NCBI GenBank assembly: GCA_021432655.1
Contig: MU271219.1
Coordinates: 1-64,000, forward strand
DNA: 64,000 nt
Direction of reading: 5' to 3'
DNA from: Atractiella rhizophila
Taxonomy: Eukaryota
The notes beneath the pieces are model-generated. The model made no database searches. It saw only the letters and a program-made list of their open reading frames with translations, and was not told the origin of the DNA. Positions 1-64,000 of this stretch are shown here, one piece after another (position 1 is the stretch's first letter; each line of letters starts with the position of its first letter). The translations under genes were made by a program, and so were the position numbers.

Positions 1-750
1 TGCATCGAATAGGGATTGCGGAAGAACCGAACTGCGACTCCTGCGGCATGAGGGATACGGTCACCCACCTCTTTTTTGAATGTGAGGAGCATGAGGAAGA
101 AAGAAGAAAACTTAGAAGGAGACTCGCGAAAAAGGATGTTCGTTTCAGATCCCTGGGCGACCTGCTGAGCGAACCGGAGGCGACGCAGGCGGTATGGGAA
201 TTCATTAGACGGAGCGGGAAATTCAAGTTATGGATCACAAGGGCGCAGAGGGTTTTGGATAGAAGAAAGGCAAAAAGGAAACAAACGGCGGAGGCAAGAG
301 GAGAAAAGGATGACAGCAGGGAGGATTGGGAAGATTAAAGACAACAAGTTACGTCCAGATTTTTCACTTCCGAACTGAGGCACCTTTTGCAGGAACCCAA
401 CGTGCGACGAAGGTCGGAACTCATTTCACCTACATACGGGTCCCCAAGGAGGAACGCAATCTGCCATTCAGCATCTTCTAAGCATAATTTACCTCACACA
501 AATAGCCATCGCGATTCAGTAACCCCCCACTCGGTCTTACTTCCACCAGTACCATAACATTATAAGGGGATTGTTGGGGGCCTTTTTCTTTACACATTAC
601 ACGCATACTTCGCTTAGTTAACCCATTCATGGCCAATTTCACCTCGTAAACCGTGTTTCTTTTTAATAATGTGATATCCCCCAGAATGTAGAGCTACGTT
701 GACTATAGTCTGACAGCTCTGAAATATGATCACAACAACAACAACAACAA
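1..750 (+). mobile_element. 3' end of a non-LTR (LINE, Tad1-like) retrotransposon: C-terminal CCHC region of ORF2, 3' UTR and (CAA)n tail
   Basis: Frame 3 reads HRIGIAEEPNCDSCGMRDTVTHLFFECEEH...LGDLLSEPEATQAVWEFIRRSGKF and stops at 338. This is the CxxC...H...C knuckle typical of fungal LINE ORF2 ends. The 3' UTR ends in CAA repeats at 731-750. Confidence 0.85.
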
Positions 751-1571
751 ATCTATATGCACTCTCTAGTCGCAGTGCGCTGTTGCAGATATATATGTGG
801 TTGAACAGATAGTATCAATAGACCCTGGGTGATGTAGATGAAATGTGAAAGAACGTCGTACGTGGGTTAGTTCTGCTTAGAGTATCATGGGGTTTCTATG
901 GTCATTGTGGACCACCGCTATATAGAAGCATGATAGCAAAAAACGGAAGCGACGGCACGAGGTCAGTTGTACCTCGACCTCTCATGCTTATAATTCACCA
1001 GTCGCCCTGTGGCTCTTTCAAGGATATTAAAGATAACGCACTGTGGTTGTTTATGTAAATGTAAGAATTATGCTTGAGGTGAACCACTGTGGGACGAGTT
1101 ATCTAACGCGTTGTATCTACCTGAAAATCACTTCATTCAGCTTGCGTTGCGCTTTGAAACCCCCTCGTGCAAGGAAGTGCATTGAGAACATGATGTAGCC
1201 TGCAGTTAGAGCGGTGGAATCGAGAGTGGTCTAGGGAATCTTGTTCTGCGTGATGTTACGATAAGCCATTCTCGCCTGAATACTATCGGTGAGACAGGGT
1301 CTTTCTTCATCTAAAGAAAAGGCTTCTCCAATTATTCTCTCATCATATGCCGATTTGAAACGAAAATGTTACAATTTGGGTTTATTGTTGAATATGCGGC
1401 GCCTTGTGGTTTCTCTAACGCACGACGACAATCGGAAGAGCAGCTGCAACAATGATTAATATTCATTGAAGACAGTTGCCTTCAAATGCTGCCGTAATTT
1501 CGCCCATATATCTGTCTAAATTGGTTGGCAATCGCAACTATCCTCCAGTTATGTCTCTACCTCATTAGAAC

Positions 1572-3136
1572 ATGGAAGGAGTTCCAGTTTGTGCTGAGTT
1601 GCTCCTACCGCCCGTCACATTCCCTTGTTCCTTTTTCGTCAAATACGACCACCTCGTGCTCCTCCTCTACAATATCGCAAACACAAGGTCTCAAAATACC
1701 ACAAATATTTTAATAAATACCGCGGTTTGGTTCAAACATACCCAGAAATGGAAGAACAAGTCGTTGTAGTTAGAGGTTCACGTGAGGACAGAAAGCAGCG
1801 AGCTGCACCTATTGAGGAAGGGAACAAAGCAGTCTCATATCTGAGCGACAAAGGTGACCGGGAAGTGGGAAACAGAAAAATTTGTAGGACGATTTCGAGG
1901 AGATAGAGTTGGTGGGTAAGGGTTACAGTGGAGTTGTACGTGTTTTCCCTCGCTTGATTGAAGAACGGAGTGAATGATGAATGGATTTGTCAGGTATCTC
2001 TTGTAAAGCACATCGGGAGCGGAAAGGCGTACGCGATGAAAGTGTTGAGGAAACGTCGCGTCCTGCAGTTTGGCCAGCTTCGCTGCACCATGGATGAGAA
2101 AAGAATCCTTCAACTCATGGTCGACAAACCTTTCATCGCAAAGCTTCAGTGGGCATTCCAAGTAAGCTGTCTTTCTCCATATGTGCATTCAAACAATTCC
2201 CAGGACTCGGAGCGTCTCTATCTTGTCCTCGAATTGTTGGTAGGGAACGTATGTTGTTTTTCTCATTTCATTGCTTTTAAAAACTGTTTTACATACAGAG
2301 ACCTTTCGAACCTAATGGCTCAACTGAGACGATCTTGGTGCATGCCCTCATTGTTTCTTCCAACCTAGTTCCCTGAGGACAAAGTTGTGAATACGGTCGC
2401 ACAAGATCTTCTTCGTGGATTATTAAAGAAATCTCCTACGCAGCGATACTCAGAAAATAGTATTCGGTGCCATGCATATTTTTCACGCGTGAGATGGGTA
2501 GAGTGCGTGTTTCATCTCAAACCCAAACCAGCTTTGCTCATCTTGCTTAAGGTCTCCCAAAAACGATATACGCCACCTTGGATTCCGAATATCGACAAAT
2601 CGAATGTTTCTGTTTTGGACACACGGAACTTTCAGCTCGACGACGAAGAACCTGACCCTGAACCTGACTTGGGCTTCCCTCCAGAAAGCTCGACTGCTTC
2701 GCAAGGCAGAGATGTCTTTAGAGGCTTTTCATTCGATCAGGCCGATTCAGCAAGAAGTACAGGGACATCTGGTTCCACTTCCCCCGTCCTTCCTGCCTGC
2801 ACACGAGAAACTCAGTTCCATCGCGAAGACGCAGTCGTCTCCTTAGCCGCACCACGGCTTTTCACCACCAGAAATTCTCTTGAACGCCGCCGAGGGTCGG
2901 CTCAGGAGACAGCGAAGGAGGGAATGCCAGGGCCAAATGGGAAGGAGAACCATCTGGGAGGTGCAATTCTTGACGGAGTTTTGGGACGCATGGTCGAACC
3001 GGAGAAGAATGTCGTGAGCTATGACGTTCTCGAGGACGAACAAGTGGAGAGAATCCTGCGGAAGAGAAAGCGAGCAGGTGTCAGTGCGGATGTGGCTGAT
3101 TTACCGGTCAAGAGGACTAAATTCGAACATGTCTAG
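1572..3136 (+). CDS. AGC-family Ser/Thr kinase-like gene lacking subdomains VI-VIII (pseudokinase or pseudogene); 5' end uncertain
   Basis: Spliced exons give DDFEEIELVGKGYSGV|VSLVKHIGSGKAYAMKVLRK...DEKRIL...PFIAKLQWAFQ|DSERLYLVLELLVGN|RPFEP...AQDLLRGLLKKSPTQRY...YTPPWIP...FRGFSF (AGC hydrophobic motif). No HRD, DFG or APE motifs are present. Confidence 0.75.
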
Positions 3137-3505
3137 AAGTCCGCTAGTTAATAGAAAGGCAGGATTGGGAACCAAAGGCGGGAATCAATCTCAATTATTG
3201 CAAGGCTTATACTGTCGGGATGTAGATATGGAAAGCAGATGATTAACCTTTCTTGGGGCAGGTTTTCTGGGGTCCATTCACAAAACGAATATGTATTGAT
3301 AATCTTTGAGTACTGACTGCTATTACATATGCACTGAATACTGGAAAGAGAGAGATTATCGACGATAAATCATGTCTGCTGTGAACGATGCCTGGGCCGA
3401 AATGGCGAAAAGAGTAATACGCTCCGAGAAGTTGGTGAAAGTCACTACAAAGGCTACTGAATCTGATCCTCAAGCGGCTGTACCGATGTGTTCAGATAGA
3501 GAATC

Positions 3506-6081
3506 CTACGTCGACGCTTGATCCTTCTTCACATCTTGTCCAGTCCCGGAAGAATCTAGCAGTTCAGCGCCAGTCAAAAATCCTAACGGCGCAGGAGGAG
3601 CGAAGAGATCCTCCGTCGGCGACTGGTTGGGAGAAGGGTTAGATTGGGGTCCAAACAAACCTCTGACGCGATTTCCTATACCAGAGAGAGGAGACGACGG
3701 CCTGGAGATTTTTCCTGTTTGAGGCGGAGCAGGTTGGGTAGTCGAGTGCGAATGTCCTGACTGGGAACCTGACGAGTTCCTCACGCTTCCATCCAGGGCA
3801 ACGTTCGATGTTTCCCAGGTGTGAGGAGGAACCCAATCTAGCCCATCATCCTCCACGTCGGATTCAGGAGCCGTGCGTGGCCTCCATCTTTGGATATCCT
3901 TCTGAAAGGGAAGAGAAGCGACAGGAGTCCTGGGAGAGATGTGCAGTTGAGGAGAAGACTGAGGCCTCTGGGCTTGAGGATCCATTGCAATAGTTTTTGA
4001 CTGCGCAGGATGGGAAGCGTAAGGATGGGAAGGAAGAATAGCAGAATCCGTCTCTCGTTCCTGTTCTTCGACGACCACATAGCCCAGAGAAGCCGATCGC
4101 CCAAACTGAAGCGCAGGTAAGCAGCGGTTCGACTCCGCCTGGTCTGAAAATGCAAGGCTGACCTCATTGGCCCTCCCATGCCAACTTCCTTTCCTCCCAC
4201 TAGTACCTGGATCACTTCCATTCACCTTCCTCACAAATTCTTTGGAACTTGGACGTCTACTTCCTGGAGGGCTGCCTACGAGGGTGTCCGGTCCACTGTC
4301 CTTCCTCGGAGGGAAGGAGTAGGGTAAGCGAGAAGAAGAAGGCATAGATACGTTTTTATCAGGGAATCCCGGATTGGGAGAGGTGATTGAGTAGTTTGAA
4401 AATGAGGGACTATCCGGAGGGGTACCGAATGGCGCATTCGGGGTACGGATCCAAGATGGATCTCGAGGAGATCCAGACGGTCTAACCGAGCCAAGGTGAA
4501 CTTGGTATTCTCCCACGTTGGTTATTGGAAGAGACGCATCCGAACACTTCCTGTCCCGTTGGCTGTTGCCGTCATAGATTGAAAGGCTCTCTGGATTTTG
4601 ATACAGGGGTATTGCAGATGGACGACGCTTTTGTTCCACCGTTGGGCCAGTGTGTGGAGGATCAATGATTGCTGTAGAGGTAAAGTTAGAGACGGAATGT
4701 TTCGTTGAGTACGCCCTGACAGAGAAGATGATGCGAGAGATGAAGATTTGTGTGAGGACGAAGGAAGGTAACATGTTCAACATCCTGTCATCGATGTTAC
4801 AGACATAGAACGACATGAGGAGAAACGAACTTGTATGGAAACTGTCCAGGCTGCAAGACCAATACGACATTCACGAAATTGATAAGACAGATTGTCTAAA
4901 TCACACGTCAGACTCAGGTCGTAAAACGTCAAACATTCAACTCACGAGAACGTAAACTACTTGATTGTTCTTGATTTTGTCCATAACTTCATTCCTAATG
5001 GCGGGGAAGTCTCGTACTTCCTGCAAAATTCATCGTGCTCAGCAATAGACTTGGGAACCAAAAGAGGGAAACGAACCTCCCACCGTTCAAAACACTTCCA
5101 AATTGTCAAACCAAGAAGAATATGATGATAAACCGAAGGAACGACGAATGTGAGAGCGAAAAGTTTGGACGAAGGAAGGAGAAGGCAAGTTGAAGAATTA
5201 TTGCCGGGAACTTCGATCAAATAAGCTGAACTTCCCTTCTGAGTGCATATTCGAGGGAAGGCAGTGAATACTCACGTTGCACAGAAAAATCAGCTACTAG
5301 TTCTACATGTCTCAGATGAGCCAATTTCAAGCAAACCGGAAGAAATGACCAACCGATAACTGCACTTAAGGCACCTCCAACAAAACAAAAAACGACGTAT
5401 TTGTTGCCTCGATCCACGTATAGCGCACGAATCCTCAACGACATGATGATGTGCGTCCCAATGCTAAGGAAAGTGAAACCGAACGGCCACAGGCGGAGAA
5501 GAGAACATGAGAGACGAGCAGAATCTGTAGGCGAGGGTTGGTGCGAGATCACGAAGAAGATTGTATAGAGAAAGATGACGACGAGGCAGGTGTAGCTGTC
5601 AATTCATGTTAGCGGCCGCATATGGGTGTTTTCAACTGTTATGGCCACGCAACGAGCAATAGACGGTATAATGGACGTGGAAAGAAGAAGTGGTTTACTG
5701 CTCCGGAGGGATGACGTAAAGGAGAACCGTGAAGAACAGGGCTGGTCCTCTTCTCAAGCCTCTACATGCCCAACTGTAGAATAGAGAAAAGCACTAGATT
5801 TTCAAAGCAAGGATTTCCCCTTTCCTCTATTGCTCAGAACACATTCCGTTCTCTTTCGTCCTGCGAAACGAAACAGAGATCACTCACCGACTCCCCAACA
5901 CGGTAGCTCTCATAGCACCCTTCCCATCCCAAATCCACCTCCTCTCCCTGCCAAAGTTGCTTCCCCAATCCCAAAGCGCCACGGCGAGGGTTGCGGTCAG
6001 AGTCAAGGTGTGAACGTAATCGATCTCCAACGGCGACCTTGCTGACGGGTTCTGAAGGAGGAGAGGAGGTAAGAAATCCAT
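3506..6081 (-). CDS. Multi-pass membrane protein (DUF6533-like N-terminus) with long Ser/Pro-rich cytoplasmic tail, multi-exon
   Basis: N-terminus MDFLPP...TATLAVALWDWGSNFGRERRWIW matches the xxWDxxxxxxxExxxIW pattern. Hydrophobic exons follow (IMSLRIRALY; LGLTIWKCF), then a 454-aa low-complexity last exon. Confidence 0.7.
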
Positions 6082-9038
6082 CTCTGCTGCATTCCTGTCA
6101 GTGGTAAGCGCTGAGGATGATGTTGTGGAGAAAGGGGTATTAAAGGGGGACGTATTGAGGGTGTGATGGACGATGGACACCAAGTGAACGCGTCAAAAAA
6201 TAATGAGAACTGAGCTTGACTTCTGGAACCAAATCAGCGGTCAGATCTGTGTCGATCTCCCAAGATCTCCCGATCTGCACTTTCTTTCCGCAAAGTTGGG
6301 ACTGTTTCTATTGCTGCTGCTGCCAAGAGCAATCAAAGAAGTAGGTAAGCCCTTCAATGCCTTCAATGCAATCCTGTCATTCGTTTTTCGACTTCCAACT
6401 CCCCCAGGCAAACCTCCACAGACTCGTTCGTGAAGGTACATAAGGTCCTGGGGGATAGGAAGGCGTGATCTTCCAATTTGGAACTCATTTCAGCCTTCTC
6501 CAGCCTCGTCCTTCCTGTTGGATCAGGATGGATTTCGGCGTGGTCAAGGCGTGTTGTTGCAACGGAGCGTTGTACGTCAGAACGTCGAAAATGTGGAGAA
6601 GAAGCAGAAGACGAATCTGGAGAGGAGCTTAGAACACCTTGGGTTCAACTTGGTTCGTGGCCAAAGGAACTACACCGGCAGCTTGCAACGACTGAATCTG
6701 ACTGAACGAGGAGAGACGAAGGACGAAAGCTTTTTGGACTAGACTCGGAAGGCCAGAGGGAGAACGCCTCTATCGGGAGCCTCAGAAGGACACCAGTGTA
6801 TTCGAGGTCGCAGTAGGCGTTTACGCTGCTACAGTAGTTGAAAGTTGAACAACCAAGCTAACAGAAATGCGAGGCGGAGGGTGCTGACGACAGCAACTCG
6901 AAGTTGTCAGAGTATAGATGCCAAGCTGACAAAAATAACGAAACGGATTCGCAGAGCTCTGGAACAAGAACGCTCGTTGATGGGCCACGTAGACGACAAG
7001 ATTATTACGTTAGCATGAAACGACAGTGTGCATCCGAGAACAGCTCCTGGTGACGATAGTATGGCCAAAATTATGAGAAATGGAAATTTGATGGGTTTTT
7101 CTTAGATCCGTGGATGACCCAAGTGTGAGGAGAGCAGAGAACTCTGGTTCAGAGCGGCGTCCTTTGTGGCAAAGAGAGAAGGTACTGCAACCATTCATTC
7201 CAGAACTGGTTTATTGTCATCAACCTTCCTCGGCTGCTTAAGAAAATGTTCAACGAATGACAGCGATTGCACCGGAGCTGCAATGAGATGCAGGAGCTGA
7301 CTAGTCATTTTTTCATACCAATCTTTGCACGATGTATTCTGGACTCGTCTAACGATTATTTTTATGAGAACAATCTTGCCATTTGACCACTTCCCGCTTC
7401 TTGTGGTTATCGTTAAGAAGATCAAAAGGAGAATAAGTAGCCTATGAAATGGTTCTCTCTTCTCCCCTCGTGTACCCAACCTCTTTCCATGATGTAGAAT
7501 TAGAATCCACAGGCAGAACTTATCGCCAAGGTGGCTTCATATGTTCAGAAACGCTTCGAATTCGTGGCTTTGCAAGCTGCTCTTTTCAGCCTTCCGCACA
7601 CCTGGTCTTTTTAACTAGATTTGCTATTACGATGCTAGCGTCCCAGAAGACTGAGTCGTAGCCATAAAAGCGCTCATGGAGTCCGTTATAGGGGCCAAAA
7701 ACCTGACCGCCACCTTCTATGGGACCCACATATTGCACGGGCACTAAGAAAGACTATGAAGGGGCTTGTAATAGTACCACCAGCGCATAGCGGTGTCGCA
7801 GCCATGAAATCCTGAGTGTGAAGTCGGTTCGGGTAAGCTTATGCTACAATTTTTATCCAAGCAAAAGAGCTTATAAAAGGTCAAACTTTCATTAATAATT
7901 CAGGCACAAATATAATTGACGAGTTAACGTGGAACCCAACACGTGCCCTCCATTTGTTCTTTCAAATTGCTACCAACTCGTGGCAAGTGAAACCTCTACC
8001 GACTAGACCTCTGAGCGACAGAGGATAGATTATACAGTACGTTATTTTTTCGCTATTCCCGTGCCCCAGTCGCCTTGAGGGTTCCACCACTCAACCACCA
8101 GATAATGCATCGACTCAAATCAGGACTCAAATGACTGTTTTTGTAAGGCATGACGCGGTGGGCAACCAACAACAATTATGCACTATGTCCCATCACCATC
8201 GACCTTGACGTACTGTAGCTAATTATTTTCACGTTCGATTTGCTTGAACAGTGCGTGAGCACGCAAGACGACTAGTAACTTGTAGCCAGACAAAGCAACG
8301 TCGCGTCGAGATAACCCTGCGAAGCGAAAGCGCACCAGAATATCCTTTAGTCGCGTTCCACCATGTCCCACAAACCCAAAGTCATCTGCAGCCCACTAGG
8401 CTCAAGCAGTCATCTAAATAGTCAGTCATCCAAATTGTCATCTTTCTAGCTTCAAGCCATCCATCTCACTCACAGCCTTCTAACCAAACAAAGCTAACAA
8501 AGCTCAGGATGATAGATGATTAGATTTGAGCATTGTCGCCTGGCCCATCGTTACACGAAGGCGTCGTCATGTCAGTGTAGTAACAAAATTAGGTGAGTGG
8601 TTGTGTCTAACGGGGGTAGTGTAATTCCAAGTTCTAACTTTTTGGTGTCATTACCAACGATGATTTATACTCTTTGATTTGATGAATCAAAGCTTTCCTT
8701 GCCATCGGAGATAGATTTGTTTGTGTGTAAAATTACACATCACGACTTCAGCAAAGCAGATGGTGGTGTTTGAAAGTCGAAGAGGCTCCAAACGTTGAAA
8801 GATGCTTCGAGAGAAAGAATATTGTGTCCAGCTCGGCGGGAGTGTATCGTGCTTAAAGTTGCGTACAGTTGCAATCTCACTCGCAATGCTGGTTGTGAAA
8901 ACTCAACGCTCAACGTTGCTATCGCCCCAAGCTATGTGATGCATTGCTATGCTGTCTGATGTTAAACTGTTACCCGATGCGTTCTTCAGTTCTGTCACTA
9001 CTGCACAATAATAAGATGAAAATGTGTTCTTCTCCGGC

Positions 9039-9544
9039 CTAGAACCGGAAGGATATTTGTGCTTTCCAAAAATCTATCCTCCCACAGACGTCCACCCCTT
9101 CAAACACTCCCGCAAACAGTGAAACTTTCGACCTGTCAACCTTGCTAGAGGCTGCGCTGAGGGTAGCCGTTTGACCTGGTCCGCTGATAACATGCCGCTC
9201 AGCCAAAGATTCCGCGGGGAGCTCGATGCTCAGAATATTGGTAACATTGTCGATCCCGTCGCAGGTTTCTGAATCCTACAGGAGGAATGAGTATGAGATG
9301 TGAGGTCAGAATTGAAAGAGCTTACGAGAGTGCGAAATGTTGCTCCGACAGCATTTACAGGATAAGGAATGTAGTTGCTGAAACCGCAGAATCCGTTAAT
9401 TGGAGTTGGGTCGTTCACGACATCTTCGATGGGGAAAGAATTAGGGCAGTCCATTTCGGATTGACGCGTCACTCTTGCTCCTTGAGCTCTTTCAATAGCG
9501 GATGTGATGCAAGCGAGGAGGGTAACAACATGGAGAGCCAACAT
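9039..9544 (-). CDS. Small secreted protein with 4 conserved Cys; exons 9544-9326 and 9275-9039
   Basis: Signal peptide MLALHVVTLLACITSA. A 50-nt GTAAG...TAG intron joins GATFRTL to DSETCDGIDNVTNILSIELP...GPGQ...VDR...VCGRIDFWKAQISFRF*. Confidence 0.75.
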
Positions 9545-10048
9545 GATGCAAGCTTGTGGAAACGAAAGGAGAGCTGAAGCAATCCCTTTTAAAGATGTTG
9601 TTCTGCGGCACTGACAGGTGAAAAGTTCAGAAATTTCATTCACTCCTTAGGACCGAATGCTGAGGCACTAGTATTACGATGCACATGTAGTGTGGGGTGA
9701 AGACTCCACCTCCTCCAACCATTGCAATTGCGTCGAAGCTCAAGAAGTAGACTACCCGGTCGTAACTTCGCACATTCCGCGACATAACCCCTCGGAATGC
9801 TTAGAAAACCTTCTGGCAATGGTGCTTGTAACAGATGCGTACGTGTACAATATCTAAGCTGTATAGTAGGGCGAATCAGGGGCAACAGGAAACATCCTTC
9901 GTTCTCCTGGCCAATTGAATGAGCAGCGCGAAGCGGGATAACTAGCGGATGGGAGGCTTGTGCGAGACTTTATCAGTGGAGTGAACTCACTACTATATCT
10001 ACTCCTCAAAATCAGCAACGAACTCCAACCACCTCGCCATATAGACAG

Positions 10049-10504
10049 ATGAAGGCTTCTTTCTCTCTCCTCCTCTTAGGAGCCGGACTGGCATCAGCAC
10101 AAACCTCTTGCCCGTCCTCTCACATACCAACCATCCAAAGAATTCCTCTCACAAATGGCACCGTGTACTGTCAAATATCTGAACTGATCAAGATCCCTGC
10201 TGGAACTCAAAATGTGAAATTCACAACCATCGTACGTTCTCATTCTGTCCTGCCAAGGAGGTTCTATAATTTGATGGCGCAGCATCGTACAACCTGTGAA
10301 CCTATTCCTCAGGTGCATAACGAACTCACTGTCCTCCCTACTGGTGTACCGTCAGAGAGCGACAGCGCGCTGGGTCCCGGATTCGCCTCCGTTGGGATAC
10401 CTGGCGAAGAAGTGCCATATGATCGAGCGGTTATTCGCGTTGTCGACCAGGATGCAAATTGTGATGGGAATGCCAATTGGGCTGTGCAGATTATCTTTGA
10501 GTAA
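10049..10504 (+). CDS. Small secreted protein with 4 conserved Cys; intron 10232-10282; paralogue of 9039-9544
   Basis: Signal peptide MKASFSLLLLGAGLASA, a TATA-like TATAT upstream, and a 51-nt GTACGT...CAG intron at the same position as in the neighbouring gene. Confidence 0.8.
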   Translation: MKASFSLLLLGAGLASAQTSCPSSHIPTIQRIPLTNGTVYCQISELIKIPAGTQNVKFTTIVRSHSVLPRRFYNLMAQHRTTCEPIPQVHNELTVLPTGVPSESDSALGPGFASVGIPGEEVPYDRAVIRVVDQDANCDGNANWAVQIIFE

Positions 10505-11053
10505 TGTTGCGCGATTATTTCAATGGAAACGATGCTGGTCTTTCACCAACTGAGGCCAAGAATTCCCAGTCTGAGACAGCATCTTTCTGCTGGTTCCCCC
10601 TATAATAAGGTAATCAATGTTGCGACAGTAGCAAGTACAAGCCAAGTGCTCTTTCTTCTTACTCTAAGCCTCATTAGGAGAGATTTCTTCGGTGACTGTG
10701 CTGCCAGGATTTAGAAGACCGTCATGACATAGCGAGCGTTCACACTAGGCATTCCAAGAAACATTTTCAAAGCAGAATCAAAACAAAGCCGGGAGATGAC
10801 TTAGAAACATTAGAGACAACAAGAACCCATATTTCCCCCTCTCGGAAAGCAGAATCCAAAGGCAAGCCCAATTCGTCATCTATTAGGGTATTTGTGATGA
10901 GGGAGTGATCATGTTGTAATCGTAGAGACAAGTAGGAGCGGGTTAGTAACGTGATAGGTGGTATATTCAGAAGGACCAGATTTTCTCGAAGAGACCAAGC
11001 TCCATTCCGAACATCCGGATCATCGATAGCCGTTGAAGCGAGAGCGACAACGG

Positions 11054-13860
11054 TTAATTTGGTGGTCTGAAGAAGCCGCCCATCTGTCCTCCCATCCCAT
11101 TCCCCATCCCCATCCTCCCTTGCTGTTGCTGTTGATGTTGTTGTTGATGCAACTGAGCTCTTAAAAGATTCTGTACGCTCTGTTGCCCAACGGTGATCCC
11201 TCCCATTCCAGCAGGTCCAGGTCCCGGTCCAGGCGTCGATCCCCCTCCCGCTCCACCAGCGGCAGCGGCATTAGCGGCGTTCTGTCTCATGACTCTCATT
11301 TGATGTTGACTGACAAGCCTCCATAACGCAGTCATGTCTCCATTTGCTTGGGTCATCATTTGAGAGAACACCTGTGGATTCGAGGCACGGAAGGCATTAA
11401 TGACCGTTCCAATCTGATGCTGTCTGTTCGACCTGTCCTGGAGCGCGGCCAACTGTTGCGGATTTGAGGCCAACTGTGCTGCTAGAGCTGGATTAGAGCT
11501 TTGGAGCGCCGCCAAGCTAGCCTGTAGTGATCGATTCGCTCCACCTCCCGCCCCTCCTGCTGTGTTCACTCCTACACCTCCAGGTGTACCAGCCATCCTC
11601 GCCTGTTGAGCCTGAGCCTGAGCTTGAGCCTGAGCGGCGGCCTGGGCCATCCTCTGTCTTTGTTGCTGCTGGGCCAACGCGAGCCTCATTTGGCTCAACA
11701 TCTTCTCCACGTTCTTCCATCCTTCGCTCCCCTTCTCCGCAGTCGCCAACAGTGCCTCGAGTTTTGGGATAGATTCAGAAGGATTCTGCAAGTTTATGGA
11801 AGGAGCGCCGGAGGCGTTTTTGAAGATGGATGGTGGCGCACGGAGACCAGCCAGGGAGATGGACGGGGGAGGCTTCACCGCCACGCCATTAACAGCGGTG
11901 TTAGTCGGAGCTGCATTAGAAGAGGCGATGGGCAAGTGTAAAGTGCTTTGAGAGAGTGAAGGTGTGGGATGTCCGGATTGAGGAAGTGTAGAGGTCTGAG
12001 GACGTGTTGGTGGCCGAGGAATAGGTTTGGGAGATGAAGTGGAGGGCGGCGCGGCTGCGAGTGGGGCGGAGGGGAGCGCGGCAGAGGGAGGGGCGGATGC
12101 TCCATTTGTGGTGGTAGAGGGATGAGATTGGGCTGACTGCGCTGCGGATGGCATGAAGGGCTTCGGGTGCTCTTTCGCTGCTTTGAGCTTCTCGCGCACG
12201 TCGGAAGCCATGATAGCGTTCAGGAAGGCCCATCTGTTGACCCCATCTGACGCTCAGTCCTTCCAATCTCACATGGAAATGCCAGGAGAATGCATGGGAG
12301 AGAAGAACAAGAACGCACTGATACTTCTCTTCCTCCTCCTCCCCATCCTCCCCTCTCCGCCTCTTCTCCGCCCTTCTCTCCGCCTCCTCCATCCTCCTCC
12401 TCTTCTTAGCCTTTCCCTTCCCCACTCTCCGCTCTCCCTCCACCCCTTCCTCTTCCTTCCACTTCGACCTTCCTAACGCCCAATTCGCCGCCCTCGCCAG
12501 GCTAGGATCCGGATCCAAACACACCGGCGTGGAGGTCAAGTTCAAGATGGCCTTCTCGATCTCGAGCGACAGCAGACTATTGTCCATTGTCGCCGCATTG
12601 CCGTTACCGGAGAGGCTATGCGCCATCTCTGGATCGGAGAGGAGACGCGTGAGGTCTTGATGCAGTGTCAGGGAGGAGGTGGAGACGAGGACCCGTTCCC
12701 GTTTCTGCTTCGGAGGGGCGGAGGGTGCTGCTCCTCCTGTCGTGAGCGCATTGACAGTGACGGGATGGTCGGAAGCTGAAGTGGAGGCGAGGGGCTTGGA
12801 CGGTGGCGGGAGCCGGATGAATCTGTCCTTTGGGAGCGGTCGGGGCTGAGGTCTACTTCTGCCTGCCGCTGTCGTCGGTGGCGGATGGGAGTTTCCGTCT
12901 ACGCTAGACAGGGTGGGCAGTTGTTCGGATTCTGCTTCGTTTGGATGGGAGGACGAGGGATCATCAAGGGAGGAAGAAGAGGTGGAGGGTGACGAAGAGT
13001 CGAGGTCTTGCACTATCTCTACTAGCAGACAACCGTCATAGAAGTTGATACCCATGGCGTCGAGAAGCGGGACGAAGGCGGGAGAGATTACTTGGTTTCT
13101 GATGTCTTGGATCAGTTGCTGTCCATGCATTAGCGTCAGCATCCGTGCCCAAGACAAGAGGGAAGACACACCTTCATTGGCCCGTCCTTCATGAGGTGGG
13201 GAGAATCGTATTTCTGATCTCCCACCTTGAATCCAGTCAGCATTGCCACCCCGTTTTCAATACTCTATAGTGATAAATGGTCACAGATGCATGGTGAAAT
13301 ATCATTGCGGTCTGAACGGTGGAGAAGAAGCATCACAGTACAGAAAAACAAGCACATGGAACAAAAAGGAGCGGGAAGGACATACATAGTGCTCTATCCG
13401 AAAGTATTTGGGGTATATGTAGAGGTAAAAGCTAGGGCGAGTTTTGGATTTATCGATCTGATTGCCAATGGCTGTCGTCAACCTGTTCCACACCACATCG
13501 TCAGCATCTACTTCAAACAAAGAGTAATATTCATGAGATGAGATATATCGTGAGAGAATTATGAAGGTGATCACTAGCGAAAGTTCATGTTCATAAGGAG
13601 ACAATGGGGAAAACACTAACCCTCGGAGGTTGTATGCATTCTTATAGTGCTTCTATCCAGAAAATCAGTGTAGGACCCCAACTGCTATGCAGCGACACCT
13701 ACCATCTCCACTCACAACTCTCCTTCCAGATACCCTCGTCACCAGCTTCGCCGACCCTTGCTATCCTGCAACCGTCGATCCCGCTTTTCCGCCCACTTTT
13801 CTTCTTGTTCAGTGGCGTACAGCGACTGTAGATGAGGCTATCTATGAGACTCGGTCGCAT
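11054..13860 (-). CDS. SPT20: Spt20-like SAGA complex subunit (SEP domain plus Q/G-rich tail), copy 1; start uncertain
   Basis: Spliced NAYNL...PSFYLYIYPKYFRIEHY...GPMKQLIQDIRNQVISPAFVPLLDAMGINFYDGCLLVEIVQD...LEIEKAILNLTSTPVCLDPDP matches the Spt20 motifs (FYDGCLxVE; LCLDPxP). The C-terminus is poly-Q-rich. Confidence 0.75.
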
Positions 13861-14428
13861 GTTATAGTCATGAACAGTTTCCAACTCGTCTCGCCGGCTC
13901 TCGCATTCTTCCCTTCTTCGTGCTGTTTTTCAAATTCACGTGATTCTCAGCGTTCGTAGTACGGTAGTAATTCTCAATGTGATCATAAGTTCATCGTTAG
14001 CTGCCTTGAAGGCATCTTTTGGGACCGAAAGTGTCACTATTTGGTGTAACAAGCGGGGAAGTCTAGAAGGGTTCTTATTTAAATTTTACAGTGCTGAAAC
14101 AACTGGGGCTAGCAGATGGAAATCACAACAGATGTCATTTAAGTCACGAACAGACGTGACCTGAAATGTACATCGGACGTATACCAATTATATCTCAGAA
14201 ATGGTTCCAAGCGACGAGAGGATGTCAATATCGCTGAGCTATTTGAGTGAAACAGAACGCGATGAAAAAACCATGAACCCGAAGTGAGAAGTAAGTAACC
14301 AGTATGACAGAGAGCAGTTGAATAGAAACCGACATCTATGCGACTGATAATTGATAACAGGTCTCAGGAACATAACCCTTTCAATCCAATCGCTGAAGTG
14401 AAAGCTTGCCTCCTCCATGTAATTGAGA

Positions 14429-17400
14429 TTAGTGATATTTGTAGTCGCTGCTCGGCTTGTAGAAAACTTCAATGCTCCCAATTTGGTTGCTACTTGGCTT
14501 GTCGTATCCTTGATCGCTAGTAGTTGCTGCGTCTTGCTCTTGGTGAGATCGAGAGGGGTCGAAAAGAAGATCCAGATTATCCATGACGGCCTCAACCATT
14601 TCCATGGGGTTGCAGTTATGAGCAACACACTATCTCTCCGTTTAGCATCGTTATTCAGACTAGGAGGAGCCCACATCGAGGTACACGGCCCCAATGATAG
14701 CCTGGACCAAATCTGCACATAAACGTGGCGGCAAAGTTGGCATATGACGATAATATGCGAGTTCATCGAGCTTGTACCTCATACATGCTGACGCTAGGGG
14801 AGCCTGACTCAGGCGGCCCTGGATGGTTTCAACATGTGTTTCTGTAATTAACCCATTACAAAATGGTGAGAAAGAAGTTGAGAGACGCACTCCCATCGTC
14901 ACCCAGGCCGGCACGGTGAAGGACCTACAAAGAATGAGTGTTTCAATTGTCGTGGAATCAATACAAACCGCCGTTTGAACCGTTTTCATTGCCAAATCAC
15001 CCAGACTGTAGACGATTTGAGTTAGCGGATAGCTTCTCACTCACGCAAAGATCGTACCGTGCAAGCCCTCCGTTTGAGCGTTCAGCTTCAGAATAACTTC
15101 GATGTGTGATTGCGGTGATCCACAGGTGGTCGTTCTGTCGCTCAATAGGATATCCGATGATTTCGCTTAATTGCCGTAAGCGCTCTTCTACTTCGAGGCA
15201 TCACGTATCATGTGGAGGCATGTCACTGTATTGATTCTGTGCAAAGAAACCTGAGCATCCTCACCAAGCTGGCTCCGTCCTCGCGTGTCGAAGGAGGTGT
15301 ACCCGCCAACGTTGTGACGAACCGTGGGTCTATCAACGAAGCTATCAAACTTTGCGCTTCTCATAGAATAAAAGAGAAATCCCACGTCAACCATGGACTG
15401 TCGGGTCCTTGCTGTGTGTCAGGAAATGTCGATGGGCCCGAACTGTGCATAGCGGTGTCAATTATCTGCTTCGTATCCTGTTCCGAGTTCTCGTCCAATA
15501 ACTCTTCCCCGCGTGGTGATTCGATGGGGAAGTTCAAGGTCAGTACTACAAAGAACAAACATTATCACTCATTCAAGTAAGTGGAAGGGAGTGAGATCAC
15601 CTTGGTCTTCCTTTTCCATGCAGTCAGCGCACGATTGTAGCAGCTCCATCGCTTTTTGAATTGTCCATTCCTCATATTCAAAGGTCCAAAGAGCCTACCA
15701 CTCGCATCAGTCACCATGATATCATTGTGCAGGCAACATACCTTTCGACAGAGAGAATGCACGTCGTTGTCCGAGGCAATAGCAACTTCGGCATCAGGAC
15801 GCAACTGTTGGGATTCATGAGTGGAAGGAAGCTTTCTGAACAGAACTACAGACTATCAACATAGCGTCAAGAAGAACGTCAAGAGGATCTGGAACCTAAT
15901 AAGAATTAATGGAATCGCAAGGACTGAATGAAGTGGCACGCACCGGTCTTTCCCTTGATTCATCTGTGCAAATTTCATCTACGCTTTTATCTCGAGATCT
16001 TTCGGATGGCGATGGTGGTCTTGAGCCACCGGCTTTTAGCAAGCGAGGTAACAGTCTACCCTTGAAAGTGACTCTGCTAATAAACAATGTTTGATCCCCA
16101 ACTTCGAGGCCATTCTCCTTGGGAAGGTTTCTGGGAATCGAGAAGACTCCTTTCCCTGTGACGCGATAAGAAGACGATTTTTGAGCGTTCATCCCACTAA
16201 ACATTGATTGATCCCCGACTTTGAGGCCAGGATTGCTCGGAAGGCTCTTGGGAATAGAGAAGATTCCGTTCCCTGCGACTTGGTCAGAACAAGCTTCCGG
16301 AGCTGCGTACTGCAAACGAACGTGGTTCATGCGTGGTAGGTCCAGTCAACACGGATGGTCCTGAGATATTGCCATAATCACGACTTAACTCGAACCCGGC
16401 AGGTTGAACCCGCACATTAAGACCAAAGCTACTCCCAGACTGATGAAACACGGCATGGAGCCAGTCGCGTGATTTAATGACCCCCGTGATCAGGCACAAA
16501 TTTTTCTCCTCTTCAAAGCGAAATTCCGTGCGTAAATCGTCTTCGAGCACCGTCTTGTAGTATTGTTTGAAGTATCGAACCGCAAGCGGCTGATGAGTGA
16601 CGGCGAAACGAAGGGGATTTGATTTAGTGGCGAGGACTGCAGCATGCTGGGACTGATTGCAATATTGGAGTTCAAAACTAAGGGAAGGGTTGATCGGGCT
16701 GTAACACCTTTTAGTAACACTTGAAGTAGCGGAGATGGGCAATGCACGGTGGGGAAGAAGCGTTGATCTTAATGGTCGCAGAGCCAAATTTACCTCTCTG
16801 GAGCGGCATCTGGTAGCACCAGGCGGCGCCTCTTGGGGAATAGCTCAGCGGAGGGTCGTCTGGGCATAAGAAGTCCTCCACGTTTCGCGAAAATTTGAAG
16901 GTGCCGTTGGCGCAGTATCCGAAATCTCCAATGCGCCATTCACCACCTCGGCCTTGACTTCTGCCTGAAGTACGAGGAGGTGGGGCAAGCGACGGAGTAG
17001 TACCTAGGAGCCAACGGGCGAAAGAACTACTCCCTAAGCGACTACCAAAATACGGTTGAATGACCGGACTAGCAACACCTGTGTCATGTGGAAATCACGG
17101 CAGAAGAATGACTTCAGTAAGTGAAAGCAAGGAATGAGGAATCATAGTACCTGAATCCTCCACAATGATAGACGGATCTTGCGCGAAAGGGGCATTTGAG
17201 GTCGTAGTTGAAGGACATGAATCACGGTTTTCTTCTTGGGTAGAGGAGCGACGATCAGCCGTGCTAGCAGAGATCCCTGATGTCCCAGTCCCAGGTGTGG
17301 AGATTGGGGGATTTCCGCTTATTGGCGGTGGCCCGACTGGATCATCTTCAGTGTAGGACGGGTTGTAGATGGGCCAGTGGAGCAACGAGTCGTACATGAG

Positions 17401-17433
17401 GGTTTCATAGATATGGTGAGGTTCGTAAGACAT
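14429..17433 (-). CDS. Gene A: putative gasdermin-like N-terminal domain followed by an RNase III-like domain (multi-exon; the fusion splice is inferred)
   Basis: MSYEPHHIYETLMYDSLLHWPIYNP...WRIGDFGYCANGTFKFSRNV...LCLITGVIKSRDW...DQTLFISRVTFKGR...DPLDVLLDAML|LRPDAEVAIASDND. Then EERLRQLSEIIGY...ITAITHRSYSEAERSNGGLARLGDLAM...LCADLVQAIIGAVYLD|CVAHN...YKYH* (stop 14429-14431). Confidence 0.7.
14660..15190 (-). other. RNase III-like domain exons
   Basis: Signature motifs AITHRSY, NGGLARLGD (split by a GTACGA...CAG intron), SQAPLA and ADLVQAIIGAVYLD. Confidence 0.85.
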
Positions 17434-17499
17434 GACATGCACGACGGTTCAAGTTGCTGGTTCAAGCTTGGAACTGAGGTTTTGCAGACTTAGAGAGGG

Positions 17500-17700
17500 A
17501 CTTCCCTCCCCAACATCTGGTGAGGGTTATATGCAAAACGCAAAACATATCCCAGACTGACGGTGTGAACGCGGTACCACACCCGTACGCAACATCGTCT
17601 GAACGTATCCCGCAGGAAAACTTCACATTGAGCACTTGGAAATCGGAATCATGAAGGGGAAGCGAACTCATTCCTTCCTGGATGAAGCTCTGCTTCGTCT
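17500..17700 (-). pseudogene. Truncated N-terminal fragment of the zinc-finger-module gene family
   Basis: Plus-strand 17600-17661 (ctgaacgtatcccgcaggaaaactt...catgaaggggaa) resembles 19698-19758. Sequence around 17520-17540 resembles 19600-19620 and 18520-18540. Confidence 0.45.
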
Positions 17701-17945
17701 CCATCTGCTGCGGCTTTTCCGCCCTTTGACTGAACCTGATGTTAGCTTTCTTCCAGTTGGGCTCTCGACGTTGACTCGACGAAATGTGATAGGCAACAAT
17801 GTCATTATATACTTACTCCAACTCTTATTTAGTAGGCGTTCCAGTTACTAAGTATCCATTGCTGGCAGCTTCGCTAATTCAGCAGTCAAACCCTCAGAAG
17901 CATCATGATTCAAGCCTTTGTGAATAGTAAGCCATTTGTGCATGT

Positions 17946-18644
17946 TCACCTGGACCTTCTTCCCTTCCAAAGTAGACACAACTTCCTCAAGGGATCCTGG
18001 GGACTTCTGAATTGACAAGTGGATACATGACGGAAAACTGTATTCTATGGCTGAGTTTGGCTCGAGGAGGATGTTAAACGCGTACTTTCGTCAGGATTCT
18101 TTCCGCCAAATCTCCAAGAGCAAGGGGATGGGCATTCCTGACCTACTCAGATGATTAGTCCCCCTCAGAGACACGTCATCCGAACAGTACACTGCAGCCA
18201 TAGTTTGGGAGTGGAATCTATGGAAGGCAGAATCTCCTTCCCGCTGGAGTCCAGAACAATTTTATAAGTTCCAGGAGGGAAGAACACGGCATCTTCCAGT
18301 GTGAGACCCGTCCTGTCTCAGTCAGCTTAGAGTATGCGGTAATGGGACAAAACTTACGCTTTTAGGAGAAAATACTCATCGCTCGCTGGGAAGTCAAGTT
18401 CCTTGAAGAAGTAAAAGTTTCTTGCGTTCCTATTCATGAGGGTTGCAGTTTCGAAGCTCGGAGGTAGCGATGCAAAGCCCAGACCTGGAAGACAGGGAAC
18501 GCGAATTTCCTCTCCGGCATCTCGTGCGCTATATATGCAGAAGAGAAACGCATCCAAGATGGAGAGTTTGGATGGCCTCGGCGCGAAAGAGTCCTCTAAA
18601 CGTATCTCGTCGTCTAAGTAAAGTCTCCAATAAGACTTGCGCAT
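17946..18644 (-). CDS. Stand-alone C2HC zinc-finger-module protein, copy D (5' end uncertain)
   Basis: NFYFFKELDFPASDEYFLLKA|TGLTLEDAVFFPPGTYKIVLDSSGKEILPS...LWLQ|CQECPSPCSWRFGGKNPDE|IFRHVSTCQFRSPQDPLRKLCLLWKGRRSR*. Three GT-AG introns sit at conserved positions and the frame is open. Confidence 0.7.
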
Positions 18645-19005
18645 GAATGAACGGCACCAACAACTTTCTGTCGCCTTGCTGGAAGGTGTTGGCGAGATGC
18701 TGATGCGAACGTTGACGTTGCCATCAAGTGGTTCTGTCCATCTGAGAGAAATAGTACATCTTAGTCAGCCACGGGGCACGAACAGAAGGCAGGCTGGTCA
18801 ACAGGAGGTCACAGAGCGCGAAGTCTAGGCTTTCACTACACAACTTCGAAGTCGAGACGTTCAATTTCTCGGCGACAGATGAAATCGTGTTTGGGACGTA
18901 CCGGAGCTACCCTCCCCGCTAAGAAGGACGTATTCTGAATTGTGCCGATTACATCCAAAATGTGATTGCATTACAATGTATCAAGAACAACAGACCCAAT
19001 TGGAT

Positions 19006-19710
19006 TCAATTTCTGGATCTCTTGGCCCTCCATAGGGTACACAATTTCTTCAAGGGATCACTGTAATTTCTGAACTTACAAGTCGAGACGTGCAGAATAA
19101 CTGTGCTCGGTGGCTGAGTTTCCCTCGAGGTAGACGTCAAATACGTACTTTCATGAGCCTGCTTTCCTTTGAATATCCAAGTGCAAGGGGATGGACATTG
19201 TTGACCTGGTCGCAACGTTAGTCCTCGGTCAGACAGTGTGTTAGAACAGTACCTTGCAACCACAGCTTGTGGTTGGCGCTTGCGAACTCCGGTGACGGCA
19301 GAATCTCCTTGCCGCTGGAGTCGAGAACGACGTGATACGTTCCAGGTTGGAAATACACGAAGTTTTCCTGGATTTGACCCTTACTATGTCTCATTCAGCG
19401 CAAAGCATGAGGTAATGGGATCCAAACTCACCTATGTAGGAGAAAATATTCATCACTCGCTGGGGAGTCAAGTTTGTCCCAGAAGTGAAAGTTTCTTCCC
19501 ATTGTATTCATGACCATTGCAGTTTCGAAGCTCGAAAGCAGGGGATGCAGAAAATGTGCTGACGTCGAAGGCAGGGAGAGCGAATTCTTTCTCGAGTATC
19601 TCGTGCGGGTTATATGTAAAAAAGGAAACCCATCAAGAGTACGGACAGTTTGGACCGTGTGAACAGCGCCTTCGTTGTAGCCCATAGTCAGCACTGTCTG
19701 AAGGTATCCT
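19006..19710 (-). CDS. Stand-alone C2HC zinc-finger-module protein, copy C (5' end uncertain)
   Basis: NFHFWDKLDSPASDEYFLLH|SKGQIQENFVYFQPGTYHVVLDSSGKEILPS...LWLQ|GQQCPSPCTWIFKGKQAHE|IILHVSTCKFRNYSDPLKKLCTLWRAKRSRN*. Confidence 0.7.
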
Positions 19711-20044
19711 GTAGGAAAACTTGAGATCTAGCACTTTTGAATAGTGCATGAAGGGGAATTGACGTTTTCCGGGTTACGTTGGTCAGATCGTGCTGATGTG
19801 TTACTAGGAGCTCTGTCCTCTTATTGCATCTTGATCAGCCAACAGTTTGTTGTGGGACCGGAAGACACACAAACAGGAGATGCACGAGTGAGATCACCAT
19901 CAAGCCTCAAGTCAACGTCTTGGATTTCACTTCACAGTTTCAATGCAGATAATCAAGCATCCTGCCTTTAGGACCTACTCCAATAGTGATTGCAGATGTG
20001 GTAGAATACAATCGCGAAAACAATTTCATTAGCCCATTCCACGT

Positions 20045-22438
20045 TCAACTTCTGATCCTTTGTGCCTTCCATACCGTACACAATTTATTCAGTGGGTCAT
20101 TAGTGTTTCTGAACTTGCAAGTCAAGACGTGATCAAAAACTGCTCGATGGCTTAGTTTCGCTTTCGCTCGAGGTAGACATTAAATGCGTACTTTCAGAAT
20201 CCTGCTTTCCTTTGAATCTCCAGCTGCAAGGGGATGCACATTTTTGGGCTGTTCTCAACATTACCCTTCATCAGAGACAGCTTATGAGAGCAGTACCTTG
20301 CAGCCAGATGTGGGGTTTCGACTTTAACGAGGGCAGAATCTCCTTCCCATCAGAGTTGTGTACGACATTATACGTTCTCGTATCGAAGAATACCGATGCT
20401 TCCAGGATGTTACCTTTGCTGTGTTTCACAGTCAGCCTTATTATCTGATGGAGCCCGAAAACTTACGCCTTTAGCTGAAAATAGTCATGGCACACAGGGC
20501 CGTCAACTCCTTCGAAGAAGAATAGAGTTCTTGGTTCAGCATTGTTTCCAGGTTTGGGCCATGTAACGAGGTCGAACGTTGTCGCATGGGAGCCATTCAG
20601 CTCTCCCTCCGTCGGTCCCTTTCGTTCATGTGTTCCCTCAGGGAGGACAGTAGATGGGGGTCGACGGTGAGCTCCGTAATTTGTCTTCCGTTTCCTGCAT
20701 GGGTGTTTACTGTCTTCTTCATGATGCACCTCACGGTAGGAACAGTTGCTCTCAGTGTCGATAGCATCGTCATCCAAGAAGGATGGAAACCGGAGCGATT
20801 CGTTGAAGGCTGGAGAATTGACGAATGGGATACTATGAATGGAAGGTTGTAGGTATTGAAAGTCTTCCCCTAGTGATATATCCATTGTGACATCTGCTAA
20901 TTCGTTGGAGAAGTTCAGGGTCAGGACTACAAAGGCATATCAGAATTACCCTTCAAATTGGGCGAGGTGGCACATTACCTTGCTCTTCCTCTTCGATGCA
21001 CTCAGCACAAGTTTGAAGCAGCTCAATCGCTTTCTGAGTTGTCCATTCTATATATTGGAAGTTCCAGAGAGCCTGGTACTCGCATCGAGAACTGAATATC
21101 ATTGTACAGCTGCATACCTTTTGACAAAGAGCACCCAAATCGTTGTCAGAAGCAATAGCAGCTTCAGCATCGGGACGCAACTGTAGGAGGTCATGAGTGC
21201 ATGCGCTTGGTTGGAAAGAAGTCAGCACCGTCAACATGGCCTCAAGAAGAACGTCTAGCGGGTCGGGAAACTACTAGAAATCAGTGTGGCACTAGATGCA
21301 ATTAAAAAGAGACACATACCAGCCTTTCAGTAGACTCATCGCAAGAAACTTCATCGACGCCTTCCTCTGGAGGTCTCTCCGATGGAGATGGTGGTCTCGA
21401 GCCGCCTGCTTTCAGCAAGCGATGTATCAGTCTACCCTTGAAAGTGATTCTGCTAATAAACAATGTTTGATCCCCGACTTCGAGGCCATTCTCCTTGGGA
21501 AGGCTTCTGGGGATCGAGAAGACTCCTTTCCCTGCGACATGGGTAAGAGCACGATTTTTGAGCGTTCATACTGTAAACGAACGTGGTTTATGCGTGGTGG
21601 GTCCAGTCAACACCGATGGTCCTGAGATATTACCATAATCACGACGTAGCTGGAAGCCGGCAGGTTGAACTCCTACGTTAAGACCAAAGCTACTCCCAGA
21701 CTGATGAAACACGGCATGAAGCCAATCCTGTGATTTGATGACACCGGTGATCATGCACAGATTCTTCTCCTCCTCAAAACGGAATTCGGCCCGTAAATCA
21801 TCCTCGAGCACCGTCTTGTAGTATTGTTTGAAGTATCGAACTGCAAGCGGCTGGTGTGTGACGGCGAAGCGAAGCGGGTTCGACTTTGTGGCTAAGATAG
21901 CTGCGTGTTGGGATTGATTGTAGTACTGCAGCTCAAAGCTAGGAGCAGGACCCATGGAACTATTGACACCTGTAAGACAGCCAAAGGGGCAAAGAGAGGC
22001 AACGCACACTGGGGAGGTAGCATTTATCCCAACTGTACTGGAGCCGAACCTCCACTTCTGAACAGGAAACTGGCAACACCAGGGTGAACCTCTCAGAGAA
22101 TAGTTGAGCGGCGTGTCGTCCGCGCTCAAGAAGTCCTCAACGTTTCGCGAAAATCGAAAGGTGCCATTGCCGCAATATCCAAAATCACCAATGCGCCATT
22201 CACCACCTCTGCCTCGCGTCCTGAGAGAAGAGCGAGGTGCGGTTGCCGCAGAAGGCGTACGTCGGCGCGGACGACGTAGGCGATGGAGCAAGGATGGTCG
22301 AGGGGAGGGAGCAGCCACGCCTGTCGTTGAGGGAGGGACCAGTCCTTCATCGTCTGTGTAGGTGGGATAGTAGATGGGCCAATGAAGCACGGAGTCGTAC
22401 ATGAGAGTCTCGTAGATGTAACGGGCTTCGTACGACAT
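20045..22438 (-). CDS. Gene B: putative gasdermin-like N-terminal domain fused to a C2HC zinc-finger module (multi-exon, apparently intact)
   Basis: The N-terminal domain and intron positions match gene A through ...IEEEEQ|VLTLNF. An unrelated linker follows, then TLFFFEGVDGPVCHDYFQLKA|KGNILEASVFFDTRTYNVVHNSDGKEILPS...WLQ|AQKCASPCSWRFKGKQDSE|IFDHVLTCKFRNTNDPLNKLCTVWKAQRIRS*. Confidence 0.75.
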
Positions 22439-22788
22439 GTCTGCTTGCAGTTTTGAACCTTGACGTGGATTGCAGCTGAAGAATCAAGACATAGAGAAGG
22501 ATTCTCTCACGCAAATCTCGTTATATGAAAGGAATTGCAACGAGAGGGCAAGAAGGCAGAAAGATGACAATATGTCAACTCCTCTTCGTTGACCGCGTCT
22601 AAATGATCTGTTATCAAACCTCTCAATCAAGATGAATTGGCGCCCATCCTCCACATGCAGGTCGAGAGCAAACATTTTCGTGATTGCTGGAAACAGCGAC
22701 GATAAGGTGGCTCCAGGACCAAACTTGCACAAAGCATTGTGGACGCGGCGGAGGTGCCCTGGTTACAATTGCCGGGCCGTCAAGACTA

Positions 22789-25700
22789 CCTAGCTAGACC
22801 ACCCCCTTTTTTCAGCATCATCCTGCAATCATAGTCACCCCTCACACAATGATTGTCTCCAAGCCCAACCTTGAGAATGGTCCTGCAACCCTGAAAAATC
22901 CCGACCTGAGTGCTGGTGGTTGGGAAGCAACTGGCATCGCATTTTGAAACTGTGGGTGACGCATTGCACAATCGTTGCGAATGCGGGCGCATTTTGAGGC
23001 GTTGCCAATGGTTTTGACAGTGTTGGGACTGCATTTCTCAACCGTCGCTGGATCATTGGGAAATGCGGAACCATTTCAATAATGGACAACTGTCGTCAAC
23101 ATCTCTGCCATGGTTGAATGGTGGTTGGATGGCCATGCTTGAGGTGTGTTTGCGTCTGGAACAGCATGAAGCAGCATGGTTCATCAATTTTTTATTATTA
23201 AGACCCATTTTGTATGCATTCCCTTCATGTTCCTTTTCATTTATTGCAGTTTGCTAGTTCTTTCGCAGCCCAGAGCGAACTGCACTGTTCCTCCTCCCTC
23301 TCCACGGTTGCCTGGTGGGCCAGACCCAGACCCTCCATCCCTCCTCTCGCCTCCACCAACCCCACTGCTGCAATTTATGCTGTGTTATTTAGAAGAGTGA
23401 CGGGTTGCGATGTGGTTACGGATTCCCTCGCGCAGACGACGCAGTGAACACAGGCGTTGTTGTGGCTGCCATTCGACAGTAACGGTAGGCGGCAAAGGGT
23501 GGAAGGCATGGCTAGAACACAGAAGCTGCCAAGCGGACACGCTATGTAATGATAAGTGAGAATAAACAGCAAGGTAAGGGAAGGAGTACGCACACTGCTG
23601 GGAAGAGGAATGGTGTCGGACATAAACAGGAAGGGAGCCATGCGAAGAAAGAGGTGGAAGCTGTTCCAAGGTAAACATACAAATTAGTCAAGGTTACAAT
23701 AAAAGGATACAGAAAAATTGAGAGCGGCGTCCAATCGCAACCTCAAGGCGGCTGCTCTTAGCATTGTGACTGAGATAGCACTAGAGGAGTTGGCCATGGA
23801 TCGCCAGTCCATTGCGAGCCATTGGGCATCAGAACACTGCAATGGCAATGACGCACTGACGTGCGACTAAAACCACCCATTATCCTTCAATCGAGATGAA
23901 ATACATACCTTTAGTCACGAGTATACTACACCTTCTGGAAACCTCTCCAAGCTCTTCAGGTCGTTTAACATTCTGAATTTGTGGTTGAATCCGTCGCAAA
24001 AAGAGGTGGGGAGGTGCAGCACAGAAGGGTATACCCTTCCCACGAGCTTTCAACTACTTATAAACGATTGCCGCCACACAGATACCCAGTCCACAGTAAG
24101 TCAAGGACTCTCCTTCAACCGCTTCATGCAAGCAAATAAAAAAAGGTACCTGATTTCTGCATTCCCTCGTACACTCCCTCGCCAGTTGACAAACTTGCGT
24201 AGTTACTGCTTCAGGCCGTCGGAGATGTGATGCCACAATCGAAACGGAGGAAGTGGAGCCAGGATACAGATCGTTCTGCCTCCGCTCATTTATGGGAAGG
24301 GAGAGGGACCGTTCAATCAGCGTAGTATTCAGATTCCTGTTCTCACGGAACTTGCTGTGCGTCCTCAGACGACAAACTAACAAGGCGGAAATGACAAACT
24401 CGACAATTTGGCGGCTATCGCCTTTCCTACGCGTGTCAAACATCTTCTGTTGCTCCAGGGATAAGGGAAGTTAGTTTAAGGACGGTTTTTCCGCTTTGGA
24501 CGCGCTTTTTACTCCTGGTCACCGAATTCTCACGTTTGGGGACAGTTTATTCGACGATTTTGAGTAATTCGACTTCGGTTTCGACTTTTACCGGGAGAGG
24601 AATAATCCTTATGTTATGTGGGAATGTTTTATCTTGGTTATGGAAGATGGAATTGGGCAAAAAGGTGCGTCTGTCGTTTCTAAATCAGCGAAGGGAGGGT
24701 GGCATGGAGACTTCGATGGATCATTGATTTGTGTCCAAGTGTCGCATCCATTCACTGCGTTGAACAATATTGTATCGCAGAGAACTGTTCTGCTGCCAAA
24801 AACGCGTCACTCTCCAGTTCGGAGCTTGGAACCAACGACTTACTACTTCCTGCTCTGTGATCTCAGTCAATGACACGCGCGCGTCAGCAGTCCTTCTCAA
24901 TACCCATTTGACCTTGTTGATGGATTATCTGTGAGACATGATCACTGGACGAACCTTTTTCATTCATATGCTAAGCCTTTGCATCTGTATCTGTTTGAAA
25001 ATCTTGTTTATCACTGACTTAGGTCCACACAACGACCTGGAACAGTTTCTCAACCACTTTCGCTCCCCGTTTCTCGTTAAATGGGGTTACCAGATCTTTC
25101 AAGGCAGAGAAACAGCCCTAATATCAGACTAGGTGAGATTCAATCTGCAGAACGCACTAATCATGTTTGTATTTAGGCAGCACAATGAGCAATGAAGTAC
25201 GAGATCAATCGACGAAAGACGGGAGCTTCGTATGGTGCAACTTGAACGGGAGAGGAAGAACGAGGCCGAGGGAAGATGAGGAGTGAAGGCGAAGGCGAAC
25301 AAGTGGGAAGAGGAGTAAGAGCGAGTGATCAGCGATCAGCGATGAAGAGGATCGGGGGAAGGGGACGGGAAGAATGAAGCTGGACGGCGAAGGAGGGGAA
25401 GAGATGGGGCTCGAAGGCTGTGGTACCTTATAATGTATGCAATAGTATGAGAGTTCCACAATGAGTTGCGTGCGAAGAAGCATAGGAATCTACTTTGAAG
25501 ATGATTGTGCAATTACACTGTAACGCTTAACAGACACCAGACCGCTCGTTCCACAATCATGAAACAACCACTCCGCAACGCTTCCAAAACACCGTCCACA
25601 AATCAATCCAAAATAGTTTTCCAATACTGCCCAAACGCTCCTCCCACGGTCCTCCAACGTCTCCCCGACGCGTCCACAAGCCTCCAGCAATCGTCCTCAG

Positions 25701-25857
25701 ACGCTCCAACAACGAGCGCCGAATATCCCTCCAACGCCACGAAACCATTATCGCAGGGACATATTTTCGTGGTGCGAACATTGTTGGGATTGTGGACGGT
25801 TTGTACGTCCCCGATACTTGCACGACGATTCCGAAAAAGGGGGGTGCTCTGGCTAGG
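22789..25857. mobile_element. 3,069-bp DNA transposon (degenerate or non-autonomous) with 40-bp imperfect TIRs and a TA target-site duplication
   Basis: Left TIR cctagctagaccacccccttttttcagcatcatcctgcaa (22789-22828) matches the reverse complement of 25818-25857 at 33/40 positions. TA flanks both ends. The empty site caagacTActac is present in the duplicate at ~26943-26954. Confidence 0.85.
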
Positions 25858-26360
25858 TACTACAATCCAGCACAACACCCTCTAGACAGAGGTAAGTTCA
25901 ACACTTTCCCTGAAGGAAATGCTGCTGTACCATGAATCGAAGATCTGAAGTCCTTCATTCAAACGGCTCAGGCGGCAACCCGAACATTCCTGCTACGTGC
26001 AACTTGTTGGGAGATGGAGATATTGGCACAGACAGCTTGACAAATAGAGACAATCACGGCAAGTTCGTATTTTCATCTGTGCAGGCCAGTGGAGAATGTT
26101 TCATTCGTGGAACGTTGTATTGCCAGCCGATTGTTAGAGGGGGATGTGCTTGAACGCTCTGTGCTGCGAAGAGGGAATATTTCGATGTCACAGCTTTGAG
26201 TGCGTCCACTGCTTCAGTAAGCGTGAGAGTAAGTGTCAGGGTGGAGTTTGGAAGAACGGAGGGACGCATGGCCCTCTACCATTCATGCGCATGACGCGAC
26301 GTTACAATATTGGGGTAACAGTAATCTCATTGGCATGCATTACAGTAAAGAAGGACTCAA

Positions 26361-27459
26361 ACCAATGCGCCATTCACCACCTCTGCCTCGCGTCCTGAGA
26401 GAAGAGCGAGGTGGGGTTACCGCAGAAGGGGTACGTCGGCGCGGACGACGTAGGCGATGGAGCAAGGATGGTCGAGGGGAGGGAGCAGCCACGCCTGTCG
26501 TTGAGGGAGGGACCAGTCCTTCATCGTCTGTGTAGGTGGGATAGTAGATGGGCCAATGAAGCACGGAGTCGTACATGAGAGTCTCGTAGATGTAACGGGC
26601 TTCGTACGACATGTCTGCTTGCAGTTTTGAACCTTGACGTGGATTGCAGCTGAAGAATCAAGACATAGAGAAGGATTCTCTCACGCAAATCTCGCTATAT
26701 GAAAGGAATTGCAACGAGAGGGCAAGAAGGCAGAAAGATGACAATATGTCAACTCCTCTTCGTTGACCGCGTCTAAATGATCTGTTATCAAACCTCTCAA
26801 TCAAGATGAATTGGCGCGCCCATCCTCCACATGCAGGTCGAGAGCAAACATTTTCGTGATTGCCGGAAACAGCGACGATAAGGTGGCTCCAGGACCAAAC
26901 TTGCACAAAGCATTGTGGACGCGGTTACAATTACCGGGCCGTCAAGACTACTACGCAACACCCTCTGGACAGAGGTACGTTCAACACTTTCCCTGAAGGA
27001 AATGCTGCCGTAGTATGAATCGAAGATCTGAAGTCCTTCACTCAAACGGCTCACGCGGCAACCCGACCATTCCTGCTACGTGCAACTTGTTGGGAGATGG
27101 GAGATGGAGATATGTTCAGCTGACAAGTGGCACAGGCAGCTTGACAAATAGAGACAATCACTGCTAGTCAGTATTTTGATCCGTGCATTCCAGCGGAGAA
27201 TGTTCATTCGTGGAACGTTGTTTTGCCAGCGGATTGTTAGAGGGATGTGCTTGAACGCTCTGTGCTGCAAAAGAGGGAATATTTCGATGTCACACCTTTG
27301 AGTGCGTCCACTGCTTCATTAAGCATGAGAGTAAGTGTGAGGGTGGAGTGTGGAAGAACGGAGGGACGCATGGCCCTCTGCCATTCGTGCGCATGACGCG
27401 ACGTTACAATATTGGGGTAACAGTAATCTTATCATGCATTACAGTAAAGAAGGGCTCAA
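26361..27459 (-). repeat. Tandem segmental duplicate of the gene B 5' exon plus upstream region (gene fragment 26361-26612)
   Basis: 26361-26950 is near-identical to 22187-22788, and 26951-27459 is similar to 25860-26360. The coding copy is truncated just after GGEWRIG. Confidence 0.9.
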
Positions 27460-28681
27460 GCTCTAAGCTGAGAGCTTCTAAACCTATTCAAGATGATTGA
27501 GGCATTGGTCTTCGCTTAAGCTCATCGTCACATATGCCTACCTAATGTTGCAGTGCTCAGAGCCAGAGGGCCATCGAATCGTTACATGATGAGGAGCAGA
27601 AATCAAGTATTCTGTTGGCGCAGAGGGGGAAACCAAGAAGGCCGGACGGGTAGACGGGTGAGGTGTTGGAGATGGAGAGATTGAGCAATCTGCCTTGCTT
27701 CTCCAGGTCTCACCGGTTGACCTGTTGACCCTGCTTCGCATTACAGGGTTTCCCCCCCAGTGATGTGGAGTGCCCCTCGGTGCCAGCTCTTTCCTCCCTT
27801 GCGTGGCAGGTTGCAGTGTTATCCACTAATTTTGAAGACGTTGGCAATTGATGTTTCGAGCGTCTTACAAAGAATGACAGCAGGTCGAGCTCCAATTCTC
27901 CCTCGCATTTGATCCCAGCGCCACGATGTTTTCGTCGTTTCTTGTGTTGTAATGGATATAGCACACAACTCCTCCCTGGTATATCTATGGCACCAAGTCT
28001 GAGCACTCGTACAATAAGTCGTAGAATGGCCTTGAATGTCACCGGCTGGCATCGCGTCGGAGATTACTTCGTCTCCCAATTTGAAAGTGGAATCTGCTTC
28101 ATCAATCTGTGGACTGCACTCTCTGCGCCTTTTGTTCCGGGATTAATATGCGAAAGCAGTCCCGGATGTTTCCAACCCATTTCAACTTCGACAGCCGCTT
28201 TTCTGACATTTAGATCCGATCCTTCGTTTCTGTCTGCAATATCGAACGCGTGACCACCTATCCTGCCATGCTCAGCGACACCCTGGTTGTGTTGAAAGGC
28301 TTTCATATACAAGAGCGGGCTTTGTACGGACAGACGCTTGCCCCAAAATGAGAGCTTAGACTTCCTCCTCTGTGCAGAATGAAGTACATTGTCCGTCAGT
28401 TACAGTTCAAGAAAAATGTCAGGATATTCACTCGCGAAGATACGCGAGCAACAAACCCAGCGAAGCATTCATCATCTCTCCTGACGCAAGCAGCCATTCT
28501 TGGATGTAGTTGTTGGATGGTCGTACCATTCCCTGTTTCAGCTCGCGCGCTCGCATTCCCGTAATTGTTTTTCGGCGCGAGCATCTACTTCCCTCCGGAA
28601 CTTTAAGAGACTATAAAAACACATGCAATGAGAAATTGTCCTTCTAACAAAATTCCCCCTCTATCCTGTTTTCATCATCAA

Positions 28682-29921
28682 ATGGCTTCTGCGCCGACCA
28701 TTTTGACGCCTGAAGAGTTCAGCCAGCTCAATAAGGCCGAACGCGACGCTTATTGCAACGCTCTTTCTCACTTCAAGTTGTGGGAGCAACCAGGTATGCA
28801 ACAGTGACCGTCACATGTGCCCCTGCTACAGATTGATCACTTTTCTTCGTTCATAGGTTACCGCCCCCGAGAGGACCTGTGCAACCAGTACGGTTACGTT
28901 CCTTCTTTGGGTCTCGGTATTGCTTTTCTGGTGCTCTTGTAAGTATCTCTTTCTGCTTTAAACTGTGCAAGGCACTGATGCAGCTAGTTAGCTCGGTATT
29001 GACTATTATCCACACTCAGTTCGTTCTCGGCTGGAAGAAAAGCTGGAACCGATGGTGGACCATGATCACTATCACTATTGGAGGAATATTGGAGGTTGTG
29101 GGATGGATCTCACGCATTTTCTCCAACAATAACCCTTACGATGATGCGCCGTTCATTGCACAGGCAAGTTTTTGTCTCAATCTCCAGTTATTGTTGACGG
29201 GTTTTGTGATGGGATATTGCAGACAGTGACACTGATCATCGCTCCTGTGTTCTTCTCAGCTGCACTCTACGTCCTCCTTGGATTCATCATCGTGGAGCTT
29301 GGGGTTCAGCACTCGGCTTTGAAGCCGAAGCTATACGGAGCCATATTCGTGAGCTGCGATCTCGTGTCTCTTGTACTCCAAGGGACTGGCGGTGGACTCG
29401 CTGCCACGGCTGACACTCAGAGCCAGAGCGACACTGGTGAACTTCTTTACCTTCCACTTTGCCAAGGCTGAATCAATTTGTGACAGGTACCAGTATCATG
29501 GAGGGCGGCATCGTTTTCCAACTTGTAGCCACCATCGTTTTTGCCGTTCTCGCTCTCGATTTTCGCCGAAAAGCAAAGAAGGCGGATGCCCTTCCTGCCC
29601 ACTACTCAGGATTGTACTACCTCGAAATCGCCATTGCTATTGCCACGTCAATGGTTATCATCCGGGGCATTTACCGGACTGCTGAGCTCGCTCAAGGCTG
29701 GACGGGGTCAGCTATTCCTTTCTTGATAAATCATAGTACTCAGGGAAATTGACACACTCCACATAAATAGGTACCTAATTCAGCACGAATACTACATTCT
29801 TTTTGATTCACTTCCCATGGTTATCCTCCTCATAGCTTTGGCTTTGGCACATCCTTTCTGGACCTTCCATCGACAGAAGCCAGTGACAATGGTCGAGGAA
29901 AAAGGATGGTCACATGTATGA
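28682..29921 (+). CDS. RTA1/RSB1-like lipid-translocating exporter family membrane protein
   Basis: YGYVPSLGLGIAF...GGILEVVGWISR...LIIAPVFFSAALYVLLG...FVSCDLVSLVLQGTGGG...GIVFQL...IRGIYRTAELAQGWTG. Confidence 0.9.
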
Positions 29922-30094
29922 CTAATCAGCCACAGTTTGCAATGCACGATCTAGAATTCTGTAGAGATGTGCCTTCCTCCCCAAACAAGTCAATCAGCGT
30001 ACACATAATGCTTTTCATCAGGTACAATATCGGTGAGATTTCAAAGGACTTCAATGTAATTTCCGTTTATTTCAGGCTCTAAACAGCTTCCACA

Positions 30095-31251
30095 TCACGC
30101 ATATTTATCAAACCACTTCAGGACATCATCAAAAGCATCTTTGATGTTTTTCAACTGCTTGGGATCGTTGAAGTCCCCCTATCAGCCTGTCAGATTATCT
30201 CCAGTTGAAATAAATTGCTGTTACAGACCCTGACAGCAAATCCATGAGGACCGTCGTAATGCTTCCTGCTGTCTAAAAGAGTCCTTTCAGCTCGGCGTCG
30301 GCCGAAGGCGCGAGGAAGAACTTACAATTCTGAGCTCCAGCGAAGGTGTCATCCAAGAGTTTTCTTTGTTCAGGTCCGATGGGTTTTTGTTCCTCAGCTG
30401 TGACAAAGAGGAGTGGGAGGCCAGTGGCTTGAAGAGCTTGAGGCTCGGTGGGGAAATCCAATAAACTCGCGCTGTAGCGGTGATTAAACGGAAGGATGGA
30501 ATATAATATGGAGCATACTGGCAAAAGGCTCCTGCTCGAAGAGACGATGTGTGTTTCTGCGCTAAGTAGGAGACGTATTTGCCACTATCAAGAATGTTAG
30601 GATATCGTCAACAGAATGACCGTTCAGATACCCAAAGCAATAGCCCTACAGAAAGCGTCAGCGAAATAGAAATGTCATTCAACTCGTAAAAGAGAACGGA
30701 CAACTGCAACGTATTTTTCGACGCCTTGAGACTTCAATCCACTCAAAACCTTTTCGAGCAAAGCTGACCACACCGTCGTCAGAAAGAGGTGAGAATAAAG
30801 GGAAGGACGTGCCGGACGTCTCCTCTTCTCCATGCCCGTCCTTAAGCCAAGCACCCACGTCAAAGGTACCGGAGTTGAACTCTTCCTGAGGAATAGGTCG
30901 GCCATCAAAATAGTCAGGAACAACAACCTTCCAGCCTTTTCTCGCAAAGTTGTCAGCGAGCAGCTATCAAAGGATCAAGTGAGCCAGGTCGTTCAGCAGG
31001 AAAAGCGCAAAAGGCACTTGGTTGTTGATGTGTTCAATGCCGAACACGTCAGGAAGAAGAAGCAACGTCTTCTCTTTCGGGGATACAGCGACGTTTGGAG
31101 ACGAGAGATAGCAAGCTAGCCCATTGATCGTTTCGATGTGACCGATTGTAGTTCCAACATGGACAAAACCGGAGAGGCTATAGGGGGCGGTTGGCTTGCG
31201 AGCTGCTGCAGGCTGACTGAGAACTACTTACCAGTGGCGGCAAAGCGACAT
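30095..31251 (-). CDS. Dienelactone hydrolase family protein
   Basis: MSLCRHC...LLLPDVFG...LLADNFA...GYCFG nucleophile motif...HGFAVRG...WFDKYA*. Confidence 0.85.
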
Positions 31252-32134
31252 CTTGAGGGTAATGTTGATGGCGATTTGTGATTGGGGGAGTAACTTAGGT
31301 CATAACAGTGGGAAAGAAAGTCGCCTTTATACGTTAGCCCTCGACGGAAGAAATGTAGGTGAGTATGTCGACAACAGAACCACTTTCAGCCTGTTCAAGC
31401 ATGGATGAAGTCAGCTCCAGCCTCAACTGCAGACTCCACGAAACCGAAAACTCGAGCAGCGTACCATCTTCCGTAAGCCAGCGTGAGTTTCTCCTGTGGC
31501 CGGCGAAAGTTCCGAACGCAGTTACTGTTGAAGCGAAGGCAGGAGAGATCCTCTGTGTGACCAAGGTTCCTGCACCACTTTGAATGTTCCTTCGAGTGCA
31601 ACAGAGTAACAATTGCGACATAAACTTTGACAGCAATCGAAAGAACCACATGAAAGCTTGGGCTTCTTGCACATAAGCGAAAGCTTTGGCTTCTTGCACA
31701 AAAGCGCGTGCTATGGAGAACAGCCAACGTACATTGTGGCTCCAGGAGCACTATCCCAGCCTTGACTCGTCTGTAGTGATCCGCTAAAGGTAATCTGGAT
31801 ATGTTTCCCTCTGCATCACAGACGTTTTATCGTGCTTCTCAGGCGAGGATGTAACATTCGAAGTGGAAGAGGAGTTTTTCAAGCTTGTGAAACCAGTGTA
31901 CTAGTTCTCCAATTGTAGGGACTCCTCCCTCACAGATCTGCACCTTTGAGTCACCTCAAGCTTCAAGCCTTCCCGCCTCATTGACTCATCCCCAATAGGC
32001 GACCCTCAATATGTCGCAGTCTATCCGCTGCTACTACTGAGTACAGCTTCGCAAAGTGTGGGCGAGGTTGGTGAGGTTGGCCATGAAGTTGTCCCACAGC
32101 GGTGTTGCAATGTTCAACAACCAACAAATGAACA

Positions 32135-35100
32135 ATGACTCGCATCGAGAAATTTGAAATTACCGAGTTGAGCCATGGGAAACAACGAACGAACGCGTTC
32201 AGAAATGGTGAGCGATTTTCAGTCCAGTTTGCATTTTCATTGACGGTTACGGTCGTACAGAGACACCACAAATACGCGTACAATTTGACTAAGTCAGGTC
32301 CTCTGCTAACTGCCTCTGGTTTGTGGCTGACAAAGAGTCGCAGGCTTACCAAAGCTGTGGCGAATCAGGTAGATAAATCGAAGGGACATCCAAGCTTTTA
32401 TATCTATATCTACCCCAAATTCTTCAGGATTGAGCATTATGTACGCGATCCTTTCTCGTTGACGTCAAACACGCTCAGGATTCATGCTGCCCATCGGCGC
32501 AGGTGGGAGAGGAGAAGTACGAGAGTCCCCAGTTCTTGAAAGACGGACCCATGAAGGTAATCATTGTTTCTCTTGTGTTCAGAGAAGGTGGTGACCGCGC
32601 CGACAGCAACTGGTCGAGGACATCCGAAATCAAGTCATCTCTCCTCGGTTTGTACCTCTGTTGGACGCAATGAACATTAAGTTCTACGACGGTTGGTACC
32701 TTTGCCTTTAGCCTTATGCATTTTGCTCATTCTTTATGCTGCAGGCTATCTTCTTGTCGAAGTTGTTCAAGATTTCTCCTCACGAGAGAAATCGGCATCA
32801 TATCCCGTCATCAATCTTCAGGCCCACACACTTCCCAAAGACCGCTACATCCGCGAGCCAGTCGAACCTCCTCCACTATCTCACCGTGAACCATCGGAAA
32901 GCGGTGCATCAACAATCAGAAGAGAGCGAGTGATCGTTCACCTCTCTCCACTGACCCTGGAGCAGGATATCCAGCGGCTCCTCTCCGACCCTGCACATGC
33001 TGCCCTTTCTGGTTGTTTAGACACGACTGTTATGCTTGAGAAGGAGATATTACTTCTGAAGCATCCCCCAGTTTGTTTGGACTCAGATCCTGCTGTTGGG
33101 AGGGTGGCGAATTGGGCTATGAGGAAGAGCAAGTATATTGACGAGAGCAACAAGAAAGAGGAAAGGAAAAGGAAGAGAAGAGACCAGGCAGAAAGGAGGC
33201 TAGCCAAGAAAGCTAGGATGAGCGAAGGGAAAGAAAACCTGGAAAACGAGTCCGTTTGCGCTTCACACTTCATTTACGAGGTTTCAGCTGATTCATAAAT
33301 AGCTACGTACTACATTCCGCCATCACAGATGACGATTTGAAGGCAAGCGTGGAAGAGGAGAAGCGCCGCAAACTTGTACCTATCCTTCCGCGGTCAGCAG
33401 CTGAACCACCAGGCACCGTCAACCCAGAGAACCTTGTCGGAGCTGAATCCTCTGCCACTGGTCCTGTTGCAGCAGCTGGCTTACCACCCCCCACTCTCGC
33501 GTCGACGACGTCATCCCTGTCACCATCTAAGCTGCTCAAACTTCCAACTCTTTGCAGGCTGCTGTAGCCCGAGCAACCCAACCCGACGACAATCCATGCG
33601 GTCATGCGGCTCCCAACATTCAACCTAGCTTGGCAACTAAGACTGCTAGTCCTTGTGTTGGCGCCAGTGTTGACAGTGATCACATTGTCAATCCTGCTCC
33701 TCCCATTGGCAGGAAAGCTGTACCAACGGAACCTGCTATCTCCACATCGCTGACAACCGCAAGTCAACAAAGTGTCCAAGATATTGTCCAGCTGCAAGAA
33801 GTGATACGACAGTGGACAGATGAAGAGCTGAAACGAAACTACTCAGCCGCACGAAGAACAGAAGAACAGGCTAAAGAAGGCAGCGACCAGTCGATCCAGG
33901 CTAGTTTGATGATGAGATTATCCTCATTGGAGGCTTCACGACGGCGGAACTTGGGGGAAAGCGCACAGACCGCCGAAGGGATGAGCACAGGACCTATGGG
34001 AGCACCGTCAGCATCCTCGCACCATCAACGACAGGAGCAACAGCCGCAAAATTTACGCCCTCGTCCAATACAAATACAACGCGACAAAGATCTTGCCCAA
34101 GAGGAACTGCGAGCGCAGACGTTAGTCGCTATCCAAAATGGAACTCAACTCATTCAGTCAAACCCACTCTGGCGTTATGACTCCCTCCCAAACCTCGCGT
34201 CTTTCCAGCACCGTAGTCAGCCAAGTCCTCTCGTTTCGCAGGACTCGCTTGGCCGAATAGACAACCTAACATCTAGCTCAACTTTTGCGCAACAGCATAC
34301 CTTCCGAAGTCCAATTGCGGCACAGCAACAGATGAGGCAGCTTCAAGGACCGGCCCAGGGCTCCTTCTCACAACGGCAGAGTCCTGGATCGCTTCAACAC
34401 CTTGAGAGTCTCGCCCAAACCACGAATATACCGCATGTCCAGTCGAATCGCCTACCCCAATCCCGCGGACAGCTGCCTCAGCCTCAAGCACAAAGCCCCT
34501 CGCTTCCGCAGAGAGGAGTTCAACCTAGTCCTCTACTCCAGCAAAGGTCCCTCGCACACCTTCGTGCATCTCCAGCGTCGAGCCCCCTTAGTAATGAAGG
34601 ATCAAGTCCTCTTCTTCAGCAGCAGTCGCCTGCTCAACTGCAATCGATTTTACATGGCTCAATGCTTTTACAACAGCGGTTCCAACCGAGTCCTCTCATC
34701 CCACAACGCTCAGCTTCACAACTTCTTCCTCAGCCACGCTCTCTCCTTTCTCAGCAGCAACGTCAAACCGTTGTACAACAGCAACAGGCTAGGCAGCTTC
34801 ATACTCCTGCTCAGAGCCCCATACAGAGCCCTCTACAACTACAACATCGTCCCCGCTCTGAGCTCCAGATTGGGGAGCTTTCAGTCCCGACTCAACAGAC
34901 TATTCATCCGCAACAGGCACAAATTCTACAGCAGCAGAACTCTCAGCGAGAAGAACAAAGCAAACGAAGGCTCAAGGATGCGCTAAATGACCTCCAGGTC
35001 GTGTCTCGACGAGACTATGACAGTTGCGTCGCCAGTTGCCGCTCAGTACAGGAGGTGGGTAACTTTGTCATGGGATGGCTCCGAGAGCATTGGGGCAGGC

Positions 35101-35186
35101 AGCGAGGAGGTCAGCAGTTTCAACCTGCAGAAGCACTGAACATTCTTTCGCAGCAAGCGAGAGAGGCGAGAGATCGCAGAGGATAA
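32135..35186 (+). CDS. SPT20: Spt20-like SAGA complex subunit, copy 2
   Basis: KYAYNL...RLTKAVANQVDKSKGHPSFYIYIYPKFFRIEHY...GPMKQLVEDIRNQVISPRFVPLLDAMNIKFYDGYLLVEVVQD...PPVCLDSDP, followed by a Q/S/P-rich tail. Confidence 0.75.
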
Positions 35187-35402
35187 TTCACCCTAACTAA
35201 AGAGACTGATTGTAGTAATGCCTTTCTCGTTGTAGTTGTATGCAAAGTTTAGGCGGTACTCTTGAAGTATTTATCAACAGAAAAGATGTAGCCACAATGA
35301 AATAAACGCAGTCTATTATGAGCAAAGCATGAGAACAACTGCGACAGAAATAGCTTTCTTAGCATCGAATTATGTTAGAGTTTCAACTTTGAAATATGAG
35401 CA

Positions 35403-35850
35403 TTATTTCTGTCGCGACCCGTCCAAAGCTTTCGGATCGATCATGTTCCCACTGGGGATGTAAGGCAATCCAGTTAACCCTTGCCTGAGCACAGCATGGA
35501 AGCTCCACGGTCCATTCATCTCTCTGATTCGCGCGTCCCTCTCCCTCTCGTATTCTGCGGCCCACATGGTCCGTTCAAGCTCTAGACGCTCAGCGCCAAT
35601 CCCCGTCATTGTTTCCCAGAACTCAAAATTAGGTATTGGTGTAGGTGTGGACTGCAGGTTTGGTTTTGAGAGTGAATGGAGAGGAGAAATCGTTGATGTG
35701 GATGCTGCGGCTGGAGGTGTGAAGGGAGTGGATGTGTTCGTACCTCCTGCCGGACAGTGGGAAACAGAGTGTGATATAGACGATATAGATGAGGGAGACA
35801 TATGTTGCTTGACTTGGGAGGAATTTGGCGCTGAACAGGCAAAGGATGAT
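35403..35850 (-). CDS. Hypothetical protein (start uncertain)
   Basis: 132-aa ORF of plausible composition between two genes; no recognised motif. Confidence 0.35.
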
Positions 35851-36415
35851 TAGCGCACGAAAAGAGGAATAAGTAAAATTGCGCTTACAACCACGATGAG
35901 AATCGAAGGGTCCTGAATTTGCCACCTCGATTTCGAGCTCCCGACTTTTATAACTCCATTTGTCAACAAGAGAGACCTGTGCAAGTCAGTCCTCAAGAAG
36001 AAGAATCAAGAATCTAGGTCTACGATCTGTGCGGTCTGTGCGAGTCACCTCGAGGGACAAAGGGCTGTGGGCCTCGTGGAAGCTGTGGTAGCTAGGCAGG
36101 AGCATTGGCGCACAGACAGACCCCGTCACGTCTTTCATGATCTCGAGAAAAATGATGTGAAGGTAAAGGTAGAAATATAATTCTGAGTGGCTTCGAGACT
36201 CCAATGTCGTTCCCGCCAGAGTCGATATTCAAGTTATCCTTGTGACTCGCGAAAAGAAGTGTGAAACTTCGTTCATTTAACTTCGAAACTATTCCGACAA
36301 AGCAGATATCTTCCACACACTTTTGCTAGTCTTCAGTGGAAAACAATTCATTGGTGCTCTTGTTTCTGCTGGCAAATGACTCGAAATATTTATATTGAAA
36401 TCCTTTCTGGATCAG

Positions 36416-37966
36416 CTACTTGATTTCCTCCTCGATTTTCTTGAAGAATTGTCCGACTTCTTTCGCAAACAACTCGGGCTCTTCCGCGGCGAGAAAGTGA
36501 CTCCCTTTGTCGAGGACTTTGAATACCTTTATGTCCGTCGCTATCAATTTCGCTTGCTCGATTGTTAGACCGTTCATTTCGTACTTCCCGCAAGTGAACT
36601 ACAAACACGATCTTGAGATCAGCTTGCTGAGGCAAATAGGAAGTTTTACGGCAAATGGGGCGGAGATCTGTGTCTCCTTCATCTCTTTTAGGTCTTCTGA
36701 TCCTTCTTCATGGTTTAGGATGTAATAATACCACATCGAAGAGGTGATACTTCCGGAGAACCAATACAGAAGAATATGCGTGAGAATTTCGTCCGTCGGC
36801 ATGGGATTGGGATACGTGCTCCATCGGTACCACCTAGTAGCGCCTACTTCTCAACCAATTCTGCATGAAGTTGATATAAACTTACTTCTCCCCTAAGAAA
36901 GCTAAAAGGGAGAGTGGATGGAACGATAGGGCGGGGCCAATGGTCTACCACTTTCTGGATTAAAGTATCATCAAATGAAATAGGGTGGCGAGCGAACATA
37001 TGGCACAGAACCTAATTAGATGAGTATTAAGGGTTAGAAGAGGATCGGATGGATACACGAACCCATCACCCAAAAGTACCCCAATCCATGATGCCTGAAA
37101 TCCAAGAACCTGGTCCAAGCCGCTTTCGCATTGTCATCCATGCCATCGGAGCTGCTCGCCGCCCTAATCACGAACATCAGTTGACTCGACGGCTTCTGGA
37201 CCATCTATTCCGGGAAGGAAAACGCCCTAGAATACTGACTTTGATGCTCCTCCTAAGAAATTGACGTGAAGCCCCAAGACTCGATCGGGAAACAATTGTG
37301 CAATGCGTCTCGCTATGGTGTTTCCCCAGTCCCCTCCTTGGACGAAGTATTTCGAGAATCCGAGGGAACTCATGAGGGCATCCATCAGTTGCGCAGTTTT
37401 TCCAAAGGAGAAGGATAGGTGTGGATGTCTGGGGCCAGAGGAGAACGCATATCCTAGCATGAGATTCCATCAGCACCTCAATTGAGAGCATGATGTATTG
37501 AGTGAAACAAACCAGGCAATGAAGGAATGACGACGTCGAAATCGCGACTGAGCAACTTGCCAGCCTTCTCAAATTCGAAGAAATCGCCCGGCCAACCGTG
37601 GAGTAACAAGATTGGACTTGCTCCGTCCTTTTCGCTCCGGATTCGCACGAAATGGAGCCTCATCGTCCCTTCTCCTTCGACGCCGCTCACATCAGACATG
37701 TAATGATCTCCCATATCCTGCATCCTCTTCTCGAAAGCACGCCAGTCGTATCCTCCATTGAGACGTGCGATGAGGTTTTGCAGAAGGACAGGAGGAAAGC
37801 CGTAGGTGAAGTCTTGGGGTGACAAGGAGTTGGAGTCAGTGACGCTCAGAGGTTCGAGGGCTGAGGAGGGCGTGTGCGAAATTTGAGTGTAAAGGGAGTC
37901 AATGTCGCTTTGGGGGATAGAGAGGGAGAAATGAGAAGGCGGAGAGATGTGAATGGTCCCGGTCAT
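36416..37966 (-). CDS. Epoxide hydrolase (EHN plus alpha/beta hydrolase)
   Basis: YDWRAFE...LHFV...PILLLHGWPGDFFEF...VVIPSLPG|YAFSSGP...QGGDWG...LHVNF...KGSHFLAAEEPELF. Confidence 0.92.
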
Positions 37967-38399
37967 CGTCGCTTCGCGGTTCAAGCTCAGTTTTCATGAG
38001 AGTACTAGAGGAGACCGATCGCACAAGATCACACTTTTATTGAAGCAAAGGCACGGCTACAACAAATATTGGATAGAGGCTCTAGCTGCACTGAACACCG
38101 CAATATCATTTGGTACAGTTCCATGAACTTTACATGATTGCTACGCGCCGTATTGTCTGTACATACACCAACACAACATTCGGCGTAACAACCTAAGAAT
38201 TCACCTTCTTCGAGAAATGTCGGCGTCATGGTACGCTCAAGGACAAGAGAATGGCCAAGAGCATCCAGTCAGTATGAGAACGGGCCATCTGGGAGCTTCC
38301 TTCTCCAGTACATTTAATATTTTCCACTCGAACTTGAACTCCACTACAAAGCCATGTTGATCTCCCGAACCGTTTTCCTTCGCTCCTCCAACGACAACT

Positions 38400-39430
38400 C
38401 CAAGCCATGAGGCAAGAAATGGTAACATTCGGATAAAGATGCCAAAGGAAACATCTGCAGGTTCAATACAGCAGGTGTTCTGCGGACTTGATACTTTATC
38501 GCCCATCATTAATATCATTGCTGGTCAGGAACTGGCAGCGCATGCGTACCCAATTTGTCTTGACATAGCTCAGTATTACCTCCCTCAACTCACTAAAAAT
38601 GAGAGAAGGAGTGTTAAACAACGCGTCATAGGCGGATTGAGGGGTGAGATATCGATGGAGCTGATTTCTGATCTGCTGCTTCAGAGCTTCCACTTCGTAT
38701 GCTGTTGCTTGGTTCAGCTTGTGTCTACTCTAATCAATAAAGAGGAAAGCACTTACTATCAGCTAGAACATAAAGTTCTATCGGATCACAACTCTCTTGA
38801 TCGGGATCCGCGCAAAGGGTGGTGTCGTCATTCCATTCTTCATAAGCTCTCAAGACGTCAACTATATCCTCTAAGTCTTTTTGGTATCCAGTTTGTGGAT
38901 CCTCTTGCACGTAAGATTCGTACGAGAACACCATTCGAAACTGCAACTCGCTGGTCAGGATGAGGTAAGGAAGTTGGTCTTGGTGCTGACTGAACTAATG
39001 TGAAACTCACTTTGTTTGAATATACCGCAGAAATACGGCAAACGTGCGGAAGGACGTATTCAGGATGGCTGTTGTCGCTGGCTTTCCGATGCGTCCTCGA
39101 CTTTCTTTAAAGCCAGATTCAAACACTAAGGCATTGTAAGCATTCTTTGATGGGATGTTAGGTGCGCACTCGTCTTAAACATTGGCGACATTGAAGAAAG
39201 AAATCTTTTATTTGCGTACAACTTGGCCTTGGGCTTCCACAGATCATCAGGGAATGTGAAAACAATGTCCGATAGTTCTGGTCTGCCGTAAAATGCCTGA
39301 ATGTATTTGCTCAACAGCTTCTCTATCGCACTAGTCACGCGTGAGAAAGTTTCTCGCGGTTGAAGTGGATGATGACATGGTGCGCGCTTTCGTGAATGGA
39401 AGGAGCACGACAGTTGGGGTATTTTACCCA
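38400..39430 (-). CDS. BTB/POZ domain protein (ends approximate)
   Basis: LSDIVFTF...LYANKRFLSSMSPMFKT|MFESGFKES...SFRTFAVFLRYI...IELYVLAD...LTPQSAYDALF...ELREVILSYVKTNW. Confidence 0.8.
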
Positions 39431-40153
39431 TTACCCCGCATGCTGAGGGGACGTGGCCGACATATTTTTCAATTCCCCGTTTGGCCAATGCGAGAGATGG
39501 AAAGCAGTCAGGACATATAAGCAGGTGTATGCAGAGGACAAGGGTGACCGACTGCCTCGACGGAAACTGCAACTGTTGTGATGTCACACTGGGGGCTTCA
39601 AAACTGATCGTACTCATTGAGGGCATCCTTTCTCGCAATTTTAATCGCGCCTGCCTTTGAGGAATAAGTATTCTGAACATCGCGGCGGCGATGGCATCAA
39701 CTCTGGCATCAACATTTCGGAGCAGCTGCCCAATTTGGGACCTCACGTGAGCGTATGCGAACAACGGACTTCAAGTTGCCGTTGCCGTTGTATTCGCTTC
39801 TAGCTTGGACGCAGCTGGATGGATACCTCAGATGTTACAGTGAAATGAAGAGATCCCTAAAGAAGAAATAGAGGAGGGAGATGTGGAGAGATAGACCCAA
39901 TGGTGAGGATATTCCCCACGTAATACTCTTTCGCACTATCTCTGTGTGCACATGCCTCTCTTTCCCCTCGCCAATTTGCACCAATCTCATCTGCACAAGC
40001 GCCGGCACAAACAAAACATGAGAGCAAAAAGCCGAATTGCAAATCGTCCCTCCTTCATAACCTCCGTCTTCGTCAACTCGACTCGCACCGCACATCTTGG
40101 TTTGGTCGAAACTCGAACGATTCTAGCCTCTAGATTGACTGGGAACGAGTAGA

Positions 40154-43100
40154 ATGCTCCTCTCACTCCTCCTCCCGGCGCTCGTGCTCAGCGCTCCGGC
40201 TGTCAGCGAGCTCAACGAACTAGAAACGAGGAATGCAGAGTGTGTCTTCTCCTCTATTACGGCAGCCTGTTCATCTCGAGCGCTAGCTTCGACCCAGCCG
40301 AGATAGTGAACCTTTTCATCGGATCCATCAATGGAGGCCACACCTTTCCAGGTGCGGTTGGGCTCTTTTATTGTAATATTGGATCCCTCATGCATGGATT
40401 GGCGAGCAGGAGCGACTCTTCCCCATGGAATGATCAAAGCTGGGATGGACACCGACTCTCCAGGAAACGTATGGCACTCCCCTCACTCTCAAAATATTGC
40501 ATGAGCTCAGAATGCGTATAGCACGCCGGTTACGATGGTAATTCGACATACAATGTTACAGGGTTCAGTCAGCTACACGATACAGGAACTGGAGGAGTGA
40601 GTTGCTCTTCGCTTCCATTCGTGTTCTCCTCTGCCTCCTTGTAAAGGTGTAGTGAGCCATACTGATCCAAGACCCATGGCACAGAGCGTTCCCCTCTCGA
40701 ATTTTAAGCTCTTCCCCTTTGCGAACTGCACTCCCGGATTCGAAGGCTGTCCGCCCAACATTGCAGCAAGGAAGATCCTAAGGAAGGTTTTAGAAGATGG
40801 CAGGGCGGACGATTTTGCCTCCCCTGGGTACTTCAGCACTAATCTCGTGCGTGCTTATTCTGTTCCTTCACTATTTCCTCCGTTTTCCCTCCTCTAGAAC
40901 AGAGCTGATGTAGGGTGGGATGCTAGTCCAACGGGGTTAGAGTGGAGCTCACAGCTACAAGGAGGACGGCGCTCCACAGGTACACCTTTCCGCTGCACAG
41001 CTGGGAGCCGAGGTTGTTAGTCGACATCACGAATGATGGGAAGCAAGACAGTAGCAAGGCATTCATGCGACTGGACGAGACGACCGGTAGAGTGGTTGGT
41101 ATGTTCTTCCCCTCTTCATCGTCACGCCCCTTCGAGAGCATTCTGTTCTGCGACCTCTTCATACCCCCACACGTGCAACCTGACTGACAACGGCACCTTG
41201 GTCTCGTGTGGTTTGGGGGACAGGTGGTGCGACGTTTACCTCCTCCTTTGGTCCGGGACAATACCGTGCATATGTCTGTGCGGACTTTAAGGGAGAGGGA
41301 TACGAATGGGAAGCTCCTACTGAGCATGGGGCTTGGTGAGTCTTCGCCCCCTTCGTCTGCGTGGTTTTCTGATTTCGTTTCGGCAGGTATGTGACGTAAG
41401 TCGTGAAGCCTTTCACAACGCGACAGCTAAGTGATATGTGTCAATCCCGATAGATATCCAGCTCGAGGCGTAAAGTCTTTCAGCGATTTATATACCGGTT
41501 GGTCATCCCTCCTTTGGCTTTTGGGAGAATAGACACTGAACGGTTGTGGGCGGGGCAGGTTTTTTGACGGAGATGGGCGCAATGTTCACATTCCCTCCAA
41601 ACCCTGCGGCGAACTCGACGTCTGGAGGAAGTTCCATCCTCGCGCGTGTAGGGGTCAGTTTCATCAGCGAAAAACAGGCGTGCGAGAGCGCAGAGGAGGA
41701 GGTTTGGGACTGGGACTTCGATCGTGTCCACGCGCGGTCGATGTGGGTTTTGCAATGGCTTTCTTTTCTATTATTCAAATGTCTGCATGTTAGTAGTAAC
41801 GGACCTTCTGGTAAATCACTTCATAACATTCTTCACCTCTACCAAACAGACGAGGACTTTCAGCTCTCACGTCCAGCCACCCGTATTACTATGTACTTAC
41901 CTTAGACGACACTGCCGAGTAAACAACTTAGCTTCATAGGGATAGTTCCGTAGTAGCGTAGAAGTCATACCCAAAATATAAAAGACCTTGTCCCCTGTAT
42001 GGAGTAGCTTTTAGGTTAGGTCTGCGACTTATTTTAAGAGTCCAGGCGGAACCTAGAGTTAGTTGAAGCGTCACAGTACTCCACGTATGATAAAAATTCT
42101 TAATAGTCAAAATAGAGTCATTATTAATGACTGCCGCATGGACTCTTATCTGCTATCCCCTCGAGAGTATCTTGGGTAGAGAGGCCTACAATAAGTTTTT
42201 CGTTCAGCGAAATTGCCCTAGCAGATGGGAGTGCGTTTTACTCGACATTAATAGTTTTACCTCCCGTTGCTTGCTTACCTCGTTACGGAGCCTAGCCACA
42301 CCAACTTACACGGCAACGACTTAAAGCCGACCTACTTCGGAACCTGTATCCGTCCCCGTAGTCCCTGCCAGTGTAAGCCCAAGGTCTCTAAGTCCTTTAA
42401 GACGCTAGCGAAGCGCATGATATTGTTATTGCACTCTCACGCTTCATACCCTCCGTCTTCTCGTTTGGAACAAGCTCAGCAGTCTGTCCGGGTACTTGAA
42501 GCGTTGGACGCTTTATCTTTTCAGCAGCTTTCGTTCGACAGCTATTGTATCTAAATACTTTGGAGTCTAGGTTCTTTTTCTCCACCGTTTGTGTGGAGAT
42601 GGCAGGAGCTTGTAACGAACGATAAGCTTGGTGGAAGTTTTTTTGAGGAAGGGCTTGTGTAAAACCCCTTACATCGGATAACCAGTAAAGTCAGAGGAGC
42701 GAACTGTGCAAAAGTCTTCTTTGACTCTTTCGAGTGGTATAAACAAGGTGTGTAGATGAACGGAGGGGACGTCTAAGGTTAAACCGCCAACGAAGAGGCG
42801 CAGCCGATAGGGTACTAACTACAAGTCGTCGGAACAGTATATCTCTTCTCTAGTCCTCGTTCCATGGTTCGTTTCGCCAGGTCTCTAGAAGTCCACTCTG
42901 TGGTTCCAAAGCTCGTACTAGTACTATGGAAGTGACTTATAGTTTCTGAACACCACCTTCTCCTCCCTCCACATGAACTGTTTCTTAAGTCGCTCCTGCC
43001 CTAGCCGCACCGAAGGAGGGACTTAGGTGACGACCCATAAGCGGGATAGAGGAGCAGTAGTAGCTCTAATAAGCGTAACCTCTTACCATGGGAGACGTAA

Positions 43101-45347
43101 GGCCGTTGGTAGGATGTCGCAAAGTGAACTTACTCTCTTCTAAATCTCTCTTGAATTTACGCGTGGAAGCACAAAGACTTATAGTTACTTAGGGGAATGT
43201 TAGAGGCGCTTCCATACTCCCAGTACTTCCCTGTACTCGCCCATTTCCCACGCCATGCACAGGGTGACACCTGAAGTGACTCTGTGACGTTCCGTCGGTC
43301 TGTTCTCCTTTCTTCTTTCTGCTTGCAACGTTATCTACGACAGCATCATTTGAAGACAGCTTAAGGTTAAGACCAAGAGAGGCCATAGATAGAAGGAAGT
43401 AGTCCCTGTGTTTAGTTGCGTCCTATCTTTCCTTTGCATGTCAACCGCCCGTGCTACACCCAAGATATGTTCGACCTTATCTCGTCGCTTTGCCACAGTA
43501 GCAGGGGTAGGTGAGAGAGGTGGAAATGAGAGAGTTCATATAGTAAGGTGACAGGAGAGCGGAGAGATAGGTTTATCTGTTCGGGTAGTCAGCCAGCGTG
43601 CGCGGAAGGTCGTGGGCTTGTGTCTTTCCTCTGTATGGCNNNNNNNNNNNNNNNNNNNNNNNNNCCGTCCTCGCTGAATTCTTTGTCAAGTACACCTCCC
43701 TCCTCTTCCACCACAAGTCTTTGATGTTCAGTGAAGGTATCATGATCATGCTCGAAACCTTGGTGTCTCACCTGAAGATCTCTGGACCGCTTTGCTTGGT
43801 ACCTTGCTCCTGATCTCTTCTCTATATGACAAGGCTGCTGAACATCAATCATGGGATAGCCGACGCGGAGAAGCAACCGCCAAATTGGAATCTGCAGGGG
43901 AGGCAAGTAGATGTGTGGAACAAATATGGTGAGCTTTCTCAGTTTCTTCTGAAAACGTGTCAAGCGAGGAGACTGAAATGACCAATAGGCTACATTCCCC
44001 AAAATGTGTTCGGGAAGGAGTTTTTTGAAGGTGGTTCGAATAGCAAGCAATGTTCGAGGACGGTGGAGGTGTGTTTGCCACCTCTTTTTCTTGGATCTGA
44101 GGTTTCATAAATCTATGTTATCGACAGCTTGCTTTCGACGACTTTTCTATTTCGCAGGTTGCGAAGTTCATGGGCCTGTCTGACGACTCGAAACAAGGTT
44201 TGCTCTTCTGCCTCCCATACTTCGCACTCTCACGTTATTGTTATAGTACGCGAAGCGATCGCAGAATTTCCTGAATCTCTGGAACCCGAATGTGACCGTC
44301 CCTGATGCCCCTGCCTATGTCCAAGGCTTCATCCAGCCGAAATTCAGCAACGGCACATTCAACCACACCGATCCGAGGCATTGCTCCATTCGTTCGTTGC
44401 CCTCCATTTTGATAATTACAGCTCATTTTGCGTGAGGGTAGACGATCCCGTTAAAGCGACTTGCTTTTTGAATAACATCCGGAGAGATGGGTTCTATGAG
44501 AGCTCCCCTATCGTCTATTCTCAGGTACGCCGTCAGTAATTATTACTGAGATAAAACTGATAAACTCTTAAATAGTATATGCACCTCATGACACTGCGAA
44601 GTTGATTGAGATCCAAGGCGGACCTGAGAATTTTATTCAGCGTCTGGATTGGATTTTCGATGAGGTATGTCCCCTGTTCCAGAAAATATAAAGCCATACT
44701 GAAGATGCGATGATGCCTTGATAGGGATACTTCGATTCAACAAATGAGCCGTCACAGCAGATTCCATTCATGTATCATTATGCCCACCGACCTGCACTCT
44801 CGACTTTCAGGAGCAGACAAACCATCTCCACTTCTTACAATACTTCACTAAATGGTCTTCCAGGCAATGATGATTGTACGTCTGTAAACTTATTATCTTT
44901 TCCTTCGGTAACGTTTTGGGTGTAGCTGGCGCGATGGCAAGCTACGTATTCTTCTACCTCGTCGGCCTCTATCCCCTTCCTGCGACGCAACAATTCCTCC
45001 TGTCTTCGCCATATTTCCCAAGCATCTCTTTCTATAACCCGCTTTTCGAGTCTTGGACCACTATCAAGGTGTCGAATTTCGATACGACAGGAAAGAGCGT
45101 ATATGTTAAAGTGTGTCACTTTTTTTCCCATCCTCGCATAGCAGAGCTCATTGTGCGTGATGAACAGGACGTGAAGATTGACGGGAAGGAGTGGAAGAGT
45201 AGATGTTGGATCCCCTGGAGTGTCTTCGAGAATGGAAGCACCGTGGAATTAGAAGTGACGGATGACATGTCACTTGATTGTGGTGCCGCTGATGACAGTC
45301 TGCCTGCTAGTCTATCGACCGGAGGTTATGGATGGGTGAACTTTTGA
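40154..45347 (+). CDS. Secreted GH92 alpha-1,2-mannosidase; the central part is absent from the visible sequence (insertion plus assembly gap)
   Basis: Signal peptide, then VNLFIGSINGGHTFPG|ATLPHGMIKAG...GFSQLHDTGTGG...RVGVSFISEKQAC...; after the gap AEFFVK...DAE...SRTVE...GFYES...NEPS...GLPGNDD|GAMAS. Confidence 0.88.
41788..43639. mobile_element. Probable degenerate repeat or TE inserted in a GH92 intron, TpA-rich; right end lost in the N gap
   Basis: No GH92 coding sequence, a stop-rich profile and conspicuous TA dinucleotide density. It begins TGTTAG shortly after the GTGGGT intron donor at 41743. Confidence 0.5.
43640..43664. other. Assembly gap (25 N)
   Basis: Run of N. Confidence 1.
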
Positions 45348-47666
45348 GCAAGGACCTAAGGAATAAATGCATTCCATTGTATTTATCAATGTAAACCACA
45401 TCACAATTGTCTTGCATACCGGAGGCCAAGTACCGTATCACGATCTAAAGGTTTCCGAGCAAGTTGCGGCTTGTACATTAAGTCTAGGTGCTTTAAGTAT
45501 TCACTCCGTCCCAGTCGTCCTTCTCCAGAGCGTCGTTGAGAAGATGGATGGGAGCATGATTTCCCAGATCAGTTGTACGATGTGCATCGCCGTTTGGATT
45601 CATGCCGGGCTTGTTAAAAGGTGGCTTCTAGAACTGGTACTGTCGACGAGGAGGAGCTGTACCGATCGTTGGACCTGGATTGACAGGAGTGTGATGCGAG
45701 GGAAGTCACGATGACAGAGTCGTATCATGAAGTTGGTGGAATTGATCTTGTTGGCGCAACGCATGTGCTTACGAGACGTTGGCGACTGCCAATAAATCAG
45801 GATTCATCAGGCGAATCGTGAACCATCTTCACTGTGACAGATGTCCAGAGAACATTTGCCCATTGGATTGCTTTACGGTACTCCACAGTGCTGGTTTCGT
45901 GAGGTTAAGTATTAGGCAGGTGAGCCCACAAACAATTTGAAGCAGTGAGGGGAGTTTAAGAGAGAGTTGGCGAGGTTACTGTTTGGTTTGAAGCCTAGGC
46001 ACAACCTTAGTCACTGAGTCACTCAGTCTGACATACTTTGCCGTTATGAAACTCTCTCCCACCAAAGTACCAAGAGACGCAAGAGGATATGTTTGGAGGA
46101 GAAGGGAAGTTTATGTTAGGAGACGGCCTAATAAATTCCAAAGAAAAGTGAGTCCCACTGAGCGTCAATAAAGATTATGTATCAAGTTCAAGTTTGTCAT
46201 ATTCAAGGATCAGTGCTCAGCAGCATCGACCTGTTTAGTAATTTGTGTACTACGGACAGCGCATAGTTCAGTCACAGACAGCCGTGCTAGAAGTGAGTGG
46301 AAGACTCAACGGATATGTGGAGCGTTGTTTATCCTGGCTCTTTTGGCATATGACAAAGTGGTTGTGGATTATTCACGGAAGTGGAAGGATGACTTCGGTT
46401 ACTGCAAGGACTGTTATGGCTACTCCCGTCTCCTTGGCTGATTAAAGAAAAGAATGCGTTGTTCCAAGCAAAGTTCTGAAGTTTCACCGCAACAAGTCTG
46501 TTTCAAGTTGATATGACAGGACAGATGCTTCGACTTTGTTCTGACTGAAGTGAACCACTTTCTGAGCGACATCATCGAGCCACCAATTAATCCCAAAACG
46601 TTGGGTCGTTTTACATAGAGCAATGTTATTGTCAACGATACACAAGCGAAATTGCTGCAGCATTACCGAGAGGATGAAGGAGTGAAAATGCGACGGTGCT
46701 CTTTAATAACACCCCAGACAATGCCTCAATGTCTCAATCAGAATTGTTAGAATGGCAGCAAAGACCGTTTCTAGTTTCCAAACTCCAGAAGCTCTGGTTC
46801 AATATGAAGGCGGGACGGGAAGAAGTGTTGGGCGGGATGGCGGGAAGGCGGGATGCTTCTGACCTAAGCGCCATAACCCTTCCCGCTCTTCCGCAGTGAG
46901 TGGAACCACCAACAGCTTGACTGTATTCCTTCAAATCACCTTTTACATTGTTCTTTCTTGAATATCCTACTTCTTGACCAAGATGCCTTTCTTCACTCGC
47001 TGCGAAATGCCAGATTGTCATTGGCCACGGTGTACGAGAAGATCACACTACCCGACGACTCTAAGCCAGCTCAGGCCACACCCCATTGTGTTTTATATTT
47101 TCGACACTTCTTTGCGTCAAACATTGTGGCAAGAAGTGAAAGACAGGACATACCATTTTAGAACGGACTTGGAAGATTCGTGTGGCGAAGCTCTTTACAA
47201 GGTTCAACGAAGGGGAGCGAAGGTCCTGGAACGCGTTCGAAATCATGGCAGATTGATGGTACGTTTTCTTGTCTTGACAGGACGTGGATGAAGTTTGGTT
47301 TATGAAGGATGCCGCGGACAAATACAAGGCATCCGTTAACGAAGTGTATCGTTGCTTCGGTATACGAATTGGCCGCTCGTCATGCTATTGGATCGAGAAC
47401 GTCTTAGTCTACGAGGAGGCATGCCCTTCATCTTCGCTTTCGATCGTATACCTAAATTTTTCGATGTAGATGGATGCGACGCTAGTTTTCGACGGCATGG
47501 AGACGTACGGCTTTGGAGGAAATTCTAATGTGCTACGAGCTGTTGTCCTTGGGGACTGCCCAAAGGTTGGCTAATCCTCATCATCCTGACGGCTCCTGAT
47601 GTTCGCGAATAGAAGAATCTCCTTACATCCATCAAGAGTGCCTTGAATTTTCCACGTCGTTCTGCT

Positions 47667-48624
47667 ATGAAAGATCCATCAAAGCCTGCTTCCCGCAAAC
47701 GTTACTCCGTACGATTTGCAGCTGCAACGACCTTTCGACCTATCGTAAGTCGCTCTGGTTTCCAGTTGTCTCCATACAGCTTACCCAGAAACCGAATAGG
47801 CAATTGCTAAGTCGAATAGGCTTAAGCGATTCAGATGTCCCTGTCCTTTTCATTCGTCTAGAGATGCCTTAGTGGATGTCATCAATTGCTTGACTGGACC
47901 CAACGCGGAAGAGGAAGTGGATCTGCTCGACAAGACCTTCTTCAGGAACAAGCCATGGGCATGGTCCGATCCTGACGCTTTGTTCAGGGCTGTGCCGTTC
48001 TTCCAACGTGCTCCTTGTTACGAATGCTGGTCCCGCCTTGAACCCGAAGTAATCGTCGCAGATGCGAGATTGGACATGTGGGGAAGCCAGAAGCTGCGTC
48101 GAGCGAACCGTCCTGAGATTTTGGAAGGGATACGGCAGAGTAGGATAGAATTTGGACACGACGACGATGTGCCGGAAGAGCTAGAGGCATTCGATCCTAA
48201 TAGGAGGAGAAGGACCAGAAAATGGATATCCCTAGAAGAACTGGAACTGAATTTAACTGGGATCTCAGAAATCATGGTCGATCCTCTCGATGTCGAAGTA
48301 CCTCGAATCCAGATCATCGCCCCCGAAGAGGAGGGAGACGATGACTCCAATTGGGATACCTCTCTGTCACAATGCACCAGCTCGAGCTCCATTGCGTCTG
48401 AGTCTTCCCGTTGCGGTTCGCATGGCACCCTCGATACCACGCCTGCCGCAACACCTCAGCTCACTCAAATGCATCAATTCGTGGCTGCGAGGGTAGACAA
48501 ACCCGTACTAGTCCAACATAACGATCGGAAGGAAGTTGAGCGTCCAGTTAAAAGGCACAAAACATATTTACCCCACCTGCTTTCTTTCGCGGCTCCAACC
48601 AGATGGTTCAAGAAGCATCATTAG
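47667..48624 (+). CDS. Hypothetical protein
   Basis: 250-aa last exon (47872-48624) and a probable first exon MKDPSKPASRKRYSVRF followed by GTAAGT. No family recognised. Confidence 0.5.
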
Positions 48625-49438
48625 GGATTTGACGCTAGCCATCCTCTCACAGAATCACATATGTTGACTCAGGCCGTAGTGAACTGAAGTCGGGTTCTAT
48701 GATTTCAACCAGAGCTTTTATCTTTTCTGATCGTCCTGTCATTGCATTCTTTTTTCCCTTCTGAAACTTATAAAGACACGTTCGTTTCACATCTTTCTTA
48801 TCGTCATCCCTTGAAATTGAATGAATATATCCCTTTAGCTTGAGAGTGAGCGGCGGCCAATACACGCAATTGGTCAACGAACAGTGTCATTGTAGAACGT
48901 AGCAATAGAACGCCAATAATTTCAATGGCAACTGAACATTCTTGACAATCTTCCTCACTGGGATAATTTCTCTTCGTAGGCGGCTCAACATGAAGTGTCT
49001 CGTCTTATTGTAATTGACCACAAAGTTGTCACACTGTCTAAGACGTGAAAAATCGAATCCATTTCAATAAATTACAGAAACCCAAGATCTTCAGGTGGAA
49101 GTGGAAGTGAAACAGTAACAAATCGGATTAACAGCTTAAAAACCTGAACTACGAGTAGGAGTGACGGTAAATAAGGGAATAAAATGACTCCCTTGAGATA
49201 ATGAGTTACTAGTACCGATAATTGAGTGCGGAACGAAAGACACTGATATTCAAGAGCAAGTAGGTACAACAGATCAACAACGAAGGGATATAACGCAAAT
49301 AATAGGAAGAATCGAAGAGCACGCACTATAAAACGGATGCTGGGCGAACTGCTGAGTGCTTTTATCGATCTGTAATTCATTGTCGCTTGGTTTAAGACAT
49401 AAGAAAGGAAGCTTACGCTACAAATCTCAATCGACCGC

Positions 49439-52400
49439 CTAACAACCTTCCGCAATGCTTTCCAACGCCTCCACCATAACCTTTGGATTCGTCATCAATG
49501 AGTGATCTGCCCCTTGGACGACGTTGACGGTGCAGCTGAGCATTTCCCGCTCCATCCACCTTATCGAGCTGAGAGGGATCTTTTCATCTCGATCGCCATG
49601 CCAGACTTTCACCTCCGCGTTCACTTGAGAGTACTTGAACCCGAAAGGCCGTCCATTCTTCCCTAATATGGCCAACAAATCGGCCGTTCCACCTTTCAGG
49701 GATTCAGCATGTGAGGCCTGTAGGAGGGCAGTTCCAATATCTTGAGCCGGGGGAGGTTCATATGGTGCATTTGAGGAGGATGCCAACGAAGGAGGACGAT
49801 TGTTGAAAGAAGTTCTCGGGGAGATGGAAGGTGGAGGGCTGCAGTCTTCCGTGGAAGGAAGGGGAGAGTTCCTCAAACCGCTTCTTGGGCTGCTCGTATT
49901 TCTCCTTTGCGGCGTCGGTTTCTTGGCTTCGAACAAGCCACCAAACAACTTGCTCCTCTTCACTCCGCCCGTGCTACCGTCGGCCCACCTTTCCTGCACT
50001 TCTTGACTGAAACGACTTCCAATATCAGATAACTGGTCGTAATCCGACGAATCAAAGCTCGTGCTCTCCTTGTTCCATGCCACTGGAGCAGCTTTGTCAA
50101 ATCCCACTCCTTCCACCGCCAGTTTCGGCGCCTTTCCCAACTTCCAACTCGTCACCTTCCACTCCGCCGCCTGCGCAGTCTTGATCACTCCATTCGGTAC
50201 GAACTTAAGCCACTTGTACCCTCCTGCTCCCTCTGCACTGTCCGCAAGATCCGTGAGACCGACCCAAGGGGCAAGGAGATGGATGCTGCCGACAATCCGT
50301 GCATCCATTCGAAGACTGCAAGCGAGAGCGTACGGCGCACCGGCGGAATGTGCGAGAATGGAGAATCGGCCAATATCGAGCTGATCGACGACTTCTTCAA
50401 TCACGCTGGCCCACTCCAAGAACCCCCGTTTACTCTCGTCTACCTCTGTCGTTCGTCCCAATCCCCAACGATCGACACAGACGAGCCTGAGACCAAGAGC
50501 ATCCGCCATTTCGTCGTATAGACCAACAAGGTAACGGACACCACCTAAACCGAGAAAGACCAAGACGGGATGTCCATCTTTCCTCCCCAAATCACATAGA
50601 GAAACCGTGACCTTCTGATTTGGCGGCCTTGTTAATTTCAAGAGCCTCGTGAGCCTTGGGGACCGTAGGTATTCTGCTATCTTCCTCTCTGCGGGATTAG
50701 AGGACAGTGACGGTTTTGGAGGGAGGGAAGGCGTGGACTGAAGGTCGTGCGAGTGCTGTCGCTTCTCCTCCTTCTTGTCCGACCCATTCAGCATCCCAGG
50801 CGACGGGCGTGAAGGGAAGCTCTTGGAATGATGTACCCTCTTGTCAACGGCTACGCCTAGTCTCGCAGCGCGGACCACCTCTTCCGTTACACTATCCAAT
50901 GACACCCTTTCATCTCCTCCCTCCTCCTCCTCCGAAATGTGACCACTGATCGTTCTCCCTCCGCTCCCAGCCAGTCCCCGAGAGATGCTGGGTATCGGAG
51001 GCATTGGGTTTGCAGGAGAATGGCGGCTGAGGATCTCTTCAAGGGATGGGATGGCAGACTTCTTTTCCGGAGCAGGGGAATTGTGGAGCGACAGACCAAC
51101 AGTGGAGAGAGGAGGGGAAGGCAGGACTCCGCCAACGGTTCTTGCCTTTAGCAAAGAGTCCAGCGTCGGAATGGGCTTCTTTTCCTCGACTGGAGATGGA
51201 GAAGAGGGGACTGAAGGAGGCGATTGCGTGAGGTCTTCTGAGAAGAGGTCGTCTTTCAGCACGTAGGGTAAAGGGATATGGGCACTGCCCGCACTGGGAG
51301 GGAACTCCTTACTGGAGACCGTCGTCGGATTGGAAGATGCGGCTGAGCTCCTCTTCCTCCTCTTCTCAAACAACGACTTGAAATCTTCCTCGTCCTCTGA
51401 GCTGCCCACTTCCTTCCCTCCAGCGACTCCAGCTCCGTTGACAGGGATGCCAGAGTAAAAGGAAGAAGCGCCGAGCAGTCGCTTTTTCTCTTCTTCCCGA
51501 CGACGCTCCTCCTCTTTCTCCCTCTCACGTTCCCGTCGACGAACTTTCTTCACACTCTCTTCAGCGCCAGGTGAAAGGGCCGTATCCCGCAACGACTCGA
51601 CCATTCTATCCATATTAGTAACACTTATCGCTCCTGGACCTGTTCCAGTTCGCAGAGTAACTCAGCTTCCACGAAGATAGCTGAGAAAAGGCAGAAGTGC
51701 TCACCGGTAGCATCTGGTCCCACAAACAAGCTCGCTAAGACCCTCACATCCTCCTCCCTAACCTGCCCAATAGCACTCTCTTCCGTCCCGTCCACGCTCA
51801 AAGTGCTGCCGCCACCGACGCTGCTGGAGCTCTGCCTCTTCCTCAACCTGCCCATCAAACCGCCCATCCCTCCGCTCAACCTGCGTTCGGAGCCCACTCC
51901 ACTTACGCCCGAACTCCGACTGCTCGTCCTCTTCAAGCTCAACGACGGTCTCTTCCCGATCCCAAGACCCGAAATCGCGGGCTCGCTCTTCCTTGGACCT
52001 TGGACTGGCAGAGGCAATGGCGGTGCGACTTTGGTAGCGCTCCCACCTCCTTGTGCGTGTGCTTGACGGGTGCGATCGCGGAGACCAGGCTCGCTCTTCC
52101 TCGCTAGCTTAATACCCCTCTCCAGCTCTCGCTCCTCTCTCCTCACCTTCCCTTTCGACGAGAACCTGATGTCGCCACCTTCTCCCGCATCGCTCTCTGC
52201 GCGTGTGACACGAGGACGGTTAAGGACAGACGAAGAAGGTTTGGAAGTTGACCGCGAGGAAGAGGAGGCCGTTCCTTGGAAAACAGGAGAGGAGGTTGAT
52301 GACGAGGTGGACGTAGTGCTAGATGGAGGGTTCGAAGTCTGTTTTGGGACAAGATGGAATGTATCCACTCCTTCACTGGTGGTGGTTGACATGGGAACGG

Positions 52401-53442
52401 AGAATTTGGGAAGCATCGGACGGTTGGAAGATGAAGAGGAACGAGGGAAGGTGTGCACATTGCTCGAAGAAGACGTTCCATGTCCTACATCGCTCTTCGT
52501 TCCCCTAACACCTCCACCTCTGAATCCATCGCGCAGCGCATCTACGTTCGAGAAGGTGGCGAACGCCGGAGAGGTTGAAGGTGACGAGGCCAAGCTCCCT
52601 CCTCCCATCCCGCCATTCAACGAAGGAGAATTGAGCGGGCTCAATCCATCGCTCCGCGCGTACCTATCTGCGATAGGACTCTGTCTCCGCTCACCGTCTA
52701 ATGCTGCGTTACCGATGCTCCTCTCGCTCCAAGCTGGACTCCGGAGCGATGGATCGAACGACATCTCCCACGGGCTGGGAGTCGGAATCTCGCTCAGTCC
52801 AGAGGACAGAGTGGAGAGTGAGAAGTTGGACGAATTGAGCTCGAGAGACGGAAGGGTGAGATTTGGTGGTAGAGAATGTTGTTTCGTTCGCTGTTCCCTC
52901 TCCTTTGGTGAGGCAGAAGATGAAGATGAAGGTAATACGGGGAGCGTGGGATGCCTGGAAGGATTCTTGGGAGGAAGAGGGAGGGAAGGAACGGATTTTG
53001 ATGGAGCCGGAGGGATGGGGAGAGACTTGGTGGACGATACGCCTACAGAAGCTAGGGAACCTCCTCGAGAGGAACTGCGCGACGGTTTCGATGACGATGG
53101 CTGGTCGGAAGCGCTCTTGGACATGCCTATCCCTCCTCCAGTCCCAGTCCCAGTCCTTGCCGACGGCCGCCTCTCCCTCTCCCTCTCCTTCGAGTTCCTC
53201 TTCGTATTAGAGCCGCTACTCGCTATGGGAGCTGAATTATTGGACAGACTCGAAGTTCGCGGCCTGGCAGTCGCATTCGAGGCAGCAGACGAAGGCCTGG
53301 AAGATGAAGGCGAAGGGGATGGCGCCAACGAAGAGGTGGACGGACGGACGCGCAAATTTGGGAGGGGAGATGTGGAGGTGGAGGGAATGTTCGAACGCCC
53401 ATACGTCTGGAAGTAGGACGAGGAGGATGTTTGGATGGACAT
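49439..53442 (-). CDS. Alpha/beta-hydrolase-fold protein with a very long Ser-rich disordered N-terminus; one intron at ~51640-51704
   Basis: VFLGLGGVRY...CVDRWGLGRT...ILAHSAGAPYALA...VWHGDRDEKI...GADHSLM. The two long ORFs join in frame via GTGAGC...CAG. Confidence 0.85.
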
Positions 53443-54932
53443 TCTGCACATTTTTCCCTATCTGGCGATGAATTGATGGAGGAGAAAGCGCACCTTCTGG
53501 GTGACTCTGCACCTTATATGATACTGTATTACAATGCGCGTACTACCCTCCTAATTGCTATTATCCCAGAATATTTCCTTATGAAAACGACAGTAATAAT
53601 CTCCTGATTAACGACCTGATTAGTATTAGAGACGGGAGCAGTTCGCAGGGACAGGGAGTAGAGGTGCGACAGCGGGATCCCAGTGGGATTAACAGAGGAC
53701 TAAGACGTGAGTGAAGACGTGAGCTGAAAGAAGGTGGTCGATGAAAAGAACTTGCAAGAAGCCACTGAAACGCTCGTCTCGGAACCGAATTTAGATTCTC
53801 ATCCTATTCTTTAGTTGTTCCTCACTAAACGACGACTCAAGTCGTTAATCACGCATCAGCAAGGTGCCAATAGCCAATAGACCTTATTCAGGATCGACCA
53901 GCCTTTATACCGCTAGTTCTTACTCTTCTGAATCCTCAGAGAGGGATGGGCTCGCTACCCAAGGCCAGGGCTGTCCCTTTCACATAGTCCAGCGTCCCAA
54001 CCTGATCCAATAGATGTCGACGAATGGTTCTCAGCTGACGACGGACAAATACTTGAGAACACAAATATGTTTATACCTCAATCTTCAAGTACGACCATCA
54101 GCGCCTCTCCGTAAAGCGAGGAGCGTGATGCGGTATCCTACTCTTCTGTTCATTACCAGAACTGACAGCCTTAATTCGTGCATGTGCAGCATCGAGGATT
54201 TCAAACAATCTATCTGAACAATTGAGGCAACCAGACTCTCAGAATGTTTGGAAACCTCTTCGATATCTCTTGGTTGGATCTCTAAATCTTTCTTGAGCAA
54301 GTGCTTTCGTTCAAGTTGTTCATTTTTGGTTCCTTTCATTTCATCTTGAGTGCTGTGACTTTGAGACGAAGGCAGATTATGCCTCTTCGCTCGATTCGCT
54401 CGATGGGAACCTTATGAGTAAAATCAGATCGAATCAAGCGATGGAGTTGCGAGAGTCGGATTCGGATGAAGCAGGGTGAGCGGTGACTTATACTATGTCT
54501 CTTCGTCAAAGCAACACTCAATCATGAATTCCTTTCGAGGTTCCAAGTCCCATGCCCAGTACGAGATTGGCGGGCGGGACATATTCATCAGCTTGAAAGT
54601 TGAGCATGCCCTCCTGCGTGCATCCGAAGTCGCAGTCGTTTTTCGTTCTTTTCTCCCCTTTGGAACAGGCCACAATGAGGCTCAGAATAGCTAGAATGCA
54701 GATGATGGATCAACTATTCTCCTTCCATCTCCGCCAGGTCTTGCCAATTCTTTCATCGTCCTCTGCCAAGCCTATGCCCCGCTGCACGCAATTCACATTT
54801 CCGCAAGGACGTCGTTACAAATTCCCCTGATATAAAGGCAAGACAAGATCTCAAAGTGGTGCCCTTCAGCCCTTCCCGTACTAGGTTGAAGATCTTGTTT
54901 ACACATTGTAACACGTCGAATTCGCCTCCAAC

Positions 54933-57314
54933 ATGTCTAACGAGAAGGAGCTCTATGAGGAGTCCCAGCAGGAAAAGATTGGGTCTTCCCTCACACCCAT
55001 CCCTTCCTACCACATCGACCATGTGGCGGAGAAGAAATTGGTGAGGAAGCTCGACATGACTATATTGCCTGCAGTCACGATTGTGTACCTCCTGAATTTC
55101 ATTGGTTGGTCCACTTCCATTCCCTTGTTGTGGAGCATGCTCATTTCAGCGCTTCTCAGATCGCGCAAATATGTATGTCTTCGCCAATGGTGCAGGTTGA
55201 CATTGAGCATCGGTTGAAGTGGAAATGCACGAGCGGCTGGTTTGGAGAGGGACCTTAAGCTGAAGGGTACGCGCTACATCCGTTCTTTCTTCGATCTCTC
55301 TCATTCTTTGTGATATTTTCAGGATACGAGTTCAATGGTACGCCTCTTTGACAGCCTTGCAGCCTTGGTCGAAGCTGATGGATCCGCCCAAACTTCAGTT
55401 TGCGCATCCATCTTCTTCGTCGCTTACGTCCTTACGGAAATCCCCTCAAACTTACTCCTTAAACGCGTCGGCTTCATGATGGTGCGTGCCTTGTTTCTTA
55501 ACCATGGAGTAACTGCGATCTAAAGACGCAAAAGGTCCCCATCGCTCTAATAGTCTTCGGATGGATCACCTTTTCCATCGCTTACATCCACGACTTTGGG
55601 GATCTGGTCGGAGTTCGAATCGTCCTCGGTATGTCCCAAGTTGGCTCGTGAATGCTTCTGACAACCAACACCTTATTGTCAACAGGCGTCGCGGAGGCCA
55701 CAACTTTGCCTGGTTGTACCTATCTTCTTGGAAGATATTATCGTCGTAGTGAGGTGTGTGTCCTCCCAGCGTATTCTTCGATCCTGAGGCATTCACTTGT
55801 AGATTGTCTGGAGGTGAGCCGCTAGAAGATCTTCATTGTCATTTCTGAAGACAGCCCAGGATCGGCATCTTCGTGAACGTCAGTGCTGGGCTGTCAGGAG
55901 GCTTCGGAGGTGCGCTTCTTTAGCCTCAATTGGTCGTGAAACTGCCAATCACTCTTTCTACAGGACTACTAGCCTCTGGTTTCCTTCATGTCGCGCCAAT
56001 TGCAGGAAGGACAACTTGGAGGTACTTCAAATTCGATTCTTCCATGGTTGCAGGCTGAACGAGGGCATTTGGATCTTCAGGTCCATATTCTTTGTCGAAG
56101 GCATCATCACCATCGGTATCGGTATCCTATTCCTATTCCTCTTTCCCGCCGATCCCCTCAAGACTCGGTTATTCAACGAAGAAGAAAGGGAATTGGCTAT
56201 CCGAAGAGTTCTGGCCGATCAGCCCGCCGTTCGCCAGTCCAAGGAAGCAACAAAGTTGACGCTCGTCTTAAGAGCGCTGACCAGCGTCACTGTTGGTCCC
56301 CTCCTCTGCCCTCTAGAATGTGGCTGAAGAGCCACCATAGGGGCTTGCATGCACGTTGGGTTTCATCCTCAACAACATTATCTTTCAAGGGATTACAGTT
56401 TTCCTGCCGTCGATCATAGGGACCCTTGGGCATTATACTCCTGTGGAAATTCAGGTGCGTATGCTTTTTATCCACCATTCCACTGCACGCCTAGATTGAC
56501 TGTCGAACAGCTTAGAACCGTGCCTGTGTACATGGCCGCCGTTGTCTGGGCTGTTATCATCAACTACATCTCTTTGAGAACTCGAAACCATTCCTATTGC
56601 ATCATTGGAAGCATCTCGATGACGGTGTGTTTCGTTCACCTAGTCTGGTCCGAACTCAAGCAGGTGATAACAGGTTATTGGCTATGCCCTGTGGCTCAGT
56701 CACAAAGAGCCCAAGGTTTGTGATGAAATATGTTCACTGCACCTGTCATCTTAGTTGCCTGTAGGTCAGGTATGCAGCACTCTTCCTCAACACTATGGGA
56801 TCCATGCCCGTAGGGCCCTTTTGGTTATCATGGGCCATGGCGAACGCTTCTCCATCAACTGTCCAAGCTGTCACTCCCGCTCTGGTCACAGGTGTTGGTA
56901 AGCTCACTTCTGGGTGCTCGTCGAAATTTGTGCTAATCCATGGAGCAGGGGCACTTGGCAGCATAGTCGGGACTTGGATTTACCTGCCTAAGGATCAGCC
57001 TGGAGGATACCGGACGGGAAACATCGTGAATGAGACTGCAGCTTGTTGCCTCATCTTGACTTCGGCTGCATTGGCTGTCTGGATTCGCTGGGAGAACCAA
57101 GAAAGGGAGAAGGGTAAAAGAGATCATAGGTACAATCTGCCGAAGGAGGAAGTCGAGGTCCTTGGATCGTTCGTATTCTTTGATCTATTGAGCCTGTGAA
57201 TGGAACACTGATGTTGTTTCGGAACGAACAGCAAGCATCCTGAGTATAGGCAAGTCCTCGGCTTTGACTTCAAGCGGCAGGAAGCTGACATTATATCATA
57301 GGTACCACTACTGA
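54933..57314 (+). CDS. MFS anion:cation symporter (allantoate/nicotinate permease-like), many short exons
   Basis: EKKLVRKLDMTILP...YLLNFI|DRAN|GNAR...YVLTEIPSNLLLKR...W|RSIFFVEGIITI...FNEEERELA...WENQEREKGKRDHR. Confidence 0.9.
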
Positions 57315-57712
57315 AGTCTCGGCTCTATTCGTGGTTCTTTGGGATATCTTGAGGTGGTTTTGATCCTCAATTCACGAGTGCATGTACAGTTAATGATTGG
57401 GAACGCTGCTTTACTTCATTGATGTTGCGTCGACTTCAAGCGAACCAACCTCGTGCCAACTGTTAGACATCACGGGAGAGCAACCGAATCTCCCAGAGAA
57501 TACGCCAATGTATCTCTACGAGCGAAGCACTCGCAGCCGCTGGTAGTTGTCACCTTGCCAGATGATGTTGAAGCAAGCCCAAAGTCAAGCCTTGGTAGTG
57601 AAGATGCAACTGGTCTAACCTGAAGTTGATTAACCAGCAGAAAGTGCAGATGATGTAAGATATGCACCCGTGTTTAGACGCCTGTTAGTAACCCTTACAA
57701 TGTCTAATCTCG

Positions 57713-59256
57713 CTACAAACCCTCTTCTTCAGCATCGTTTAGCTGTGACACAGTAACACTGTTGCTGCCAATATCGCTTTCCGTCACTGCCTTCTTTACT
57801 TCCTGCGCACGTCGCCAATAATACTCTTTAGGTGTTTCTGACGTAAGCGTTGGCTGGTCCTCCTACCCATCCATCAGCCGAGAAGGATGAGGCAGAAGGT
57901 ACTTGCCTGGTCTATTTCGACAATCGTTGTATTCTGCACAACCACCGCAGAAATCCCAGAAGTCCTTGGCATTGTTCCAGTAACCTTCAGAGAAGGAGAT
58001 CCTGAGGAACGGAGACTGTTTCTAAGCAAGAGGTTTGCCAGCAAAGTTAACGTGTCTTTGGTTGACCATGCATGCATCAGTCAATATATGGGTGAAGTAG
58101 GGAGAGTGGCTCACAACCACGACCTAACGGATATGCAACACCAGCCGAGTAGGTGTTTAACCGATTTGTGAGATATACGACGAGGACGATACAAGCCCAA
58201 AGACTTGATGCGGCAACAACGCGTCAGCCGTGACACCTGCAGAGTTGAACGGCAGACCTGGTAAGCAACCCAGTCTCGACCGTCATGATGATTAAGCGAG
58301 AGAGAATCGACCGTGTTTCATCGACTGTTGTTCGTCGATGGAAGCCGTAGAGGTCGTAGACCAGGGCAGAAGCGATCAAAATGTCTAGATCGAACTAATC
58401 AGGAAAGGGAGGCGACTAGACAGCACAGACCAGTTGCTGCTTCTAAACCTAACCAAAGGCTGTTGGAAGTCAACGTCAGGCCGCAAGGGATACGTGACAT
58501 ACGTCAGGTAAACAGCTAAACTTTCTTGCAGGTACAAGGTAGCGTGTTGAACGAGCGCGACAGCAAGGGCGAGTGAGGTTGCGAACTTGCCAAAACTATT
58601 AGGAGCGAAGGCGGCCGACAGTTTGCTTACAGCTGCCATTGTACTTGCGAGTAGAAAGAGACTGATGAGTACATTCCGAGAAAGTTTCCAGTATCGATGG
58701 AGGAGGAAAGTTTGTAAAACGAGTGCCGTCAATGCCTTGACTCGGGGTCAACTGATGACAACAAAGATTGAGCCAACACTTGCTGTGCAAAGCTCGTAGA
58801 CGATAACTATAGTGCAATCAGTTCATTTCCGACAACGGGGTCATTTACTTACAATGCCAATGTTGTCCCAAGAGGTAGCTGAATTCCCCTACACTCAGCA
58901 TCAGTCTATCAGTCCTTACGAGGAATCTGGGCTGACCGAAGTGAGTGATTGCATAGTCGTAGACGCCCATCTGGGACACAATCACGGCTACTGTGTCTAC
59001 CACGAGCACCTACAGAGTGTCAGCGCGCCATTTCTTGTCACGAAATGAGATTGAGAATTACAAAGGCTATCGCACACTTGAGGACTGCAGTGTCTTTGAC
59101 CACGCGTTGCTGATACCAGTGGTGGGCTAACAAAAGTTCGATGCCATAGAGAGCAGTGGATATCCAGCTTCCAATCATCAGCGGCGCCACGACCGCACTC
59201 ACAACTTGCTCAACGAAGTCAGCTAGCTGCGTATCGTTTGACACAGAGGATGACAT
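57713..59256 (-). CDS. Integral membrane protein (DUF6534-like), multi-exon
   Basis: PLMIGSWISTALYGIELL...QTFLLHRYWKLSRN...RLIIMTVETGLLT...TLLANLLLRNSLR...EEEGL*. Confidence 0.75.
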
Positions 59257-59796
59257 GCTGTCTGCGGCGCTAAGAAACAAGCGAAAGAAAAGATATCTAA
59301 GAGGGACGCCCTTGCCGGAGGGAATCATATAGTAGTGCATTTGGAACGAAAGAAGCGATGCCGTTCATTGTGAGACCGAATCAAGCTGATTAACTGGAAT
59401 AAGGGGAATTTCCAACATTTTGAATAATGACAAAGGCAATGGAAGGAGATGCAACTTCATAAGTGAGGTTAGCAACAGAACATTCCGAATGGGCCTTCGA
59501 AAACTAATTCGACTTCCTCTGTACTTCTTCCGGGTGCAGACTGGATGCAGGTCTATAACAGGATGTAGAGATGTACTGGGCGTCACGGGAACCCAGCAGA
59601 TTTCATTCTGCATATGGGCGCGGAAGTAGGTTCCCACAAGGCGGCCGATATTTTGAGTCAAGCATGAGGGAAGACTCGAGATCATAAAACATATACGCTG
59701 TACTAACAAAGAAAGTGACATATCTCAATTGTCCATATTAAAGAGCCATACTTGAGAACGAAACAAACCCAAAGTCCCTGCTGCTTGGCTATACAA

Positions 59797-61276
59797 CTAC
59801 CCTCTAACAGCTCTCCACCCTAACCACACTCCACCGAAAACGAGCGCAACCATCGTTCCATAAGTCGCGCGATTCCTCGTTGCCGGAGAGCACGACGGGC
59901 AAGTCCACTCGCTTAGTGGTGTGTAGGCTGCAGGTTGGTACATGGCGAACTGATAGCCGACTTCTGGAGCGAACAAACCTGCTGAAGGAAGGACGGAAGG
60001 ACCTCGGGAGTCGAATATTTGGAGAGTATAGGTTGAGTCCACAAGTTGGCGATTTCCTGGGACATTCTGCCACTGTTCCCATGGACTCCAAACATAAGAC
60101 GTCTGTCGCCCATCGATTCCCGATGCTGGTCCAATGTCATACGTAAAGGCGTTCTTGCTACAGACGGCCTGGGAAAGCGGTCAGCTTAAGGTAACAGTGA
60201 TAGAAAACAGAAAGCTCCTTGCCTTAAGGGTAAGAGCTGTTGGTGTCCTTATGACGTCTGTTAGGGACCAGCCAAAAGTTATCGATTGTGACGGCGCGAC
60301 TGGTGAAAACGATGTTAGATCGATTGATGAGACACGGGTAAATGGCACTTTTGTAGTACGAAACGCCTGCTGTTATTGCTGGTGTGAGCAACGTAAGGCC
60401 ACCAGCCGGTGCATCCTACAAAAATCAATCAGTTCTGTTCATGGAAACAAACTCCGGAATCAGAGATAATGAAAGTGGCCACAGGACTGAGTGTGCCTTG
60501 TGGCTTCAATTTGGACTGCTGTGTTCTCCTTTTGACTGTTTCCCTTCCCAAAGCTGCCCGTCAATTGACACTGAAGGCGAGGCAAAATCTGATTTAGATG
60601 TTGAGGGACCGAAGAGATGGGTATGTAAGAAGGCTATACATACATCCCATTGCAGGTTAACAATGGTCAATAAAGTGCCTTCGAAGAGGAGCATTCTGTG
60701 CGGCATTCTTTGTGTTATGGGGATAGGCACAGGGACAGTCAAAATAGCAAGAAACAGTCCAAGTAGCTTTGATAGAGCTATACATTAACACGATGATGAT
60801 CAAAGTCAATGTACAGGAGCTCGGTGAATGGCATCATTTAGTTCTCCTGCAGTAAAATAGTCACAATTATGGAAGGAGCTGGGCAGGAGAATATGTGTTA
60901 GCAAGATCAGCATTGAAGCTTCCCGTGATGCTCGATAGGGCAACAAGGAAACGACATTCATCAGAAGAGTCCTAAATAAAGGAAAGTGCCTCGTCTTGCC
61001 CCTGTTCCCACAAGCTGTACTTCAGATGCGGATGGAAGGAAATTTCTTGCTTCACGCTCCCATCATGCAGTACGTGATTGATAAAGGTAAGGTAAAACTA
61101 CATACAACGGGTATGGGTGTGTCATCCTGCCTTTTCTCAATTTCAACCCTGGCCTCTGACCTCCTCTCTAGCGGCAGTGTCGGCGGCGTCGTGATCTGTG
61201 CCACGAATGCGTCGTTTGAAGAGGCTGAAGCTGCTAACGAAAGTACTGGGAGTGCGAGCAGGAGTAATGGCTTCAT
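59797..61276 (-). CDS. Conserved fungal secreted or membrane-anchored protein (PAGG...YYKI...ITFxW motif) with an unusually long first intron
   Basis: Signal peptide MKPLLLLALPVLSLAASA...DDTPIPV|DAPAGGLTLLTPAITAGVSYYK|IAPSQSITFGWS...|AVCSKN...FAMYQPAAYTPLSEWTCPSCS, then a hydrophobic tail. Confidence 0.8.
60416..61105 (-). ncRNA. Candidate structured intronic RNA (690-nt intron)
   Basis: GTATGT...TAG intron about 12 times the local norm, containing many nested inverted repeats (see findings). Confidence 0.55.
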
Positions 61277-62463
61277 TGCGACGGCAGGAGGACGTGAGTA
61301 GGGAGTCAAGGGTTGTTAACTTGTTGGCCTCGTCGTTCTGATGCAATGGACGTGCTTGTGAAAGGAGCAGAGACAATGAAAAATACTGTGAAAGATTCGT
61401 GAAACCTTCATCTTGACTTTCACATTTTGGATTGGAGTCGAAGCGTCGAGGGAACGAGCCTGGGAACCGTTGTAAGAACAAGGTGAGAGCTCCAGCTAAC
61501 TGTTGAGTAGTGTTGAGTATCGTTGTGGATGTGTTGGGCCTTTTATCATCATTGGTGCTTGAAGGCACTGGCTGGACCTCCCTTTGCCAGGGATTTCGAT
61601 GTTTTCCCGCATTCAAACTTGAAAGTTACAAATCAAAGGAGTTATTTATGAATTAAAGAACCCAGACTCAAAAATGATATCAATCCTCACGAGTAAACTG
61701 GGGGAAGTCAGTACTTTATGAGACTGTCTCGACGTTGTAATAGATCCACCAACATGTGTGGAACTCAGACCTTCAGAGTAAGTTTCACCCTCTGATTGTC
61801 CTCATGAAGCGCTGTGCTCCTTGTTATCATACTCCTTCCCAAGTCTCTCCCCTTGGTCTAGACGCTTGGACCACGTTTGAACTGACCTGTGCATGTTAGG
61901 CATTGTGAGACTTGCCATGTCACAACCACTGTTCCATCAAACCAGCCGCTTCGGCTCCAGTTCAGCATGTGATGGCCTGGAAGATTCGATTTTCATCATC
62001 TTCTAAGTTCCTACCGTGCACCTCTTTGAAAGTCTGCTCTTTTTGATTGATCGGATGCCGTCTGAATTCTGATTTTTGTCCTCTACCTCCGAAGCATTCG
62101 TTTTATGCCTAGAAACAGAGCCAGCATTTTCTCATCCGAATATTCGCACTGCTCGCAGCACATCAGTGCGTGCAGCCATACAAGCATTCTGTCTTTCATT
62201 ATCTGAACTCTTGCAACCATTGAACTATTAACCACCCTGTTAGCTCCAAAGTCCATTCTGCTGTCAGAACGCTCTATTTCCTCTCACGTATCTGTTGGTG
62301 ACATTATCTGCCCATTAAGCCGTGACCCTTTGACCCATCGACTAATGGCACCAACAGGAACCGTAGCGCTCCGAGTCACCTCTACTCGTGAAGGTCAAGT
62401 ACGTGTCCATAAAAGTATCAACTTCCAACAACGCCACAGCTCCCATCTACCAGTCGAACGGTC

Positions 62464-63231
62464 ATGTCGCGCATCGTATATAAGAACACGGCGTTCCCGC
62501 CCCCTTCTCCTCCCGCTGAAGACGCGTATCACCTCACCACCGTGCCCGAGGAGTACGATCTTAACTTCTGCTTTCCTGTCAAGGCACTCGAAAGTTCACT
62601 AGTGAAGCTGGAGCCGTTTATTGTCCGTCTTTCCATACTGATTAATTAAGACTGATGCGTCGCCGGATAGCCATCGCTGCATGCGCGAGAGTATTTCGAT
62701 GCACTCTCCGAATTTGATACCCAGACGCTCTTCAGCTACCTGCCCTATGGCCCATTTCCCACGCTTCATTCCTTCCTCAACTGGTTGGAACTCCGTATCC
62801 GCACCGACTCGGGGTCTCAGCTGTTCGTCATCCATTCCTCGGGCAAGTTGGCAGGCGTCATTGGCTACCTCAAAGGCAACTACGGTTTCAAATCCGTAGA
62901 GATTGGACACATCGTTATTCTCCCCACTTTCCAAGGTACAAAGGTCACTACGCACGCTGTGGGGTTGATGGAACAATATGCGATGGAAGAGCTGAAGTTG
63001 TGGAGGTGTCAGTGGTATTGTCACGACATGAACGCGAAGAGCAAAGGAGTTGCATTACGGATGGGGATGCAGGAGGAGGGCTTATTGAGGTGGGAGAAGA
63101 GGTTTGGGAATGATAAACCGGGTTTGGATGGGAGAGATTCAAAAGGCAGACATTCGCGCGTGCTTGCTGTCACATGGGAAGACTGGGAGAATGGGGTGCG
63201 TGAAAAGGTCAATGGATTATTGGAGGGATGA
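62464..63231 (+). CDS. GNAT acetyltransferase (RimJ/RimL-like), one intron at ~62624-62670
   Basis: LVKLEPFI|...LFSYLPYGPF...SVEIGHIVILPTFQGTKVTTHAVGLM...WRCQWYCHDMNAKSKGVALRMGMQEEGLLRW. Confidence 0.9.
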
Positions 63232-64000
63232 TGTATTCAACTCGAATTGGAGACACAAACTCCCACAGTTGTAACAAGTCCAACCATTTACAGAGCAATA
63301 TATTTTTCATTGAAATGAACGACAGTTACGATGGGTTACGGAAAAGAGAGACCACACTAGGTAAATTCAAGGCTAGAAAAAAAACAAGCCGTCAAAAATG
63401 CTTAGGTTGGTTGAGCCTACGATGGGCCACCAAATACATAAATGGATCGATAACCCTCATGTTTAACCCTGGCGTAAGTCTCATTGCCTCGCGATACCTT
63501 CTCCAACTTCTCAACCCACATCCTCCTTTTGTACATGGGTAACTTCTCATACTGTGTCCAATCCTCTTAAGGTCTTCATCGTACAGCATACCCAGATGGG
63601 CGGCGTGCAGTTCACGACAAACTCTAACTCCTCATGTTTGATTTTGGGAGGACAAGTGAGAGATGCGATCTTCATTTATCTGGCGTTTTTGTGGCATTGG
63701 TGCCAAAACGACGCAGCTGACAGGATTGACTACCTCGACGTATTTGCCCTCTTCAGTTCTTAAGAACTATGGGGATTACAGATGCCCGTATTTATCAATA
63801 TTCGACTTTGAAAACACGCTTAAGTAGACAAAAGCGATCCTAGTAGAAGAGGGTGCCAGATATGTCTGAACACTGGTGATGTGGATGGCTTGTTCAAGGA
63901 CGCTGTTGTTGGCAGAAGCGCGGAAAGAGAGTAACCACTGTGTAGACTCCAAATGGACCGGAGACGGTTGGAGTATTTGATGGGCAGTAGAAAAGGAATG

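Follow-up and report, generated by a model that had tools for sequence, protein, structure and literature searches.

The 690-nt interval 60416-61105 on the minus strand is a spliceosomal intron of the conventional U2 type and forms the long first intron of a highly expressed Atractiella rhizophila gene for a putative secreted DUF7137 protein. Its transcribed strand is the most fold-prone 690-nt stretch of the 64-kb window (the whole stretch of DNA that was analysed), and its summed predicted stability is a real outlier, with p about 0.01 or less against shuffled sequences. A preliminary description had taken the interval for an undescribed structured RNA folded end to end into nested helices. 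That reading is left without independent support: end closure, short helices, hairpins and G-U asymmetry are all at chance level. We judge that intron 1 is probably an ordinary long first intron carrying neutral inverted repeats.

Gene structure and splice junctions

RNA contigs of four public runs (X3, X6, X9 and X13), aligned to positions 59600-61800 at 85% likeness, and a public protein define a gene of four exons:

59797-61276, minus strand: DUF7137 gene, four exons (contigs and public protein)
61106-61276, minus strand: coding part of exon 1, 57 codons beginning with the ATG at 61276-61274, ending ...TPIPV
60416-61105, minus strand: intron 1, 690 nt, phase 0, GTATGT...TTTTTGTAG (RNA joints)
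60428-60432, minus strand: branch-site-like CTGAT, putative branch A at 60429 (motif scan)
60349-60415, minus strand: exon 2, 67 nt (contig joints, frame check)
60300-60348, minus strand: intron 2, 49 nt, GT..AG (joint in 4/4 runs)
60223-60299, minus strand: exon 3, 77 nt (contig joints, frame check)
60169-60222, minus strand: intron 3, 54 nt, GC..AG, borders GCAAGG...CCCAG (joint in 4/4 runs)
59797-60168, minus strand: exon 4 with stop codon, DUF7137 and hydrophobic C-terminus (PF23585, E = 1.3e-24)

Contigs of X3, X6 and X13 join 60414/60415 to 61105/61106, skipping exactly 690 bases. The joint reads CT..AC on the plus strand, equivalent to GT..AG on the minus strand, where GTATGT begins at 61105 and TTTTTGTAG ends at 60416. 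X9 is without a counted joint; 18 loose letters behind 60415 match the end of exon 1 with one mismatch. The 690-nt intron proposed from the DNA is thus real, with joints in three of the four runs and a fitting loose end in the fourth. It shows the features of a U2-type intron: GT..AG borders, precise removal, a reading frame that continues into a conserved protein and a branch-site-like motif. The branch-site consensus is CTRAY; in the CTGAT motif, the putative branch A is 13 nt away from the final base of the intron and falls within the outer 8-bp helix of the predicted fold. The preliminary description had also put nearly all other introns at about 45-60 nt, which holds for the two other introns of this gene (49 and 54 nt), the sole introns checked; a rough count of the window's short introns by regular expression showed no distinct peak of length and was set aside as a check of this statement.

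The RNA contig cover of exon 1 extends over 61105-61326, and its translation is identical to residues 1-57 of the public protein P0001. By its sequence, the exon 1 product consists of a signal-peptide-like hydrophobic N-terminus and a linker, and no Pfam family matched it. Exon 1 encodes a KR dibasic site in ...EIEKRQDD.... When exon 4 was searched against a large protein collection, 81 candidates yielded a single protein, P0001 (229 aa, 100% identity over 97% of the exon-4 query), which its source calls a hypothetical A. rhizophila protein. In P0001, ...TPIPV is followed directly by DAPAGG... across the V57|D58 junction of intron 1, so the 690-nt intron was already part of the public gene model. 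The name 'DUF7137' found no mention in the literature searched.

Joining the exons by their coordinates yields a 228-aa open frame with a single terminal stop, which differs from P0001 only from residue 107 on, at intron 3. The joint of intron 3 has a 4-base ambiguity, and GC..AG borders result once it is placed on the AG acceptor. Removal of this 54-nt GC..AG intron (60169-60222) gives ...LTLKAVCSKNAF..., where P0001 instead reads ...LTLKARSFLKNAF...; from the two sequences, the deposited model appears to follow another splice choice at this intron.

Relatives, expression and gene surroundings

A metagenome scan with the exon-4 protein as query gave 208 pattern matches that led to two loci, L001 and L002, with 39-41% identity. 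Both are collinear with residues 56-223 without any intron, and represent cDNA-like or intronless genes. Their alignments start at residue 56, exactly at the boundary of exons 1 and 2, so that the signal-peptide and linker exon is not conserved with them. Intron 1 parts this exon from the conserved-domain exons, and the long intron thereby stands between a variable leader exon and the conserved domain.

The spliced DUF7137 mRNA (59686-61326, minus) also turns up in sequencing runs filed under some ten other organisms, as well as in root metatranscriptomes (24 rows from 18 studies). In X3, one of the four runs examined, it has a depth of approximately 1700, and it may be one of the most abundant in-planta transcripts of the root endophyte A. 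rhizophila.

Next to exon 1, positions 61277-62670 comprise approximately 1.4 kb without a convincing ORF, which is long for a compact fungal genome, and are followed by a divergent GNAT acetyltransferase gene (62671-63231, plus; PF13302, E = 4.4e-11). The tile at 61796 (minus) within this interval has the fifth-lowest fold z of the window, -1.45.

Predicted fold of intron 1

The minimum free energy (MFE) structure of the sense strand contains a composite terminal stem, a large closed domain and several local hairpins:

61056-61089, minus strand: composite terminal stem, 5' arm, intron positions 17-50 (predicted fold)
60417-60448, minus strand: composite terminal stem, 3' arm, intron positions 658-689 (predicted fold)
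60511-60762, minus strand: domain D, 252 nt, intron positions 344-595, two closing 10-bp helices (P 0.92 and 0.90)
60842-60891, minus strand: hairpin B, perfect 9-bp stem, 32-nt loop (P 0.96)
60775-60822, minus strand: hairpin C, 5+10+4 bp (P 0.79-0.99)

The helices listed in the preliminary description are genuine complements, all six of the pairs tested being exact (five long-range pairs and 60842-60850/60883-60891). Its five local hairpins are likewise all present in the MFE structure. Of its five long-range pairs, three are retained there with mean pair probabilities of 0.90-0.99 (60424-60431/61075-61082, 60511-60518/60755-60762 and 60530-60539/60735-60744), but the other two, 60497-60503/61008-61014 and 60503-60510/60912-60919, give way to competing helices. 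Overall, the predicted structure is fairly well defined, with 106 base pairs of probability >0.9.

The composite terminal stem is made up of 3+8+3+8 bp with mean pair probabilities of 0.84-0.99; its outer 8-bp helix (intron positions 24-31/675-682) has P 0.99. The 3' arm shares bases with the branch-like motif and with the stretch leading to the 3' splice site, and the predicted stem would need to open before U2 could pair. The closing helices of domain D, 60511-60520/60753-60762 and 60530-60539/60735-60744, form an imperfect inverted repeat of approximately 30 nt (blastn self-inverted match of 29 nt, 76%). Another 10-bp helix, 60780-60789/60805-60814, lies within hairpin C.

The proposed end-to-end closure was borne out in that the outer helix occurs in the MFE structure, but such closure is ordinary, the ends lying as close or closer in 105 of 150 shuffles. 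[quoted passage not shown] A duplex at least as stable as the terminal one (-24.7 kcal/mol) was formed by 1274 of the 5472 native 55-mer pairs at the same spacing, a control set that is not composition-matched, and by 149 of 5000 shuffles of both ends. As a general rule, the ends of a long RNA lie near each other, and because shuffled sequences close their ends too, closure is no evidence for a special fold.

Zipper stems are common in long yeast introns, in which structure is also enriched around cryptic sites, according to PMC12350175. The 8-bp helices of the terminal stem in intron 1 begin at intron positions 24 and 43, within the range that this paper gives for the start of a zipper-stem helix. 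Helix 675-682 holds the branch-like A (677), and helix 658-665 ends 12 nt from it. As the terminal stem thus overlaps the branch motif or comes within 12 nt of it, it falls outside the positional definition of a zipper stem in PMC12350175. The proximity of the ends expected of a zipper stem is likewise no better than chance gives (24 compared with the shuffle median of 19).

Folding statistics

The sense strand of intron 1 has an MFE of -196.8 kcal/mol, corresponding to z = -3.71 against 20 shuffles and z = -3.11 against 100 dinucleotide shuffles, of which 0/100 were as low. The plus strand is less exceptional (z = -1.46, 7/100 shuffles as low). For a native background, 91 non-overlapping 690-nt tiles were scored on both strands (182 tile-strands; one tile with N was excluded) under a composition model trained on one shuffle of each tile-strand, which placed native tiles at a mean z of +0.36 (sd 1.02). 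The intron 1 sense strand, at z = -3.46, ranks 1 of 182, the next score being -2.53. Comparison with shuffles, the check named when the structured RNA was proposed, therefore came out in its favour: intron 1 is more stable than shuffled sequences and than every other 690-nt tile of the window. A first regression, on native MFEs (z = -4.24), was set aside because it predicted -164, 9 kcal above the measured shuffle mean of -173.5.

Inverted repeats exceed chance moderately. Compared with dinucleotide shuffles, intron 1 contains 30 exact inverted 7-mers (17.5 expected; reached by 7/300 shuffles), 12 exact inverted 8-mers (4.5 expected; 4/300), five exact inverted 9-mers (1.1 expected; 11/300) and one exact inverted 10-mer (0.27 expected; 59/300). 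Local hairpins are unexceptional: among 25,544 native 60-nt windows scored by GC-adjusted MFE, z < -2 occurs in 2.4% inside intron 1 (sense) and in 2.3% outside, and the best hairpins of the intron rank approximately 90th-190th.

Domain D has z = -3.17 against shuffles. Among 1512 native 252-nt windows its z of -3.49 is the lowest, but three windows unrelated to it come close (-3.41, -3.36 and -3.35); since domain boundaries were taken from the MFE structure, such z-scores are biased low and are used only to show where the signal lies. Each half of the intron has z of approximately -2.3. The outlier status of the whole intron is the sum of several moderately stable parts. Its stability excess comes from a few medium- and long-range inverted repeats of 9-10 bp together with many small contributions, and not from exceptional local hairpins or a special end-to-end closure.

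The gain of G-U pairs on the transcribed strand, put forward as a further sign of RNA structure, was found in part: 23 of the 204 MFE pairs are G-U, but the strand asymmetry is ordinary. The sense strand scores below the antisense strand in all sub-domains except E, and for the whole intron the z difference between the strands is -1.58 (sense minus antisense), a magnitude that 12 of 90 other tiles match or surpass.

Elsewhere in the window, the next-lowest composition-adjusted 690-nt score is that of 27296-27985 (plus), with z = -2.53, and the low-scoring 252-nt windows start at 6331 (minus), 32875 (plus) and 51271 (minus), with z of -3.41, -3.36 and -3.35, respectively.

RNA from within the intron

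Removal of intron 1 is precise and, judged by contig depth, almost complete. Word depth in X3 is approximately 1100-3600 for exon contigs and 2-6 for intron contigs, contig depth being a poor measure in libraries of unrecorded type, of which a poly(A) library would miss a hosted stable RNA. Contigs inside the intron were seen in one of the four runs (X3); the intron stretches without contig cover in X6, X9 and X13 are no proof of absence. Nothing in the contig depths suggests an accumulating intron RNA.

One low-depth X3 contig spans 60831-61001 and continues for 16 further letters, all of them the same as in the final stretch of exon 1, which would point to the following acceptor:

61002-61003, minus strand: cryptic AG acceptor (X3 contig, depth 2.2 compared with 1718)

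Use of the acceptor at 61003-61002 would leave a 104-nt intron, with a stop after 9 codons. With just 16 letters on the exon side, this contig is only a weak hint of a rare unproductive isoform. It does not amount to an unrecognised exon of importance inside intron 1.

A second low-depth X3 contig, covering 60629-60968, differs from the intron by 34 substitutions and 5 indels in 340 nt; for the X3 exon contigs the number of differences is 0-7. This divergent copy shows that intron 1 diverges fast and accepts indels. Thirteen of its 39 differences are listed, comprising 8 substitutions and 5 insertions. Five of these substitutions are at positions unpaired in the MFE structure, two keep a weak pair as G-U and one breaks a pair of probability 1.00 whose partner lies beyond the contig. 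One insertion sits in the 10-bp stem of hairpin C. With 3 of 8 listed substitutions at paired positions in a region that is 56% paired, this small and incomplete sample shows no depletion.

Known RNA classes, coding potential and mobile elements

The comparison with Rfam suggested alongside the structured-RNA proposal gave no significant match for intron 1, the best having E = 2.3. At gathering scores, the whole window yielded 0 matches; at permissive thresholds, positions 59000-62500 yielded four chance-level matches (E 2.3-8.9), all far below the gathering score. Those in intron 1 are to sR4 (16.1 bits compared with a gathering score of 50, E 2.3, on the plus and therefore wrong strand) and to snoR118 (16.1 bits compared with 44, E 8.9).

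Box C/D RNAs are recognized by a C box (RUGAUGA) and a D box (CUGA) that a terminal stem brings together, and H/ACA RNAs by a hairpin-ANANNA-hairpin-ACA layout. The C box RUGAUGA is absent from the intron 1 sense strand, and the sole CUGAUGA...CUGA pair spans 58 nt with a terminal stem of 0 bp. Inspection of the MFE structure showed no two-hairpin unit ahead of any of the 16 ACA triplets. A sno- or scaRNA-like RNA, as the preliminary description had suggested, is unsupported, since intron 1 matches no Rfam family and has neither a C box nor other box architecture, its closure, hairpins and strand asymmetry are ordinary, intron depth is 2-6 compared with approximately 1700 on the exons, and the divergent copy carries 34 substitutions and 5 indels in 340 nt, with one change that breaks a pair of probability 1.00 and one insertion in the stem of the best hairpin.

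Intron 1 contains four ORFs, none with a Pfam family above cut-off, in agreement with the earlier statement that no ORF is convincing. An Alpha-amyl_C match in one of them was dismissed (E 0.051, 13.9 bits compared with a cut-off of 27).

Also as first described, the intron ends are without terminal inverted repeats (TIRs), and no long foldback arms or target site duplication (TSD) were found. Around the imperfect inverted repeat of approximately 30 nt that bounds domain D, no TSD is visible. A multi-copy repeat, which would have spoken against the structured RNA, was sought within the 64 kb, and no second copy of intron 1 appeared: blastn of the intron against the window (word size 7) returned the intron itself and chance matches of 12-27 nt with E of at least 1.5, and none longer than 15 nt at E < 1. 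With no TIR at its ends and no copy in the window, intron 1 does not resemble a MITE or DNA transposon.

Fungal introner-like elements are, according to PMC3609843, multi-copy, longer than regular introns and lower in predicted free energy, with stable secondary structures. In length and energy intron 1 is of this kind (690 nt compared with 49 and 54 nt; z = -3.11, rank 1 of 182). No paper that names 'introner' together with 'Atractiella' was found in the literature searched.

Origin and significance of the fold

Under the reading that we consider probable, the inverted repeats of intron 1 would be neutral by-products of the growth of a long intron, possibly derived from decayed insertions or hairpin-creating replication errors. 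The intron would encode no discrete stable RNA, and if the fold had an effect, for instance by making the intron more compact or by masking cryptic splice sites, that effect would be incidental. This agrees with the finding that end closure, the terminal duplex, 60-nt hairpins and strand asymmetry are all at background, that domain D (z = -3.49) stands beside unrelated windows at -3.41, -3.36 and -3.35, and that intron 1 has no known RNA family, sno box architecture or coding potential. The divergent X3 contig, which breaks a pair of P = 1.00 and carries an insertion in a 10-bp stem, points the same way, although 5 of its 8 listed substitutions are at unpaired positions and 2 are kept as G-U, as a conserved structure would also give. 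Against neutrality, the stability is a true outlier, with no other tile-strand within 0.9 z units and 0/100 shuffles as low; 106 pairs exceed a probability of 0.9, the sense strand scores below the antisense strand in every sub-domain except E, and no insertion remnant, TSD or second copy was found in the window. We regard it as doubtful that the fold is under selection, whether as a scaffold for a short-intron basidiomycete spliceosome or as the remnant of an introner-like mobile intron. A fold selected as a splicing aid, with helices that, for a spliceosome accustomed to introns of about 50 nt, would compact the 690-nt intron, hold its ends together and bury cryptic splice sites by analogy with zipper stems and other structures of long yeast introns, appears unlikely. 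It would suit a gene whose other introns measure 49 and 54 nt, the stability outlier, the composite terminal stem (17-50/658-689, P 0.84-0.99) and the cryptic acceptor at 61003-61002, which adjoins a predicted helix and was seen in one contig (2.2 compared with 1718); yeast zipper stems and structure near cryptic sites, as given in PMC12350175, offer a precedent. Yet the ends come no closer than those of shuffled sequences, and the duplex between them is unremarkable. The branch-like CTGAT falls inside the outer helix, and only 12 nt separate the branch A from the end of the 8-bp helix that follows.

Less likely still is that a decaying introner-like element or transposon-derived insertion with its own stable structure lengthened or created the intron. 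Its greater length and lower free energy, traits of fungal introner-like elements in PMC3609843, and the imperfect inverted repeat of approximately 30 nt bounding domain D would fit such an origin; the lack of a second copy in the 64-kb window and of TIRs, a TSD and long foldback arms speaks against it. Least likely of these readings is that intron 1 harbours a separate stable non-coding RNA, either like a sno/scaRNA or belonging to a new class, which is released after splicing. Only its general stability and the two sub-threshold Rfam C/D matches (sR4 and snoR118) would favour this, but these matches are far below the gathering score, one is on the wrong strand and there are 0 at the gathering score. 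Moreover, the intron has no RUGAUGA, its lone CUGAUGA...CUGA pair is without a terminal stem, no H/ACA layout occurs, and intron contigs appear in one of four runs at a depth of 2-6, compared with approximately 1700 on the exons.

As the evidence stands, intron 1 is a long intron that had been annotated before and whose folding statistic, though interesting, lacks support. It is chiefly of value as a caution: in a 690-nt RNA, end closure, nested short helices and G-U asymmetry arise by chance, and the one exceptional feature is the summed energy. If the fold were selected, the idea from yeast that long introns need internal structure would extend to a distant, intron-rich basidiomycete, and the very high expression and clean splicing of the gene would make the intron a simple test case; if it were introner-like, the intron would bear on fungal intron gain and would be the first such element noted in Atractiellomycetes.

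Comparison with known systems

Intron 1 resembles the hosts of box C/D or H/ACA snoRNAs in its location in a highly expressed gene, but, unlike these, has no C box, terminal stem, H/ACA layout or near-threshold Rfam match. With the fungal introner-like elements, as characterized in PMC3609843 and in the 2012 study that it summarises, it shares length, canonical splice signals and low predicted free energy; the defining trait given there is the presence of many near-identical copies in unrelated genes, whereas intron 1 is single within the 64-kb window.

The structured long introns of Saccharomyces cerevisiae contain zipper stems, downstream stems and multi-way junctions, as set out in PMC12350175 and PMC2536676. 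In contrast to the zipper stems described there, the predicted terminal stem of intron 1 departs from the position rule and brings the ends no closer than shuffled sequences do. The likeness to the S. cerevisiae introns is threefold: intron 1 is long in a fungus with otherwise short introns, it is predicted to be more stable than shuffled controls, and its predicted stem connects sequence downstream of the 5' splice site with the 3' portion of the intron.
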